Both the position numbers and the translations under genes were made by a program. From Bdellovibrionales bacterium (lineage in GTDB: Bacteria; Bdellovibrionota; Bdellovibrionia; Bdellovibrionales; JAMPXM01): DNA of 45,931 nucleotides. Positions within the stretch are counted from its first letter, which is position 1; the number at the start of each line of letters is the position of its first letter. Shown here piece by piece: positions 1-45,931 of the stretch. Below the pieces are notes generated by a model, which saw only the letters and a list, made by a program, of their open reading frames with translations, searched no databases and was not told where the DNA came from. Location: the NCBI GenBank assembly GCA_043739185.1, contig JAYUEN010000188.1, forward strand, positions 1 through 45,931. The letters run 5' to 3'.

Positions 1-1
1 T

Positions 2-679
2 TTGATGGGTAATAAAGCTCAAAAGATCTTGCCGCAACTCAATCAATTTTTTCCGGATGTTAAAAGTATTGAATTTGATGATCTTGAAACATTTGAGCAC
101 ACCAAATGTAAGCCACTATCTGTTACTTTGGCGGTCGAACATGAAACCAGATGGATCCTAGGCTTTCGGGTTTCTCAAATGAACGCCAAGGGTCTATTAG
201 TTAAAAAAGCTCTTAAAAAATACGGAAAACGAAAAGATACCCGGAATAAAATGCGAAGAGAACTCTTCAAAAGCATTGAGCCCTATATTGATAAGAATGC
301 TTTGATTCAGTCGGATATGAATCCACATTATGTAAAAGACGTTAAGGAGTTTTTTCCGAAAGCGACTTATAAAACTCATCGGGGTAGTAGGTCGGCAGTA
401 ACGGGCCAAGGCGAATTAAAAAAAGTTGGCTTTGATCCTTTGTTTAGTTTGAATCACACCTTTGCGATGTACCGAGCAAACATCAATCGCCTATTTCGAA
501 AGACTTGGTGTACGACAAAAAAGCCAGAGAGGCTTAGTCTGCATATCGCGCTCTATTCTTTGTATCACAATGTTTTGCTGCTGGATTTGTCCAAGAAAGA
601 TGCTCCGCTTAGGAGTGTTGAAGAAAATTCGACTCCAAAAGAAAAACCAAGCCGAGATAATAAAAAACTTGCGGCTTAA
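2..679 (+). mobile_element. IS1/IS1595-like DDE-fold transposase (5' truncated by window edge)
   Basis: Motifs FDDLETF (D1), QSDMNPHY (D2) and LNHTFAMYRANINRLFRKTW, which aligns with IS1-type IERxNxxLRxxxxRLxRKT; third catalytic position is N rather than E; no TIR identified. Confidence 0.6.
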
Positions 680-761
680 GTTTTAAAAAGATCCACCAAT
701 TTGAAATGGCCACAACGAAACTTCGCCTAATTTTCAGATTTAACAGTCTAAGGGTCCAGTT

Positions 762-2120
762 TTACCGCTTTACAAAAATACGCAACTGCTCCACCAAATA
801 CTCAAGCATAAAGCGAGTGATTCCGGGATAAACTCCAACCCAAAAGCTTTCATTCATGACTCGGTTCGTATTGGTGAGTTCGCCAATGACTCGATAGCCC
901 TTTTTCTCTTTTCGCATTTCATCAAATGCAGGATGAAGTATATAGTTACCTGCAAATAACATTCGTGTTTGAATCTTTTTGGATTCTAAAAAACTCACAA
1001 TATCATGGCGAGTAAAGCCGGCATTGGGCCGCACACTTAAAATAAACCCAAACCAGCTTGGTTCTGAGTTTTCAGTTGGATTGGGTAAAACAAAATAATC
1101 TTCAAACTCAGCGAGAGCGCTTCGTAAAAAACTAAAATTCTCACGTCTTCTCTTAGTAAAAGCCTCGAGTTTATCAAGTTGTTTACAGCCAATTGCTGCC
1201 TGCAAATCTGTGGCCTTGAGATTGTAACCAAAATGCCTGTAAATATATTTATGATCATATGACTTTGGTAAAGCGCCAAGTTCCCAGCCAAAGCGTTTCT
1301 TACAAGTATTGTCTTTGCCAGACGGACACCAACAGTCACGGCCCCAATCTCTAAATGATTCTGCAGCTCGCTTTAATAGTGGATGACTGGTATAAACCGC
1401 GCCACCTTCGCCCATTGTTAAGTGGTGAGGAGGGTAAAAGCTTGATGTCCCAAAGTCGCCAAAGTTTCCGGTTTTCTTTCCTTCATAAAGTGAACCCAAA
1501 GCATCGCAATTGTCTTCAATGAACCACAAATTGTGTTTGCGACAAAATGCGGTGAGCTCTTTCAGTCGAACAGGATTTCCGAGAGTATGGGCCACCATAA
1601 CCGCCCGTGTTTTCGGGCTCAAGGCTTCTTCGAGTTGTTTGACATCAATATTGTAAGTGCCATCATCGACAGTCACATCTACAAAAACCGGTATCGCTCC
1701 AAATTGAATAATGGGATTTACTGTCGTGGGAAAGCCTGCCGCAACCGTGATGACTTCATCTCCTGGCCTGATTTGTCTTTCTTTTAATAGGGGGGAAGTA
1801 AGTGCGCTAAATGCCAATAAATTTGCCGAGGATCCTGAGTTCACGAGCAGGGCCCATTTGGCGCCCAGCAGTTCAGCCAAGCGTGTTTCAAATTCGTCAG
1901 TATAGCGTCCGGAAGTTAGCCAAAAATCAAGTGAGGCATCAACCAACGAAATCATTTCTTTTTCGTCGAATATTCGACCGCCGTAATTGAGACGGGATTC
2001 CCCAGGAATAAATGCTTGCTGCTGCTGAGGAAAATGAACCTCTTGATAGTACTCTTTCACCAGTTTAGAGATTTGCGCCCTTAAATCTTTTTCTCGGCTA
2101 GACAATGAGCTTACTCCCAT
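762..2120 (-). CDS. rfbH: CDP-4-keto-6-deoxy-D-glucose 3-dehydrase (E1, RfbH/DdhC)
   Basis: DegT/DnrJ fold with SFYPPHHLTMGEGG (His in place of Lys), RDWGRDCWC...DNTC Fe-S motif, YDHKY. Confidence 0.95.
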   Translation of the reverse strand: MGVSSLSSREKDLRAQISKLVKEYYQEVHFPQQQQAFIPGESRLNYGGRIFDEKEMISLVDASLDFWLTSGRYTDEFETRLAELLGAKWALLVNSGSSANLLAFSALTSPLLKERQIRPGDEVITVAAGFPTTVNPIIQFGAIPVFVDVTVDDGTYNIDVKQLEEALSPKTRAVMVAHTLGNPVRLKELTAFCRKHNLWFIEDNCDALGSLYEGKKTGNFGDFGTSSFYPPHHLTMGEGGAVYTSHPLLKRAAESFRDWGRDCWCPSGKDNTCKKRFGWELGALPKSYDHKYIYRHFGYNLKATDLQAAIGCKQLDKLEAFTKRRRENFSFLRSALAEFEDYFVLPNPTENSEPSWFGFILSVRPNAGFTRHDIVSFLESKKIQTRMLFAGNYILHPAFDEMRKEKKGYRVIGELTNTNRVMNESFWVGVYPGITRFMLEYLVEQLRIFVKR

Positions 2121-3198
2121 GACTGTAGTCCGTGATTTGTTTTAAAACCAAAGTCTTCGCCAGTTTTGGATTTTCATAAAAACTTTTATACCACTCTGCA
2201 GTTTTTAAAATTGCAGTCTCAGCATTCCAGCGCGGCTGCCAGCCCAGCAAAGCGTGTGCTTTCGAGCAATCGAGCTTTAAAAAATGCGCCTCATGAAGTT
2301 TATTTTTGTGCTCAAGCGAATCATTGAGTTCAAATTTAAATTCAGGTTTTGAGCCAAGAGATTTGAGTGTCTCACTCATCATGTGAACAATTTCACCTAC
2401 ACTTTTTGCATCTTGCTCTGCAGGTCCAAAATTCCAAGCTTCCGCAAATTCACGCCCCTTCGAGAATAGGGCTTCGGCCAACATCATATAGCCATGCAAA
2501 GGCTCAAGTACATGTTGCCAAGGTCTGGTGGCTTGAGGATTTCGTATTTTCAAGACATTTTGATTTTGAATCGCTCGCATAATATCGGGTATTAAACGAT
2601 CGCCGGCCCAATCGCCGCCGCCAATTACATTTCCGGCGCGAGCGCTGGCAATAGCCGGACCATGCTCATTAAAATACGAACGTCGCATAGCTGAGGTAAT
2701 GATTTCAGCGCAAGCTTTGCTGCTTGAATAGGGATCAAATCCTCCAACGGGATCATCTTCTCTGTAGCCCCAAAGCCATTCGCGGTTTTCATAACATTTA
2801 TCTGTGGTCACAATCACCACGGCACGGACTTCAGGAGTTGCCCGAACGGCATTCAGCAAATGCACAGTACCCATCATATTGGTGGCATAAGTTTCGATAG
2901 GATTTTCATAGGAGTAACGAACTAGTGGTTGAGCCGCTAAATGAAAAACCACATCGGCTTTTGACGCCTTTAGCGATTTTTCAAGTAATGCAAAGTCGCA
3001 AACATCACCAAATTCCGAAGTTCCATTTGTATTTATAAGCCCCGAAGCTTCAAAAAGATTTGGACTGGTATTTGGGTTTAATGAATAACCAGTCACTTGC
3101 GCGCCTAAGTGCTCCAACCAAAGCTTAAGCCACGAACCCTTAAAGCCGGTATGCCCAGTTAAAAAAACTTTTTTATTTTTCCAAAAATTTAATTCCAT
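2098..3198 (-). CDS. rfbG: CDP-glucose 4,6-dehydratase
   Basis: FLTGHTGFKGSWL, HLAAQPLVRYSY, DPYSSSK, RPWQHVLEPL; ATG 3198 overlaps rfbF stop. Confidence 0.96.
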   Translation of the reverse strand: MELNFWKNKKVFLTGHTGFKGSWLKLWLEHLGAQVTGYSLNPNTSPNLFEASGLINTNGTSEFGDVCDFALLEKSLKASKADVVFHLAAQPLVRYSYENPIETYATNMMGTVHLLNAVRATPEVRAVVIVTTDKCYENREWLWGYREDDPVGGFDPYSSSKACAEIITSAMRRSYFNEHGPAIASARAGNVIGGGDWAGDRLIPDIMRAIQNQNVLKIRNPQATRPWQHVLEPLHGYMMLAEALFSKGREFAEAWNFGPAEQDAKSVGEIVHMMSETLKSLGSKPEFKFELNDSLEHKNKLHEAHFLKLDCSKAHALLGWQPRWNAETAILKTAEWYKSFYENPKLAKTLVLKQITDYSHGSKLIV

Positions 3199-3956
3199 AG
3201 CTTCCATGGAGCTTCTCCTGAAGCCCAAAGTTCTTCGAGATAATTTTTATCCCTTAAGGTATCCATGGGCTGCCAAAAGCCGTCATGAAAAAAGGCCCCC
3301 ATTTGCTTATCGCGAGAAAGAGCCTCGAGAGGTTCGCGCTCCCAAATGCTTGCATCATCTTTAATGTATTTAATAACTTTAGGCGAGAGTACAAAAAATC
3401 CACCATTGATATAGGCCTCGCCTTTTGGCTTTTCTTGAAAGCTCGTGACAAGATTTCCGGAGAGTCCAATATTGCCAAAACGCCCTGGGGAAAGAGTCGC
3501 AGTCAAAGTCGCAAGTCGACCTTCTTTCTTGTGAAACTCAATACTTTTCTTTATATCAATATTGCCAACACCATCACCATAGGTAAAACAAAAATCTTCG
3601 TTATCTAAATACTCAGCGACCCGTTTGAGTCTTCCGCCGGTCATAGTATTTTCGCCGGTGTCAATTGTGGTCACCGTCCAGGGCTCTGCAAAATTTTGAT
3701 GAATCTGAAGCTTATTTGCTTTCATATCAAAGGTGACATTCGAATTATGCAAAAAATAATTCGCAAAATATTCTTTTATGACATAGCCGCGATGGCCACA
3801 GCAAATAATGAAATCATTGATGCCAAAATGTGAATAGAGTTTCATGATATGCCATAGGATTGGCTTGCCGCCGACCTCAATCATGGGTTTTGGTTTTAAA
3901 TTGCTTTCTTCCATTATGCGAGTGCCTTTGCCTCCCGCCAGAATCACAGCTTTCAT
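3189..3956 (-). CDS. rfbF: Glucose-1-phosphate cytidylyltransferase
   Basis: MKAVILAGGKGTRI..E...KPKPMIEVG, TMTGGRLKRV, FWQPMDTLRDK, APWKLW. Confidence 0.97.
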   Translation of the reverse strand: MKAVILAGGKGTRIMEESNLKPKPMIEVGGKPILWHIMKLYSHFGINDFIICCGHRGYVIKEYFANYFLHNSNVTFDMKANKLQIHQNFAEPWTVTTIDTGENTMTGGRLKRVAEYLDNEDFCFTYGDGVGNIDIKKSIEFHKKEGRLATLTATLSPGRFGNIGLSGNLVTSFQEKPKGEAYINGGFFVLSPKVIKYIKDDASIWEREPLEALSRDKQMGAFFHDGFWQPMDTLRDKNYLEELWASGEAPWKLWN

Positions 3957-3970
3957 TTCCTCTCCTTATA

Positions 3971-4102
3971 AGATTTGTCCAAAATGAATGCGCCTTAAAT
4001 GAACCTGCGGCGTTCGAGGCAGAGGCGCGGCGGACTACTTCCTGTAGGCCGCAAAAGCCGAGGCCGAAGGCAACGAAGGTCCCGTTCATTTTGGACAAAT
4101 CT
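3971..4102. repeat. 132-bp MITE/ERIC-like palindromic element
   Basis: Perfect 18-bp inverted repeats AGATTTGTCCAAAATGAA (3971-3988) / TTCATTTTGGACAAATCT (4085-4102); GC-rich core with inner hairpin GCGGACTAC-TTCCT-GTAGGCCGC. Confidence 0.8.
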
Positions 4103-4106
4103 CATT

Positions 4107-4793
4107 TTAGCGACCAAATCGCAGTCTTAAAAGTGTATACAAATACGTCATCATAAATACTACGAGATTACGTTTACTATCACCAAACATACGTTTTTTG
4201 AAGGTAAATGGAACTTCTTTGATCTTGATCTTAAACTTTCGGGTCAATTTAAAGAGAATTTCCTCAATTATATCGAAGTTTCGGCACCTCAATTGAAGTT
4301 CTCGTAGTTGTGAAGCGCGGTAAAGCTTAAAGCTGTTTGATACATCTTTGCAATTTAAGCCTAAAACAATCGAATATGCGAGGTTGACGATTCGACTCAT
4401 CAAAATAAGATAAAAGCTATTTTCGGTATCGCCACCAGATACATAACGAGAAGCTGACACCACATCAAACTGCTGTCGGTATTGCAAAAGCTTTGGAATA
4501 TACTCGGGCGTATGTGAGCCGTCGGCATCCATAAACAAGATATAGGTCCCCAGAGCACGTGAAATTCCGGTTCGAACCGCATCGGCATAATCGTTGGCAT
4601 TTTCGCGTGGCACATAACGAAGCTGTTCTACCTCGCAAACTTCTTTTGAATTATCCAATGGAGTTTGAGTATCGACCACCAAAATCTCAAAGGCCAATTT
4701 TGTCTCATCTAAAACGGCTTTCAATCTTGGCAGCAATAAACGCAAGTTCTCTTCTTCGCGATAAGCGGGAATTACAATACTGAGTTCAATCAT
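4107..4793 (-). CDS. Glycosyltransferase family 2, DPM1/polyprenol-phosphate glycosyltransferase-like
   Basis: LSIVIPAYREEENL, FMDADGSH, SRYVSGG, EVPFTFKKRMFGDSK. Confidence 0.88.
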   Translation of the reverse strand: MIELSIVIPAYREEENLRLLLPRLKAVLDETKLAFEILVVDTQTPLDNSKEVCEVEQLRYVPRENANDYADAVRTGISRALGTYILFMDADGSHTPEYIPKLLQYRQQFDVVSASRYVSGGDTENSFYLILMSRIVNLAYSIVLGLNCKDVSNSFKLYRASQLRELQLRCRNFDIIEEILFKLTRKFKIKIKEVPFTFKKRMFGDSKRNLVVFMMTYLYTLLRLRFGR

Positions 4794-5808
4794 TGGATTT
4801 CACCCATTCTATCATTTCGCGCACTCCGGTGAGGCGATCGACTTTTGGACTCCAGCCGAAAACCTTTTGAGCTTTTTGAATATCGGCGACAAAAACTTTT
4901 TGATCGGAGTGTCGCCACGGGAGCTTGCGATATTTTAGCGAAACCTGCATCTCCGATTCTAGAATCTTAAAGAGCTCAAGTAGCGATAGTGAATTCGCCA
5001 TTCCGCCGCCTATATTGAAAACTTGGCCTTGGGTTTGATCGATTTTCTCAAGTGCCGAAAAATAACATTGAATAAGATCAGACGCGAACAATATATCCCG
5101 TACCTGTTTACCGTCTCCTGAAATTGTAAAGGGCTCTTTTAATAGATTTTTCTTCTCTAAAATAGCTTGGCTAATAAACCAACCGATCCAGGCTTGATCA
5201 AAAGTGGCAAATTGTCTTCCTCCGAAAATTGTAGAGTGCCTAAAGACTACAGTGCGAACCCCGAAAGCTCTGAAATAATCGAGCATATATTGGTCCGTGG
5301 CTCCTTTTGAACAGCCGTAGGGTGATTGAAAATCAAGTGGAGTACTTTCAGCAAAGCCATTTTTATACTCAGGAGTACTATAACGAGTGGCCTCTTCAAT
5401 GAATTTGATATGTGAAAAATCTCCGTAAACTTTATTTGTTGATGAATAAAATACGATACTTTTTGGCGAAAATTTTCGCACGGATTCTAGAACATTGAGG
5501 CCGCCAAGAACGTTGATTTCAAAATCTTTTCGTGGATCTTCAAGTGATGTGGTCATTGCAACTTGTCCGGCTAAATGAAATATCACATCGGGCTGAATAC
5601 TTTGAATCACTTTTTCAATATCTGAGGTCGTTCGCGTATCAACTTGAAAAAAACTAAATCGGCCTTTTGATTCAAGCCATTGTTTGTTCTGCTCTGATCC
5701 TTTGCGACTCAAATTATCAACGATAAATAGTTCTTCGTTTCGTTTAAGTACCTCGGTCGCAAGATTGCTTCCCAAAAAGCCACAGCCCCCGGTAATTAAA
5801 AATTTCAA
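4786..5808 (-). CDS. rfbE: CDP-paratose 2-epimerase (CDP-tyvelose synthase)
   Basis: LITGGCGFLGSNLA, HLAGQVAMTTS, YSSTNKVYGD, SPYGCSKGATDQYMLDY, GGRQFATFDQ.W, GKQVRD; TTG start. Confidence 0.9.
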   Translation of the reverse strand: MKFLITGGCGFLGSNLATEVLKRNEELFIVDNLSRKGSEQNKQWLESKGRFSFFQVDTRTTSDIEKVIQSIQPDVIFHLAGQVAMTTSLEDPRKDFEINVLGGLNVLESVRKFSPKSIVFYSSTNKVYGDFSHIKFIEEATRYSTPEYKNGFAESTPLDFQSPYGCSKGATDQYMLDYFRAFGVRTVVFRHSTIFGGRQFATFDQAWIGWFISQAILEKKNLLKEPFTISGDGKQVRDILFASDLIQCYFSALEKIDQTQGQVFNIGGGMANSLSLLELFKILESEMQVSLKYRKLPWRHSDQKVFVADIQKAQKVFGWSPKVDRLTGVREMIEWVKSND

Positions 5809-6695
5809 TTGTCACCCCAGTTTTTCATTTTGTGGTCTTCAAATTCTATCGTTTTAATTAGTCCTTCACGCAAAGAAACATTAGGAGTCCAGCCGGTTTG
5901 CATAAAGGATCTTTGATTTTGTTCGACCTGCATCTGCTCTTGAGTGCGATAGATTTTATCACCGAAACCTAAGCAGTTCTGATTTTTGCCACACAGCTCG
6001 CAAATCAGCTCGGCAATTTTTCGAATGCTGCTACTCTGAGGTGAACGCACATGCCACTGATTAAATCCGCTTTCAACTTTCAATTCTAAAGAATGAACAA
6101 AAGCATTGATCACATCATCAACATATATAAAGTCTCTGATTTGCTCTCCAAGGGTAAGTGGTATCCGACTTCGATTCTGAAGTAATTCACATATTAACCA
6201 GGTGACAAATTTTTTCGCAGAATCGCCAGGCCCATAAAAATGCTCGAGCTGCAGATGTACAATTTCGCTTGATTTTTGATTTATTAAAAACTCACGAAAG
6301 GCTTCTTTGCTTTCTGCATAAGGACTCACTTCAGGTTTTAAGCTTGTGCCAGCGTTCACAAATCTTTGCATTTTTGAAAGTGTCCCCCACGCAAAAAGTG
6401 CGCGACTAAAGTTCAAATTCGTTTCCGTAAGTTTCTCTGCCCCGGCCTTTTCAAAACCATATTCAGCAGCACAATGAATGATAGTGTGAATAGATTGATC
6501 TACTGGGGTCTCAGGCTGGGATTTACGAGCATTCCAAATAATTGGCGGGAGGCTACTTAAAGAATTAAGCTTACGCAAATCTGTTTCTGGACGAACCAAA
6601 ACTCTAACTTGAAATTTCTCCAATTGGAGTTTCTTAAGAAGTCTTGAGCCCAAAAAACCAGTGGCACCGGTCAAGACAATTAAATTCTGTTGCAT
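5805..6695 (-). CDS. NAD-dependent SDR reductase, likely CDP-paratose/abequose synthase (RfbS/RfbJ-like)
   Basis: LTGATGFLGS, YAESK, LEHFYGPGDS..KF, LTLGEQIRDFIYVDDV; directly upstream of rfbE. Confidence 0.75.
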   Translation of the reverse strand: MQQNLIVLTGATGFLGSRLLKKLQLEKFQVRVLVRPETDLRKLNSLSSLPPIIWNARKSQPETPVDQSIHTIIHCAAEYGFEKAGAEKLTETNLNFSRALFAWGTLSKMQRFVNAGTSLKPEVSPYAESKEAFREFLINQKSSEIVHLQLEHFYGPGDSAKKFVTWLICELLQNRSRIPLTLGEQIRDFIYVDDVINAFVHSLELKVESGFNQWHVRSPQSSSIRKIAELICELCGKNQNCLGFGDKIYRTQEQMQVEQNQRSFMQTGWTPNVSLREGLIKTIEFEDHKMKNWGDN

Positions 6696-6942
6696 AAGGA
6701 CTCGCTCACCAAAATTGCATAGTTGGTTTACGCCAAAAGAGGCTTTCGTGTTCTCAAATAGAAGTCTCGAAGCTAGCCTATCTCAGTCCTTTTTGCCAAC
6801 TTAGAGCGCGTTTAAGAAGTATTGCGTCACCATAAACGCGCTCTTATATTTCAAATTCAATTTGACACTTCCGGTGCCTTCGCCTACCAAAATATATAAC
6901 GAATTTGAGCATTCCTCTAGCGATAGAAAGCAAGTGAGCTCT

Positions 6943-8487
6943 GTGAAAATTGATTCACTTCTTATCAATGTCGGCCTCATCTTTTTCATATTCTATATTG
7001 CAAAAAGACTTTGGCCAAAATCATATTTGTCGTCGTTAAGCTTCGATTCGATAGTGGTCACCTGCCTCTGTAAAATGAGCCTGTTCTGGTTACTTTTCAC
7101 CGCCATTGCCTATACGCTTTCATATAGTTATTTTAGTTATATTGAAGTTAATTTGGCTCTCATTGCTGAGGCCTATAAAAATGCGCAGCCAATCTTTACT
7201 GCGGTTGATTCTCCAGCTCGTTATTCACTCTTATATGGCCCTTGGACTTCGGTTGCGAATAGTCTGCTGCTGATATCTGGCGTATTTGCTATTCAGACGT
7301 CAAAACTAATGGGTCTTGTAAACTTAATTTTGGGACTTCTCGCTTTATTTTTTGCGGTCAAACGGGCTAGTGAAAAAAGCTCGCTTGCGTTCATGGCTCT
7401 CGGCTTGGTCAGTCTCTGTTGGCTCGGCTTCGATAACTTTGCCTTTGTGAATCGTCCCGATTCATTTGTTATTGCTTATGTTATATTTGCGATCTTGGTG
7501 CTTGAGTTATGGGGAAAAACCCGGCCTCTTCTTTTTTTCACTCTGCTAGGATTATTAGCGGGCTTGGGAGAGGGCTGTAAAATTCACGCCTTTATTTATT
7601 TTGTTCCACTGGCCACTTATTCTTGGGAGTCTAAACGCGCGCTTTGGTCTTGGTCAGGGCTATTTTTGGGCTTGTTCACAGCAGCCGCCGCGACGGTTTT
7701 TCCTTTTCTTCTGCCACATATCTCGATTGAAAATTACTTCTTATGGTTAAGTGTCGTTTCTAAACGTGGCTTGAGTCTTATGCTTGCGACAGATAATTTA
7801 ACCTATTTCATAAGCTTTTTGGTTCTCATTTTGCTTCTCAAACTTCAGAGGACAATAAAGTGGAGTTTTTGGAGCCTAATCTTTAGCGTCTTCGTGGCGG
7901 GTCTTTTCGGAAGCTTAGTCGGCGCAGGCACACACCACTTTATGCCATTTTTTGCATTCTTTATTTATGTCGCACTTATCGAAGTGCGTGAGTTCAATCC
8001 AATCGCGAAAGTTTATTTACTTTGCTTGCTCCTTGGTCTTTCTTATGACGCTATATTAAGCCAAAAAGCTCTTTGGAAGTATTTTGCGAACTGGCCCCTG
8101 CAGATCTCTCAGCGAAGCGACCTAAAGGTTTTGCGATCAAGTGTCGGCGAAGGACCGGTAGAGCTTGGATACGGGGACAACTCCCAAATGGAAATGAGTT
8201 ACTACAAGCCCGAATTGGTTTCACTTGGTGACAGTATGATTTTAGATCATAGCGCCGTTATGGATATGAACGGTTCAGGTGTATTCATTCCGCAAAGTAC
8301 TATTGATTTATTTAAAAGCTGCAAAATCCCGTTTATTATTTTGCCCAAGGGTGATCATCCGTGGGGAATGCAAGGTTTTCACGGAAATGTCTTTTCAGAA
8401 AATTGGACCAACGAATTTGCTAAGCTCTATAAATTTGAACGCAGTTCCCAATTTTACTCTCTTTATAGCTGCCAAAACCAAAAATAA
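6943..8487 (+). CDS. Polytopic membrane protein, GT-C-fold glycosyltransferase-like
   Basis: About 12 hydrophobic segments, LLYGP loop, RPD, K.H and HHFMPF motifs, soluble C-terminal domain; GTG 6943 is the probable start (ORF opens at 6862). Confidence 0.6.
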   Translation: MKIDSLLINVGLIFFIFYIAKRLWPKSYLSSLSFDSIVVTCLCKMSLFWLLFTAIAYTLSYSYFSYIEVNLALIAEAYKNAQPIFTAVDSPARYSLLYGPWTSVANSLLLISGVFAIQTSKLMGLVNLILGLLALFFAVKRASEKSSLAFMALGLVSLCWLGFDNFAFVNRPDSFVIAYVIFAILVLELWGKTRPLLFFTLLGLLAGLGEGCKIHAFIYFVPLATYSWESKRALWSWSGLFLGLFTAAAATVFPFLLPHISIENYFLWLSVVSKRGLSLMLATDNLTYFISFLVLILLLKLQRTIKWSFWSLIFSVFVAGLFGSLVGAGTHHFMPFFAFFIYVALIEVREFNPIAKVYLLCLLLGLSYDAILSQKALWKYFANWPLQISQRSDLKVLRSSVGEGPVELGYGDNSQMEMSYYKPELVSLGDSMILDHSAVMDMNGSGVFIPQSTIDLFKSCKIPFIILPKGDHPWGMQGFHGNVFSENWTNEFAKLYKFERSSQFYSLYSCQNQK

Positions 8488-8519
8488 AAAACCCATGATT
8501 TTTTAGAATCATGGGTTTT
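8488..8519. terminator. Bidirectional intrinsic terminator
   Basis: AAAACCCATGATT-TTTTAG-AATCATGGGTTTT hairpin between convergent genes. Confidence 0.75.
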
Positions 8520-8555
8520 AAAGATTACATTTAATCTTTCGCTCAAAGCGAAAAA

Positions 8556-8771
8556 TTACATAGCTTTCTTAGCAGCTTTTTTAGCTTTTGCTTTTTTAGC
8601 AACTTTTTTGCCTTCTGATTTTGGAGCAGTAGCAGTTGGAGCTGCTGCAGTTGGAGCAGTAGCAGTTGCTGTAGCTGGAGCTACTGGAGCCGTTGTAGCT
8701 GGAGCTGTAGTTTCAGCTGCAGTTGCTGTCAAAGCCAAGCCAAGTACGATTGATGCGATAATTGCCTTCAT
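8556..8771 (-). CDS. Small secreted Ala/Thr/Pro-rich protein with Lys/Ala-rich tail (Asr-like architecture)
   Basis: GGAG RBS, signal peptide MKAIIASIVLGLALTATA, APAT repeats, KKAKAKKAAKK. Confidence 0.8.
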   Translation of the reverse strand: MKAIIASIVLGLALTATAAETTAPATTAPVAPATATATAPTAAAPTATAPKSEGKKVAKKAKAKKAAKKAM

Positions 8772-8915
8772 ATTTTACTCCTTTTAGAGTGGTTTGTTTT
8801 TTTCTGAGTTCGAAACTACCACTCTCAGCTAAAACTTGAGTGAGCTAGAAATGAAAAGATTTTTATTTGTAGGTCTATAGAATTTACCTAGTGCTGCGAC
8901 CGCATCCCAAGCCTA

Positions 8916-9698
8916 CTATTTTTTCTTAAACTGAATCCTTAAATAACTAGCAGTTGAAATTAGTATAAAAATACTTATCCAAGAGGAAATGCTTACTGAA
9001 AGTGGCATTGGTCCACGTAGATCTGCCCTCAATGCCTCCATAAAGAGGCGTCCGAGCGAATGCAAAATGAGCCATAAACAAAACACAGCGCCGGAAATGC
9101 CTCTCCAGGGCGAATTTTTTGAAATTGCAGCTAATCTTTCAAATTTTAATAAAACGGCCAGAATTACGAATTCAATTAGTACCGCGTAGAGTTGGGTTGG
9201 ATGCCTGAAGCTAAAGCCAGGATAAAGATCACAGCTCGCTCCAAAGCAACAACCTGTCACAAAACAGGCAATGCGACCTAGGGCGTAACCAAGGGCCGCA
9301 ACAGGGGCAACCAAGTTCAGCAATGGGCCGACAGCATATCTTTGAAAGCGTAAAAGCATAGTGCCGCAAACAAAGGCTGCAATGGCGCCACCATAAAAAA
9401 CAAAGCCACCATTCCAAAACTTTAAGATCTCAAGGGGATTCAATTTATAAAATTCGAAATCTTCAAAAAAAACATGAAATAATCTTGCGCCTAAAAAACC
9501 TGAAATAAGAGTCAAAATGAAAAGGTCGAAGACCAAGCGCATTTCAAAGTCTTGATCTCTTGCGCGTTTGGCTAGCCAAAAAAGGCAAAGTGAAAAACTA
9601 AGTGAAATGATCGGATAGTAAGTCGGAATGACAATGTCGAAGAGCCTAAAAAGCGGCCAGAATCCGTCAATCGCGTGCAGAGGTGCCAACGGCGACAT
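8916..9698 (-). CDS. lgt: Prolipoprotein diacylglyceryl transferase
   Basis: GFLGARLFHV, W.GGFVFYGG, GRIACFVTGCCFG, RHPTQLY, RLFMEALRAD; start codon uncertain. Confidence 0.92.
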   Translation of the reverse strand: MSPLAPLHAIDGFWPLFRLFDIVIPTYYPIISLSFSLCLFWLAKRARDQDFEMRLVFDLFILTLISGFLGARLFHVFFEDFEFYKLNPLEILKFWNGGFVFYGGAIAAFVCGTMLLRFQRYAVGPLLNLVAPVAALGYALGRIACFVTGCCFGASCDLYPGFSFRHPTQLYAVLIEFVILAVLLKFERLAAISKNSPWRGISGAVFCLWLILHSLGRLFMEALRADLRGPMPLSVSISSWISIFILISTASYLRIQFKKK

Positions 9699-10230
9699 CC
9701 TTATCCTTAGTAGCTACAGAGACGGGACTCTTTTGCTTAACAAGCTCTAAAAAAAGAAGAGTGCAGACGCCAGTAACTATTCCCATATCGGCAATATTAA
9801 ATGCTGGCCAAGAATAAACTTGAAAGACTCCCTGAGCGTTCTTATAGCGTAAAGTGAAATCCAAGAAATCGACGACATAGCCAAAATGCAAACGATCAAT
9901 ATAATTACCAACGGCCCCTGCAAAAACCAGAGAAAGAGAAACCGCCATCCATTTATCATTGTCGCGAATGCCCCTCATTATTGCTAAAATAATTAAAAGT
10001 GCAATGGGAGGCATTGAAAGAAAAAACAAATCGCGAAAGGCGGGATGGCTACTCGCTAAAAATCCGAATGCAGCTCCGGGATTTCTCACATAAGTAAAAT
10101 TGAAAAAATTTGCAATAACCTGGTAGGATTCGCCTAACTTAAAATGAGTATGAATAAATATTTTTGCAACTTGATCAGACGTCACGATGACGCCGCTTAT
10201 AGCTGCAAGCAACAAATATTTTATTTTCAT
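9667..10230 (-). CDS. lspA: Lipoprotein signal peptidase II
   Basis: DQVAK, RNPGAAFGFL, GAVGNYIDR, VVDFLD, WPAFNIAD; ATGA overlap with ileS. Confidence 0.96.
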   Translation of the reverse strand: MKIKYLLLAAISGVIVTSDQVAKIFIHTHFKLGESYQVIANFFNFTYVRNPGAAFGFLASSHPAFRDLFFLSMPPIALLIILAIMRGIRDNDKWMAVSLSLVFAGAVGNYIDRLHFGYVVDFLDFTLRYKNAQGVFQVYSWPAFNIADMGIVTGVCTLLFLELVKQKSPVSVATKDKDVAVGTSARD

Positions 10231-13013
10231 TCCAAAGCCCTCACGCATTTTGGACAAACTGTCGGAAATTTCGGACTCAAGCCAATCTTCTCATCAAAAT
10301 ACCAACAGCGCTCGCACTTTTGGCCCTTGGCTTTACTGACTGATATCTTAGCGGGTCCCTGACTTAAGTTCACTTGGCTTACAATATAATACTCAGATAA
10401 ATTATTTTCATACTTTTTAAGAACTTTGTAACTATCGCCTTCCGCGGTTATTTCAAGGCGCGCATCGAGTCCTGAGCCAATGATTTTCTCGCGGCGCAAC
10501 TCTTCAAGTGCCTTTGACACTTCTGAACGCAACTCAAAAAGTTTTTCAAATTCAATTTTAAGCTGTGAGTTATCCCACTTGGCATTCGTTTTTGGATAAT
10601 CTAACAAAAATATGCTCTCAGCTTTATTGCCCGGCATATAAGTAAGCGTCTCTTCAGACAGAAAAGAGGTGATCGGAGCCATGATACGAATCAAATTTCC
10701 CAAGAGTTCAAATATGACGGTTTGCGACGATCTGCGTTCTAGAGAATCTTTTCTCCAAGTATAGAGGCGGTCTTTTAACATATCCAAATAAGCTGCGGAC
10801 AAATCGACAGTGAAAAAATTATTTAAGAGATGATAGACTTTAAAGAACTCATATTTTTCATATGCGTCGGTGGATTTTGCTATCAAATCATTGAGTTTAC
10901 TAAGTGCAAGTTGATCAAGGGCCGTCAATTCGCTGTAGGCGACTTGATCTTTTTCAGGCTTAAAATCTCCTAAGTTTCCGAGCATAAAGCGAATGGTATT
11001 ACGGAACTTTCGATAACTCTCCGTTACACGCTGAAAACTTTCAGGACCACAGCTTAAATCATCGCCAAAATCTTCATAGGCTGCCCAAAGGCGCAAAATT
11101 TCAGCGCCATCCTTTTTCCAGATATCTGCTGGGTCAATTACGTTCCCAAGACTCTTACTCATCTTGCGACCCTTGGCATCGTTCACAAATCCGTGAGTAA
11201 CCAATGCTTTAAACGGAGCTTTTCCCGTCGATGCAATCGATGACAATAAGCTCGTTTGAAACCAGCCTCGGTGTTGGTCACTTCCCTCTAGGTAAATATC
11301 AGCGGGACTTGCAAGATCACTTCTGCGACTTTGCACGGCTGCATGGCAAGCGCCTGAATCAAACCAAACATCTAGAATGTCTTGACCGCGTTTGAATTCA
11401 TTGTGGCCGCACTTCTTGCATTTGCGATCCCCAATGAAGTCTTTGATCGGGAGTTTATGATAGGCTTCGATGCCGCCATTTTTCTCCATGAGATCTGCGA
11501 CTTTCTCCATGACTGCAACTTCGAGAATTTCTTGATCACATTTCTCGCAATAAAAAACCGGAATAGGGACGCCCCAAATTCTTTGACGTGACAAAGTCCA
11601 ATCTGGACGATTTTCAATCATTGAACGAATGCGGCTTTCTCCCCATTTCGGAACAAATTGAATTTCCTTAAGAGCTGCCAGAGCTTTTTTGCGAATAGGG
11701 TTAGATTCTAAATCCATGCCTAAAAACCATTGAGGCGTAGCGCGAAAAATAAGTGGTGTCAGCGAGCGCCAATTATGGGGATAACTATGTTCAAAAATCC
11801 TGGCAGAAATCAAATGACCACTTTCGCGTAAACGCTCTACAATTACCGGATTCATTTCAAAAATTTGCTTACCCTGATACTCAGGCACTTCATCCGTATA
11901 TCTGCCGGCGGCATCAACCGGGCTTAAAACTTTGAGACCATATTTTAAACCAACTTTATAGTCATCTTGACCATGCCCAGGCGCTGTATGTACCGCACCC
12001 GTACCTGCATCTGCACTCACATGATCACCGAGAACAAATAAGGACTCTCTTGCAATAAACGGATGCTTTGCCGTCAAGCGATCGAGCTCGGCCCCTTTGG
12101 TTTTGATACCTGTGGGAGTAAGTGTCACTCCCGTTTCTTTTTCGAAAGCCTCTTTCAATTGCGTGGCGATGAGCAGATAGTTTTCTTCAGTTTCAAAAAA
12201 TTGATATTCAAAATCAGGATGAAAGGCGATACCAAGATTGGCAGGAAGGGTCCACGGAGTTGTCGTCCAGATCACAACAGCTGTCGGTTTTTTCAGAAGC
12301 TTTGAAGAAAATTTCTCAAGACCTTTATCCATAAAAAATTTCACATAGATTGAGTGACTCTTATGTGGGGCATATTCGACTTCTGCCTCAGCAAGAGCCG
12401 TCTGCAATGTCGGACACCAATATACAGGTTTTTCGCCGCGATATAAGACGCCATTCTTCAAACAGCGGGCGAGCTCACGAACTTCTTCAGCTTCATAAGC
12501 CGGATCAAGTGTTAAATATGGGTTTTCCCATTCACCTAAAATCCCGAGACGCATGAATTGGTTTTTTTGAATTTCGATCCACTTCTTTGCTTCCTGTCTG
12601 CAAAGCTCACGAATATCAGCTTCTGATTTTTCTTTTCTCTTCGGGCCTAATTCTTTGGTAACTTTGTGTTCAATCGGCAAGCCATGACAATCCCAACCAG
12701 GAATAAAAGCTGCCCTATACCCAGACATATTTTTATACTTTACGACAAAATCTTTGAGGCACTTATTGAGCACATGACCGATGTGAATATTGCCGTTGGC
12801 ATAAGGGGGGCCGTCTGGCATCACAAATTTAGGGCGCGCCGAATTTTTTTGCAAAATTTTATGATAGAGTTTTCTTTCATTCCAACCGGCAATGGCTTGC
12901 GGCTCTTTTTCTGCAAGATTGGCCTTCATCGGAAAATCAGTAATCGGCAAATTTAACGTATTTTTTAGTTCATTGGCTTGAGACGCGCTTTTATTGTCGC
13001 TATTTTGACTCAC
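10227..13013 (-). CDS. ileS: Isoleucine--tRNA ligase (type 1)
   Basis: DGPPYANGNIHIGH, PGWDCHGLPIE, WTTTPWTLPAN, EGSDQHRGWF, KMSKS, C-terminal CERCW/CPKC zinc finger. Confidence 0.99.
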   Translation of the reverse strand: MSQNSDNKSASQANELKNTLNLPITDFPMKANLAEKEPQAIAGWNERKLYHKILQKNSARPKFVMPDGPPYANGNIHIGHVLNKCLKDFVVKYKNMSGYRAAFIPGWDCHGLPIEHKVTKELGPKRKEKSEADIRELCRQEAKKWIEIQKNQFMRLGILGEWENPYLTLDPAYEAEEVRELARCLKNGVLYRGEKPVYWCPTLQTALAEAEVEYAPHKSHSIYVKFFMDKGLEKFSSKLLKKPTAVVIWTTTPWTLPANLGIAFHPDFEYQFFETEENYLLIATQLKEAFEKETGVTLTPTGIKTKGAELDRLTAKHPFIARESLFVLGDHVSADAGTGAVHTAPGHGQDDYKVGLKYGLKVLSPVDAAGRYTDEVPEYQGKQIFEMNPVIVERLRESGHLISARIFEHSYPHNWRSLTPLIFRATPQWFLGMDLESNPIRKKALAALKEIQFVPKWGESRIRSMIENRPDWTLSRQRIWGVPIPVFYCEKCDQEILEVAVMEKVADLMEKNGGIEAYHKLPIKDFIGDRKCKKCGHNEFKRGQDILDVWFDSGACHAAVQSRRSDLASPADIYLEGSDQHRGWFQTSLLSSIASTGKAPFKALVTHGFVNDAKGRKMSKSLGNVIDPADIWKKDGAEILRLWAAYEDFGDDLSCGPESFQRVTESYRKFRNTIRFMLGNLGDFKPEKDQVAYSELTALDQLALSKLNDLIAKSTDAYEKYEFFKVYHLLNNFFTVDLSAAYLDMLKDRLYTWRKDSLERRSSQTVIFELLGNLIRIMAPITSFLSEETLTYMPGNKAESIFLLDYPKTNAKWDNSQLKIEFEKLFELRSEVSKALEELRREKIIGSGLDARLEITAEGDSYKVLKKYENNLSEYYIVSQVNLSQGPAKISVSKAKGQKCERCWYFDEKIGLSPKFPTVCPKCVRALE

Positions 13014-13044
13014 TTAATATCCCCAAAATGCTGTGAATTTTGGA

Positions 13045-13623
13045 TTAATCTATCAGGCTTTTTAGATTTTTGTAAGCAATTGCAACCAACATATTGATTG
13101 CCTCGAGGTCAGAGCTCAGATTCAGCTTCTCCTTGACCTCCCGAATCATGTACTGGCTACTCGAATTTAGCTGTGGAGTCTGCACTTTCGACCCAGGAAT
13201 TTCGCTTCGGAGCTGAGCCGCAAAACCTTGAGGCGCTTGAACGCGCTCCTGTTGAAAAACTGGCGGCGGAAGAGGGGGGAGCTGGGGCGCCGGACTCGTT
13301 GACTGGCTCATTCCTTGACTCAAACCTTGATTGGCCGGAGCAGGATCTTCAAATTGCTTTAGACCCTCAGCCAATGACTTTAAATCCGTCATAAAGTTCT
13401 GCGCACTTACTGGTGCGTCGGCATAAGGATTGGTACTTTGGCTTTCCATCTTCTTTTGATTATAGAGCTGAGATCTTTGAGTTTTTAAGTAAAGTGCAAT
13501 CAAAGATTCAGGATTCCGAGCAAGTTCGCGCACCGACTCGGGCTGAGCTTGCAGCCACATATATGCTTGGGAAAGCATTTCGCGTGTGAACGCCTGAGGA
13601 GGATATAAATTGCTCGATGACAT
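13045..13623 (-). CDS. Hypothetical protein (structured ends, Gln/Pro-rich linker)
   Basis: 192-aa ORF co-oriented directly upstream of ileS. Confidence 0.75.
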   Translation of the reverse strand: MSSSNLYPPQAFTREMLSQAYMWLQAQPESVRELARNPESLIALYLKTQRSQLYNQKKMESQSTNPYADAPVSAQNFMTDLKSLAEGLKQFEDPAPANQGLSQGMSQSTSPAPQLPPLPPPVFQQERVQAPQGFAAQLRSEIPGSKVQTPQLNSSSQYMIREVKEKLNLSSDLEAINMLVAIAYKNLKSLID

Positions 13624-13865
13624 AAGGGCAGAACGTTACAAATCTTCATCAATCGAAGCAATGAAAAAAATTGCAGACGACAATAAAATCTCAAAGCTTT
13701 GTTAAGGGCGCATTTAAAGGCTTTCGAGCAAAATTAGCGATGTCTAAAAATAATTTTTAGAAGTTGACTTCGAAAAAATCGATAAAAAATTTTGACTCAG
13801 TCATTTCATTTGCAAGCTCCTAAATTTCAGATTAAAAATCCGGCAACCAACCAAAAGGAGCTTTT

Positions 13866-14261
13866 ATGAAAATATTTTTCTTTGCCCTTGTAATCGGACT
13901 TCCATTTTTTGCACATGCCGCAGATCCTTGCTTAGATATTAAAACAAACTTCATAGGAACTTTCGCCACGGTTGCAAGCTCCAACTACGGCCCCACTGAA
14001 CGTGATATAGTTGAAGTTACCAAATGGCCCGATGGATTGATCTTCACCGTTATGGTCAATGGAATCCCTCAGCAACAGTATCACATCGAATTTGGCGAAG
14101 GCTCATCGAAGGGTCATCCGACCTGCTTGCTTTCAATCGGCCAAGCTGTTTTGACCTCTACTTTTGTAGATGCTGTCAAAGGACACTTTAGCTTTACCGG
14201 AATGAATGCACGCGGCCCATTTAAGATGGAAGCCACTCGCATCGGTGCTCGCCTTCATTGA
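13866..14261 (+). CDS. Secreted hypothetical protein
   Basis: AAGGAG RBS, signal peptide ending AHA|A, two Cys. Confidence 0.75.
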   Translation: MKIFFFALVIGLPFFAHAADPCLDIKTNFIGTFATVASSNYGPTERDIVEVTKWPDGLIFTVMVNGIPQQQYHIEFGEGSSKGHPTCLLSIGQAVLTSTFVDAVKGHFSFTGMNARGPFKMEATRIGARLH

Positions 14262-14652
14262 AGGTGCCTGCTAACATTTCGTAATTAAGCGCTTGAAGGT
14301 TTTGAATTGACTCTACTTTAGCGAGCTGATTTTTTCGATTGGTCGTCATTTCGTTTGAAAACTCGAATTGTTTTTTTCGAAAGGCGGCCTTGAGATCTTT
14401 TGCTTCAACTTTATCATATGCTTGGTTAAGCCAATTGAGCACAATTTCTGTAGAACTAAAAAGAGTTGCATCTTCAATAAGCGGAATGATTCCTCGCTTT
14501 TTTCCAAGAAGAATTTGAAGGCTGCTCCAAGGATATTCTTCAACGTGTTCGCAGATCTCGGCGGCCACTGGATTTCGATAAGTATATTTACAAACATGCA
14601 AATAATAGAGTGGATTTGATACCACCGAATTATAATATCGCTGCCCCCTAAA
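14221..14652 (-). pseudogene. Truncated REP-associated tyrosine transposase (RAYT/Y1) remnant
   Basis: In-frame FRGQRYYNSVV..YYLHVCKYTYRNPVAAEICEHVEEYPWSS matches the RAYT C-terminal half; no room for the N-terminal HUH part before the upstream gene stop at 14697. Confidence 0.75.
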
Positions 14653-14696
14653 TTGTAGCCTGTGTTCAACTGCTTGCCGGGCCGAATTACGAAATC

Positions 14697-16187
14697 CTAG
14701 GTGGCACTCTCAAAATAATCTTTTGCGTTGATTCCGTATTTTTCGATTTTGCGAAGCAAAGTCTTTTTTGGAATATTTGCATGAAGAGCTGTTTGATTGA
14801 TTCTGCCTTTAAAAGCCTTCAAGGCTTTTATGATAAATTCTTTCTCAAAGGCTTCTTTGTGCTTATTAAAATCAAGCGCTTCGCCATTGATTGATACCAT
14901 TTCAAGGCTCTCTTCAGCCGTATCATCGCTCAGCTCTGAGCCAATAGATTCAAGTTCATCATCGTCAAGAATTTCGGCGTCAATTGTTGGCGCTGATAGA
15001 TTTGAAACGCTCACTCCGGTTGCCATCAAAACCGATTCAGGTAAAGAAGCAAGAGTTAAAATATTACCGGTCTCTAAGATAAAGGAATGCTCAATAACAT
15101 TTTCAAGTTCTCGAATATTTCCTGGCCAGTCATACTTTTTCATAACTGAAGAGGCTTCAGGCGACATTCCGATGACTCTACGTGAATGAGTCTTATTGAA
15201 CTTTTTGATAAATGTTTGGATTAAATTTTCAAGGTCATTTTTTCGCTCAGCTAAAGAGGGCAAAAATATTGGAATAACATTCAAGCGATAAAATAAATCT
15301 TCTCTGAATTTTCCTTCTTTGATCATTTCTTCTAAGGGGCGGTTGGTAGCCGCGATAACGCGAACATTGGATTCAATCTCCCGATTGGAACCTACTGGAG
15401 TGAATAGTTTCTCTTGTAAAACCCGTAGCAATTTAACTTGCATAAGAACCGGCATATCACCGAGTTCGTCTAGGAATAGGGTTCCGCCTTCTGCGAATTG
15501 AAATTTACCAACTTTTCTTTCGGAAGCGCCTGTGAATGAGCCCTTTTCATGGCCAAAGAGTTCGCTTTCAAATAGATTTTCAGGAATAGCAGAACAATTG
15601 ATGGCAACAAACTTTTGATCTTTGCGAGCAGAGTTAAAATGAATGGCTCTGGCAACCAGTTCCTTACCAGTTCCTGAAGCTCCGCGAATCAAAACCGGAG
15701 TATCCACTTTTGATAGCCGATTGATGATATTAAATACTTTTTGCATTTCAGCGGTATTGCCGATGATTTTGCGGCCGGCCTCCATAAGGACTGGTGCGCT
15801 AGCAGCAATCTCAGAGATTAAACTTTGAGCTTTCAAAGCGCGATCCATGAGAGCCAATAGATCTTCGCCTTTGACAGGCTTTGAAATATAGTTGAAAGCG
15901 CCCTCTTTAACAGCGCGAACCGCATTGTCGATGGTCGCATAAGCTGTCATGACAATAACAATAATGCTGGGATCATATTCTTTTATAAGCTTGAGGGCTT
16001 CAAGGCCATCAAGGCGAGGCATATCGACATCTAATAAAACCAAACTATACGAATTGGCTTTTACTTTTTCAATGGCATTGATGCCATCAAAGGCCTCATC
16101 AATTTCAAATTGGCCACGTTGGGCAAGACTTTCTTTTACTGAAAATCTTAAGCCCTGATCATCGTCGACTACTAAAACTTTAAGCAT
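14697..16187 (-). CDS. Sigma-54-dependent response regulator (NtrC family, REC-AAA+-HTH)
   Basis: VLVVDDD/LDVDMP receiver, GASGTGKE, ESELFGHEKGSFTGA, LFLDELG, WPGNIRELEN, C-terminal HTH. Confidence 0.95.
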   Translation of the reverse strand: MLKVLVVDDDQGLRFSVKESLAQRGQFEIDEAFDGINAIEKVKANSYSLVLLDVDMPRLDGLEALKLIKEYDPSIIVIVMTAYATIDNAVRAVKEGAFNYISKPVKGEDLLALMDRALKAQSLISEIAASAPVLMEAGRKIIGNTAEMQKVFNIINRLSKVDTPVLIRGASGTGKELVARAIHFNSARKDQKFVAINCSAIPENLFESELFGHEKGSFTGASERKVGKFQFAEGGTLFLDELGDMPVLMQVKLLRVLQEKLFTPVGSNREIESNVRVIAATNRPLEEMIKEGKFREDLFYRLNVIPIFLPSLAERKNDLENLIQTFIKKFNKTHSRRVIGMSPEASSVMKKYDWPGNIRELENVIEHSFILETGNILTLASLPESVLMATGVSVSNLSAPTIDAEILDDDELESIGSELSDDTAEESLEMVSINGEALDFNKHKEAFEKEFIIKALKAFKGRINQTALHANIPKKTLLRKIEKYGINAKDYFESAT

Positions 16188-16263
16188 GCAAAACCTCGTT
16201 AAAACGTTCTACTGTAAATCAAATCAACACTATTACACTTTACGGCCCATCTTCGAAGCCTTT

Positions 16264-18138
16264 CTATGTACCCTCAACTTGAACTTGAGGCAACTCCACA
16301 GTGAATGTCGATCCTTGGCCAGGTGAACTGTCCAAGCTAATTCTTCCTTTATGGAGTTCCACAAAGTATTTAGCAAGATACAAGCCAAGGCCAGAACCCT
16401 TAATTACCGATGATTTTGCGGACTTACTTCGATAGAACTTCATAAAGACGTGACCAATTTCGTCGGCTGGGATTCCGTTACCTTGATCGGCAATCTGTAC
16501 GACGATATGGCCATCGCGCTCTTCGGTAGAGACCAAAATACGTGATTTTTCAGGGCTATATTTGATCGCATTTTCAATGAGGTTCGAAAACACCTGCCGG
16601 ATCAAATCCACATCCATTTTGAGGCTAAAAAGGGTCTCAAATTCGGTTTGAATGACGATATTTTTTTGGCTGGCGGCATATTCACATTTCGCGATCACTT
16701 CATCTAGAAGTTGATTGGGATCCTTGCTTGATAGGTGGAGCTTGAGTTCTTTGCTTTCAACTCGGCCCAAATTTAAAATAGAACTTATAAACTCAACCAA
16801 TTCGTCACAAGATTTTCGGATATTTAAAACCGCATCTCGCTGGCGCTCCGAAAGAGCTGCGGCTTCACCCATTACGACATCGGTCATGCCGCTGATGCGA
16901 GCCAAAGGGGTTTTCAAATCATGCGACATCATACTTAAGAAATTTGTTTTGAGCTCTTCTACTTGAGTTAGCAATCTGTTTTTTTGCAGATATTCCCAAC
17001 TCTTGCGATTTTCAATAATAAGGCGATAGGGAATGAAAAAATAATAACAGACAAAAATCGATAAAAATGGATGACTCATATCAATCCACAGTCCCGCCCA
17101 CCAAAAAAGAAAATAACAAATAATTGAAAACGACACAAAGGCTCCACCCAGAATTGCTAGGCCCTTGGTGGGTTTTACTAAGAGCACGACATAAACAGTG
17201 AGCATTGATATGAGGCTGGTTATAAGTAAGCTGAGCCATGAGGGAGTCTGCACAAAAGCAGAATTCAAAATCATAGTATCGAGCATATTGGCATGCATTT
17301 CTAAGAAACTCATGGCGATGACATCTCTTGAAAATGGTGTTCGAACATAGTCGTCAACGGTAGCCTGAACGTCTCTGCCCACGACGACAATGCTATTCTT
17401 AAATTGGCGGCGATCTAATTTGTCGTTCATAGCATTGAAAAAACTAGTGCGCGGATAAGTACCTGATGGTCTAAAATCGATAAAAACTTGGTTGGAGGCA
17501 AAAAATTTGAAAAGCCCACGAATATTTTTTTCATCGCGTATTTCGGTATTGTAAAGACCGGCGACCGTAGGATGCATCAGCATTTCATTTTGAAAGGAGG
17601 TAAACATACGACGTGTGACATCGTCTTTTGCAGCCAATTTCAAATCAGATGTATAGGGCGCAGATACCGCTTTGAGTTTTTCAAATGGCGGCCTAGGTAT
17701 AAAATTGGCCTCTTGGCTCTTTGGCCAAACATCACTAATGGCAATCATGAAAAAGGGGAATTCTTCGGCCTTATGTGCAAGTGCCACGAGTTCATCGTAA
17801 CTGCCAACGACTTCGCCAGGACTAATCAAATAGATAACAACTTTTACGCCAGCCTCTTTTAATTGCGAAAGCAACTTAAGGTGATCGCTCGCATTTGGCG
17901 TGCGATTCATGCTGTCGATGGTTTTTGGGTCAATCGCTATAGTTTGAACAAATCCAGACATCGGAGAAACGGGTTTAAGCCTCATGCGCAGGTCATAGAG
18001 GTAGGACTCAATGAAATCGAAACTAAATTGATTCAAGATAAAGGCAATAGAAAGCGCAAAGCTCACTCTGACGAGTGTCTGTAAATGCCTTTCAAAAACT
18101 AATTTCAATTGGTGAAACCAAGCTAAAACTAACTTCAA
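16264..18138 (-). CDS. CHASE2-domain sensor histidine kinase
   Basis: N-terminal TM, YLYDLRMR..IAID..T and EMHAN CHASE2-like motifs, 3 TMs, SHDLKTPL, NLIENAIKYS, DQGNGI, GSGLGL; TTG start. Confidence 0.9.
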   Translation of the reverse strand: MKLVLAWFHQLKLVFERHLQTLVRVSFALSIAFILNQFSFDFIESYLYDLRMRLKPVSPMSGFVQTIAIDPKTIDSMNRTPNASDHLKLLSQLKEAGVKVVIYLISPGEVVGSYDELVALAHKAEEFPFFMIAISDVWPKSQEANFIPRPPFEKLKAVSAPYTSDLKLAAKDDVTRRMFTSFQNEMLMHPTVAGLYNTEIRDEKNIRGLFKFFASNQVFIDFRPSGTYPRTSFFNAMNDKLDRRQFKNSIVVVGRDVQATVDDYVRTPFSRDVIAMSFLEMHANMLDTMILNSAFVQTPSWLSLLITSLISMLTVYVVLLVKPTKGLAILGGAFVSFSIICYFLFWWAGLWIDMSHPFLSIFVCYYFFIPYRLIIENRKSWEYLQKNRLLTQVEELKTNFLSMMSHDLKTPLARISGMTDVVMGEAAALSERQRDAVLNIRKSCDELVEFISSILNLGRVESKELKLHLSSKDPNQLLDEVIAKCEYAASQKNIVIQTEFETLFSLKMDVDLIRQVFSNLIENAIKYSPEKSRILVSTEERDGHIVVQIADQGNGIPADEIGHVFMKFYRSKSAKSSVIKGSGLGLYLAKYFVELHKGRISLDSSPGQGSTFTVELPQVQVEGT

Positions 18139-18217
18139 GAGTGCTCCTAAAGATCCAAGGGCCTACGCAGTCAATTGAAGGCCGATCATAATCTAAGAGC
18201 AGGGCTTCTGACAAGCG

Positions 18218-18244
18218 AACTAGAGCTCCGGAAGAGCCCTAGCT
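18218..18244 (-). terminator. Stem-loop 3' of the peptide gene (weak terminator or stabiliser)
   Basis: mRNA sense AGCTAGGGCTC-TTCCG-GAGCTCTAGTT, weak U-tract. Confidence 0.5.
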
Positions 18245-18268
18245 AAAGAGATTTCTTATAATCTTGGC

Positions 18269-18391
18269 TTAATCGTGTCCGGTCGGAACACAGCCCATGG
18301 ACATGGTTTTTTCAATGACCACTTTTTTGCCGTCTTCTTTTCGAACTGCGAGCTTCGCCTTATTTGGGCTTACTTTCTTAATAAACTTCAC
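18269..18391 (-). CDS. Putative RiPP precursor peptide, 40 aa: MKFIKKVSPNKAKLAVRKEDGKKVVIEKTMSMGCVPTGHD
   Basis: Translated by hand (below ORF-track cutoff); GTG start with AAGGAG RBS, overlaps the rSAM stop, TAA at 18269-18271, single Cys34. Confidence 0.8.
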   Translation of the reverse strand: MKFIKKVSPNKAKLAVRKEDGKKVVIEKTMSMGCVPTGHD

Positions 18392-19772
18392 TTTGCTCTC
18401 CTTCACTTTCAGACTTTCGTGATTCTTCATAATATTCTAGTCCCTTCTGGATGATGGCTCTGGTTCGAGTACAAAACTCAGAGTCTTTTTTATGTTTATC
18501 TTGAGTGCGCGAACGGTGAACAAACATACAGCCGCCACCGCAAATATACTTAGCCCAGCAATCTCCACAATTGTTTAACTTAACCAGAGGATCAGCATAT
18601 TTGCCTAATTTTTCTTGGTCAATTGAGAGGCCTGAACCCAATTCTTCTTTTTTGTCGCCCACAAACCAATTGCAAGCATAAAACTTACCTTGGGTGTCGA
18701 CTTGTAGCACTGACTTTCCAGCTCCGCAATAGTTATGAATTCTCTTTTGTGAATCTAGAATTTGAAAATAATCATTAAATTGAGAAATTTTTCTTAGCGC
18801 CAATTCGCCACCTTTTTTAAAGGCGAAGTCAGCAGTTCGAAACAATTCTCGCAAATAGACTGGGCTGTGAATTTCATCTTCTAAGCCTGTTGCATAGGTA
18901 AACAGGATGCGATCCCAGTCAAATTTCTGCAAGAAAACATAGGTATTAAAAACTTCGGTATTGTGAGCTCCAAAAACACTGTGAACGCTCAGTGAGCCCA
19001 ATTGATCGTGCACTTTAAATAGGTCGGTAACACCTTTGAGGCATTTCTCAGTTGATCCAAGGCCGCCGGCAGTTGGTCGAGTCAAATCATTCATTTCCGC
19101 AGGTCCATCTAAGCTCACCACAACATTGACTTCAAAGCGGGCAAGCATTTGGGCAACTTCTGCATTGATCAGAGTTGCGTTTGTGGTGAGATCATAGCGA
19201 ACCGTAATTCCTCGAGGTAAGGCAAGGGCGTTGGTATATTCAGCAATGGCCACAAGTGCTTCCGGATAAATGAGTGGCTCGCCACCAATGAAGTTGATCG
19301 CGAATTTTTCATTGTCATCGAGGCGTTTTAAGAGAAGTTCAATTTGTGGAGTGACTTTGCTAATATCAACTTTGGTAACTTTTGAACCATAGGTACCGTC
19401 GCCATCAGCCGCACAATAGGTACATCTCAAATTGCAAACTTGAGTCACATTGATTGAAAGGGAGCGAATCTTCTGTTTGATATGGGCATCACCAACATCG
19501 GGATCCTTAGAGTCGCTCCAAGAAAGCACTTCACTCATCATTTCATTCTCAAGAGGCGAGCTTTGGGAAACAAAGGATTTCTGGTCGATCAAATTCCAGA
19601 TTTTTGGATCGAGTTCGGCGACATGCATATTTTCAACATGAAAGCCTAGAATTCTCTTTTCACTAATCTTAAATGCCACGATATTGCCGTAAGCTTTAAG
19701 GGAAGGCTGATCAGAAACAGGATCAAAAGCCTGATTCTCTTCCTTTTGAATTGTTTCTTCGGCCAAAAGCAT
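18378..19772 (-). CDS. Radical SAM/SPASM peptide maturase (ranthipeptide CteB/QhpD-like)
   Basis: CNLRCTYC, FIGGEPL, TTNATL, VSLDG, SPASM YCGAG..C and CGDCWAKYICGGGC..FC; ~100-aa N-terminal extension (RRE-like); ATG 19772 after GAGGG (ORF opens at 19793). Confidence 0.9.
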   Translation of the reverse strand: MLLAEETIQKEENQAFDPVSDQPSLKAYGNIVAFKISEKRILGFHVENMHVAELDPKIWNLIDQKSFVSQSSPLENEMMSEVLSWSDSKDPDVGDAHIKQKIRSLSINVTQVCNLRCTYCAADGDGTYGSKVTKVDISKVTPQIELLLKRLDDNEKFAINFIGGEPLIYPEALVAIAEYTNALALPRGITVRYDLTTNATLINAEVAQMLARFEVNVVVSLDGPAEMNDLTRPTAGGLGSTEKCLKGVTDLFKVHDQLGSLSVHSVFGAHNTEVFNTYVFLQKFDWDRILFTYATGLEDEIHSPVYLRELFRTADFAFKKGGELALRKISQFNDYFQILDSQKRIHNYCGAGKSVLQVDTQGKFYACNWFVGDKKEELGSGLSIDQEKLGKYADPLVKLNNCGDCWAKYICGGGCMFVHRSRTQDKHKKDSEFCTRTRAIIQKGLEYYEESRKSESEGEQSEVY

Positions 19773-20024
19773 AGACATCCCTCGTGGGCGCAAAGCGCAC
19801 CGGAACTAGTGAATTGCAATAATCTGTCCAGAAAATTGGTGTCATTTTGCACTTAGGTCCTAACGGAACAGTGGGCTTTGGTGCCGCTACTATTTTGCTC
19901 AACTTTCGACTAAATATTTGAAAGCCTTTTGTATTTTGGCAAGCGCTTGCTTAAAATAATGAAGTACTGGCAAAATTTAGTGGCCCGCGAGAGTCGATCC
20001 TGGGGTCGATAAAGGCATGTAAAA

Positions 20025-20759
20025 ATGAGACGCAAACATATTGAGAAATTCATTTTAGCACTGACTCTATTTATTGCGGCCTGCGCCTACCGAGTCGATA
20101 AAACTCAAATTGGTAATGGCAATACAACGCTCGGAAAACCTAAAACGCCACTTAATTTTGCAATGGTTGAGGCTGCGGTATTTGAAGCCAAATGTTGCCG
20201 CTGTCATAGCAATGAAACCAAGAATTCTGGTAATTTGAATCTCGAAACCTATGCCAATGTACGTGCGGCACTTTCTGCGATTCAAGATGATATTGTTTCA
20301 GAAACAATGCCGAAAGCTCCAGGTCTGCCACTCTCTGAAGAAGAAAGAGTTATGCTCCTTCAGTGGATTCAAATGGGAGCTCCTGAAGTCGGCCCGGTGA
20401 CCCCAACGCCGACGCCAACTATTACGCCGACACCAACTCCAGCGCCCACACCGGATCCTCCAACACCGGGTTTGATGCCAACATTTAGCTCCATCAATTC
20501 ACTTATTATTCGCGCTAAATGTTTTGATTGTCACAATGCTAACGGTAAAGCGAGTGATGCTCCATTTGAAAAATATGAAGATATTGTCGCTGGGTTTATT
20601 GTTATTCCGAAACTACCGGATAAAAGTTCGCTGCTAAAACACATTCTCCCGGGTGCCAAAAAATTAATGCCTCCGCCTGATTCTAAATACAATGCCATTG
20701 CGCCTGAGGATGCATTGATTATCAGGCAATGGATTTTGGATGGGGCCTTGAATAATTAA
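20025..20759 (+). CDS. Diheme c-type cytochrome lipoprotein (planctomycete cytochrome C-like domains)
   Basis: Lipobox FIAAC, two CxxCH (CCRCH, CFDCH), each followed by MP...WI..GA; PT-rich linker. Confidence 0.85.
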   Translation: MRRKHIEKFILALTLFIAACAYRVDKTQIGNGNTTLGKPKTPLNFAMVEAAVFEAKCCRCHSNETKNSGNLNLETYANVRAALSAIQDDIVSETMPKAPGLPLSEEERVMLLQWIQMGAPEVGPVTPTPTPTITPTPTPAPTPDPPTPGLMPTFSSINSLIIRAKCFDCHNANGKASDAPFEKYEDIVAGFIVIPKLPDKSSLLKHILPGAKKLMPPPDSKYNAIAPEDALIIRQWILDGALNN

Positions 20760-20772
20760 GATTAGGTAATAG

Positions 20773-20865
20773 ATCAGTTTTCGCGGCAGTCGCAGCTGTC
20801 AATCGTCTTACGGTTTCGGTCCCGGGCGTCCGATTCAGTTTCTGGATCCGCTGCCGCTAACTGAT
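20773..20865 (+). repeat. Dispersed palindromic repeat, copy 1
   Basis: ATCAGTTTTCGCGGCAGTCGCAGCTGTCA...GTTTCGGT...CTGCCGCTAACTGAT; ends can pair; similar to 41724-41799 and 45714-45790. Confidence 0.7.
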
Positions 20866-20908
20866 TGCCGAATGCACTACTCTGAATCTTTCTAGATTTT
20901 AGGGCTAT

Positions 20909-22036
20909 TCAGTCTACCAATTTTCGTGAGTGGGCTTGTTCAAAAGCACTCTTAATTTTTGACATAAGACGGACTTCAAGCTGCCTGACCGCCTCTCGAG
21001 TTGTTCCGTAGTGATCACCAATTTCTTGTAGAGTCATTGGTTCATCTGAAAGTAAGCGATTCTCTAAAATATAAGTTTCTTTGGGACTGAGCTGATCGCG
21101 AATCTCTTCAATATTGTCTATGAGAATTTTCAATTCTTCGCTATGGCCAATTTTATCGTCGGCTCCGAGCTCTTCAATGCTTTCAAAATCAAGCAGGCTA
21201 GTTTTACCATCTTCGCTTACTGGCTGATTGAGGCTGACGTCTCGGCCAGACATTCGATTGGTCATATCTAAAACCTCTTGTTCAGATACTCCCAAGCGAC
21301 TTCCGATCAAAGCAAAATTTGGTTCTTTTCCCATTGCATCGAGGCGCTCTTTTTCTTTTTGCAGACGATAAAATAATTTGCGCTGATTGGCGGTGGTCCC
21401 AATCCGAACCATCGAATACTGGCGCATTAGATACTCTTGAATATAGCCACGTATCCACCAAACAGCATAAGTGATAAGGCGCACTCCTTTATAAGGATTG
21501 AATTCCTTCACCGCATGCATGAGGCCAACATTCCCCTCCTGAATGAGATCAATAAGTTTGGCACCAAATTTGGAGTATTCGGCCGCAACCTTCACCACAA
21601 ATCGCAAATTAGAAGTGACTAGTTTTTCGGCGGCCTTTGAGTCATTGTGCTCCCGGTAGCGAAGCGCCAGCGCTTGCTCTTCTTCCTTTGTCAAAAGCGG
21701 ATATTTTTTTAACTCAGCCAAGTAGGCATTGATTGGATCGAGAGTTGTAAGTGCTTTGTCTTGCGAAGAACTTTTCTTTTTCGGAGCTGAGATCGCTTGT
21801 ATCAAAATATCTTCGGCGTCTTCGGCATTTCCGAGATCAAGAGAGTCGTCAAACTCTGCAATTTTATCGTGGTCTAGGTCATCGTGAACTATATGGTCAA
21901 TGATCTCTGGCTGAACTACGCGTGGTGATTCTTGAGGCTTTGTTGCTATCTTCTCTTGAGGAGCCTTTTCGTTCCTCGATTTGGCCTTCACTGATTTTTT
22001 AGTTGTCTTTTTATCTGTTTTTTTTTCTGTGGCCAT
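20909..22036 (-). CDS. rpoH: RNA polymerase sigma-32 (RpoH)-family sigma factor
   Basis: SNLRFVVKVA, DLIQEGNVGLM.AVK.F.P.KGVRLITYAVWWI, RpoH-box-like TTANQRKLFYRL, region 4 TLQEIG..YG.TREAVRQLE. Confidence 0.88.
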   Translation of the reverse strand: MATEKKTDKKTTKKSVKAKSRNEKAPQEKIATKPQESPRVVQPEIIDHIVHDDLDHDKIAEFDDSLDLGNAEDAEDILIQAISAPKKKSSSQDKALTTLDPINAYLAELKKYPLLTKEEEQALALRYREHNDSKAAEKLVTSNLRFVVKVAAEYSKFGAKLIDLIQEGNVGLMHAVKEFNPYKGVRLITYAVWWIRGYIQEYLMRQYSMVRIGTTANQRKLFYRLQKEKERLDAMGKEPNFALIGSRLGVSEQEVLDMTNRMSGRDVSLNQPVSEDGKTSLLDFESIEELGADDKIGHSEELKILIDNIEEIRDQLSPKETYILENRLLSDEPMTLQEIGDHYGTTREAVRQLEVRLMSKIKSAFEQAHSRKLVD

Positions 22037-22047
22037 AAGTGAAAACT

Positions 22048-22353
22048 CTAGCTTAATGCGCTTGTTAATTTTTTCTGGATGGTGGCCTGGACCATTCCTT
22101 TTACAGGGGTCAAAAGCAAAGGCAAAGTCACTTCGATTTCAACTTTAGCTCCGTCGCCTGTTCCCAGGACTTTTATCTCGGCTTCAAACTTAGATCCCTT
22201 GGCTGCACCAGTCAGCTGCTGTTCATTGAAGCTAATCTTAGCACTTGGATCTAATTTTTTAATATCATGATCCGTTTCTAAAAAATTTTTCACTTTGCTG
22301 AAGGTTTCGCTAATTGAATGCTTAGAGTCGCTTTCTACTTTAAATTTAGGCAT
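22048..22353 (-). CDS. Polyhydroxyalkanoic-acid-system-family small protein
   Basis: 101 aa, MPKFKVE..H, C-terminal V.LPLLL.P.KG.VQ..IQ.KL..AL pattern. Confidence 0.65.
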   Translation of the reverse strand: MPKFKVESDSKHSISETFSKVKNFLETDHDIKKLDPSAKISFNEQQLTGAAKGSKFEAEIKVLGTGDGAKVEIEVTLPLLLTPVKGMVQATIQKKLTSALS

Positions 22354-22498
22354 CTGAATTTCCTCTTTGCTGAATGATGAGAGATCAAATTAACATTGGA
22401 GTGAATCGCAGTGCAACAGCTGTTCTTGGCTCGACGCCTGTGCAAAATCATGTTCGAGAGGTTTGCCAAACAGAGTTAAAATGAGTTAAGCTTCTGAG

Positions 22499-24322
22499 AT
22501 GACTCAATCAAATCAAAAATCCAATCAGAAGTTTGTTCGGGATCTCAAAAGAAGTATTTACTGCGGAAAATTACGCGGCGACAACGCAGGACAAGAAGTC
22601 AATATTATGGGCTGGGTGGCATCCCGTAGAGACCATGGTGGCCTGGTTTTTATTGACATGAGAGATCGAGAAGGCATTGTTCAGGTGGTTTTTGATCCAA
22701 ATCAAGATGCTATGGCTTCGTCTAAAGATTTGCGTTCTGAGTACGTGGTGGCTGTCCGCGGCCATGTGCGAGCGCGTCCTGACGGAATGAAAAATGCGAA
22801 GCTGGCCACCGGTGATGTTGAAGTTGTTGCTTCAAGATGTGAGATACTATCAGTAGCTGCGACTCCGCCCTTTCAAATAAATGATCAGAACGTGAGCGAA
22901 ACGCTTAGATTGAAGTATAGATATCTCGATATTCGCAGTGAACGCTTGCATTTGCATCTTAAAAAACGCCACGACATAGTTCGAACGGCGAGAAATTTTT
23001 TAAGTGATGAAAATTTTTATGAAATCGAAACTCCGATACTTTATAAATCAACGCCAGAGGGTGCGCGCGACTATTTGGTTCCATCGAGAGTAAACCAAGG
23101 TCAGTTCTATGCCTTGCCGCAAAGTCCTCAAACCCTAAAGCAACTTCTCATGATAGGTGGCATCGATCGCTACTTTCAAATGGCGAGATGTTTTCGAGAC
23201 GAAGATTTGCGCGCCGATCGCCAGCCTGAATTCAGTCAAATTGATATTGAAATGAGCTTTGTAGATCAAGACGACGTGATGGAGCTCAACGAAAGACTTG
23301 CACGCAAACTTTGGAAAGAATATCGCGGCGTCGAATTAGGCGCGATTCCTCGCATGACTTTTGATGAGTGTATGAACCGCTATGGTAACGACAAGCCTGA
23401 TCTGCGCTTCGGTCTCGAGCTATGTGATTTATCAGAGGTTGCAGTCGGAACTCAATTTCAAGCCTTCAATGATGTGCTTGCAAAAAAAGGTGCAATCAAA
23501 GGACTGGGCGTCGCTCAGGGCGGGGAATTTTCGCGATCTTTTCTCGATAAATTAACCGATATGGCACGAAAAGCAGGGGCCAAAGGCTTAATTTGGATAA
23601 AAGCCGATGCCAACGGAAAATTAAATACACCGATTTCAAAATTTATGAGCGAAGAGCAGCTTGCTAAGATTTTCAAAAAACTTTGCCCAGATGGCAAAGG
23701 GGTTGGTTTTATAGTTGCAGATCAATTTGAAACGGCATGCGCGGCCCTTTCGACAATTCGTCTTTTCATAGGGGCGGAACTTAAGTTGATTGATACAACT
23801 AAAGATAAATTCTTGTGGGTCATTGATTTTCCGCTTCTTGAGTTTAGTCCTGAGGCCGGCCGCTGGATGGCCAGACACCATCCCTTTACCTCGCCACAAG
23901 ATGAATATTATGATGATCTCGCTCAAGGAAATGAAAAGAACTATGGTGTCATGCTCGCCAAAGCATATGACCTTGTTTGCAATGGTAACGAAATCGCAGG
24001 CGGTAGCATTCGAATTCATCGTTCTGAAGTTCAAGATGCGATGTTTAAGACATTGGGATTCAGCCCTGAAGATGCCAAAAAGCAATTTGGCTTTTTCATC
24101 GAGGCTTTGCAATACGGCACCCCTCCACACGGAGGAATCGCTTGGGGAATTGATCGGCTCGTCATGATTTTGACCAATACCGATGCTATTCGAGATGTTA
24201 TTGCTTTTCCGAAAACTGCAAAGGCCACGGACTTAATGGCTGAAGCACCAAGTTCAGTAAGTCGTGATCAATTGATTGAGCTCGGAATTCGATTAGCAAC
24301 AACGACTGAAACCAAGGCTTAG
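22499..24322 (+). CDS. aspS: Aspartate--tRNA ligase (probably non-discriminating Asp/Asn)
   Basis: RRDHGGLVFID, STPEGARDYLVPSR, LPQSPQ, FRDEDLRADRQPEF, GGSIRIH, PPHGGIAWGIDRL. Confidence 0.98.
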   Translation: MTQSNQKSNQKFVRDLKRSIYCGKLRGDNAGQEVNIMGWVASRRDHGGLVFIDMRDREGIVQVVFDPNQDAMASSKDLRSEYVVAVRGHVRARPDGMKNAKLATGDVEVVASRCEILSVAATPPFQINDQNVSETLRLKYRYLDIRSERLHLHLKKRHDIVRTARNFLSDENFYEIETPILYKSTPEGARDYLVPSRVNQGQFYALPQSPQTLKQLLMIGGIDRYFQMARCFRDEDLRADRQPEFSQIDIEMSFVDQDDVMELNERLARKLWKEYRGVELGAIPRMTFDECMNRYGNDKPDLRFGLELCDLSEVAVGTQFQAFNDVLAKKGAIKGLGVAQGGEFSRSFLDKLTDMARKAGAKGLIWIKADANGKLNTPISKFMSEEQLAKIFKKLCPDGKGVGFIVADQFETACAALSTIRLFIGAELKLIDTTKDKFLWVIDFPLLEFSPEAGRWMARHHPFTSPQDEYYDDLAQGNEKNYGVMLAKAYDLVCNGNEIAGGSIRIHRSEVQDAMFKTLGFSPEDAKKQFGFFIEALQYGTPPHGGIAWGIDRLVMILTNTDAIRDVIAFPKTAKATDLMAEAPSSVSRDQLIELGIRLATTTETKA

Positions 24323-24332
24323 TGCCCGAGTA

Positions 24333-24406
24333 GACCTCTTGCACCTTCAATCCTTGATCGGGAGCGGATTCCTTCATTTTATCTCACGATTAATATGCAA
24401 GAGGTC
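24333..24406. repeat. 74-bp MITE-like element
   Basis: 11-bp perfect inverted repeats GACCTCTTGCA (24333-24343) / TGCAAGAGGTC (24396-24406), just after aspS. Confidence 0.6.
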
Positions 24407-24435
24407 GATTCTTAAAAACTAGTAATTGGTCTTGT

Positions 24436-24462
24436 TGAGTAACAAAATGAGACAGCCGAAGT
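24436..24462 (+). promoter_or_regulatory. Candidate sigma-28 (FliA) promoter
   Basis: TGAG-N15-GCCGAAGT vs consensus TAAA-N15-GCCGATAA. Confidence 0.4.
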
Positions 24463-24546
24463 CATAGTTGAGAGAAATCTATAAAAATTGATTTCAACTT
24501 ATGAAAGTAGAATGCTTTCATCTTTTCCGCTCTACAGGAGGTAGGT

Positions 24547-25011
24547 ATGGAAAAAATTAGTAGCATCTTGCCAGGCTCATCGCGTGTAACATCTGTCGAT
24601 ATGAAAGAGTCCAGTCCGGTTCGCTCCGGAACTCCCGGTTTCGGAAGGGCGGAGGCACAGGCCGGGCGCGAGCGTCCATCTGCAGATACCATCAAGCAGG
24701 CTTCTGAAGCTCAAACCGAAATGCATGACTGGAGAGCGAAAGATCTAAAGCATGCCACAATTGCAAAAGAACTTTCAGATAAGTTCTTCTCGAAAAACAA
24801 AGTAGATAATGAGGATTTGCCAACTCGAAATCAGGAACGACTATCAGGCTTGACTGGTGAAGCCGGATCAAAAATCTCAAAATCGAGAGATATTTTAGAG
24901 GAAAACGAAGAATTGCAAAGCGAAATTGAAGCTGGCATTTCAAATCCTGAGACGCGATCACAACCGGCTGGTCTTCACCCAAAGGGAAGCTTTATCAACT
25001 ACGTGGCTTAG
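24547..25011 (+). CDS. Hypothetical protein (largely disordered)
   Basis: Strong AGGAGG RBS, 154 aa, C-terminal PKGSFINYVA. Confidence 0.8.
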   Translation: MEKISSILPGSSRVTSVDMKESSPVRSGTPGFGRAEAQAGRERPSADTIKQASEAQTEMHDWRAKDLKHATIAKELSDKFFSKNKVDNEDLPTRNQERLSGLTGEAGSKISKSRDILEENEELQSEIEAGISNPETRSQPAGLHPKGSFINYVA

Positions 25012-25037
25012 TAGGTTCTTTCTTCTTTTAGTTGCGC

Positions 25038-26147
25038 CTAAATTATTTGCTCAAGAAGAAATCCATTTTCTTCGAGTGAAGTGATTTTGTGAATGCTGTC
25101 GAGTTGCCTTAGGCCCGAAGAACTGCGCTTAACTACAATAACGTGAGAGAGACTTAATAAAATCAGCGTCCTAACGGCATTTAAACTCCACTGGCTCGCA
25201 CCCAGTTGAATGAGCATTTCGAGCCGCAAAAGTGCTTGCCTGGCCGAATCTGCGTGCATAGTTCCCATACATCCCGAATGCCCGGTCGCAAATGCCATAA
25301 GCAGATCTTTGGCTTCACTTCCACGAATTTCACCCATGACAATTCGATCCGGTCGCATACGGAGAGCTTGTTTTAGCAGCTCTGCTTGATCAATGTCCCT
25401 TAGTAGCTTTTGTGGGTCGTTGCGAGTGAGGATTTTTGTACTTATCGCATTTGGCACCTTGAGTTCACTTGCATCTTCAATAATCACGGCACGCTCATTA
25501 TTAGGGAGCTCTCCCAGGCAAGCATTGAGGACGGAAGTTTTGCCTGATCCGGTAGGGCCTACAACTATGAAATTACATCGTGTCTGAACAGTTTTTTGAA
25601 TCACCGAAATCGCGGAGGCTGTCGCCCAGCTTGCTTTTTCGAGGAGTTTGAGTGTCCAAGGACATTTTGGATGCCTGCGAATACAAACCGAAACTTCCTT
25701 TTGAGTCCCAGGGGGTATGGCAATATGAACTCGAAAGTCTTCGAAGTAACCATCGACAAAAGGGGAATCTAAATTGGCTTGGGTATTTGTTAGTCTTCCT
25801 AAGCGCTCAATAAAATTTCGAAAGGTTAGGGGACTCAAAAAACAGTCGGGAAAGGCTTCAATTTTTCCGGCCTTTTCGAAAAAAATATGGTTCGTACCAT
25901 TGATTAATATTTCACTTACGCTTTCGTCTTCAATAAGTGGTTTAATCGGACCAAAGCCAAAGTATTCATCTAAAATTCGGCCCATCGAATCGCATTGAGT
26001 TTTTTGCAGAAAGCTTTCAATTAGTTTGCGAACGGCAAGATCTTGCTGATCGAGTTTGGAGCTCATGATTTGCATGGGATCGAAACACTCAAGGTTTTGC
26101 AAATCAGAATTAATCTCTTCAACCAATGAAAAAAGCGCTGAGTTCAC
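25038..26147 (-). CDS. cpaF: Flp pilus assembly ATPase CpaF/TadA
   Basis: GFGPIKPLIED..VSEILING, GPTGSGKT, IEDASEL, ALRMRPDRIVMGEIRG, TGHSG. Confidence 0.93.
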   Translation of the reverse strand: MNSALFSLVEEINSDLQNLECFDPMQIMSSKLDQQDLAVRKLIESFLQKTQCDSMGRILDEYFGFGPIKPLIEDESVSEILINGTNHIFFEKAGKIEAFPDCFLSPLTFRNFIERLGRLTNTQANLDSPFVDGYFEDFRVHIAIPPGTQKEVSVCIRRHPKCPWTLKLLEKASWATASAISVIQKTVQTRCNFIVVGPTGSGKTSVLNACLGELPNNERAVIIEDASELKVPNAISTKILTRNDPQKLLRDIDQAELLKQALRMRPDRIVMGEIRGSEAKDLLMAFATGHSGCMGTMHADSARQALLRLEMLIQLGASQWSLNAVRTLILLSLSHVIVVKRSSSGLRQLDSIHKITSLEENGFLLEQII

Positions 26148-27436
26148 GACTCCTCCTCAGTTAAAGACTCCGGCTGAATAACTTCGGGGGTAACAAAAAT
26201 GACAAGTTCAGTTTCATTGTTCTTATATTCTTTGCTTGAAAATAAGTATCCCAAAATTGGTATTTGACTGAGCCAAGGCAAGCCTTCTGAATTTTTAAAC
26301 CATTCGTTTTTCATAAGCCCGCTCAGGGCGATGGTTCGCGATTTCTTTAAGTCAAAATGGCTTTCAATTCGGTTCGTTAATAGGGCCGGAACTCCTTCAA
26401 TCGAGTGACTTGAATCCAACATCGAAACTTCAGTTGTAAGTGCAATGCTCATGCGGCCGGTATGATCTGCGAGGGGACTGACCTTGAGAAGTACGCCGTA
26501 TTTCTTCCAGGTGGTTTCGTGATATTTGAGGTTCATCATTTTAATGGGGATTTCTCCGCCGGCAAGAAACTCAGCATTTTTTCCGGACCGACAAAGCAAA
26601 GTAGGAGCGGCTAGTAAATGTCCTTTTCCTTGGGACTCGAGAGCATTGATTTGTGCATTGACGCTTTCACCGGCGGCGGGCATTTGAAAGCTAGGTAGCA
26701 GACTTGCTGTCGCACTCCCTGGGAAAGCAATTCCTAGGCTGCGACTCAGGTTTTTGCGAATTTCAGCAACCAAAATATTGACGCGAACAAGTGGTTCGAG
26801 TTGAAGCGTGCTCGCATTCTTCTCAATGACAAAGCCAAATTTGCTTAAGACTCTTTCATAACTTGAGTGCAATAAATAGGTGTTTTTATTAAGTGAGATA
26901 CTTGCAAAGGGGGCCACTTGCAGACTGGTAACTGGTAAGTCCGAAGATCTTAAGAGATTTTGAAAATACGTAAGCATTTCACTCTTGGTAGAGTCAGTGA
27001 GACTTGCATGAAAGCGAAAGTTAGAGCCATCGTAATTGTGTTTTGCAAGCTTAAGCCAATCACCTTTGCGAAGTAGGTTGCCGACAATTCGAATTTGCCC
27101 CTTATGTATTTCAATTTGAAGGCCACGCAATTCTCTCAATATAGGAACAAGTTGAGTATAAAGTGAAAACTCTTCGGTCTTTAGTACTTCGACGTGAAAG
27201 GCACCTGATTTGGAGTCGACTTCTACCTCGCCAATATGCTTGCCTACAATGCGAATTGCGGACCCTAAGTCTGAGGCTTTTAATATATTGTTATTTGAAA
27301 AATGAACCTCTCCACGGAGCTTCAAAATTTTTGAACTACCGATAGCAAGGACGATTGATGTGGGGGATTGGGCTTGAGCCCGATCTGCAAAATTGGCGTT
27401 AAAATATAAGCACAAAAGTAGGATGCAACTTCGCAA
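26144..27436 (-). CDS. cpaC: Flp pilus secretin CpaC/RcpA
   Basis: LLAAPTL...SG..AEFLAGGEIPI, WKKYGVLL, GLPWLSQIPILGYLFSS, ETELVIFVTP; TTG 27436 after GGAGG (ORF opens at 27469). Confidence 0.88.
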   Translation of the reverse strand: MRSCILLLCLYFNANFADRAQAQSPTSIVLAIGSSKILKLRGEVHFSNNNILKASDLGSAIRIVGKHIGEVEVDSKSGAFHVEVLKTEEFSLYTQLVPILRELRGLQIEIHKGQIRIVGNLLRKGDWLKLAKHNYDGSNFRFHASLTDSTKSEMLTYFQNLLRSSDLPVTSLQVAPFASISLNKNTYLLHSSYERVLSKFGFVIEKNASTLQLEPLVRVNILVAEIRKNLSRSLGIAFPGSATASLLPSFQMPAAGESVNAQINALESQGKGHLLAAPTLLCRSGKNAEFLAGGEIPIKMMNLKYHETTWKKYGVLLKVSPLADHTGRMSIALTTEVSMLDSSHSIEGVPALLTNRIESHFDLKKSRTIALSGLMKNEWFKNSEGLPWLSQIPILGYLFSSKEYKNNETELVIFVTPEVIQPESLTEEES

Positions 27437-27484
27437 AATCCCTCCCTCCATTTTCAAAATCACGTTCACGAGTTTAATTGGAGA

Positions 27485-27500
27485 AGCAATGTTGGGACCT
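27485..27500 (-). promoter_or_regulatory. Candidate sigma-54 promoter for cpaC-cpaF
   Basis: AGGTCCCAACATTGCT: GG-N10-GC with TTGCT at -12. Confidence 0.35.
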
Positions 27501-27558
27501 GGCCCAGCGAGCTCCAGCTGAGTTTTGAATTATTTTGAATTCGACATTCGGACGAAGC

Positions 27559-28668
27559 TTAAGCTAATTCAAGCTGAAAAGAGGCACTCACTAAATCTGA
27601 GTGAGAAACAAACTTCAATTGGCTATCGTGAAGTCGCAAAAGCGCCTGACAAATACTAAGTCCCAAGCCATTTCCTGATGAATGATGAAAGGCGTTTTCA
27701 TTTAAAGTAAAACTCTTAAGTAAGTTTTGAATTTTTTCAGGCGAGATCGGAGGCGCATGATTTTGAACTTCGATTTCAAAGACTTGTACTTTTCCCTGGG
27801 CCTTGGCTTTTGCACTGACCAATATTTGCGTAGAAGCATTGGCAAATTTCACTGAATTTTCAAAAAGCCGTGAGAAGACATTGCGTAGTATTTTTTCATC
27901 AGCAAAAAAATGGCCGTTCTCAATGTTAAATTTGATGCTTAAATTATTTTTTTGAATCAGCGATTGAAGTGAGCTCGGGACCATAGCTTCAATGAACTTA
28001 GAACTTAACTTTACTTTCTTTACAGGAGTTAAGTGTGACTCGGCCGATAAAAAATCTAAGACATCATTGACTAATATTTCGAGTCGACCAGTCGAGCTTT
28101 GAATTCTTGAGAGAAACTTAGTTTGATCGGCATCGAGTTTTGTCTCCTTCAGCAGATCTGAGAAACTCATGATCGCCGTTAACGGAGTTTTCAATTCGTG
28201 GTTAACCAACATCATAAAATCAGACTTGGCTTTGTCGAGGCTTTTCAATTCAATATTGGCGCGCTCTAAGGCTTTGTTCTTTTCTTTTAGTTCAGCGCCA
28301 ACTTCGAAGCGCTCGACTGCTTTATCAATTGCATTTTCAAGATCAACCGAGTCCCAAGGTTTGGTGACATAACGATAAATTTGTCCGGAATTGATTGCGG
28401 CGATAACTGAATTGACATCGGTATATCCAGTTAAAAGAATGCGAATGGCTTCACTTTGAAGTTGTGTCGATTGAGAAAGAAATTCGACGCCGGTCATATT
28501 CGGCATTCTCTGATCGCTAATGATTACAGTTACTGGATGTTGAGCTAGGATTTTGAGTGCGGCCTCGCCTGAAGTCGCCTTGAAAACCTGATATTTTTTT
28601 CGAAAAAGTCGCTCGAGAGCCTCGACATTATCTAGTTCATCATCTACGCAAAGAATTGAATGCTTCAT
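27559..28668 (-). CDS. Hybrid response regulator/histidine kinase (REC-HisKA-HATPase)
   Basis: ILCVDDE, ISDQRMP, KPW, NHELKTPL, ENSVKF, GNGLGLSIC; degenerate G1 box. Confidence 0.9.
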   Translation of the reverse strand: MKHSILCVDDELDNVEALERLFRKKYQVFKATSGEAALKILAQHPVTVIISDQRMPNMTGVEFLSQSTQLQSEAIRILLTGYTDVNSVIAAINSGQIYRYVTKPWDSVDLENAIDKAVERFEVGAELKEKNKALERANIELKSLDKAKSDFMMLVNHELKTPLTAIMSFSDLLKETKLDADQTKFLSRIQSSTGRLEILVNDVLDFLSAESHLTPVKKVKLSSKFIEAMVPSSLQSLIQKNNLSIKFNIENGHFFADEKILRNVFSRLFENSVKFANASTQILVSAKAKAQGKVQVFEIEVQNHAPPISPEKIQNLLKSFTLNENAFHHSSGNGLGLSICQALLRLHDSQLKFVSHSDLVSASFQLELA

Positions 28669-28825
28669 TTAAAAAACAGTGTAGAATTATACTAAGTGAG
28701 ACGACAACTGCTATTTTCTTTTATGGTTTTTGGTAGTGAGCGATTTTTTTGTTTTTGAATTGGAGTAGGTTCCAGACGTTTACCTAGAAATTTTCGACCT
28801 AGGTCGTGATTGAGCCGAATCGAGT

Positions 28826-28852
28826 CAAGTCTACTTAGGCAATTGTCGATAA
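28826..28852 (+). promoter_or_regulatory. Candidate sigma-28 (FliA) promoter
   Basis: CAAG-N15-GTCGATAA, about 60 bp upstream of ATG 28914. Confidence 0.5.
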
Positions 28853-28913
28853 CTGGGACGTTACCATCGATGTTTCGATATAAGGTAAAAAAGTTATTAA
28901 GGGAGTAATTTGT

Positions 28914-31271
28914 ATGAAATGGAAGTTCCTACCCATACTTCTGACCGCGAGTATGTTTTTAGACGCCATCATTTCGCCAGTGGCGAGAGCTCAGGTCGGA
29001 TTCGGATATGGTTATCCAACAGCAGGATGTCCTTACCAAGTGACGGCTTCTGCGGCGGTAACAGGGATTCAAACGGATGTCGCAGCCATCAATGCTGAAA
29101 TCACTGCCAATAAAACCACATTAAGAGAAGATCAAAAGACGGTTCGCACCAAGCAACATGAATTAGATGCTTTCGAAAGAGATATTTCGAATGTTGTTGA
29201 TTCTGACTTTTCTGAAATGGTTTTTGATCATATGAAAAATCATTACAATTGTTGCAAACCCTTTGATAGCGGAACTTCAGCAAGTTTCTTTTACGAAGTA
29301 TTAAGTGACAGTTATGCTCTCAATTATCCAGCGGCATTTGAAGACAGTGTTCAACTTGTAACCCCAGTAACCGACGAAGTTTATCATGTGAAGAAAACCG
29401 AAGTTGCTGTGATTGAAACATTTCATCAATCACGTATGCCCGCAGATATTTCTTGCGTCGGAAGAATAGGCGATGATTTAAAAAAGTGTTGCGCCGGTAC
29501 GACTAAGCCTCAAGAAATTTGTGGGACAGCGATAAAGAAGCCCGCCGTAGCAGCAGCTCCCGCTCCCGCGCCAGTAGCAGCTTCCGCAGCTCCACGAGAT
29601 CCTCCGCCAGCAGCGCCATTGGCTCCAGTTGCAGGTCCAACCGGAACAGTTAGTTTAGATCAACCAAGAGCAGAACAAACAGTTGATTTAGGAAAACCAT
29701 GTACGCCCGCATGCCCTCAGCAGACAGTTCCGGCTCCTGCCGCAGTTCAAGTGGTTGTAGGTTCTGCCACAAGTAGCGATTCGTGCGCGATGTCTCCTGA
29801 CCGAGTGAAATGTCCGGGCGGTTATACCGGAACCGGTAAAGATGCGGTTTGCAATGGCGGCGGCCAATGCGCAAAAGACAATGATAAAATGTGCCAAGCT
29901 TGTATGTTGAGTGCGAAATGGCGAAATGGCGGCGGCGAAGGTGGCGATCGATTTCGCCGTGGACATGGCCCACACGAAACTCATTGTGCAGACAATCCAA
30001 TGTACCGTTCGGATCCCTTCCTTAATATTTGCCAAGATAAGGGCAAGATTCTGCACGAAGCTTGTACCAATAAATTTTATCAAACTGGTGATCCATCTAA
30101 ATCAGAAATTTCAAAGTGCGAACGAGCTCTTAAGAATTATGCGAAGACTTTAAAGGAACTTGAAGAAGCGCAAAAAGAAGCAGATGAAATGGAAACCGCG
30201 ATTGCGGATCAAAAATCTCTGCTCAAAGAAAGAAAGCGCGATTTGACTGAGCAAATTGCAGCAGACGCTGAACTAGAAGCAACTTGCCCATCATGTGCTG
30301 CGGCCAAGCGTGCCGAAGCACTACGTCCTTCAAATCTTCAACTCGGTTTGACGGCTGCGGCAACTCTTCTTGGCGGCATCGGTGCTTATCAAGGTGCAAA
30401 AGCAGTTAACAATCAAAATATCCAAACCGGTTGGCCAGGGAATCCATATTTAGCCGCGGGCTCGATTTATCCCTTTGTTCAAGCTGGAATTAGCGGAATC
30501 ATGGGTGGAGTCAACGGAGCTTATGGCTGCGGTGGCACCATGGGTGGTGGTGGCTATCCGATCGGAATGAATGGCGGAGTTTTCGGAAATCCATACGGCG
30601 GAATGTATGGCAATCCGATGGGCGGCGGTCTCTTTAACCCAGGCATGGGGCCGTGGGGAGCAGGAGGTCTCGGCGGATTCGGCGGATACAATCCGTATGG
30701 CGCAGGATTCAATCCTTATGCGGGCATCGGTGGCGGTCTCGGACTTGGTGGCGGAATGGGTCTTGGATTTAATCCCTATGGTGGACTCGGAATGGGTGGC
30801 GGATTTGGAATGGGCGGCGGTCTCGGCCTTGGTGGAATGGGCTTGGGCGGCGGTCTCGGCCTTGGCGGAATGGGCGGCTTGGGCGGCGGACTTGGATTAG
30901 GTTTGGGCGGTGGTCTCGGCCTTGGCGGAATGGGCGGCTTGGGCGGCGGTCTCGGCCTCGGCGGAATGGGCTTGGGTGGCCTTGGTGGCCTCGGCGGAAT
31001 GGGAATGAATCCATTGTATATGCAGCAAATGATGCAGTATCAGATTCAGCAACAGCAATCTGCCATGCAAAAATATACTGCTGAGCAAACTTTGCTACAG
31101 CAATATCAAAAAATTCAGACCCAAATAATGATACTTGAATCAGGCGGAATGGGTAGTGGACTTGATCTTGGCGTGAGCGCTGGATTAAATGGCTATTCAC
31201 CATTTGGTACTGCTGGTGGTTTGAGCCCTGCTGGCCCCTTTGGTGGCGGCGGCTTGGGTGGTAGACAATAA
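28914..31271 (+). CDS. Large secreted Cys-rich/coiled-coil protein with Gly-Leu-Met repeat domain
   Basis: Signal peptide ending ARA|Q, about 22 Cys, Pro/Ala linker, coiled coil, CPSC, GGGLGLGGMG repeats, Gln-rich tail; GGGAG RBS. Confidence 0.85.
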   Translation: MKWKFLPILLTASMFLDAIISPVARAQVGFGYGYPTAGCPYQVTASAAVTGIQTDVAAINAEITANKTTLREDQKTVRTKQHELDAFERDISNVVDSDFSEMVFDHMKNHYNCCKPFDSGTSASFFYEVLSDSYALNYPAAFEDSVQLVTPVTDEVYHVKKTEVAVIETFHQSRMPADISCVGRIGDDLKKCCAGTTKPQEICGTAIKKPAVAAAPAPAPVAASAAPRDPPPAAPLAPVAGPTGTVSLDQPRAEQTVDLGKPCTPACPQQTVPAPAAVQVVVGSATSSDSCAMSPDRVKCPGGYTGTGKDAVCNGGGQCAKDNDKMCQACMLSAKWRNGGGEGGDRFRRGHGPHETHCADNPMYRSDPFLNICQDKGKILHEACTNKFYQTGDPSKSEISKCERALKNYAKTLKELEEAQKEADEMETAIADQKSLLKERKRDLTEQIAADAELEATCPSCAAAKRAEALRPSNLQLGLTAAATLLGGIGAYQGAKAVNNQNIQTGWPGNPYLAAGSIYPFVQAGISGIMGGVNGAYGCGGTMGGGGYPIGMNGGVFGNPYGGMYGNPMGGGLFNPGMGPWGAGGLGGFGGYNPYGAGFNPYAGIGGGLGLGGGMGLGFNPYGGLGMGGGFGMGGGLGLGGMGLGGGLGLGGMGGLGGGLGLGLGGGLGLGGMGGLGGGLGLGGMGLGGLGGLGGMGMNPLYMQQMMQYQIQQQQSAMQKYTAEQTLLQQYQKIQTQIMILESGGMGSGLDLGVSAGLNGYSPFGTAGGLSPAGPFGGGGLGGRQ
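30730..31003 (+). repeat. Coding tandem repeat (GGCGGCGGTCTCGGCCTTGGCGGAATGGGC-like units)
   Basis: Imperfect tandem units encoding GGGLGLGGMG(G)L; boundaries approximate. Confidence 0.8.
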
Positions 31272-31280
31272 ATAAAAGTG

Positions 31281-31307
31281 CGCTCTGTAAATCAAAAATA
31301 CAGAGCG
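31281..31307. terminator. Intrinsic terminator between convergent genes
   Basis: CGCTCTGTA-N9-TACAGAGCG; U-tract on the minus strand. Confidence 0.65.
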
Positions 31308-31321
31308 AGGCACCGGCTCTC

Positions 31322-32428
31322 TTAATTTCCCTCCTGATGAACCGGCGTCAAATCGGGCGTTGGGTTTGAAGTACCTCCGATATTTTGAATTTGATTCTGA
31401 TTGTTCTGATAAATAAGCGCCACAGATGTTAATAGGGCCGCCCCTAAACCAATCCATAGCCATTTCTTCGCGTGAATCGATTTAGAATCTGTTGCCTCGG
31501 AGTTTTCAGCAGGCAAATGACTTTCTTGATATTTATTATAGTGCGTTGCCTGTAAATTAAGATGGTCGATTTCAGAGTGGGATTTTGCGAGCCAATTGTG
31601 GCCATTAAAATTTCGGATGCAGGCATCCTCAAAGACTGCGGCAAAAGGAATATTCAAATCCCCCTTCAATTCAGGATTTTTGCAAGTGCCAGAAACTAAT
31701 ACGACTGGGTTAAGCTTCATCACTTGAAGCTGGGTGCTGCTAATTTTTTGGCTAAAATATTGCGAGTGGCTTCCTAAAAATGAAACGCGATGCTCGCCCG
31801 GAAGAATCGAGACGGATTCAGATTCGTGAATCGAGTAGCTTCGGCCATCAATTTTAATGACATCAAAGCCACTAAAATCTTTGAGATTTGCCAGTTGGAT
31901 CGTCTGCTTTTTGGCCAGCGCAATTTCAGTTTTCCAAAGTTTAATGACAGGTGGAGGAAAAATCTGCTCTTCAAAATGAACATCATAGCCAAAGCTGGCA
32001 GCTCTCTTAAGATAACTCATGCCCAAGTGTGATTTATCTAGTTGATATATTCGAAGCATCGAATAAGTGATAGCTTCTCTCTCGATTGGTCGCCAATCGT
32101 TAGAAGTATAAAGCTCGGCAATTTCTTTAAACTTATTTTTAGCTTCAGCCAATGTGCCCGTAAGAAAGGCCTTCTGAGAGGACTCAAAAAGCTCAGTCAG
32201 GTGCTGGGACTCGTTTCGCGTAGGATATTGGCTATCGAGATGTTTGATCCAACTTTGGTCGTCTGGGTGTGTAGCGATCCACGCGGCATATTCAGTAAAG
32301 GGCGTAGCTCCGGCTCGAATAAATAATTCAGCTTGGCAGGGTAGAAAGGCGAATAGGCCAAAGGCAACAAACCAATTCCTCTTTCTTAGAAAGTGTTTTT
32401 TAAAAATCAGAAAGTTAGTGAGATTCAT
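31322..32428 (-). CDS. Exported hypothetical protein (helical N-domain, PEGA-like beta segment, C-terminal TM)
   Basis: ATG 32428 after GGAGG, overlapping upstream stop; signal-like segment, IKIDG....ILPGEHRV, KKWLWIGLGAALL anchor. Confidence 0.75.
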   Translation of the reverse strand: MNLTNFLIFKKHFLRKRNWFVAFGLFAFLPCQAELFIRAGATPFTEYAAWIATHPDDQSWIKHLDSQYPTRNESQHLTELFESSQKAFLTGTLAEAKNKFKEIAELYTSNDWRPIEREAITYSMLRIYQLDKSHLGMSYLKRAASFGYDVHFEEQIFPPPVIKLWKTEIALAKKQTIQLANLKDFSGFDVIKIDGRSYSIHESESVSILPGEHRVSFLGSHSQYFSQKISSTQLQVMKLNPVVLVSGTCKNPELKGDLNIPFAAVFEDACIRNFNGHNWLAKSHSEIDHLNLQATHYNKYQESHLPAENSEATDSKSIHAKKWLWIGLGAALLTSVALIYQNNQNQIQNIGGTSNPTPDLTPVHQEGN

Positions 32429-32990
32429 TCGCATCCTCCATTTTAAGCCTTGAAAGGCCCCTTTTGGGTCTGAGTCTTTCAAGTTGCGTACCAGCTGCAT
32501 TTGGATTTTGTACCACCGCAAAGAATGCGCCTTCGTAGTGAACAAGTTGAGACGAAGACTGTTCATTTACTAAAACAGCAAACTGATTTGGATTTAAGGG
32601 GGCGCGAAGAATTTTGATATGTTCCGCCACCTTTTTACTCCGGCCCGGCCGTTTCAAATCGGGTGCGAAAAGATCTACAACGCCGCGTGAACCAATCATT
32701 GAGTCTAATGCTTCGGCATTGCTCAATTGAATCGGCACCAAAACAAAGCCAGCGGGAATAAAGGTGTCAACACTCTTGGGGGAAGATATAGCTTCTGGAT
32801 TCTTAGGCTTATGAGACTCCTCCCAAATATAGGCTAAGAATCCTAAAAGAAGTACGACGCAAATCATTTTGTTCTTTGAACTCAGGCCTGGCTGATTTGA
32901 AAAGCGAGTTTTAAGCTTCTTAAGAAGAATGAGATTTTGTAGACTTTGAATTTTTTCATTTAACCAAGATTTTATTGATTGAGAATTCAT
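32415..32990 (-). CDS. CpaB/RcpC-like Flp pilus assembly protein
   Basis: One TM then IPAGFVLVPIQL...MIG...VVDLF...VAEHIKIL pattern; tad context. Confidence 0.6.
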   Translation of the reverse strand: MNSQSIKSWLNEKIQSLQNLILLKKLKTRFSNQPGLSSKNKMICVVLLLGFLAYIWEESHKPKNPEAISSPKSVDTFIPAGFVLVPIQLSNAEALDSMIGSRGVVDLFAPDLKRPGRSKKVAEHIKILRAPLNPNQFAVLVNEQSSSQLVHYEGAFFAVVQNPNAAGTQLERLRPKRGLSRLKMEDANESH

Positions 32991-33087
32991 TTGATTTCCT
33001 TTGTAAATAAATATGAGCTGTTCATTTTTTCAAATGAATGAAGTGCTTCGAAAATTGCAAAGAAAACTCCTAATATAATGAATGAAA

Positions 33088-33876
33088 CTAAAACGAGTTC
33101 GACAACTGTTTGACCCTTATTATTTCTGTTTGAACTCGATTTTTTTCTGATAAACCAGCCAGCCATTGCGTCCCCGTCTCTTGAAAGTCCTCAAATTTGG
33201 TTTTAGTAACAGCAGGATCAAGGCTTCCTGCGCAGCTCAGGTTAAGTAAATAGTCCTGAGGAAATATTTGCGGATCCCTCAAGAAGTTTGTAAGCCATTG
33301 AGGCAGGAGTTTTGAAATTTGAACCTTCCATTTAATTTGAGACAACATAAGTTCCGTAAAGTTTTTCTTCGGCACATAGTCGGGAGTGAGGCTGTCGCGA
33401 GGCCTTGCCTCTACGGCCAAGGATGGAGAGTTTAAAATTTCCGAATGTATCCATTCAGTAGTTGTAGGACTTGAGAAAAATTGAAAAGAAGATTTGATTT
33501 GGCTCTTGGTGAGGTTAAGAGAGGACATCATTTGAAAATTTGCGGTGTGGATAATTTTGAGTTGAAGGGAATGAAATAGCACCCTGGCCTCTTGTATACT
33601 CATTGCGCCCAATTGTCCGTAAATTGGAATTATCAAAGTCAATTTACTGGCGTGATTCATTTGCCGTAGAGTTTTGGCCATGGGGTTTAAGCTCATCAGT
33701 TTCTTTAGACTTGATAGCATTTGGTTTTCGGCATTTAAAACACCTTGGCGACATATAAAATTTGTCTTTTCAGTAAAATGTATACTGAGCGCCCCTGCCA
33801 GTGCCACCGCTGCGATACTCAAAATGAGTGGCAATAATACGAGTAGGAGTAAATTTGCAGATCCACGTTTGTTCAT
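33088..33876 (-). CDS. TadG-like pseudopilin
   Basis: MNKRG|SA prepilin-like site, hydrophobic helix, operon with tadE-like and flp. Confidence 0.55.
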   Translation of the reverse strand: MNKRGSANLLLLVLLPLILSIAAVALAGALSIHFTEKTNFICRQGVLNAENQMLSSLKKLMSLNPMAKTLRQMNHASKLTLIIPIYGQLGAMSIQEARVLFHSLQLKIIHTANFQMMSSLNLTKSQIKSSFQFFSSPTTTEWIHSEILNSPSLAVEARPRDSLTPDYVPKKNFTELMLSQIKWKVQISKLLPQWLTNFLRDPQIFPQDYLLNLSCAGSLDPAVTKTKFEDFQETGTQWLAGLSEKNRVQTEIIRVKQLSNSF

Positions 33877-34271
33877 AATAAAGAGCTCGCTTCACCTATA
33901 GGTAAATGTAAAACCTGATGCTCTCGTAATTGAAAATGAGATTTGTGGCCCAGTTCTGAATTTAAGCCAAAGCTCCATCTTGCGCGAATACTTAAATGGT
34001 CCGGAAATATAAAAAACTCGTCTACCATCAGCCGTCCAAAGGGTAGAGCGGAATGCATATTTTTGATAAAGAGATTTTGGCAATGGGTGGCTTTATTCTT
34101 ACTTGCAATGCAAATCAAGGCTTCATGGGAGAAATGCCTAAGCCAAAGTTTAGCAAAAGCGAGATAAAGCGTGGACAAGCAACCCATTATTAGGATCGAT
34201 ATGGCCATTGTGGCCACTAGGGATTCAATGAGTGCTTGTCCACGCTGAGAGTTTTTCAAAATTATTTTCAT
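33873..34271 (-). CDS. TadE-like pseudopilin
   Basis: SQRG|QALIES type IVb prepilin motif plus hydrophobic helix. Confidence 0.75.
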   Translation of the reverse strand: MKIILKNSQRGQALIESLVATMAISILIMGCLSTLYLAFAKLWLRHFSHEALICIASKNKATHCQNLFIKNMHSALPFGRLMVDEFFIFPDHLSIRARWSFGLNSELGHKSHFQLREHQVLHLPIGEASSLL

Positions 34272-34289
34272 TATGTTTTGACAATATTT

Positions 34290-34541
34290 TTATCGAGATT
34301 CGCCAGAATTTTCGAAAAAATTTCCTAAATCACTTTTCTGATAAAGATTAGGGTCAATATTTGTAGGCCCTAGCTTTTGGGGCTTGCCCTGGAGTGAGCT
34401 CGTAATACTTCCAAATTTAGCTTTAACGGTCTGGCCCATTAAAGAAATGATGCCTATCGTAGACACGGCCATTATCGAGACAATAATTAAATATTCAATT
34501 AGGCCCTGACCACTAGAGTTCAAAATTAATTTTGATTTCAT
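34290..34541 (-). CDS. flp: Flp family type IVb pilin
   Basis: SG|QGLIEYLIIVSIMAV Flp motif; ATG 34541 with AGGGGA RBS. Confidence 0.9.
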   Translation of the reverse strand: MKSKLILNSSGQGLIEYLIIVSIMAVSTIGIISLMGQTVKAKFGSITSSLQGKPQKLGPTNIDPNLYQKSDLGNFFENSGESR

Positions 34542-34645
34542 CTCAATTCCCCTTTGTGAGTTTTGTACAAAGGGAATTGCAATCAAGTGCACTACATCAA
34601 ATATATTTTACGTTGGTATGGGGAAAGTGAGTTCCGAAATTCGGA

Positions 34646-34888
34646 TTAAGCTTTTGCTTTCTTGCTTTTTTTAGTGGCATCTTCTTTATCGAGTTTTCGT
34701 CGATATATGATGCGATCGAGAATTTCAGCGCCTTCTGCACGCAAATCATTATCAAAAATGAAGCGATAAAAGCCTTCGATTTCAGGGCTTTGACGAAATT
34801 TTTTGAGTGAAGTAGGGAGGCTATCAGATTGCACGAAATCGATTGAGCTTCCGTCTTTCGATAACTTTACTTTATCAGGCTTTTTCAC
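34646..34888 (-). CDS. Small basic hypothetical protein
   Basis: GTG 34888 after GAGGT; FRQSPEIEGFYRFIFDNDLR.E. Confidence 0.75.
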   Translation of the reverse strand: MKKPDKVKLSKDGSSIDFVQSDSLPTSLKKFRQSPEIEGFYRFIFDNDLRAEGAEILDRIIYRRKLDKEDATKKSKKAKA

Positions 34889-34966
34889 ATTGCACCTCTT
34901 CAATCTCCGTTATAGGGATTAGAGGGGATCACGTCAACGCCATTCTGACAGTTGAGGACACCGAAG

Positions 34967-35830
34967 ATGCTTATTTTAGACGGAAAACTCGTAGCGAGTC
35001 AGCGATTTGAAACTTTGAAATCTAAAATTTCAAAATTTAATTCAAGTAAGGGGATAACGCCGGGGCTGGCCGTTGTTTTAGTGGGTGAGGACCCTGCAAG
35101 CCAAGTCTATGTTCGGAATAAAACCAAAACTTCAAAAGACTTAGGAATGAACTCCACGCAAATCAATTTGCCTGCTAGTACCACCCAAATTGAGCTTGAG
35201 GCCAAAATTGATGAGCTCAATCAAGACGAAAAGATACACGCCATTTTGGTGCAATTGCCTCTGCCAAAACATTTAAATGAAGAAAGAGCCCTCGATCGAA
35301 TTTCAGCCCTTAAAGATGTCGATGGTCTTCATATCGAAAATCAGGGCTTACTTTGGGCGGGACGTCCACGTACTATTCCCTGCACCCCCAATGGAGTTAT
35401 GAAAATACTTGAACATTATAATATTTCGACTTCTGGCAAGCGAGCCGTAGTCATTGGGCGTAGTCAAATTGTCGGAAAGCCCATGGCCAGCCTGCTTTTA
35501 GCAGCCAATGCCAGTGTCAGCATCTGCCACTCAAAAACCAAAGATCTAAAGTCTTATACAACGCAAGCCGAAATTGTGGTGGTGGCGGCAGGCATTGAAA
35601 GGTTTATTGGCAAAGACTCATTTGCTAAAGACGCAGTAGTAATTGACGTTGGGATGCATAGACCCGTTTCAGGGCCCTTCGCAAACAAGCTTTGCGGCGA
35701 TGTACGCTTTGAGGAATTGGGGGATTGGGTAAGTGCAGCAACCCCAGTCCCGGGCGGCGTAGGACCCATGACAATTCAAATGCTCATGGAAAATAGCTTT
35801 TTACTCGCGGAGCTTAAGTCAGTTAAATAA
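34967..35830 (+). CDS. folD: Methylenetetrahydrofolate dehydrogenase/cyclohydrolase
   Basis: ILDGK, ASQVYVRNK, LVQLPLP, KDVDG, PCTP.G, GRSQIVGKP, TPVPGGVGPMT. Confidence 0.98.
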   Translation: MLILDGKLVASQRFETLKSKISKFNSSKGITPGLAVVLVGEDPASQVYVRNKTKTSKDLGMNSTQINLPASTTQIELEAKIDELNQDEKIHAILVQLPLPKHLNEERALDRISALKDVDGLHIENQGLLWAGRPRTIPCTPNGVMKILEHYNISTSGKRAVVIGRSQIVGKPMASLLLAANASVSICHSKTKDLKSYTTQAEIVVVAAGIERFIGKDSFAKDAVVIDVGMHRPVSGPFANKLCGDVRFEELGDWVSAATPVPGGVGPMTIQMLMENSFLLAELKSVK

Positions 35831-35922
35831 ATTAGATTCGAGAGGCTTGACTTGACGCCGTCTGAAAAGCGAGAGTAGCTACTATTTTCTAGGATATTTT
35901 TAAGCGCGCCAGCGGAGGCATT

Positions 35923-37038
35923 TTGGATAGCAGTCAGTTAAAAACGACTCCACTTAAAGCAGAACACGAGCTTTTGGGCGCACGTATGGTTGATTTTGCC
36001 GGTTGGTTTATGCCTGTGCAATACGAGGGCGTAAAAGAAGAGCACTTGGCGGTGCGAAAAGCAGTTGGTCTGTTTGATGTTTCTCATATGGGCGAAATCC
36101 GCGTTAAAGGCTCGAAGTCTCTCGAGACCCTTCAATGGTGTACGACGAACGATGTGTCGATTTTAAAGAAAAATCAGGCCCAGTATTCGTTATTTCCCAA
36201 CCCTCAAGGCGGGATCGTTGATGACCTCATTATCTATTGTATCGAACCAGGCGTTGAATATCTTTTGTGTGTGAATGCCTCGAATGCAGATAAGGACTTT
36301 GCTTATTTGGTTAAAAATAATCGTGGGGCTGAACTAACAAATGAAAGTTCTCAGTGGGGTCAAATTGCAGTTCAAGGTCCGCAGGCGATGGCGCTACTTG
36401 AAAGGATTTACGGATCGAGCGTTCATGATATTCCAACTTTTGAATTTCGAGAAATGAAATATGCTGGTCAAAAAACCTTGGTAGCGCGCACGGGATATAC
36501 GGGCGAAGATGGCTGTGAAATCTTTGTTCCATCTGAAAAGACCGCTGAACTCTGGAAGTCTCTTTTAGAAAATGGCGCAAGTTTTGGAGTCAAAGCCATT
36601 GGTTTGGGCGCGCGTGATACGCTTCGAACCGAAATGAAATATTCTCTGTACGGAAATGAAATAGATGATGAGAGCAATCCCTATGCGGCGGGTTTAGCTT
36701 GGGTCGTGAAGGCTTCAGCCAAAGATTTTTTGGGAAAAGCTGAAATGCTCGCCAAAAAAGAAAAGGGATTGAAATCAAAACTGATTGGTTTTGAAATGCT
36801 TGAGCGTGGAATTCCACGCCACGGCTATGCAATATTGGCTGCGGATACAAAAGAGAAAATAGGCGTGGTGACCAGTGGTACCTTTTCGCCCTCGCTCAAT
36901 GAATCTGTGGGGATTGCGTACATTCGAAGTGACTTGGCAAAAGTTGGCAGCGAATTTTTAGTTGAAGTAAGAGAGCGCGGCGTGAAGGCTCGCGTGATTG
37001 AGACTCCGTTTGTTAAGAATACGAGCCTCAAAAAGTAA
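35923..37038 (+). CDS. gcvT: Glycine cleavage system aminomethyltransferase T
   Basis: FAGWFMPVQY, FDVSHMGE, ARTGYTGEDG.E, GLGARDTLRTE, VTSGTFSP; TTG start with GGAGG. Confidence 0.97.
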   Translation: MDSSQLKTTPLKAEHELLGARMVDFAGWFMPVQYEGVKEEHLAVRKAVGLFDVSHMGEIRVKGSKSLETLQWCTTNDVSILKKNQAQYSLFPNPQGGIVDDLIIYCIEPGVEYLLCVNASNADKDFAYLVKNNRGAELTNESSQWGQIAVQGPQAMALLERIYGSSVHDIPTFEFREMKYAGQKTLVARTGYTGEDGCEIFVPSEKTAELWKSLLENGASFGVKAIGLGARDTLRTEMKYSLYGNEIDDESNPYAAGLAWVVKASAKDFLGKAEMLAKKEKGLKSKLIGFEMLERGIPRHGYAILAADTKEKIGVVTSGTFSPSLNESVGIAYIRSDLAKVGSEFLVEVRERGVKARVIETPFVKNTSLKK

Positions 37039-37080
37039 AATATTGGTTTTAATTTTAGAAATAATTTAAGGAGAATTTTT

Positions 37081-37470
37081 ATGTCGAACTATCAGTTGCC
37101 AGAAGACTACTACTATACCAAAGAACATGAATGGGCACAGGTTGATGAAAACATCGTGACCATCGGAATCACTCAATTTGCGCAGGAACAATTGGGCGAA
37201 GTGGTTTATGTCGAGCTACCTGAAGAAGGAGCAAAAGTAAATCAAGGCGAATCCTTTGGTGTCGTTGAAAGTGTGAAGGCCGCAAGTGATTTGTATTCTC
37301 CAGTTTCAGGAACCGTCATTGAGGTCAATACGGCTTTAATGGATGATCCGAGTGGACTAAATGATGATCCAATGAATGAAGGTTGGATGATGAAAATTGA
37401 AATGGATACGGAAAAAGAGCTCGCGAACTTAATGCGAGTGCCAGACTATAAAAAATTGATTGCGAAGTAA
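37081..37470 (+). CDS. gcvH: Glycine cleavage system H protein
   Basis: YTKEHEW, GITQFAQEQLG, VESVKAASD lipoyl-Lys. Confidence 0.97.
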   Translation: MSNYQLPEDYYYTKEHEWAQVDENIVTIGITQFAQEQLGEVVYVELPEEGAKVNQGESFGVVESVKAASDLYSPVSGTVIEVNTALMDDPSGLNDDPMNEGWMMKIEMDTEKELANLMRVPDYKKLIAK

Positions 37471-37534
37471 GGCATTTCGGTTTACTTCCTTATTGTTCAA
37501 ATTACGATAATTTGAGTCATGTGATTGTACGAAT

Positions 37535-37619
37535 GCCCAGATGGTGGAATTGGTATACACGCTGGTCTTAGAAGCCAGTGCCGAAAGGCTTGCAGGTTCA
37601 AGTCCTGTTCTGGGTACCA
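37535..37619 (+). tRNA. tRNA-Leu (TAG)
   Basis: GCCCAGA...TCTGGGT-A-CCA acceptor stem, anticodon arm CTGGT-CTTAGAA-GCCAG, long variable arm, GGTTCAAGTCC T-loop. Confidence 0.97.
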
Positions 37620-38115
37620 AATGTCAAAGTATGGTTCTACGGGTTCTACTCGTTCGATGGTGGAAGTGTATCCAAAATCTCAAACATCTTAAATGTTTAT
37701 CAAGCGAAGCCTATAATTTTTAAAGCTTCGGCGACCTCATCCTTTACAATTTCTGGGTAGCTTCGATAGTTGCTGGCTGTAATCATCTGAACTTCCTATA
37801 CACTGACGTCTTTGGCGACGAATTTTTCGGCAGGCAAGTATTTTAAGGTCGATTTCATATGTGATTTCAGTGAGATATGGAAGTAAAATTTGATCGAAGC
37901 CAAGACTTTCAGCCAAAAAGAAGGATAAATGAATCGAAGTTGGTAGAGAGCTGTCGCAGGCGATCACAAATTATATCAATTTAAAGGTGTCCCAAGAGTT
38001 TTAGGACAAAACGCAAACTCTCAAAACCAGTATCTCTCGTCTAAATCGAGCGTGCTATGGGGCCTAGACATTTGTTTCTTGACCCAACTTTCTATGAAAT
38101 GAAAAAATATTTACA

Positions 38116-38757
38116 ATGATGAAATTTAAAGAAATCTCCACCAGGTTTGCTTTTATGCTAGTTTTAGCGTTTTCTGCTTCTAGTTATGCTACGGATCGAT
38201 TGACGATCGAACCGATCGGCTTCTATGGAAAATCACAATTTTTATATCGCGCTAAAGACCCCGCTTGTGTCTGTCAAAAAAGTAATTGCGCCTTTGAAGA
38301 TGAAGGCGGCAAGCAAGAATGCATTCCAGTAAAATTAATTTCTTTCGACCTTTCTAGTGACAAGGTTACTTTTATTGATCAGAAAACGCTAAAGGCCATC
38401 AGTGTTGCAGGAACGCCACCTGCAATTGGTAAATTTCCTATAGTTTTCAATGGTGATCGTTTCAGTGTTTCTTTGAGAGATGGATGCAATAAAAATTACG
38501 AGTCTTTTCCGCCAGGAACCTCAAATGTAGAATGTGAAGTATTTTTAATTTCGAAAAATCTGGGTAGAAAGAAGGTAAGTAGCATTTCATTTTACCCAAG
38601 CCCCAACCATTCAATTTCTGTAATTGGTTATTTCAAACATCCGTCTGAACTTAAAGTTGTGATAGTCCTTCAGGAAGGAAATTATCAGTTCGAAGGAGAA
38701 TCTTATTTCTATCAAAAAACTATTGGGGCGGATTTGACAAAGGGATTTAAAAAGTAG
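38116..38757 (+). CDS. Secreted hypothetical protein
   Basis: Signal peptide ending SYA|T, 6 Cys. Confidence 0.75.
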   Translation: MMKFKEISTRFAFMLVLAFSASSYATDRLTIEPIGFYGKSQFLYRAKDPACVCQKSNCAFEDEGGKQECIPVKLISFDLSSDKVTFIDQKTLKAISVAGTPPAIGKFPIVFNGDRFSVSLRDGCNKNYESFPPGTSNVECEVFLISKNLGRKKVSSISFYPSPNHSISVIGYFKHPSELKVVIVLQEGNYQFEGESYFYQKTIGADLTKGFKK

Positions 38758-39230
38758 CTTCAAAACCTCTAGACAACCGAACAGAGCCCGATCTGTTTCG
38801 CGCAGACAAGGTGTCCGCCGGCGACCTGTTTTACGCGACTAAAATGCGGACCATTTAGGCCGCCCAAATAACTCAGCTTTCAAGCTGATTGCGGCAAGGC
38901 AAATGCAGACGCTGGTTGCAAGGGCTAAGAGGCCAAAGTCTCATCCAGTCTTGAATCTAGAGATAAATTGAGTTTATTTGATGGAAAACGACGCTGTGAC
39001 TTAGGGCTTCTTATTTTGATTTAGATAAAGCGAAAAAGTCTCGGCCGGCATAATGGCTAAATATTCTAGCTGAGAGACTTACTTCAAGTCGGAAGGTGAG
39101 ATTGCTACTTCAGACTTGCCGTAGCGTTCGGCCAATTCTTTTCTAGTGAGTCCTTTTTTGAATCGCAAAACTGCCAGCTCTGCGAGATCAAACCTAGGCT
39201 CCCATCATTCAATAGGGTTTAAAACTGGTT

Positions 39231-40658
39231 CTACTGGGGACAAGAATTGAGAGTGTCAAAATGATAGCAAGAATTTTGCTGGTCCACCCATCCAGCTCCA
39301 GGCGGCGCAGTTAAATTGCATCTCCAAAGAATCTCGTGGTTCGTTGCAGAACAAAAGTAACATGATTTTGAAAGACCGTTGTCGAAATGATAACAACCAT
39401 TATTTTGATTCACCCAGCCCGCTCCAGGTGATGACGTCTGACCACAACTCCAAAGAATTTGATGATCGACACTACAAAAGAAACCCGAGTTGCTAGTATC
39501 ACCGGCTGGAGGTGTAGGCGTTGGAGCTGGTGTTGAAGTCGGAGTCGGAGTCCCTATTGGTGTTGACGCCACTGTTGGAGCTGGCTCTGTCGCCATTGGA
39601 CTTATTGTGTATATGCTAATATTTTTATAAGCCAAGCCTAGCCAACCCTCGCCGCCGTTCACTTTTGCAATCTCAGGATCAAAATTAAATCCATTTACAT
39701 AATAGACAGAGGGATCATCGGAAAGTTTTGAATATTGACTGGGGTATTGCTGCTTAATTGCCGAGATAGCATTTTTTAAATTATTCGCTGAAATACCAAA
39801 TAAGAATCTATTATATCCAGCGCTAGGAGTAGTTAAAATATTTGCTCCGCCGAGTGCCGTGGAGTAAAGGCCGTTTTGTCCGGCCACAGCTAAAACGATC
39901 GCTGCCTGAGTGCCTGGAGTATCACCATTAAAGGCTCCATCAAACATGACGGCTTCTTGAGCGCCACGCGGATCATAGACCGTTGAGCCAAACCAAAAGC
40001 CCTTGTTGCATGTAGAATCTACAAAGAAAAAGTATTGAGTCGCATAGCCAACAGCAGGAGCTTGATTGTAGGCGCCCGAAACCTGTAAATCCATTGAGAA
40101 AACTAAGAGTTGGTTTGCATTGGTGAATGGAGTTACATTCAAACTTGCTCCAGAGACAATTCCAAATATGGTGCCTGAGTTTGTCGTTGCAGTTTCAGCA
40201 CTCTTTGTATGGATCATGAGTCCGATCACGCCAGCTTCGACTTGAACGGATGTGGATCCGTAGCTTGCATTGTTGACACCAAGTTGGGCAGAACTTTTGT
40301 TCGCAGGGTAGAATCCTGTGAAGTCGCCCACATTCCATAGAATGGGTACATCGGCAGGGCCATTGGGATTCGAAAACCACTGCGAAATTCCAAAGCCTCC
40401 GGTAGGATTGGTTTGATTGATAAAGAGAATATCTTGTACTCGGTCCGAAGTCGATTGTTGAAACCAAACTTTCTTAGTTGAAATATCGACGCTAAGTGCG
40501 GATTTATTATTAATGGTCAGCCCGGCAGTAGAAACTTGAATTCCGGAAAACTGATTGCAATTTTGAAAGCTCACCAAAATAAATATTCCGGCGCTAAATA
40601 AAAAAATAGGTCTTTTTTGTGAAAAAACTATCCGAGCGTTTCTTAAAAATTGGACCAT
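39231..40658 (-). CDS. FQNC-type lipoprotein with PT linker and two Cys-rich C-terminal repeats
   Basis: ILVSFQNC, beta-rich core, TPTP linker, duplicated FCS..H.ILW.C....PGAGWV.Q...CYHFD. Confidence 0.85.
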   Translation of the reverse strand: MVQFLRNARIVFSQKRPIFLFSAGIFILVSFQNCNQFSGIQVSTAGLTINNKSALSVDISTKKVWFQQSTSDRVQDILFINQTNPTGGFGISQWFSNPNGPADVPILWNVGDFTGFYPANKSSAQLGVNNASYGSTSVQVEAGVIGLMIHTKSAETATTNSGTIFGIVSGASLNVTPFTNANQLLVFSMDLQVSGAYNQAPAVGYATQYFFFVDSTCNKGFWFGSTVYDPRGAQEAVMFDGAFNGDTPGTQAAIVLAVAGQNGLYSTALGGANILTTPSAGYNRFLFGISANNLKNAISAIKQQYPSQYSKLSDDPSVYYVNGFNFDPEIAKVNGGEGWLGLAYKNISIYTISPMATEPAPTVASTPIGTPTPTSTPAPTPTPPAGDTSNSGFFCSVDHQILWSCGQTSSPGAGWVNQNNGCYHFDNGLSKSCYFCSATNHEILWRCNLTAPPGAGWVDQQNSCYHFDTLNSCPQ

Positions 40659-40680
40659 AAATCATCCCCTTACAAATTGG

Positions 40681-41222
40681 TTAGTGGGCAACACAACCAG
40701 CTGGAGCTGATTTGCAGGTGTAGGTACAATTATAAGTGCTATTTGTAGCCATTGCGCCGAGGTTACTGGCGCTGCATGATGGGTTTCCATCAGGAGGCAC
40801 GGCTCCAACAACAAAACCTGAAGCTTCCCAATAGGATTGGTACAATTGGTTGGAACAGCACTGCATCGAAAGGTATAATTTAAATTTGGGTAAGTATTAA
40901 TACTGCTCACGAAAAGGCTTCCATTGAGATTGTTTGGGTTGCAATCCGTATGATACTGGTTAATGACATTCACATGGTTCTGGTCCACCCCATTTGGATC
41001 TTCTGAAAAGATCGCGGCCCATTTATAACTACATGTTATTTGTGACCCCAAATTTGCGTTTACAGCTTGATTGCTAAATGATGATTCTGAGCTAGAAGCA
41101 GACTCTGTATTAAACTTAGAACAATTTTGAAGCGAAACGAGCAATGCAAAGCTTCCCAAGGTTCCACTGACCAATCGGATAGTGTGTCCGTTTACATTTT
41201 TAAGCTTTATGAATGACCCCAT
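40681..41222 (-). pseudogene. LQNC-type lipoprotein gene with apparent frameshift near 40835-40842
   Basis: The second Cys module (YWEASG...CSASNLG...YNCTYTCKSAPAGC) lies in another frame ending at TAA 40681; unshifted ORF is 40662..41222. Confidence 0.65.
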
Positions 41223-41268
41223 ATGAAGTGTCCCTTTTTTATGTTCTATAAGCTCTCAATATAGTATG

Positions 41269-41285
41269 AGCAAAGACGAAGCCCA
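41269..41285 (-). promoter_or_regulatory. Candidate sigma-54 promoter
   Basis: TGGGCTTCGTCTTTGCT: GG-N10-GC with TTGCT, about 47 bp upstream of ATG 41222. Confidence 0.4.
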
Positions 41286-41723
41286 GTTGTGAGATCTACC
41301 TTTGTTTGCGCTGTGAATTGCTAGCCGTATGTTACATCTTTAACAGGGATAGACATATATTACTCATCCGACCATTTAGTAATCATCGTGAATTGCTTCA
41401 GTTGAAGTTTGTCAGAGTTGTAGAGATCGACCTATGAGAAATTGTTCTGCTCGCCCTAAATTTATCGAATCATAATGAGATTACACCAATCTGATCTGTC
41501 TATAAATTAAAGCAGAATCTTCACCTTTAGGTTTGGCTTTGTTGAACCGGTACACCCTCAAATCAGGCCGAATTTAGCATTGTACGCGGTGAGAATTATA
41601 ATTTTTGGGTGCATACGGCGGCTTCATCGGATGATTATGGTCAACCTGTTCGCTTGAATTTTACCTGCAAATAGGAATTTGCAATTTGGTGTGGCCGACC
41701 AAATTTTGAGAGCTCATATCTGA

Positions 41724-41799
41724 ATCAGTCCACTAACCTACCGAATCAGAGACCGAAACAGCCAAACGGTTAACCGCTGCGGCTGCCGTTAAAACTGAT
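41724..41799 (-). repeat. Dispersed palindromic repeat, copy 2
   Basis: Reverse complement ATCAGTTTTAACGGCAGCCGCAGCGGTTAACC...GTTTCGGT...ACTGAT. Confidence 0.65.
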
Positions 41800-42065
41800 T
41801 TCAAATCTAGACTTATAAATGAAACCAACCAATAGAAAACAGAGTCCAAAGAGTGCCCTTTTCAAGGACGCAATATTCAAAAGTGACCATTTTGGGTTGG
41901 CAAGTGGAGTCATGACGCCCGAGTGAACCTTGAGCCTCCTTTGAGCCCGAACAGAGTTGGACAGGATTTAGCATCAACTGGCTTCACGATCTTTGAAACT
42001 TTGAAATAATTGGGAAGTGCTCTCAATGAATTTTCAAGGGATCTCCGTTTCTGAGGAGGAACTCA

Positions 42066-43073
42066 ATGCGTTTGCTATACAAATTGGCTTTGGGCTTGAG
42101 CAAAGTTATGATCCTTTTTTTACTAGCTTCATTTGCACAGGCGATAATCGTTGAGGCCGATGATTGTGAGTTTATTCGAATCGCCCTGAATGACCCAAAC
42201 GTTCATGAGGTAGTGATTCCTGAAGGCTCTTATACAGCGAACCGACCGATAGTGGTTAATCGCAGTGGGGTCAGCTTAATAGGCAAGGGAAGGGTGACGA
42301 TAACTCTAGCTGATAACGCCAATTCACCACTCCTCATTTTAGGAAATATCGAAACTCCGCCCGCGCCGATTTCTGACTTAAGAGTAGATAACCTGATCCT
42401 AAAGGGAAATCGCGACAATCAAAGTATGGAATGCTGGGGTGGCCCTTGTGATTCAGATGCGTTCAGCACCATTCGAAATAATGGAGTCACAATTCGGGGA
42501 GTTCATCGCGCCAATATCACAAATATTCAGACAATAGGAATGCGTTCTGGCGGCATTGTCACCGAGAAAGTCTGCAGTGAGCTGAACATCGATGGCTGGA
42601 TTTCAAAGGATAATTATTTCGATGGTTTTGCCGGTTATGAAACTACAAACAGTACGTTTAAAAATTTAGATTTATCTGAGAATATGGGCGCCGGAATTTC
42701 GATTGATATTCGCTTTCATGGCAATACCTTTAAAAATGTTCGAATGCATAAAAATATGGACGTGGGAATTTTCATGCGTGATTCAAATAACAATTACTTT
42801 ATTGATTTGAAGAGTTATGACAGTGGTAATCATGCCATATTTCTTTCACAAGTTGATAGTGATGCGGACACGGTTCCAATAAACAACACATTTGAAAATT
42901 TAGAAGTTGATGGTGCCAAGGGTGATGGCTTTCATTTAAACGACCCTGGCGTCGGCAATAGATTGATCAATGCAAAATTTAGAAATGTTCGGGGGCGAAA
43001 CATATTTGAAACCTTAGCGGGAATAATTGAAATTTTACCAGCGACTAGTCGGTGCGAATTGCTCTTCCGCTAA
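42066..43073 (+). CDS. Secreted right-handed parallel beta-helix protein
   Basis: GAGGAGG RBS, signal peptide, IPEGSY, repeated N..DG./AGI/VGI beta-helix coils, C-terminal CELLFR. Confidence 0.85.
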   Translation: MRLLYKLALGLSKVMILFLLASFAQAIIVEADDCEFIRIALNDPNVHEVVIPEGSYTANRPIVVNRSGVSLIGKGRVTITLADNANSPLLILGNIETPPAPISDLRVDNLILKGNRDNQSMECWGGPCDSDAFSTIRNNGVTIRGVHRANITNIQTIGMRSGGIVTEKVCSELNIDGWISKDNYFDGFAGYETTNSTFKNLDLSENMGAGISIDIRFHGNTFKNVRMHKNMDVGIFMRDSNNNYFIDLKSYDSGNHAIFLSQVDSDADTVPINNTFENLEVDGAKGDGFHLNDPGVGNRLINAKFRNVRGRNIFETLAGIIEILPATSRCELLFR

Positions 43074-43226
43074 CGATAAAATGACGTCTCGTTGATTCAA
43101 TTCTCAGCTTTGTACTAGACCTTCATTTATGGTGGGCGGGTGATTTGAGTGAACTCAAAATAATTCGCTTGAAGTTGCGAGGCCTTATTGCCAATCTCCA
43201 AATGTTTCGATAGCGTATTGTAAGCA

Positions 43227-43616
43227 ATGAACTTAAAATTTTATTTTTTTATTTTAGTTTTGGTGGTGACAATGAGCTTAAATGTTCGGGCCGATCGAAA
43301 TCCGCCGGCAAAAATTCCCCCAATTGTTTTTGAGAAACACATTTTTAGCCAGAAGTTTGAAAAAGATGAGGTTGGATTCAGGGTCTATATTCTTTCTAGC
43401 GATTTAAAGAGTCAAAAAGTTGAATGGAAAACAGAAATTTATCATGGCACTTTTGACCAGGGTCTTGAGACAGATGTGCAAGAGGTTTATCTTGCGTCGC
43501 TTAAATTGCAGAAAAAGAAATTGCAACTTGAGGCAGTAGATGAATCAGGCAAAAAATATCTTTTGGACAGTGTTAAGGGTAAGTTGTTGGAGCCTAGTTC
43601 GCCTGGATCTTATTAG
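43227..43616 (+). CDS. Secreted hypothetical protein
   Basis: Signal peptide ending VRA|D, R.PPAKIPPIV, LETDVQEVY. Confidence 0.75.
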   Translation: MNLKFYFFILVLVVTMSLNVRADRNPPAKIPPIVFEKHIFSQKFEKDEVGFRVYILSSDLKSQKVEWKTEIYHGTFDQGLETDVQEVYLASLKLQKKKLQLEAVDESGKKYLLDSVKGKLLEPSSPGSY

Positions 43617-43628
43617 TGGCTGATTTAA

Positions 43629-44177
43629 GTGAAATTTAGGTGGGAAATTCGATTGAAAAGGAAGTTTGTTTTCTTATTCATTTTGCTTTTTTCTCAAGGG
43701 GCCTTCGTGTCTGAAATAATTGTTCAATCATCTGGTGAAAATCTCGAACATTTGGCCAAACGCGCCAGTCATATTTTGATAGTTGAAAAAGGCAGACCCA
43801 AGGAAGTAGTCATAAAAGAAATTGTCTTCCCAAAGGAAACCCATTTTGAAAAGAAAATGGAATCAAGTTATACAGAGTACGTTGAAATTTATCACATTAA
43901 GAAAATAATTAAGTCCGAAAAAATCAAATCAGGAGAAGTTAGAGTTTGGACAGCGCCTGCTTATGACGAGGCGTCGTCTAGGGCCTACCACGAAGAGGGC
44001 TTGTCTGAAAGTCCGATTGTGCGTGAGTATCATGCGAATTCACCAAATGAACTCGGCGATGAAAGAATTCTTTTTTTAGCAGACTCGATCGACCACTCAG
44101 ATTATTTTTTATTCTTAGGCGCAGAGGGATTAAAGTCACAAGCGCAAATTGAGAAAGCCTTAGCTCTTAAAAAATAG
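43629..44177 (+). CDS. Exported hypothetical protein
   Basis: N-terminal hydrophobic stretch; 182-aa ORF 12 bp after the previous gene; start uncertain. Confidence 0.7.
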   Translation: MKFRWEIRLKRKFVFLFILLFSQGAFVSEIIVQSSGENLEHLAKRASHILIVEKGRPKEVVIKEIVFPKETHFEKKMESSYTEYVEIYHIKKIIKSEKIKSGEVRVWTAPAYDEASSRAYHEEGLSESPIVREYHANSPNELGDERILFLADSIDHSDYFLFLGAEGLKSQAQIEKALALKK

Positions 44178-44467
44178 ATTTTTATTCTTAAATCCTTCAA
44201 AATTTTAAATTAAAATTTGCTAATTTAATTTTTCATTCTACCCCAACCAACGACGGCGCTTACAATTCGCAAGAAAAGCTTGAGTCAAAAGTCTAGTCGT
44301 GCCGACGTTTAAATTTAAATCGAATAGACAATTTCGGCTCGATTTTAATTTAATTTAGAAAGGGAGGTCGAGAATGAAAGAAGCTTTGTGACAAAATTGG
44401 TGATTGAAATCATAATATTAAAAAATTGAATATTAAGAAAATGAAATTTCTATCTAGGGGAAACAAA

Positions 44468-44806
44468 ATGAAATTAATATTACTGGGTATACTCATGATC
44501 GGCACCTCGGCACTTGCAATTGGGCTGTCTATTCCGACTCCAAATATTCAGGCCGAAAAGCAAAAAGCCATACAGCAGCAGAAAAACAATGCGGCAGAAG
44601 GTGCAAATAAGGCAGCAAACAAGGCCGCCGAATTTCATGTGGGACCGCCTATGTCAGATGCTTTGGCTCGAATAGCAAAAGAGAAAAATCAAGGGCCAAA
44701 TGGCGCAACAGCAAAGGGCACGTTCGTTGCGGACTGTACGAAAAAACCTACTGATAAAGGCTTTGATTGCATCATTAAGCCTGACATTGAAGTAAGACAA
44801 AAATAG
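44468..44806 (+). CDS. Secreted hypothetical protein
   Basis: AGGGGA RBS, signal peptide MKLILLGILMIGTSALA, Cys pair near C-terminus. Confidence 0.7.
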   Translation: MKLILLGILMIGTSALAIGLSIPTPNIQAEKQKAIQQQKNNAAEGANKAANKAAEFHVGPPMSDALARIAKEKNQGPNGATAKGTFVADCTKKPTDKGFDCIIKPDIEVRQK

Positions 44807-44871
44807 GAATTAATCATTTCCTTTTAGTTTGAATGCGGCTATATCAGTTGGCATCGAGCTAAGGGGGAGCG

Positions 44872-45669
44872 ATGAAATTATATCTATTAATTTTAGCAGT
44901 TTTGTTTTCAACAAATTCAGAAGCAGAAATCCTATCGCCGATGCTTTGTGGCGATCAACTCAAGTCATCGCTTCCAATATTTCAAACAGCTTTAGACAAT
45001 TTGTATTCCTTTTCCTATATTCGATCGGCTCTTCAGGAAGAATCGGTACGAATGCCAGAGTCAGAATATTGTGTTTCAAGTATTGCTCTCGGCGGAAATA
45101 TTTATCAGTATTTCAATTATTTAATTCTTGTTGAGGTTCGATCTAAAAATTCGACAGATATAAATCATTTTCAGTTTTTATTTCAGGATGCCTCAGTTCA
45201 GGCTTTTCATAATATTGGGGGGCAGCCTTGGGCGGGTTTAGAATTGACCAAGCTTCGGGAAGTATTCAGAAAGTTAATCGAACAAGCTCAATTTAGGCCG
45301 CAACCAAAATCGCAGAACTATCAAAATCTCGTTGAGATCGCAATGAATTCACGGACATTTAAAAACAATTCCAAAGATGTTAATTTGGATTCATTCTCAG
45401 CTATTCCTTTAGGCGGCAATGGTTCGGGAGGATTTTTTTATTTAGTCACGTGGCTCACAAATCCAAACAGCAATCCATTTTTGTATCCCATACTTTCGAG
45501 GGGGGTTTTAATTTCAATTGATGCTTTCGGGGGTATTGAAATCGCAGAAAATATTGCGCCTTTTGCGGACATATGGTTGCCGCTTGAAGAAAATGTATTG
45601 GAGATAAATTCAGAATTATCTAGTGACGTATTGATTTGGAAAAATAAATTACTGCAAATTTCAAACTAG
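44872..45669 (+). CDS. Secreted hypothetical protein
   Basis: GGGGAG RBS, signal peptide ending SEA|E. Confidence 0.75.
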   Translation: MKLYLLILAVLFSTNSEAEILSPMLCGDQLKSSLPIFQTALDNLYSFSYIRSALQEESVRMPESEYCVSSIALGGNIYQYFNYLILVEVRSKNSTDINHFQFLFQDASVQAFHNIGGQPWAGLELTKLREVFRKLIEQAQFRPQPKSQNYQNLVEIAMNSRTFKNNSKDVNLDSFSAIPLGGNGSGGFFYLVTWLTNPNSNPFLYPILSRGVLISIDAFGGIEIAENIAPFADIWLPLEENVLEINSELSSDVLIWKNKLLQISN

Positions 45670-45713
45670 AGAAAAATGCCTTGCAGGAATTATTTTCTGC
45701 CTTTGGCCAGGCA

Positions 45714-45790
45714 CTCAGTATGCTTAATCCCTAAAGACTGAAACTGAAACAGGATATCAGGTGACTGCTGCGGCTGCCGCGAAAAGTGAT
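45714..45790 (-). repeat. Dispersed palindromic repeat, copy 3
   Basis: Reverse complement ATCACTTTTCGCGGCAGCCGCAGCAGTCA...GTTTCAGT...ACTGAG. Confidence 0.65.
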
Positions 45791-45931
45791 TTAAACTCTA
45801 AACCAATCAAAATAAGAATAGGCCCGAAAGATGGGTTCTTTCTTCTTATAGTTGAATTCCTGTGGATAAGTATTTTTAAGCTTTTGCGTTATTTGGGAGT
45901 TTTTCGGGTCTGGTTTTGGACTTAAAAAAAG

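Follow-up and report, generated by a model that had tools for sequence, protein, structure and literature searches.

The enzymes closest to the one described here are radical SAM/SPASM peptide maturases. CteB, the maturase of the SCIFF system (structures 5wgg and 5why; model TIGR03974), combines an RRE-type domain with radical SAM and seven-cysteine SPASM domains, and its precursor, which has six cysteines in about 45 residues, is encoded next to the enzyme. In the seven-cysteine pattern, one site of the first auxiliary cluster stays open and can take the thiol of the substrate. PapB, the enzyme of freyrasin with its C-x3-D repeats, and QhpD fall in the same broad RRE/SPASM group. anSME (4k36–4k39; TIGR03942) has a similar fold with an eight-cysteine SPASM domain and oxidizes the Cys of the sulfatase motif C-x-P-x-R to formylglycine; the Asp that follows its second cluster Cys has a catalytic role. 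In gene organization, the nearest comparison is with staphylococcal agr and Bacillus comQXPA, in which a maturase, a small precursor, a membrane kinase and a response regulator form one unit. The variable block of these systems ends inside the kinase gene, between the sensor and kinase halves.

The locus that we analyzed works in the manner of both a thioether RiPP system and an agr/comQXPA locus, without belonging to either named family. As in CteB/SCIFF, an RRE-type domain, a radical SAM domain and a seven-cysteine SPASM domain are combined in one enzyme, and a Cys-bearing precursor adjoins it. Unlike SCIFF, the precursor has one Cys, is encoded downstream of the enzyme and stands in one unit with the genes of a CHASE2 kinase and a sigma-54 activator. 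The single Cys also separates the family from freyrasin, as does the rarity of Asp at +4 (3 of 73 distinct cores). The family resembles anSME in fold and in the C-x-P(-x-R) motif of the substrate, but has an RRE-type domain, a substrate of 30–80 amino acids and neither the extra Cys nor the Asp. Going by the descriptions above, it shares with agr and comQXPA the grouping of precursor, maturase, kinase and regulator and, in 26 of 74 peptides, a Cys as the fifth residue counted back from the C-terminus. Unlike both, it has a Gram-negative host, a CHASE2 sensor, a sigma-54 activator, a maturase of the radical SAM or ATP-grasp type, no AgrB (0 of 5 genomes) and no dedicated processing or export protein in the locus. 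The unit consists of a sigma-54 promoter, the radical SAM gene, the peptide gene, the CHASE2 kinase and the sigma-54 activator, and is thus larger than the enzyme–peptide pair first noticed. Its features in the window (the whole stretch of DNA that was analyzed, 45,931 nucleotides of a Bdellovibrionales bacterium) are as follows.

14697–16187, minus strand: activator of 496 amino acids with receiver, sigma-54 AAA+ and Fis-HTH domains (Pfam), orthologue of Bd3360
16264–18138, minus strand: CHASE2 sensor histidine kinase of 624 amino acids (Pfam), orthologue of Bd3359
18218–18244, minus strand: 12-bp hairpin between precursor and kinase, 25 nt after the precursor stop, with no U-tract
18269–18391, minus strand: precursor open reading frame of 40 amino acids, with a GTG start at 18391, 40 codons and a TAA ending at 18269
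18281–18292, minus strand: core Cys34-Val-Pro-Thr37 (family motif C-x-P-x)
18398–18403, minus strand: ribosome-binding site AAGGAG of the precursor, inside the 3' end of the radical SAM gene and 6 nt before the GTG
18378–19772, minus strand: radical SAM/SPASM maturase of 464 amino acids, orthologue of Bd3357 of strain HD100
18471–18728, minus strand: SPASM domain of the CteB pattern, seven cysteines from C349 to C434
19413–19436, minus strand: CxxxCxxC radical SAM motif (C113, C117, C120), invariant in 48 of 48 aligned homologues
19503–19703, minus strand: RRE-type N-terminal domain, residues ~24–90, strands followed by two helices in the predicted model
19815–19830, minus strand: sigma-54 (-24/-12) promoter-like box TGGACAGATTATTGCA, about 45 nt before the ATG of the radical SAM gene

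The precursor begins with an MKFIKK leader, continues through a Lys-rich linker and ends in a single-Cys core. Its AAGGAG site is present as the original prediction had stated, and comparable sites precede the peptides of relatives. The GTG had been said to overlap the stop codon of the radical SAM gene; the precursor in fact overlaps the last 14 nt of that gene, whose stop ends at 18378, and the GTG itself lies ahead of that stop codon. The gene had also been called hidden, which holds for the open reading frame list of the window, from which it is missing, but not for HD100, where it is annotated as a hypothetical protein (CAE78161.1/Q6MI21). Among four same-genus copies, codon changes fall at third positions 103 times and at the other two 32 and 35 times, with 78 synonymous versus 47 non-synonymous codon differences. 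The peptide has no notable match in Pfam or NCBIfam and no signal sequence, and no further copies were found in the window's genome by profile or pattern. On viral contigs, none of 67 pattern matches was confirmed as a homologue.

A scan of genome contigs yielded 215 confirmed relatives of the enzyme, and we used the best 80 of these (79 labelled Bdellovibrio-type and one labelled Streptomyces). Together with the window locus they made 81 loci, of which 75 were evaluable once six with a cut match or contig had been dropped. A leader-plus-Cys peptide follows the radical SAM gene in 74 of the 75 by pattern and in the remaining one (L091) by eye, counts that are not independent trials because the sampled genomes are kin. 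This bears out the claim that the 40-residue open reading frame is a real gene, and the search downstream of enzyme homologues that had been proposed as its check thus returned a conserved peptide. A first, narrower pattern had matched 45 of the 75 loci and was widened after inspection of the misses; the control used the widened pattern, which in the window's genome matched at the ends of 33 of 2313 long ORFs; among these matches C-x-P occurs only at the precursor locus itself. Furthermore, the enzymes of the family are only 38–45% identical, yet the leader of their peptides is conserved and the Cys invariant. We regard it as very nearly certain that enzyme and peptide are a real precursor–maturase pair.

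Across the family, the leader is short (approximately K/H-F/H-I-K-K, or [MK][FH]IKK) and the linker between leader and core is very variable (13–70 residues). Of the 73 distinct cores, 72 have a single Cys, and the tail after the Cys spans 3–12 residues. The conserved element had been predicted as GCxPxG; the actual family motif is C-x-P, with Pro at +2 in 67 of the 73 cores and at +1 in 4 more. Position +3 is always present and never Gly, with Val, Leu, Thr, Ser, Gln and Ile among its occupants in the family. It (Thr37 in the window) remains a candidate link site as a position rather than a residue type. Asp or Glu stands at +6 in 14 cores, and Gly or Ser at +4 in 37. Same-genus cores all read CVPTGHD, and GCIPVR forms the C-terminus of the peptides from cultured B. 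bacteriovorus strains. Cleavage at a double-glycine site preceding the Cys was considered and rejected, as Gly occupies -2 in only 15 of 74 peptides.

The 3' hairpin had been predicted too, and a 12-bp stem is indeed found at 18244–18218, but it lacks a U-tract and is weakly conserved, strong hairpins following only 18 of 74 family peptides. A role as terminator was rejected on these grounds and because the terminator scan did not call it. The 142-nt region around the hairpin has a z of -1.56, and the structure is possibly stabilizing or attenuating.

The enzyme carries the CxxxCxxC motif and, as the "full SPASM set" of the original prediction, the seven-cysteine CteB pattern: cysteines 349, 367, 402, 405, 411, 415 and 434 are conserved without exception across the 48 aligned homologues, and anSME has one Cys more. 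Among the 25 best-scoring NCBIfam models listed, no peptide-maturase model reached its cut-off. The best of these 25 was PapB (NF047865, 186 bits for a cut-off of 340), and scores against cut-offs were 152/453 bits for QhpD (TIGR03906), 123/425 for SCIFF (TIGR03974; 120.6 in the genome search), 82/349 for anSME (TIGR03942) and 56/265 for mycofactocin. The enzyme thus stands outside SCIFF, PapB, QhpD and mycofactocin, as had been claimed. Its closest solved relative by sequence is CteB (profile score 163 bits versus 72 for anSME), which is also the closest fold of the predicted model (pLDDT 91; CteB 5wgg with Z 36.6, rmsd 2.8 and 403 aligned residues in the range 29–452); anSME ranked third to fifth in both the sequence and the fold searches (Z ~32). 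The range of the 5wgg alignment requires at least 46 aligned positions among enzyme residues 29–95, and the family profile aligns with the N-terminus of TigE (8vpo) from position 12. The RRE-type assignment of the N-terminal extension, foreseen in the original prediction, is therefore supported by the whole-model alignment to CteB, which starts at residue 29, and by the TigE alignment. The domain folded alone, without an alignment, gave a prediction too poor to use (pLDDT 58, best Z 2.7).

A profile search of 1.84 billion representatives returned a tight family and then, near 220 bits, generic PapB-, SCIFF-, nif11- and QhpD-like proteins. A tree built from 67 family loci plus 10 other proteins places the family in one clade (support 0.93), inside which two of the ten, both PapB-passing, are nested. 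The nearest outgroup proteins score best on the PapB and QhpD models. A search of the ESM Atlas returned radical SAM clusters only. The active site is where the family departs from CteB, in which six residues of the catalytic site are F112, F152, T186, S210, H363 and Q364, as given in the available part of the source (PMC10288494). The window enzyme has A121, I162, T196, S220, N368 and W369 at these positions, the family as a whole reads A-L-(V/T/I)-S-(P/Q/N)-W against F-F-T-S-H-Q in CteB, and the first four positions are Y/F-F-T-S in most of the outgroup proteins. Only two of the six residues in the window enzyme match CteB, so that thioether chemistry is not assured. The enzyme has a CteB-like architecture with a remodelled active site.

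The box upstream of the radical SAM gene was defined by the -24/-12 consensus of sigma-54 promoters. TGG-N8-TTGC occurs there in 56 of 71 loci, against 0.76 in shuffles and none on the opposite strand; in the window's genome, 116 of 2274 upstream windows carry it. The box stands between the end of the radical SAM gene and the kinase in only 1 of 74 loci. An IHF-like site adjoins it in 23 of the 56 loci (5.7 in shuffles) and is absent at the window locus, and no conserved activator-binding dyad was found upstream of the promoter. The CHASE2 kinase lies directly downstream of the peptide in all 71 loci with enough sequence, and the sigma-54 activator is next in 59 of 60 evaluable loci. As predicted, no protease or exporter was found in the locus. 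Elsewhere in the genomes, a C39 peptidase is present in the window's genome, with a weak match in one of five cultured genomes, and TldD is found in three of five and is absent from the window's genome.

At the threshold used, the enzyme is present in 97 of 201 genomes of the order. It occurs in all 19 genomes of the window's family, in 66 of 67 of another and in 9 of 68 of a third, in line with the conservation in a predatory lineage that had been proposed; a sample of the phylum added two weak matches outside the order. Kinase orthologues (E < 1e-100) were found in 141 genomes, 44 of which lack the radical SAM enzyme (counted from tables). We analyzed 40 of these 44 loci, and none had the enzyme upstream of the kinase. 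The sigma-54 box is retained within 400 nt of the kinase in 25 of the 40, and 32 lack a convincing small open reading frame in the peptide slot, so the kinase can exist without the peptide. On a tree of 107 kinases, the enzyme–peptide cassette was gained or lost at least five times, and no column of the kinase alignment marks its presence or absence.

The other eight of these 40 loci have a different small open reading frame, led by a ribosome-binding site, between the box and the kinase. Six of the eight peptides are Lys-rich and Cys-free, with Ser/Thr and Asp/Glu near the end, and all six genomes carry an MvdC/MvdD-like ATP-grasp maturase, four of them in the same locus; a seventh locus of this type is L162. 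Two unrelated ring-forming enzymes thus serve the same slot. The ATP-grasp enzymes of these sister lineages match best the MvdC/MvdD graspetide models TIGR04184, TIGR04185 and TIGR04187 (77–131 bits, cut-offs 350–475). Of 374 genomes of the order, only 9 carry such an enzyme, and the three main families with the radical SAM enzyme have none.

Comparison of close relatives suggests joint divergence of the peptide, the maturase and the sensor half of the kinase, in two events and with one counter-example. Locus L106, with the core CIPLG, differs from nine loci with the core CIPVR by 6–8% in the kinase half, 59–64% in the sensor half and 46–51% in the radical SAM enzyme; the activator is 92% identical, and there is a sharp break at kinase residue 360–380. 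A similar break separates L139 and L145, two loci of the ATP-grasp type with different peptides (1% difference in the kinase half, 63% in the sensor half). In the peptide-less close pairs L144/L146 and L119/L121, the kinase diverges evenly and has no break. The counter-example is L069, whose core CIPTN corresponds to CIPVK in L064, L071, L075 and L105 with only ~20% change in the sensor.

The 38-residue peptide of locus L067 is identical to the HD100 protein CAE78161.1 (Q6MI21), and the sequence clusters of its neighbors contain CAE78160, CAE78162 and CAE78163. The HD100 counterpart of the operon is Bd3357–3360 (enzyme, peptide Bd3358, kinase and activator), followed in both HD100 and L067 by a siderophore-interacting gene. 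In the available tables of one study, all four genes are "up in bdelloplast, not in host-independent growth" (1.6-, 2.0–2.2-, 2.1–2.2- and 3.0-fold) and the next gene, Bd3361, is flat; the available text refers to Bd3359 and Bd3360 simply as sensor-regulator genes (PMC2797640). In the available proteome table, the levels of enzyme, kinase and activator peak at 2–3 h, with log2 abundances of 4.8-5.1-3.8, 5.1-5.9 and 5.2-7.2-4.6, and the peptide is absent (PMC12546842). The available part of a third dataset gives RPKM values that rise from attack to growth phase in the four genes (0.7 to 41, 2.6 to 26, 1.3 to 34 and 4.4 to 88), a rise common to most growth genes. It counts 1 and 3 reads for the peptide and flags three of the four genes as silent or below its threshold of expression (PMC3627812). 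The available Tn-seq supplement holds no HD100 tags for the operon genes (PMC6561027). RNA contigs from four runs span the operon of L067 relatives, and three of them begin near the predicted start, although contigs reveal neither starts nor levels.

Several readings of the enzyme compete. The enzyme probably makes a thioether ring on the peptide. The more specific proposal, in which the class is defined by a CteB/PapB-type ranthionine linking Cys34 with a side chain at Thr37, His39 or Asp40, agrees with PapB and CteB as best model and best structure and with the uniform CVPTGHD of same-genus cores, but 33 of the 73 cores have no T, D, E or H at all after the Cys, so these acceptors cannot define the class. 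Thr at +3 occurs in 11 cores, Thr or His at +5 in 4 each and Asp at +4 in 3, and the family has replaced Phe112, Phe152, His363 and Gln364 of CteB; we consider this reading decidedly improbable. Nor is it likely that the enzyme forms no thioether and oxidizes the Cys alone, by the anSME-like conversion to formylglycine or otherwise. The prevalence of C-x-P without a conserved acceptor would fit such an activity, as would the ranking of anSME in both searches and active-site residues unlike those of ranthisynthases. The core of cultured Bdellovibrio even matches the sulfatase motif, and C-x-P-x-R is found in 12 of the 73 cores (R or K in 18). An Arg at +4 is nevertheless confined to a minority, Gly or Ser being commoner there; the extra auxiliary-cluster Cys and the Asp (YPCD) of anSME are missing from a family with seven cysteines and P/Q/N followed by W; an RRE-type domain is present; and the ATP-grasp counterpart in the same slot implies a ring. 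Least credible by far is a housekeeping radical SAM enzyme with a coupling or leader peptide that is not its substrate. The "heme biosynthesis" label of the HD100 enzyme in the source annotation, its near-universal presence in two families and the very variable linker speak for it; against it stand the invariant Cys and conserved leader across such divergent enzymes, a NirJ1 score of 57 bits for a cut-off of 650, and the absence of the enzyme from 104 of the 201 genomes of the order.

A different question is whether the modified peptide is input or output of the kinase. The kinase might sense a cue of prey entry, and the peptide would then be the first product of its regulon, either as a ring peptide with a territorial or antimicrobial role or as a modulator acting in the cytoplasm on the kinase or activator. 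The many peptide-less loci that keep the promoter box before the kinase, the repeated gain or loss of the cassette and the lack of an export route in the AgrB and C39 searches all favor this alternative, to which we give an appreciable though minor probability. It leaves unexplained why the sensor half rather than the kinase half diverges with peptide and maturase in two lineages, when peptide-less pairs diverge evenly, and why two unrelated ring-forming chemistries occupy one slot. We therefore lean, with slightly better than even confidence, towards the small cyclic peptide of this sigma-54-driven four-gene operon being a thioether-cyclized signal for the neighboring kinase.

From the gene order, motifs and conservation observed here and the published HD100 expression tables, we infer binding, chemistry, export and sensing of this cyclic signal as follows. 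The sigma-54 activator would drive the operon promoter. The RRE-type domain would bind the leader, and the variable linker would let the core reach the active site, where the core Cys could bind the open site of the first auxiliary cluster. The 5'-deoxyadenosyl radical would then take a hydrogen from a nearby core residue, yielding a single thioether ring (-2 Da), with the link most likely to the +3 residue across the Pro turn (Thr37 in the window) or to the Pro itself. A protease and an exporter encoded away from the locus would release the core, the periplasmic CHASE2 domain would sense it, and the kinase would phosphorylate the activator. A positive loop would thus close and fire when the predator takes up residence in the prey periplasm with its small volume.

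The operon looks like an undescribed peptide-signaling circuit. A full-text literature search, with most subscription chemistry journals outside its range, found no description of the peptide, product or circuit. The available parts of seven papers contain no relevant mention (PMC12186529, PMC13642348, PMC13635244, PMC3526173, PMC9062424, PMC13692751, PMC10114670), and one supplement, as available, has no Bdellovibrio entries (PMC10288494). More tentatively, and at somewhat less than even confidence, we propose that the Bdellovibrionales, as Gram-negative predators, run a pheromone circuit resembling agr, with a cyclic peptide as signal and one CHASE2/sigma-54 pair that would have been fed over evolution by interchangeable ring-forming chemistries (a radical SAM thioether across C-x-P-x or an ATP-grasp lactone). 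Such a circuit may report confinement or kin in the prey periplasm and trigger the growth switch in strain-specific dialects, and the thioether may be a new link to an aliphatic residue or Pro.

Little is known of the signals by which Bdellovibrio times its switch from attack to growth. The Bd3357–3360 genes of the model strain are few and deletable, are upregulated on prey entry and come with a concrete candidate ligand. If the proposal is true, a peptide-pheromone circuit would be gained for Gram-negative bacteria and a ligand class for CHASE2 domains, together with a minimal one-Cys radical SAM macrocyclase that tolerates linkers of 13–70 residues and many residues at +3.

Variant precursors were seen at several of the loci that encode the radical SAM/SPASM maturase (rSAM). 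Two loci (L034 and L006) carry a tandem pair of precursor-like ORFs in the first 270 nt past the rSAM stop, with the cores CVPVG and CAPLG. Other cores depart from the C-x-P motif of the family, with the proline at +1 from the cysteine or missing (CPE.., CEI..; L063, L076, L091, L098, and L082), and the enzymes of these loci branch apart from the others in the tree. The rSAM-peptide-kinase operon also appears in a record titled Streptomyces griseus (L102), with a kinase 49% identical. This locus groups with those of Bdellovibrionales, and no activator gene was found at its expected place; the record is probably mislabelled or a mixed bin.

The operon is flanked in the window by the following genes:

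13045-13623, minus strand: 192-aa protein without a Pfam match, 3' of the activator and near ileS/lspA
14221-14625, minus strand: 134-aa ORF
20025-20759, plus strand: lipoprotein with two CxxCH cytochrome c domains and a Pro/Thr linker, divergent to the operon

Most loci with sufficient sequence have the 192-aa protein after the activator and close to ileS/lspA. The cytochrome c lipoprotein adjoins the operon in 4 of 75 loci, all from the same genus. The N-terminal start of the 134-aa ORF presumably resembles the C-terminal part of REP-associated/IS200-type transposases. C39 peptidase matches lay elsewhere in the genome (L115 and L117 in G000:C470, and L116), as two adjacent open frames of ~1000 aa each plus a third, short one.

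Many orthologous kinase loci without the rSAM gene have a lipoprotein-like gene (280-390 aa) directly before the sigma-54 box and kinase (L120, L123, L124, L130, L132, L136, L142, L148, and L154-L156); the copy tested (L136) matched no Pfam family. The slot before the kinase can hold other peptides. Genome G320 is nested among cassette-bearing genomes and has lost its radical SAM gene; its slot (L135:2128-2256) encodes a peptide of 42 aa that contains two Gly/Asn-rich repeats and a C-terminal KPPF, with a second kinase upstream and no maturase seen. In G353 (L157:4512-4649), a 45-aa peptide combines a Sec-like hydrophobic N-terminus with C-x-x-C near the C-terminal end; it is a third type, possibly secreted.

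Elsewhere, a small ORF that is Lys-rich and Cys-free occupies the slot that follows the sigma-54 box and precedes the orthologous kinase:

L131:2088-2183
L139:2122-2235
L140:2111-2188
L143:4805-4939
L145:2113-2196
L153:2118-2201
L162

All of these genomes encode an MvdC/MvdD-like ATP-grasp maturase. These loci are a graspetide-type version of the rSAM-peptide-kinase unit.
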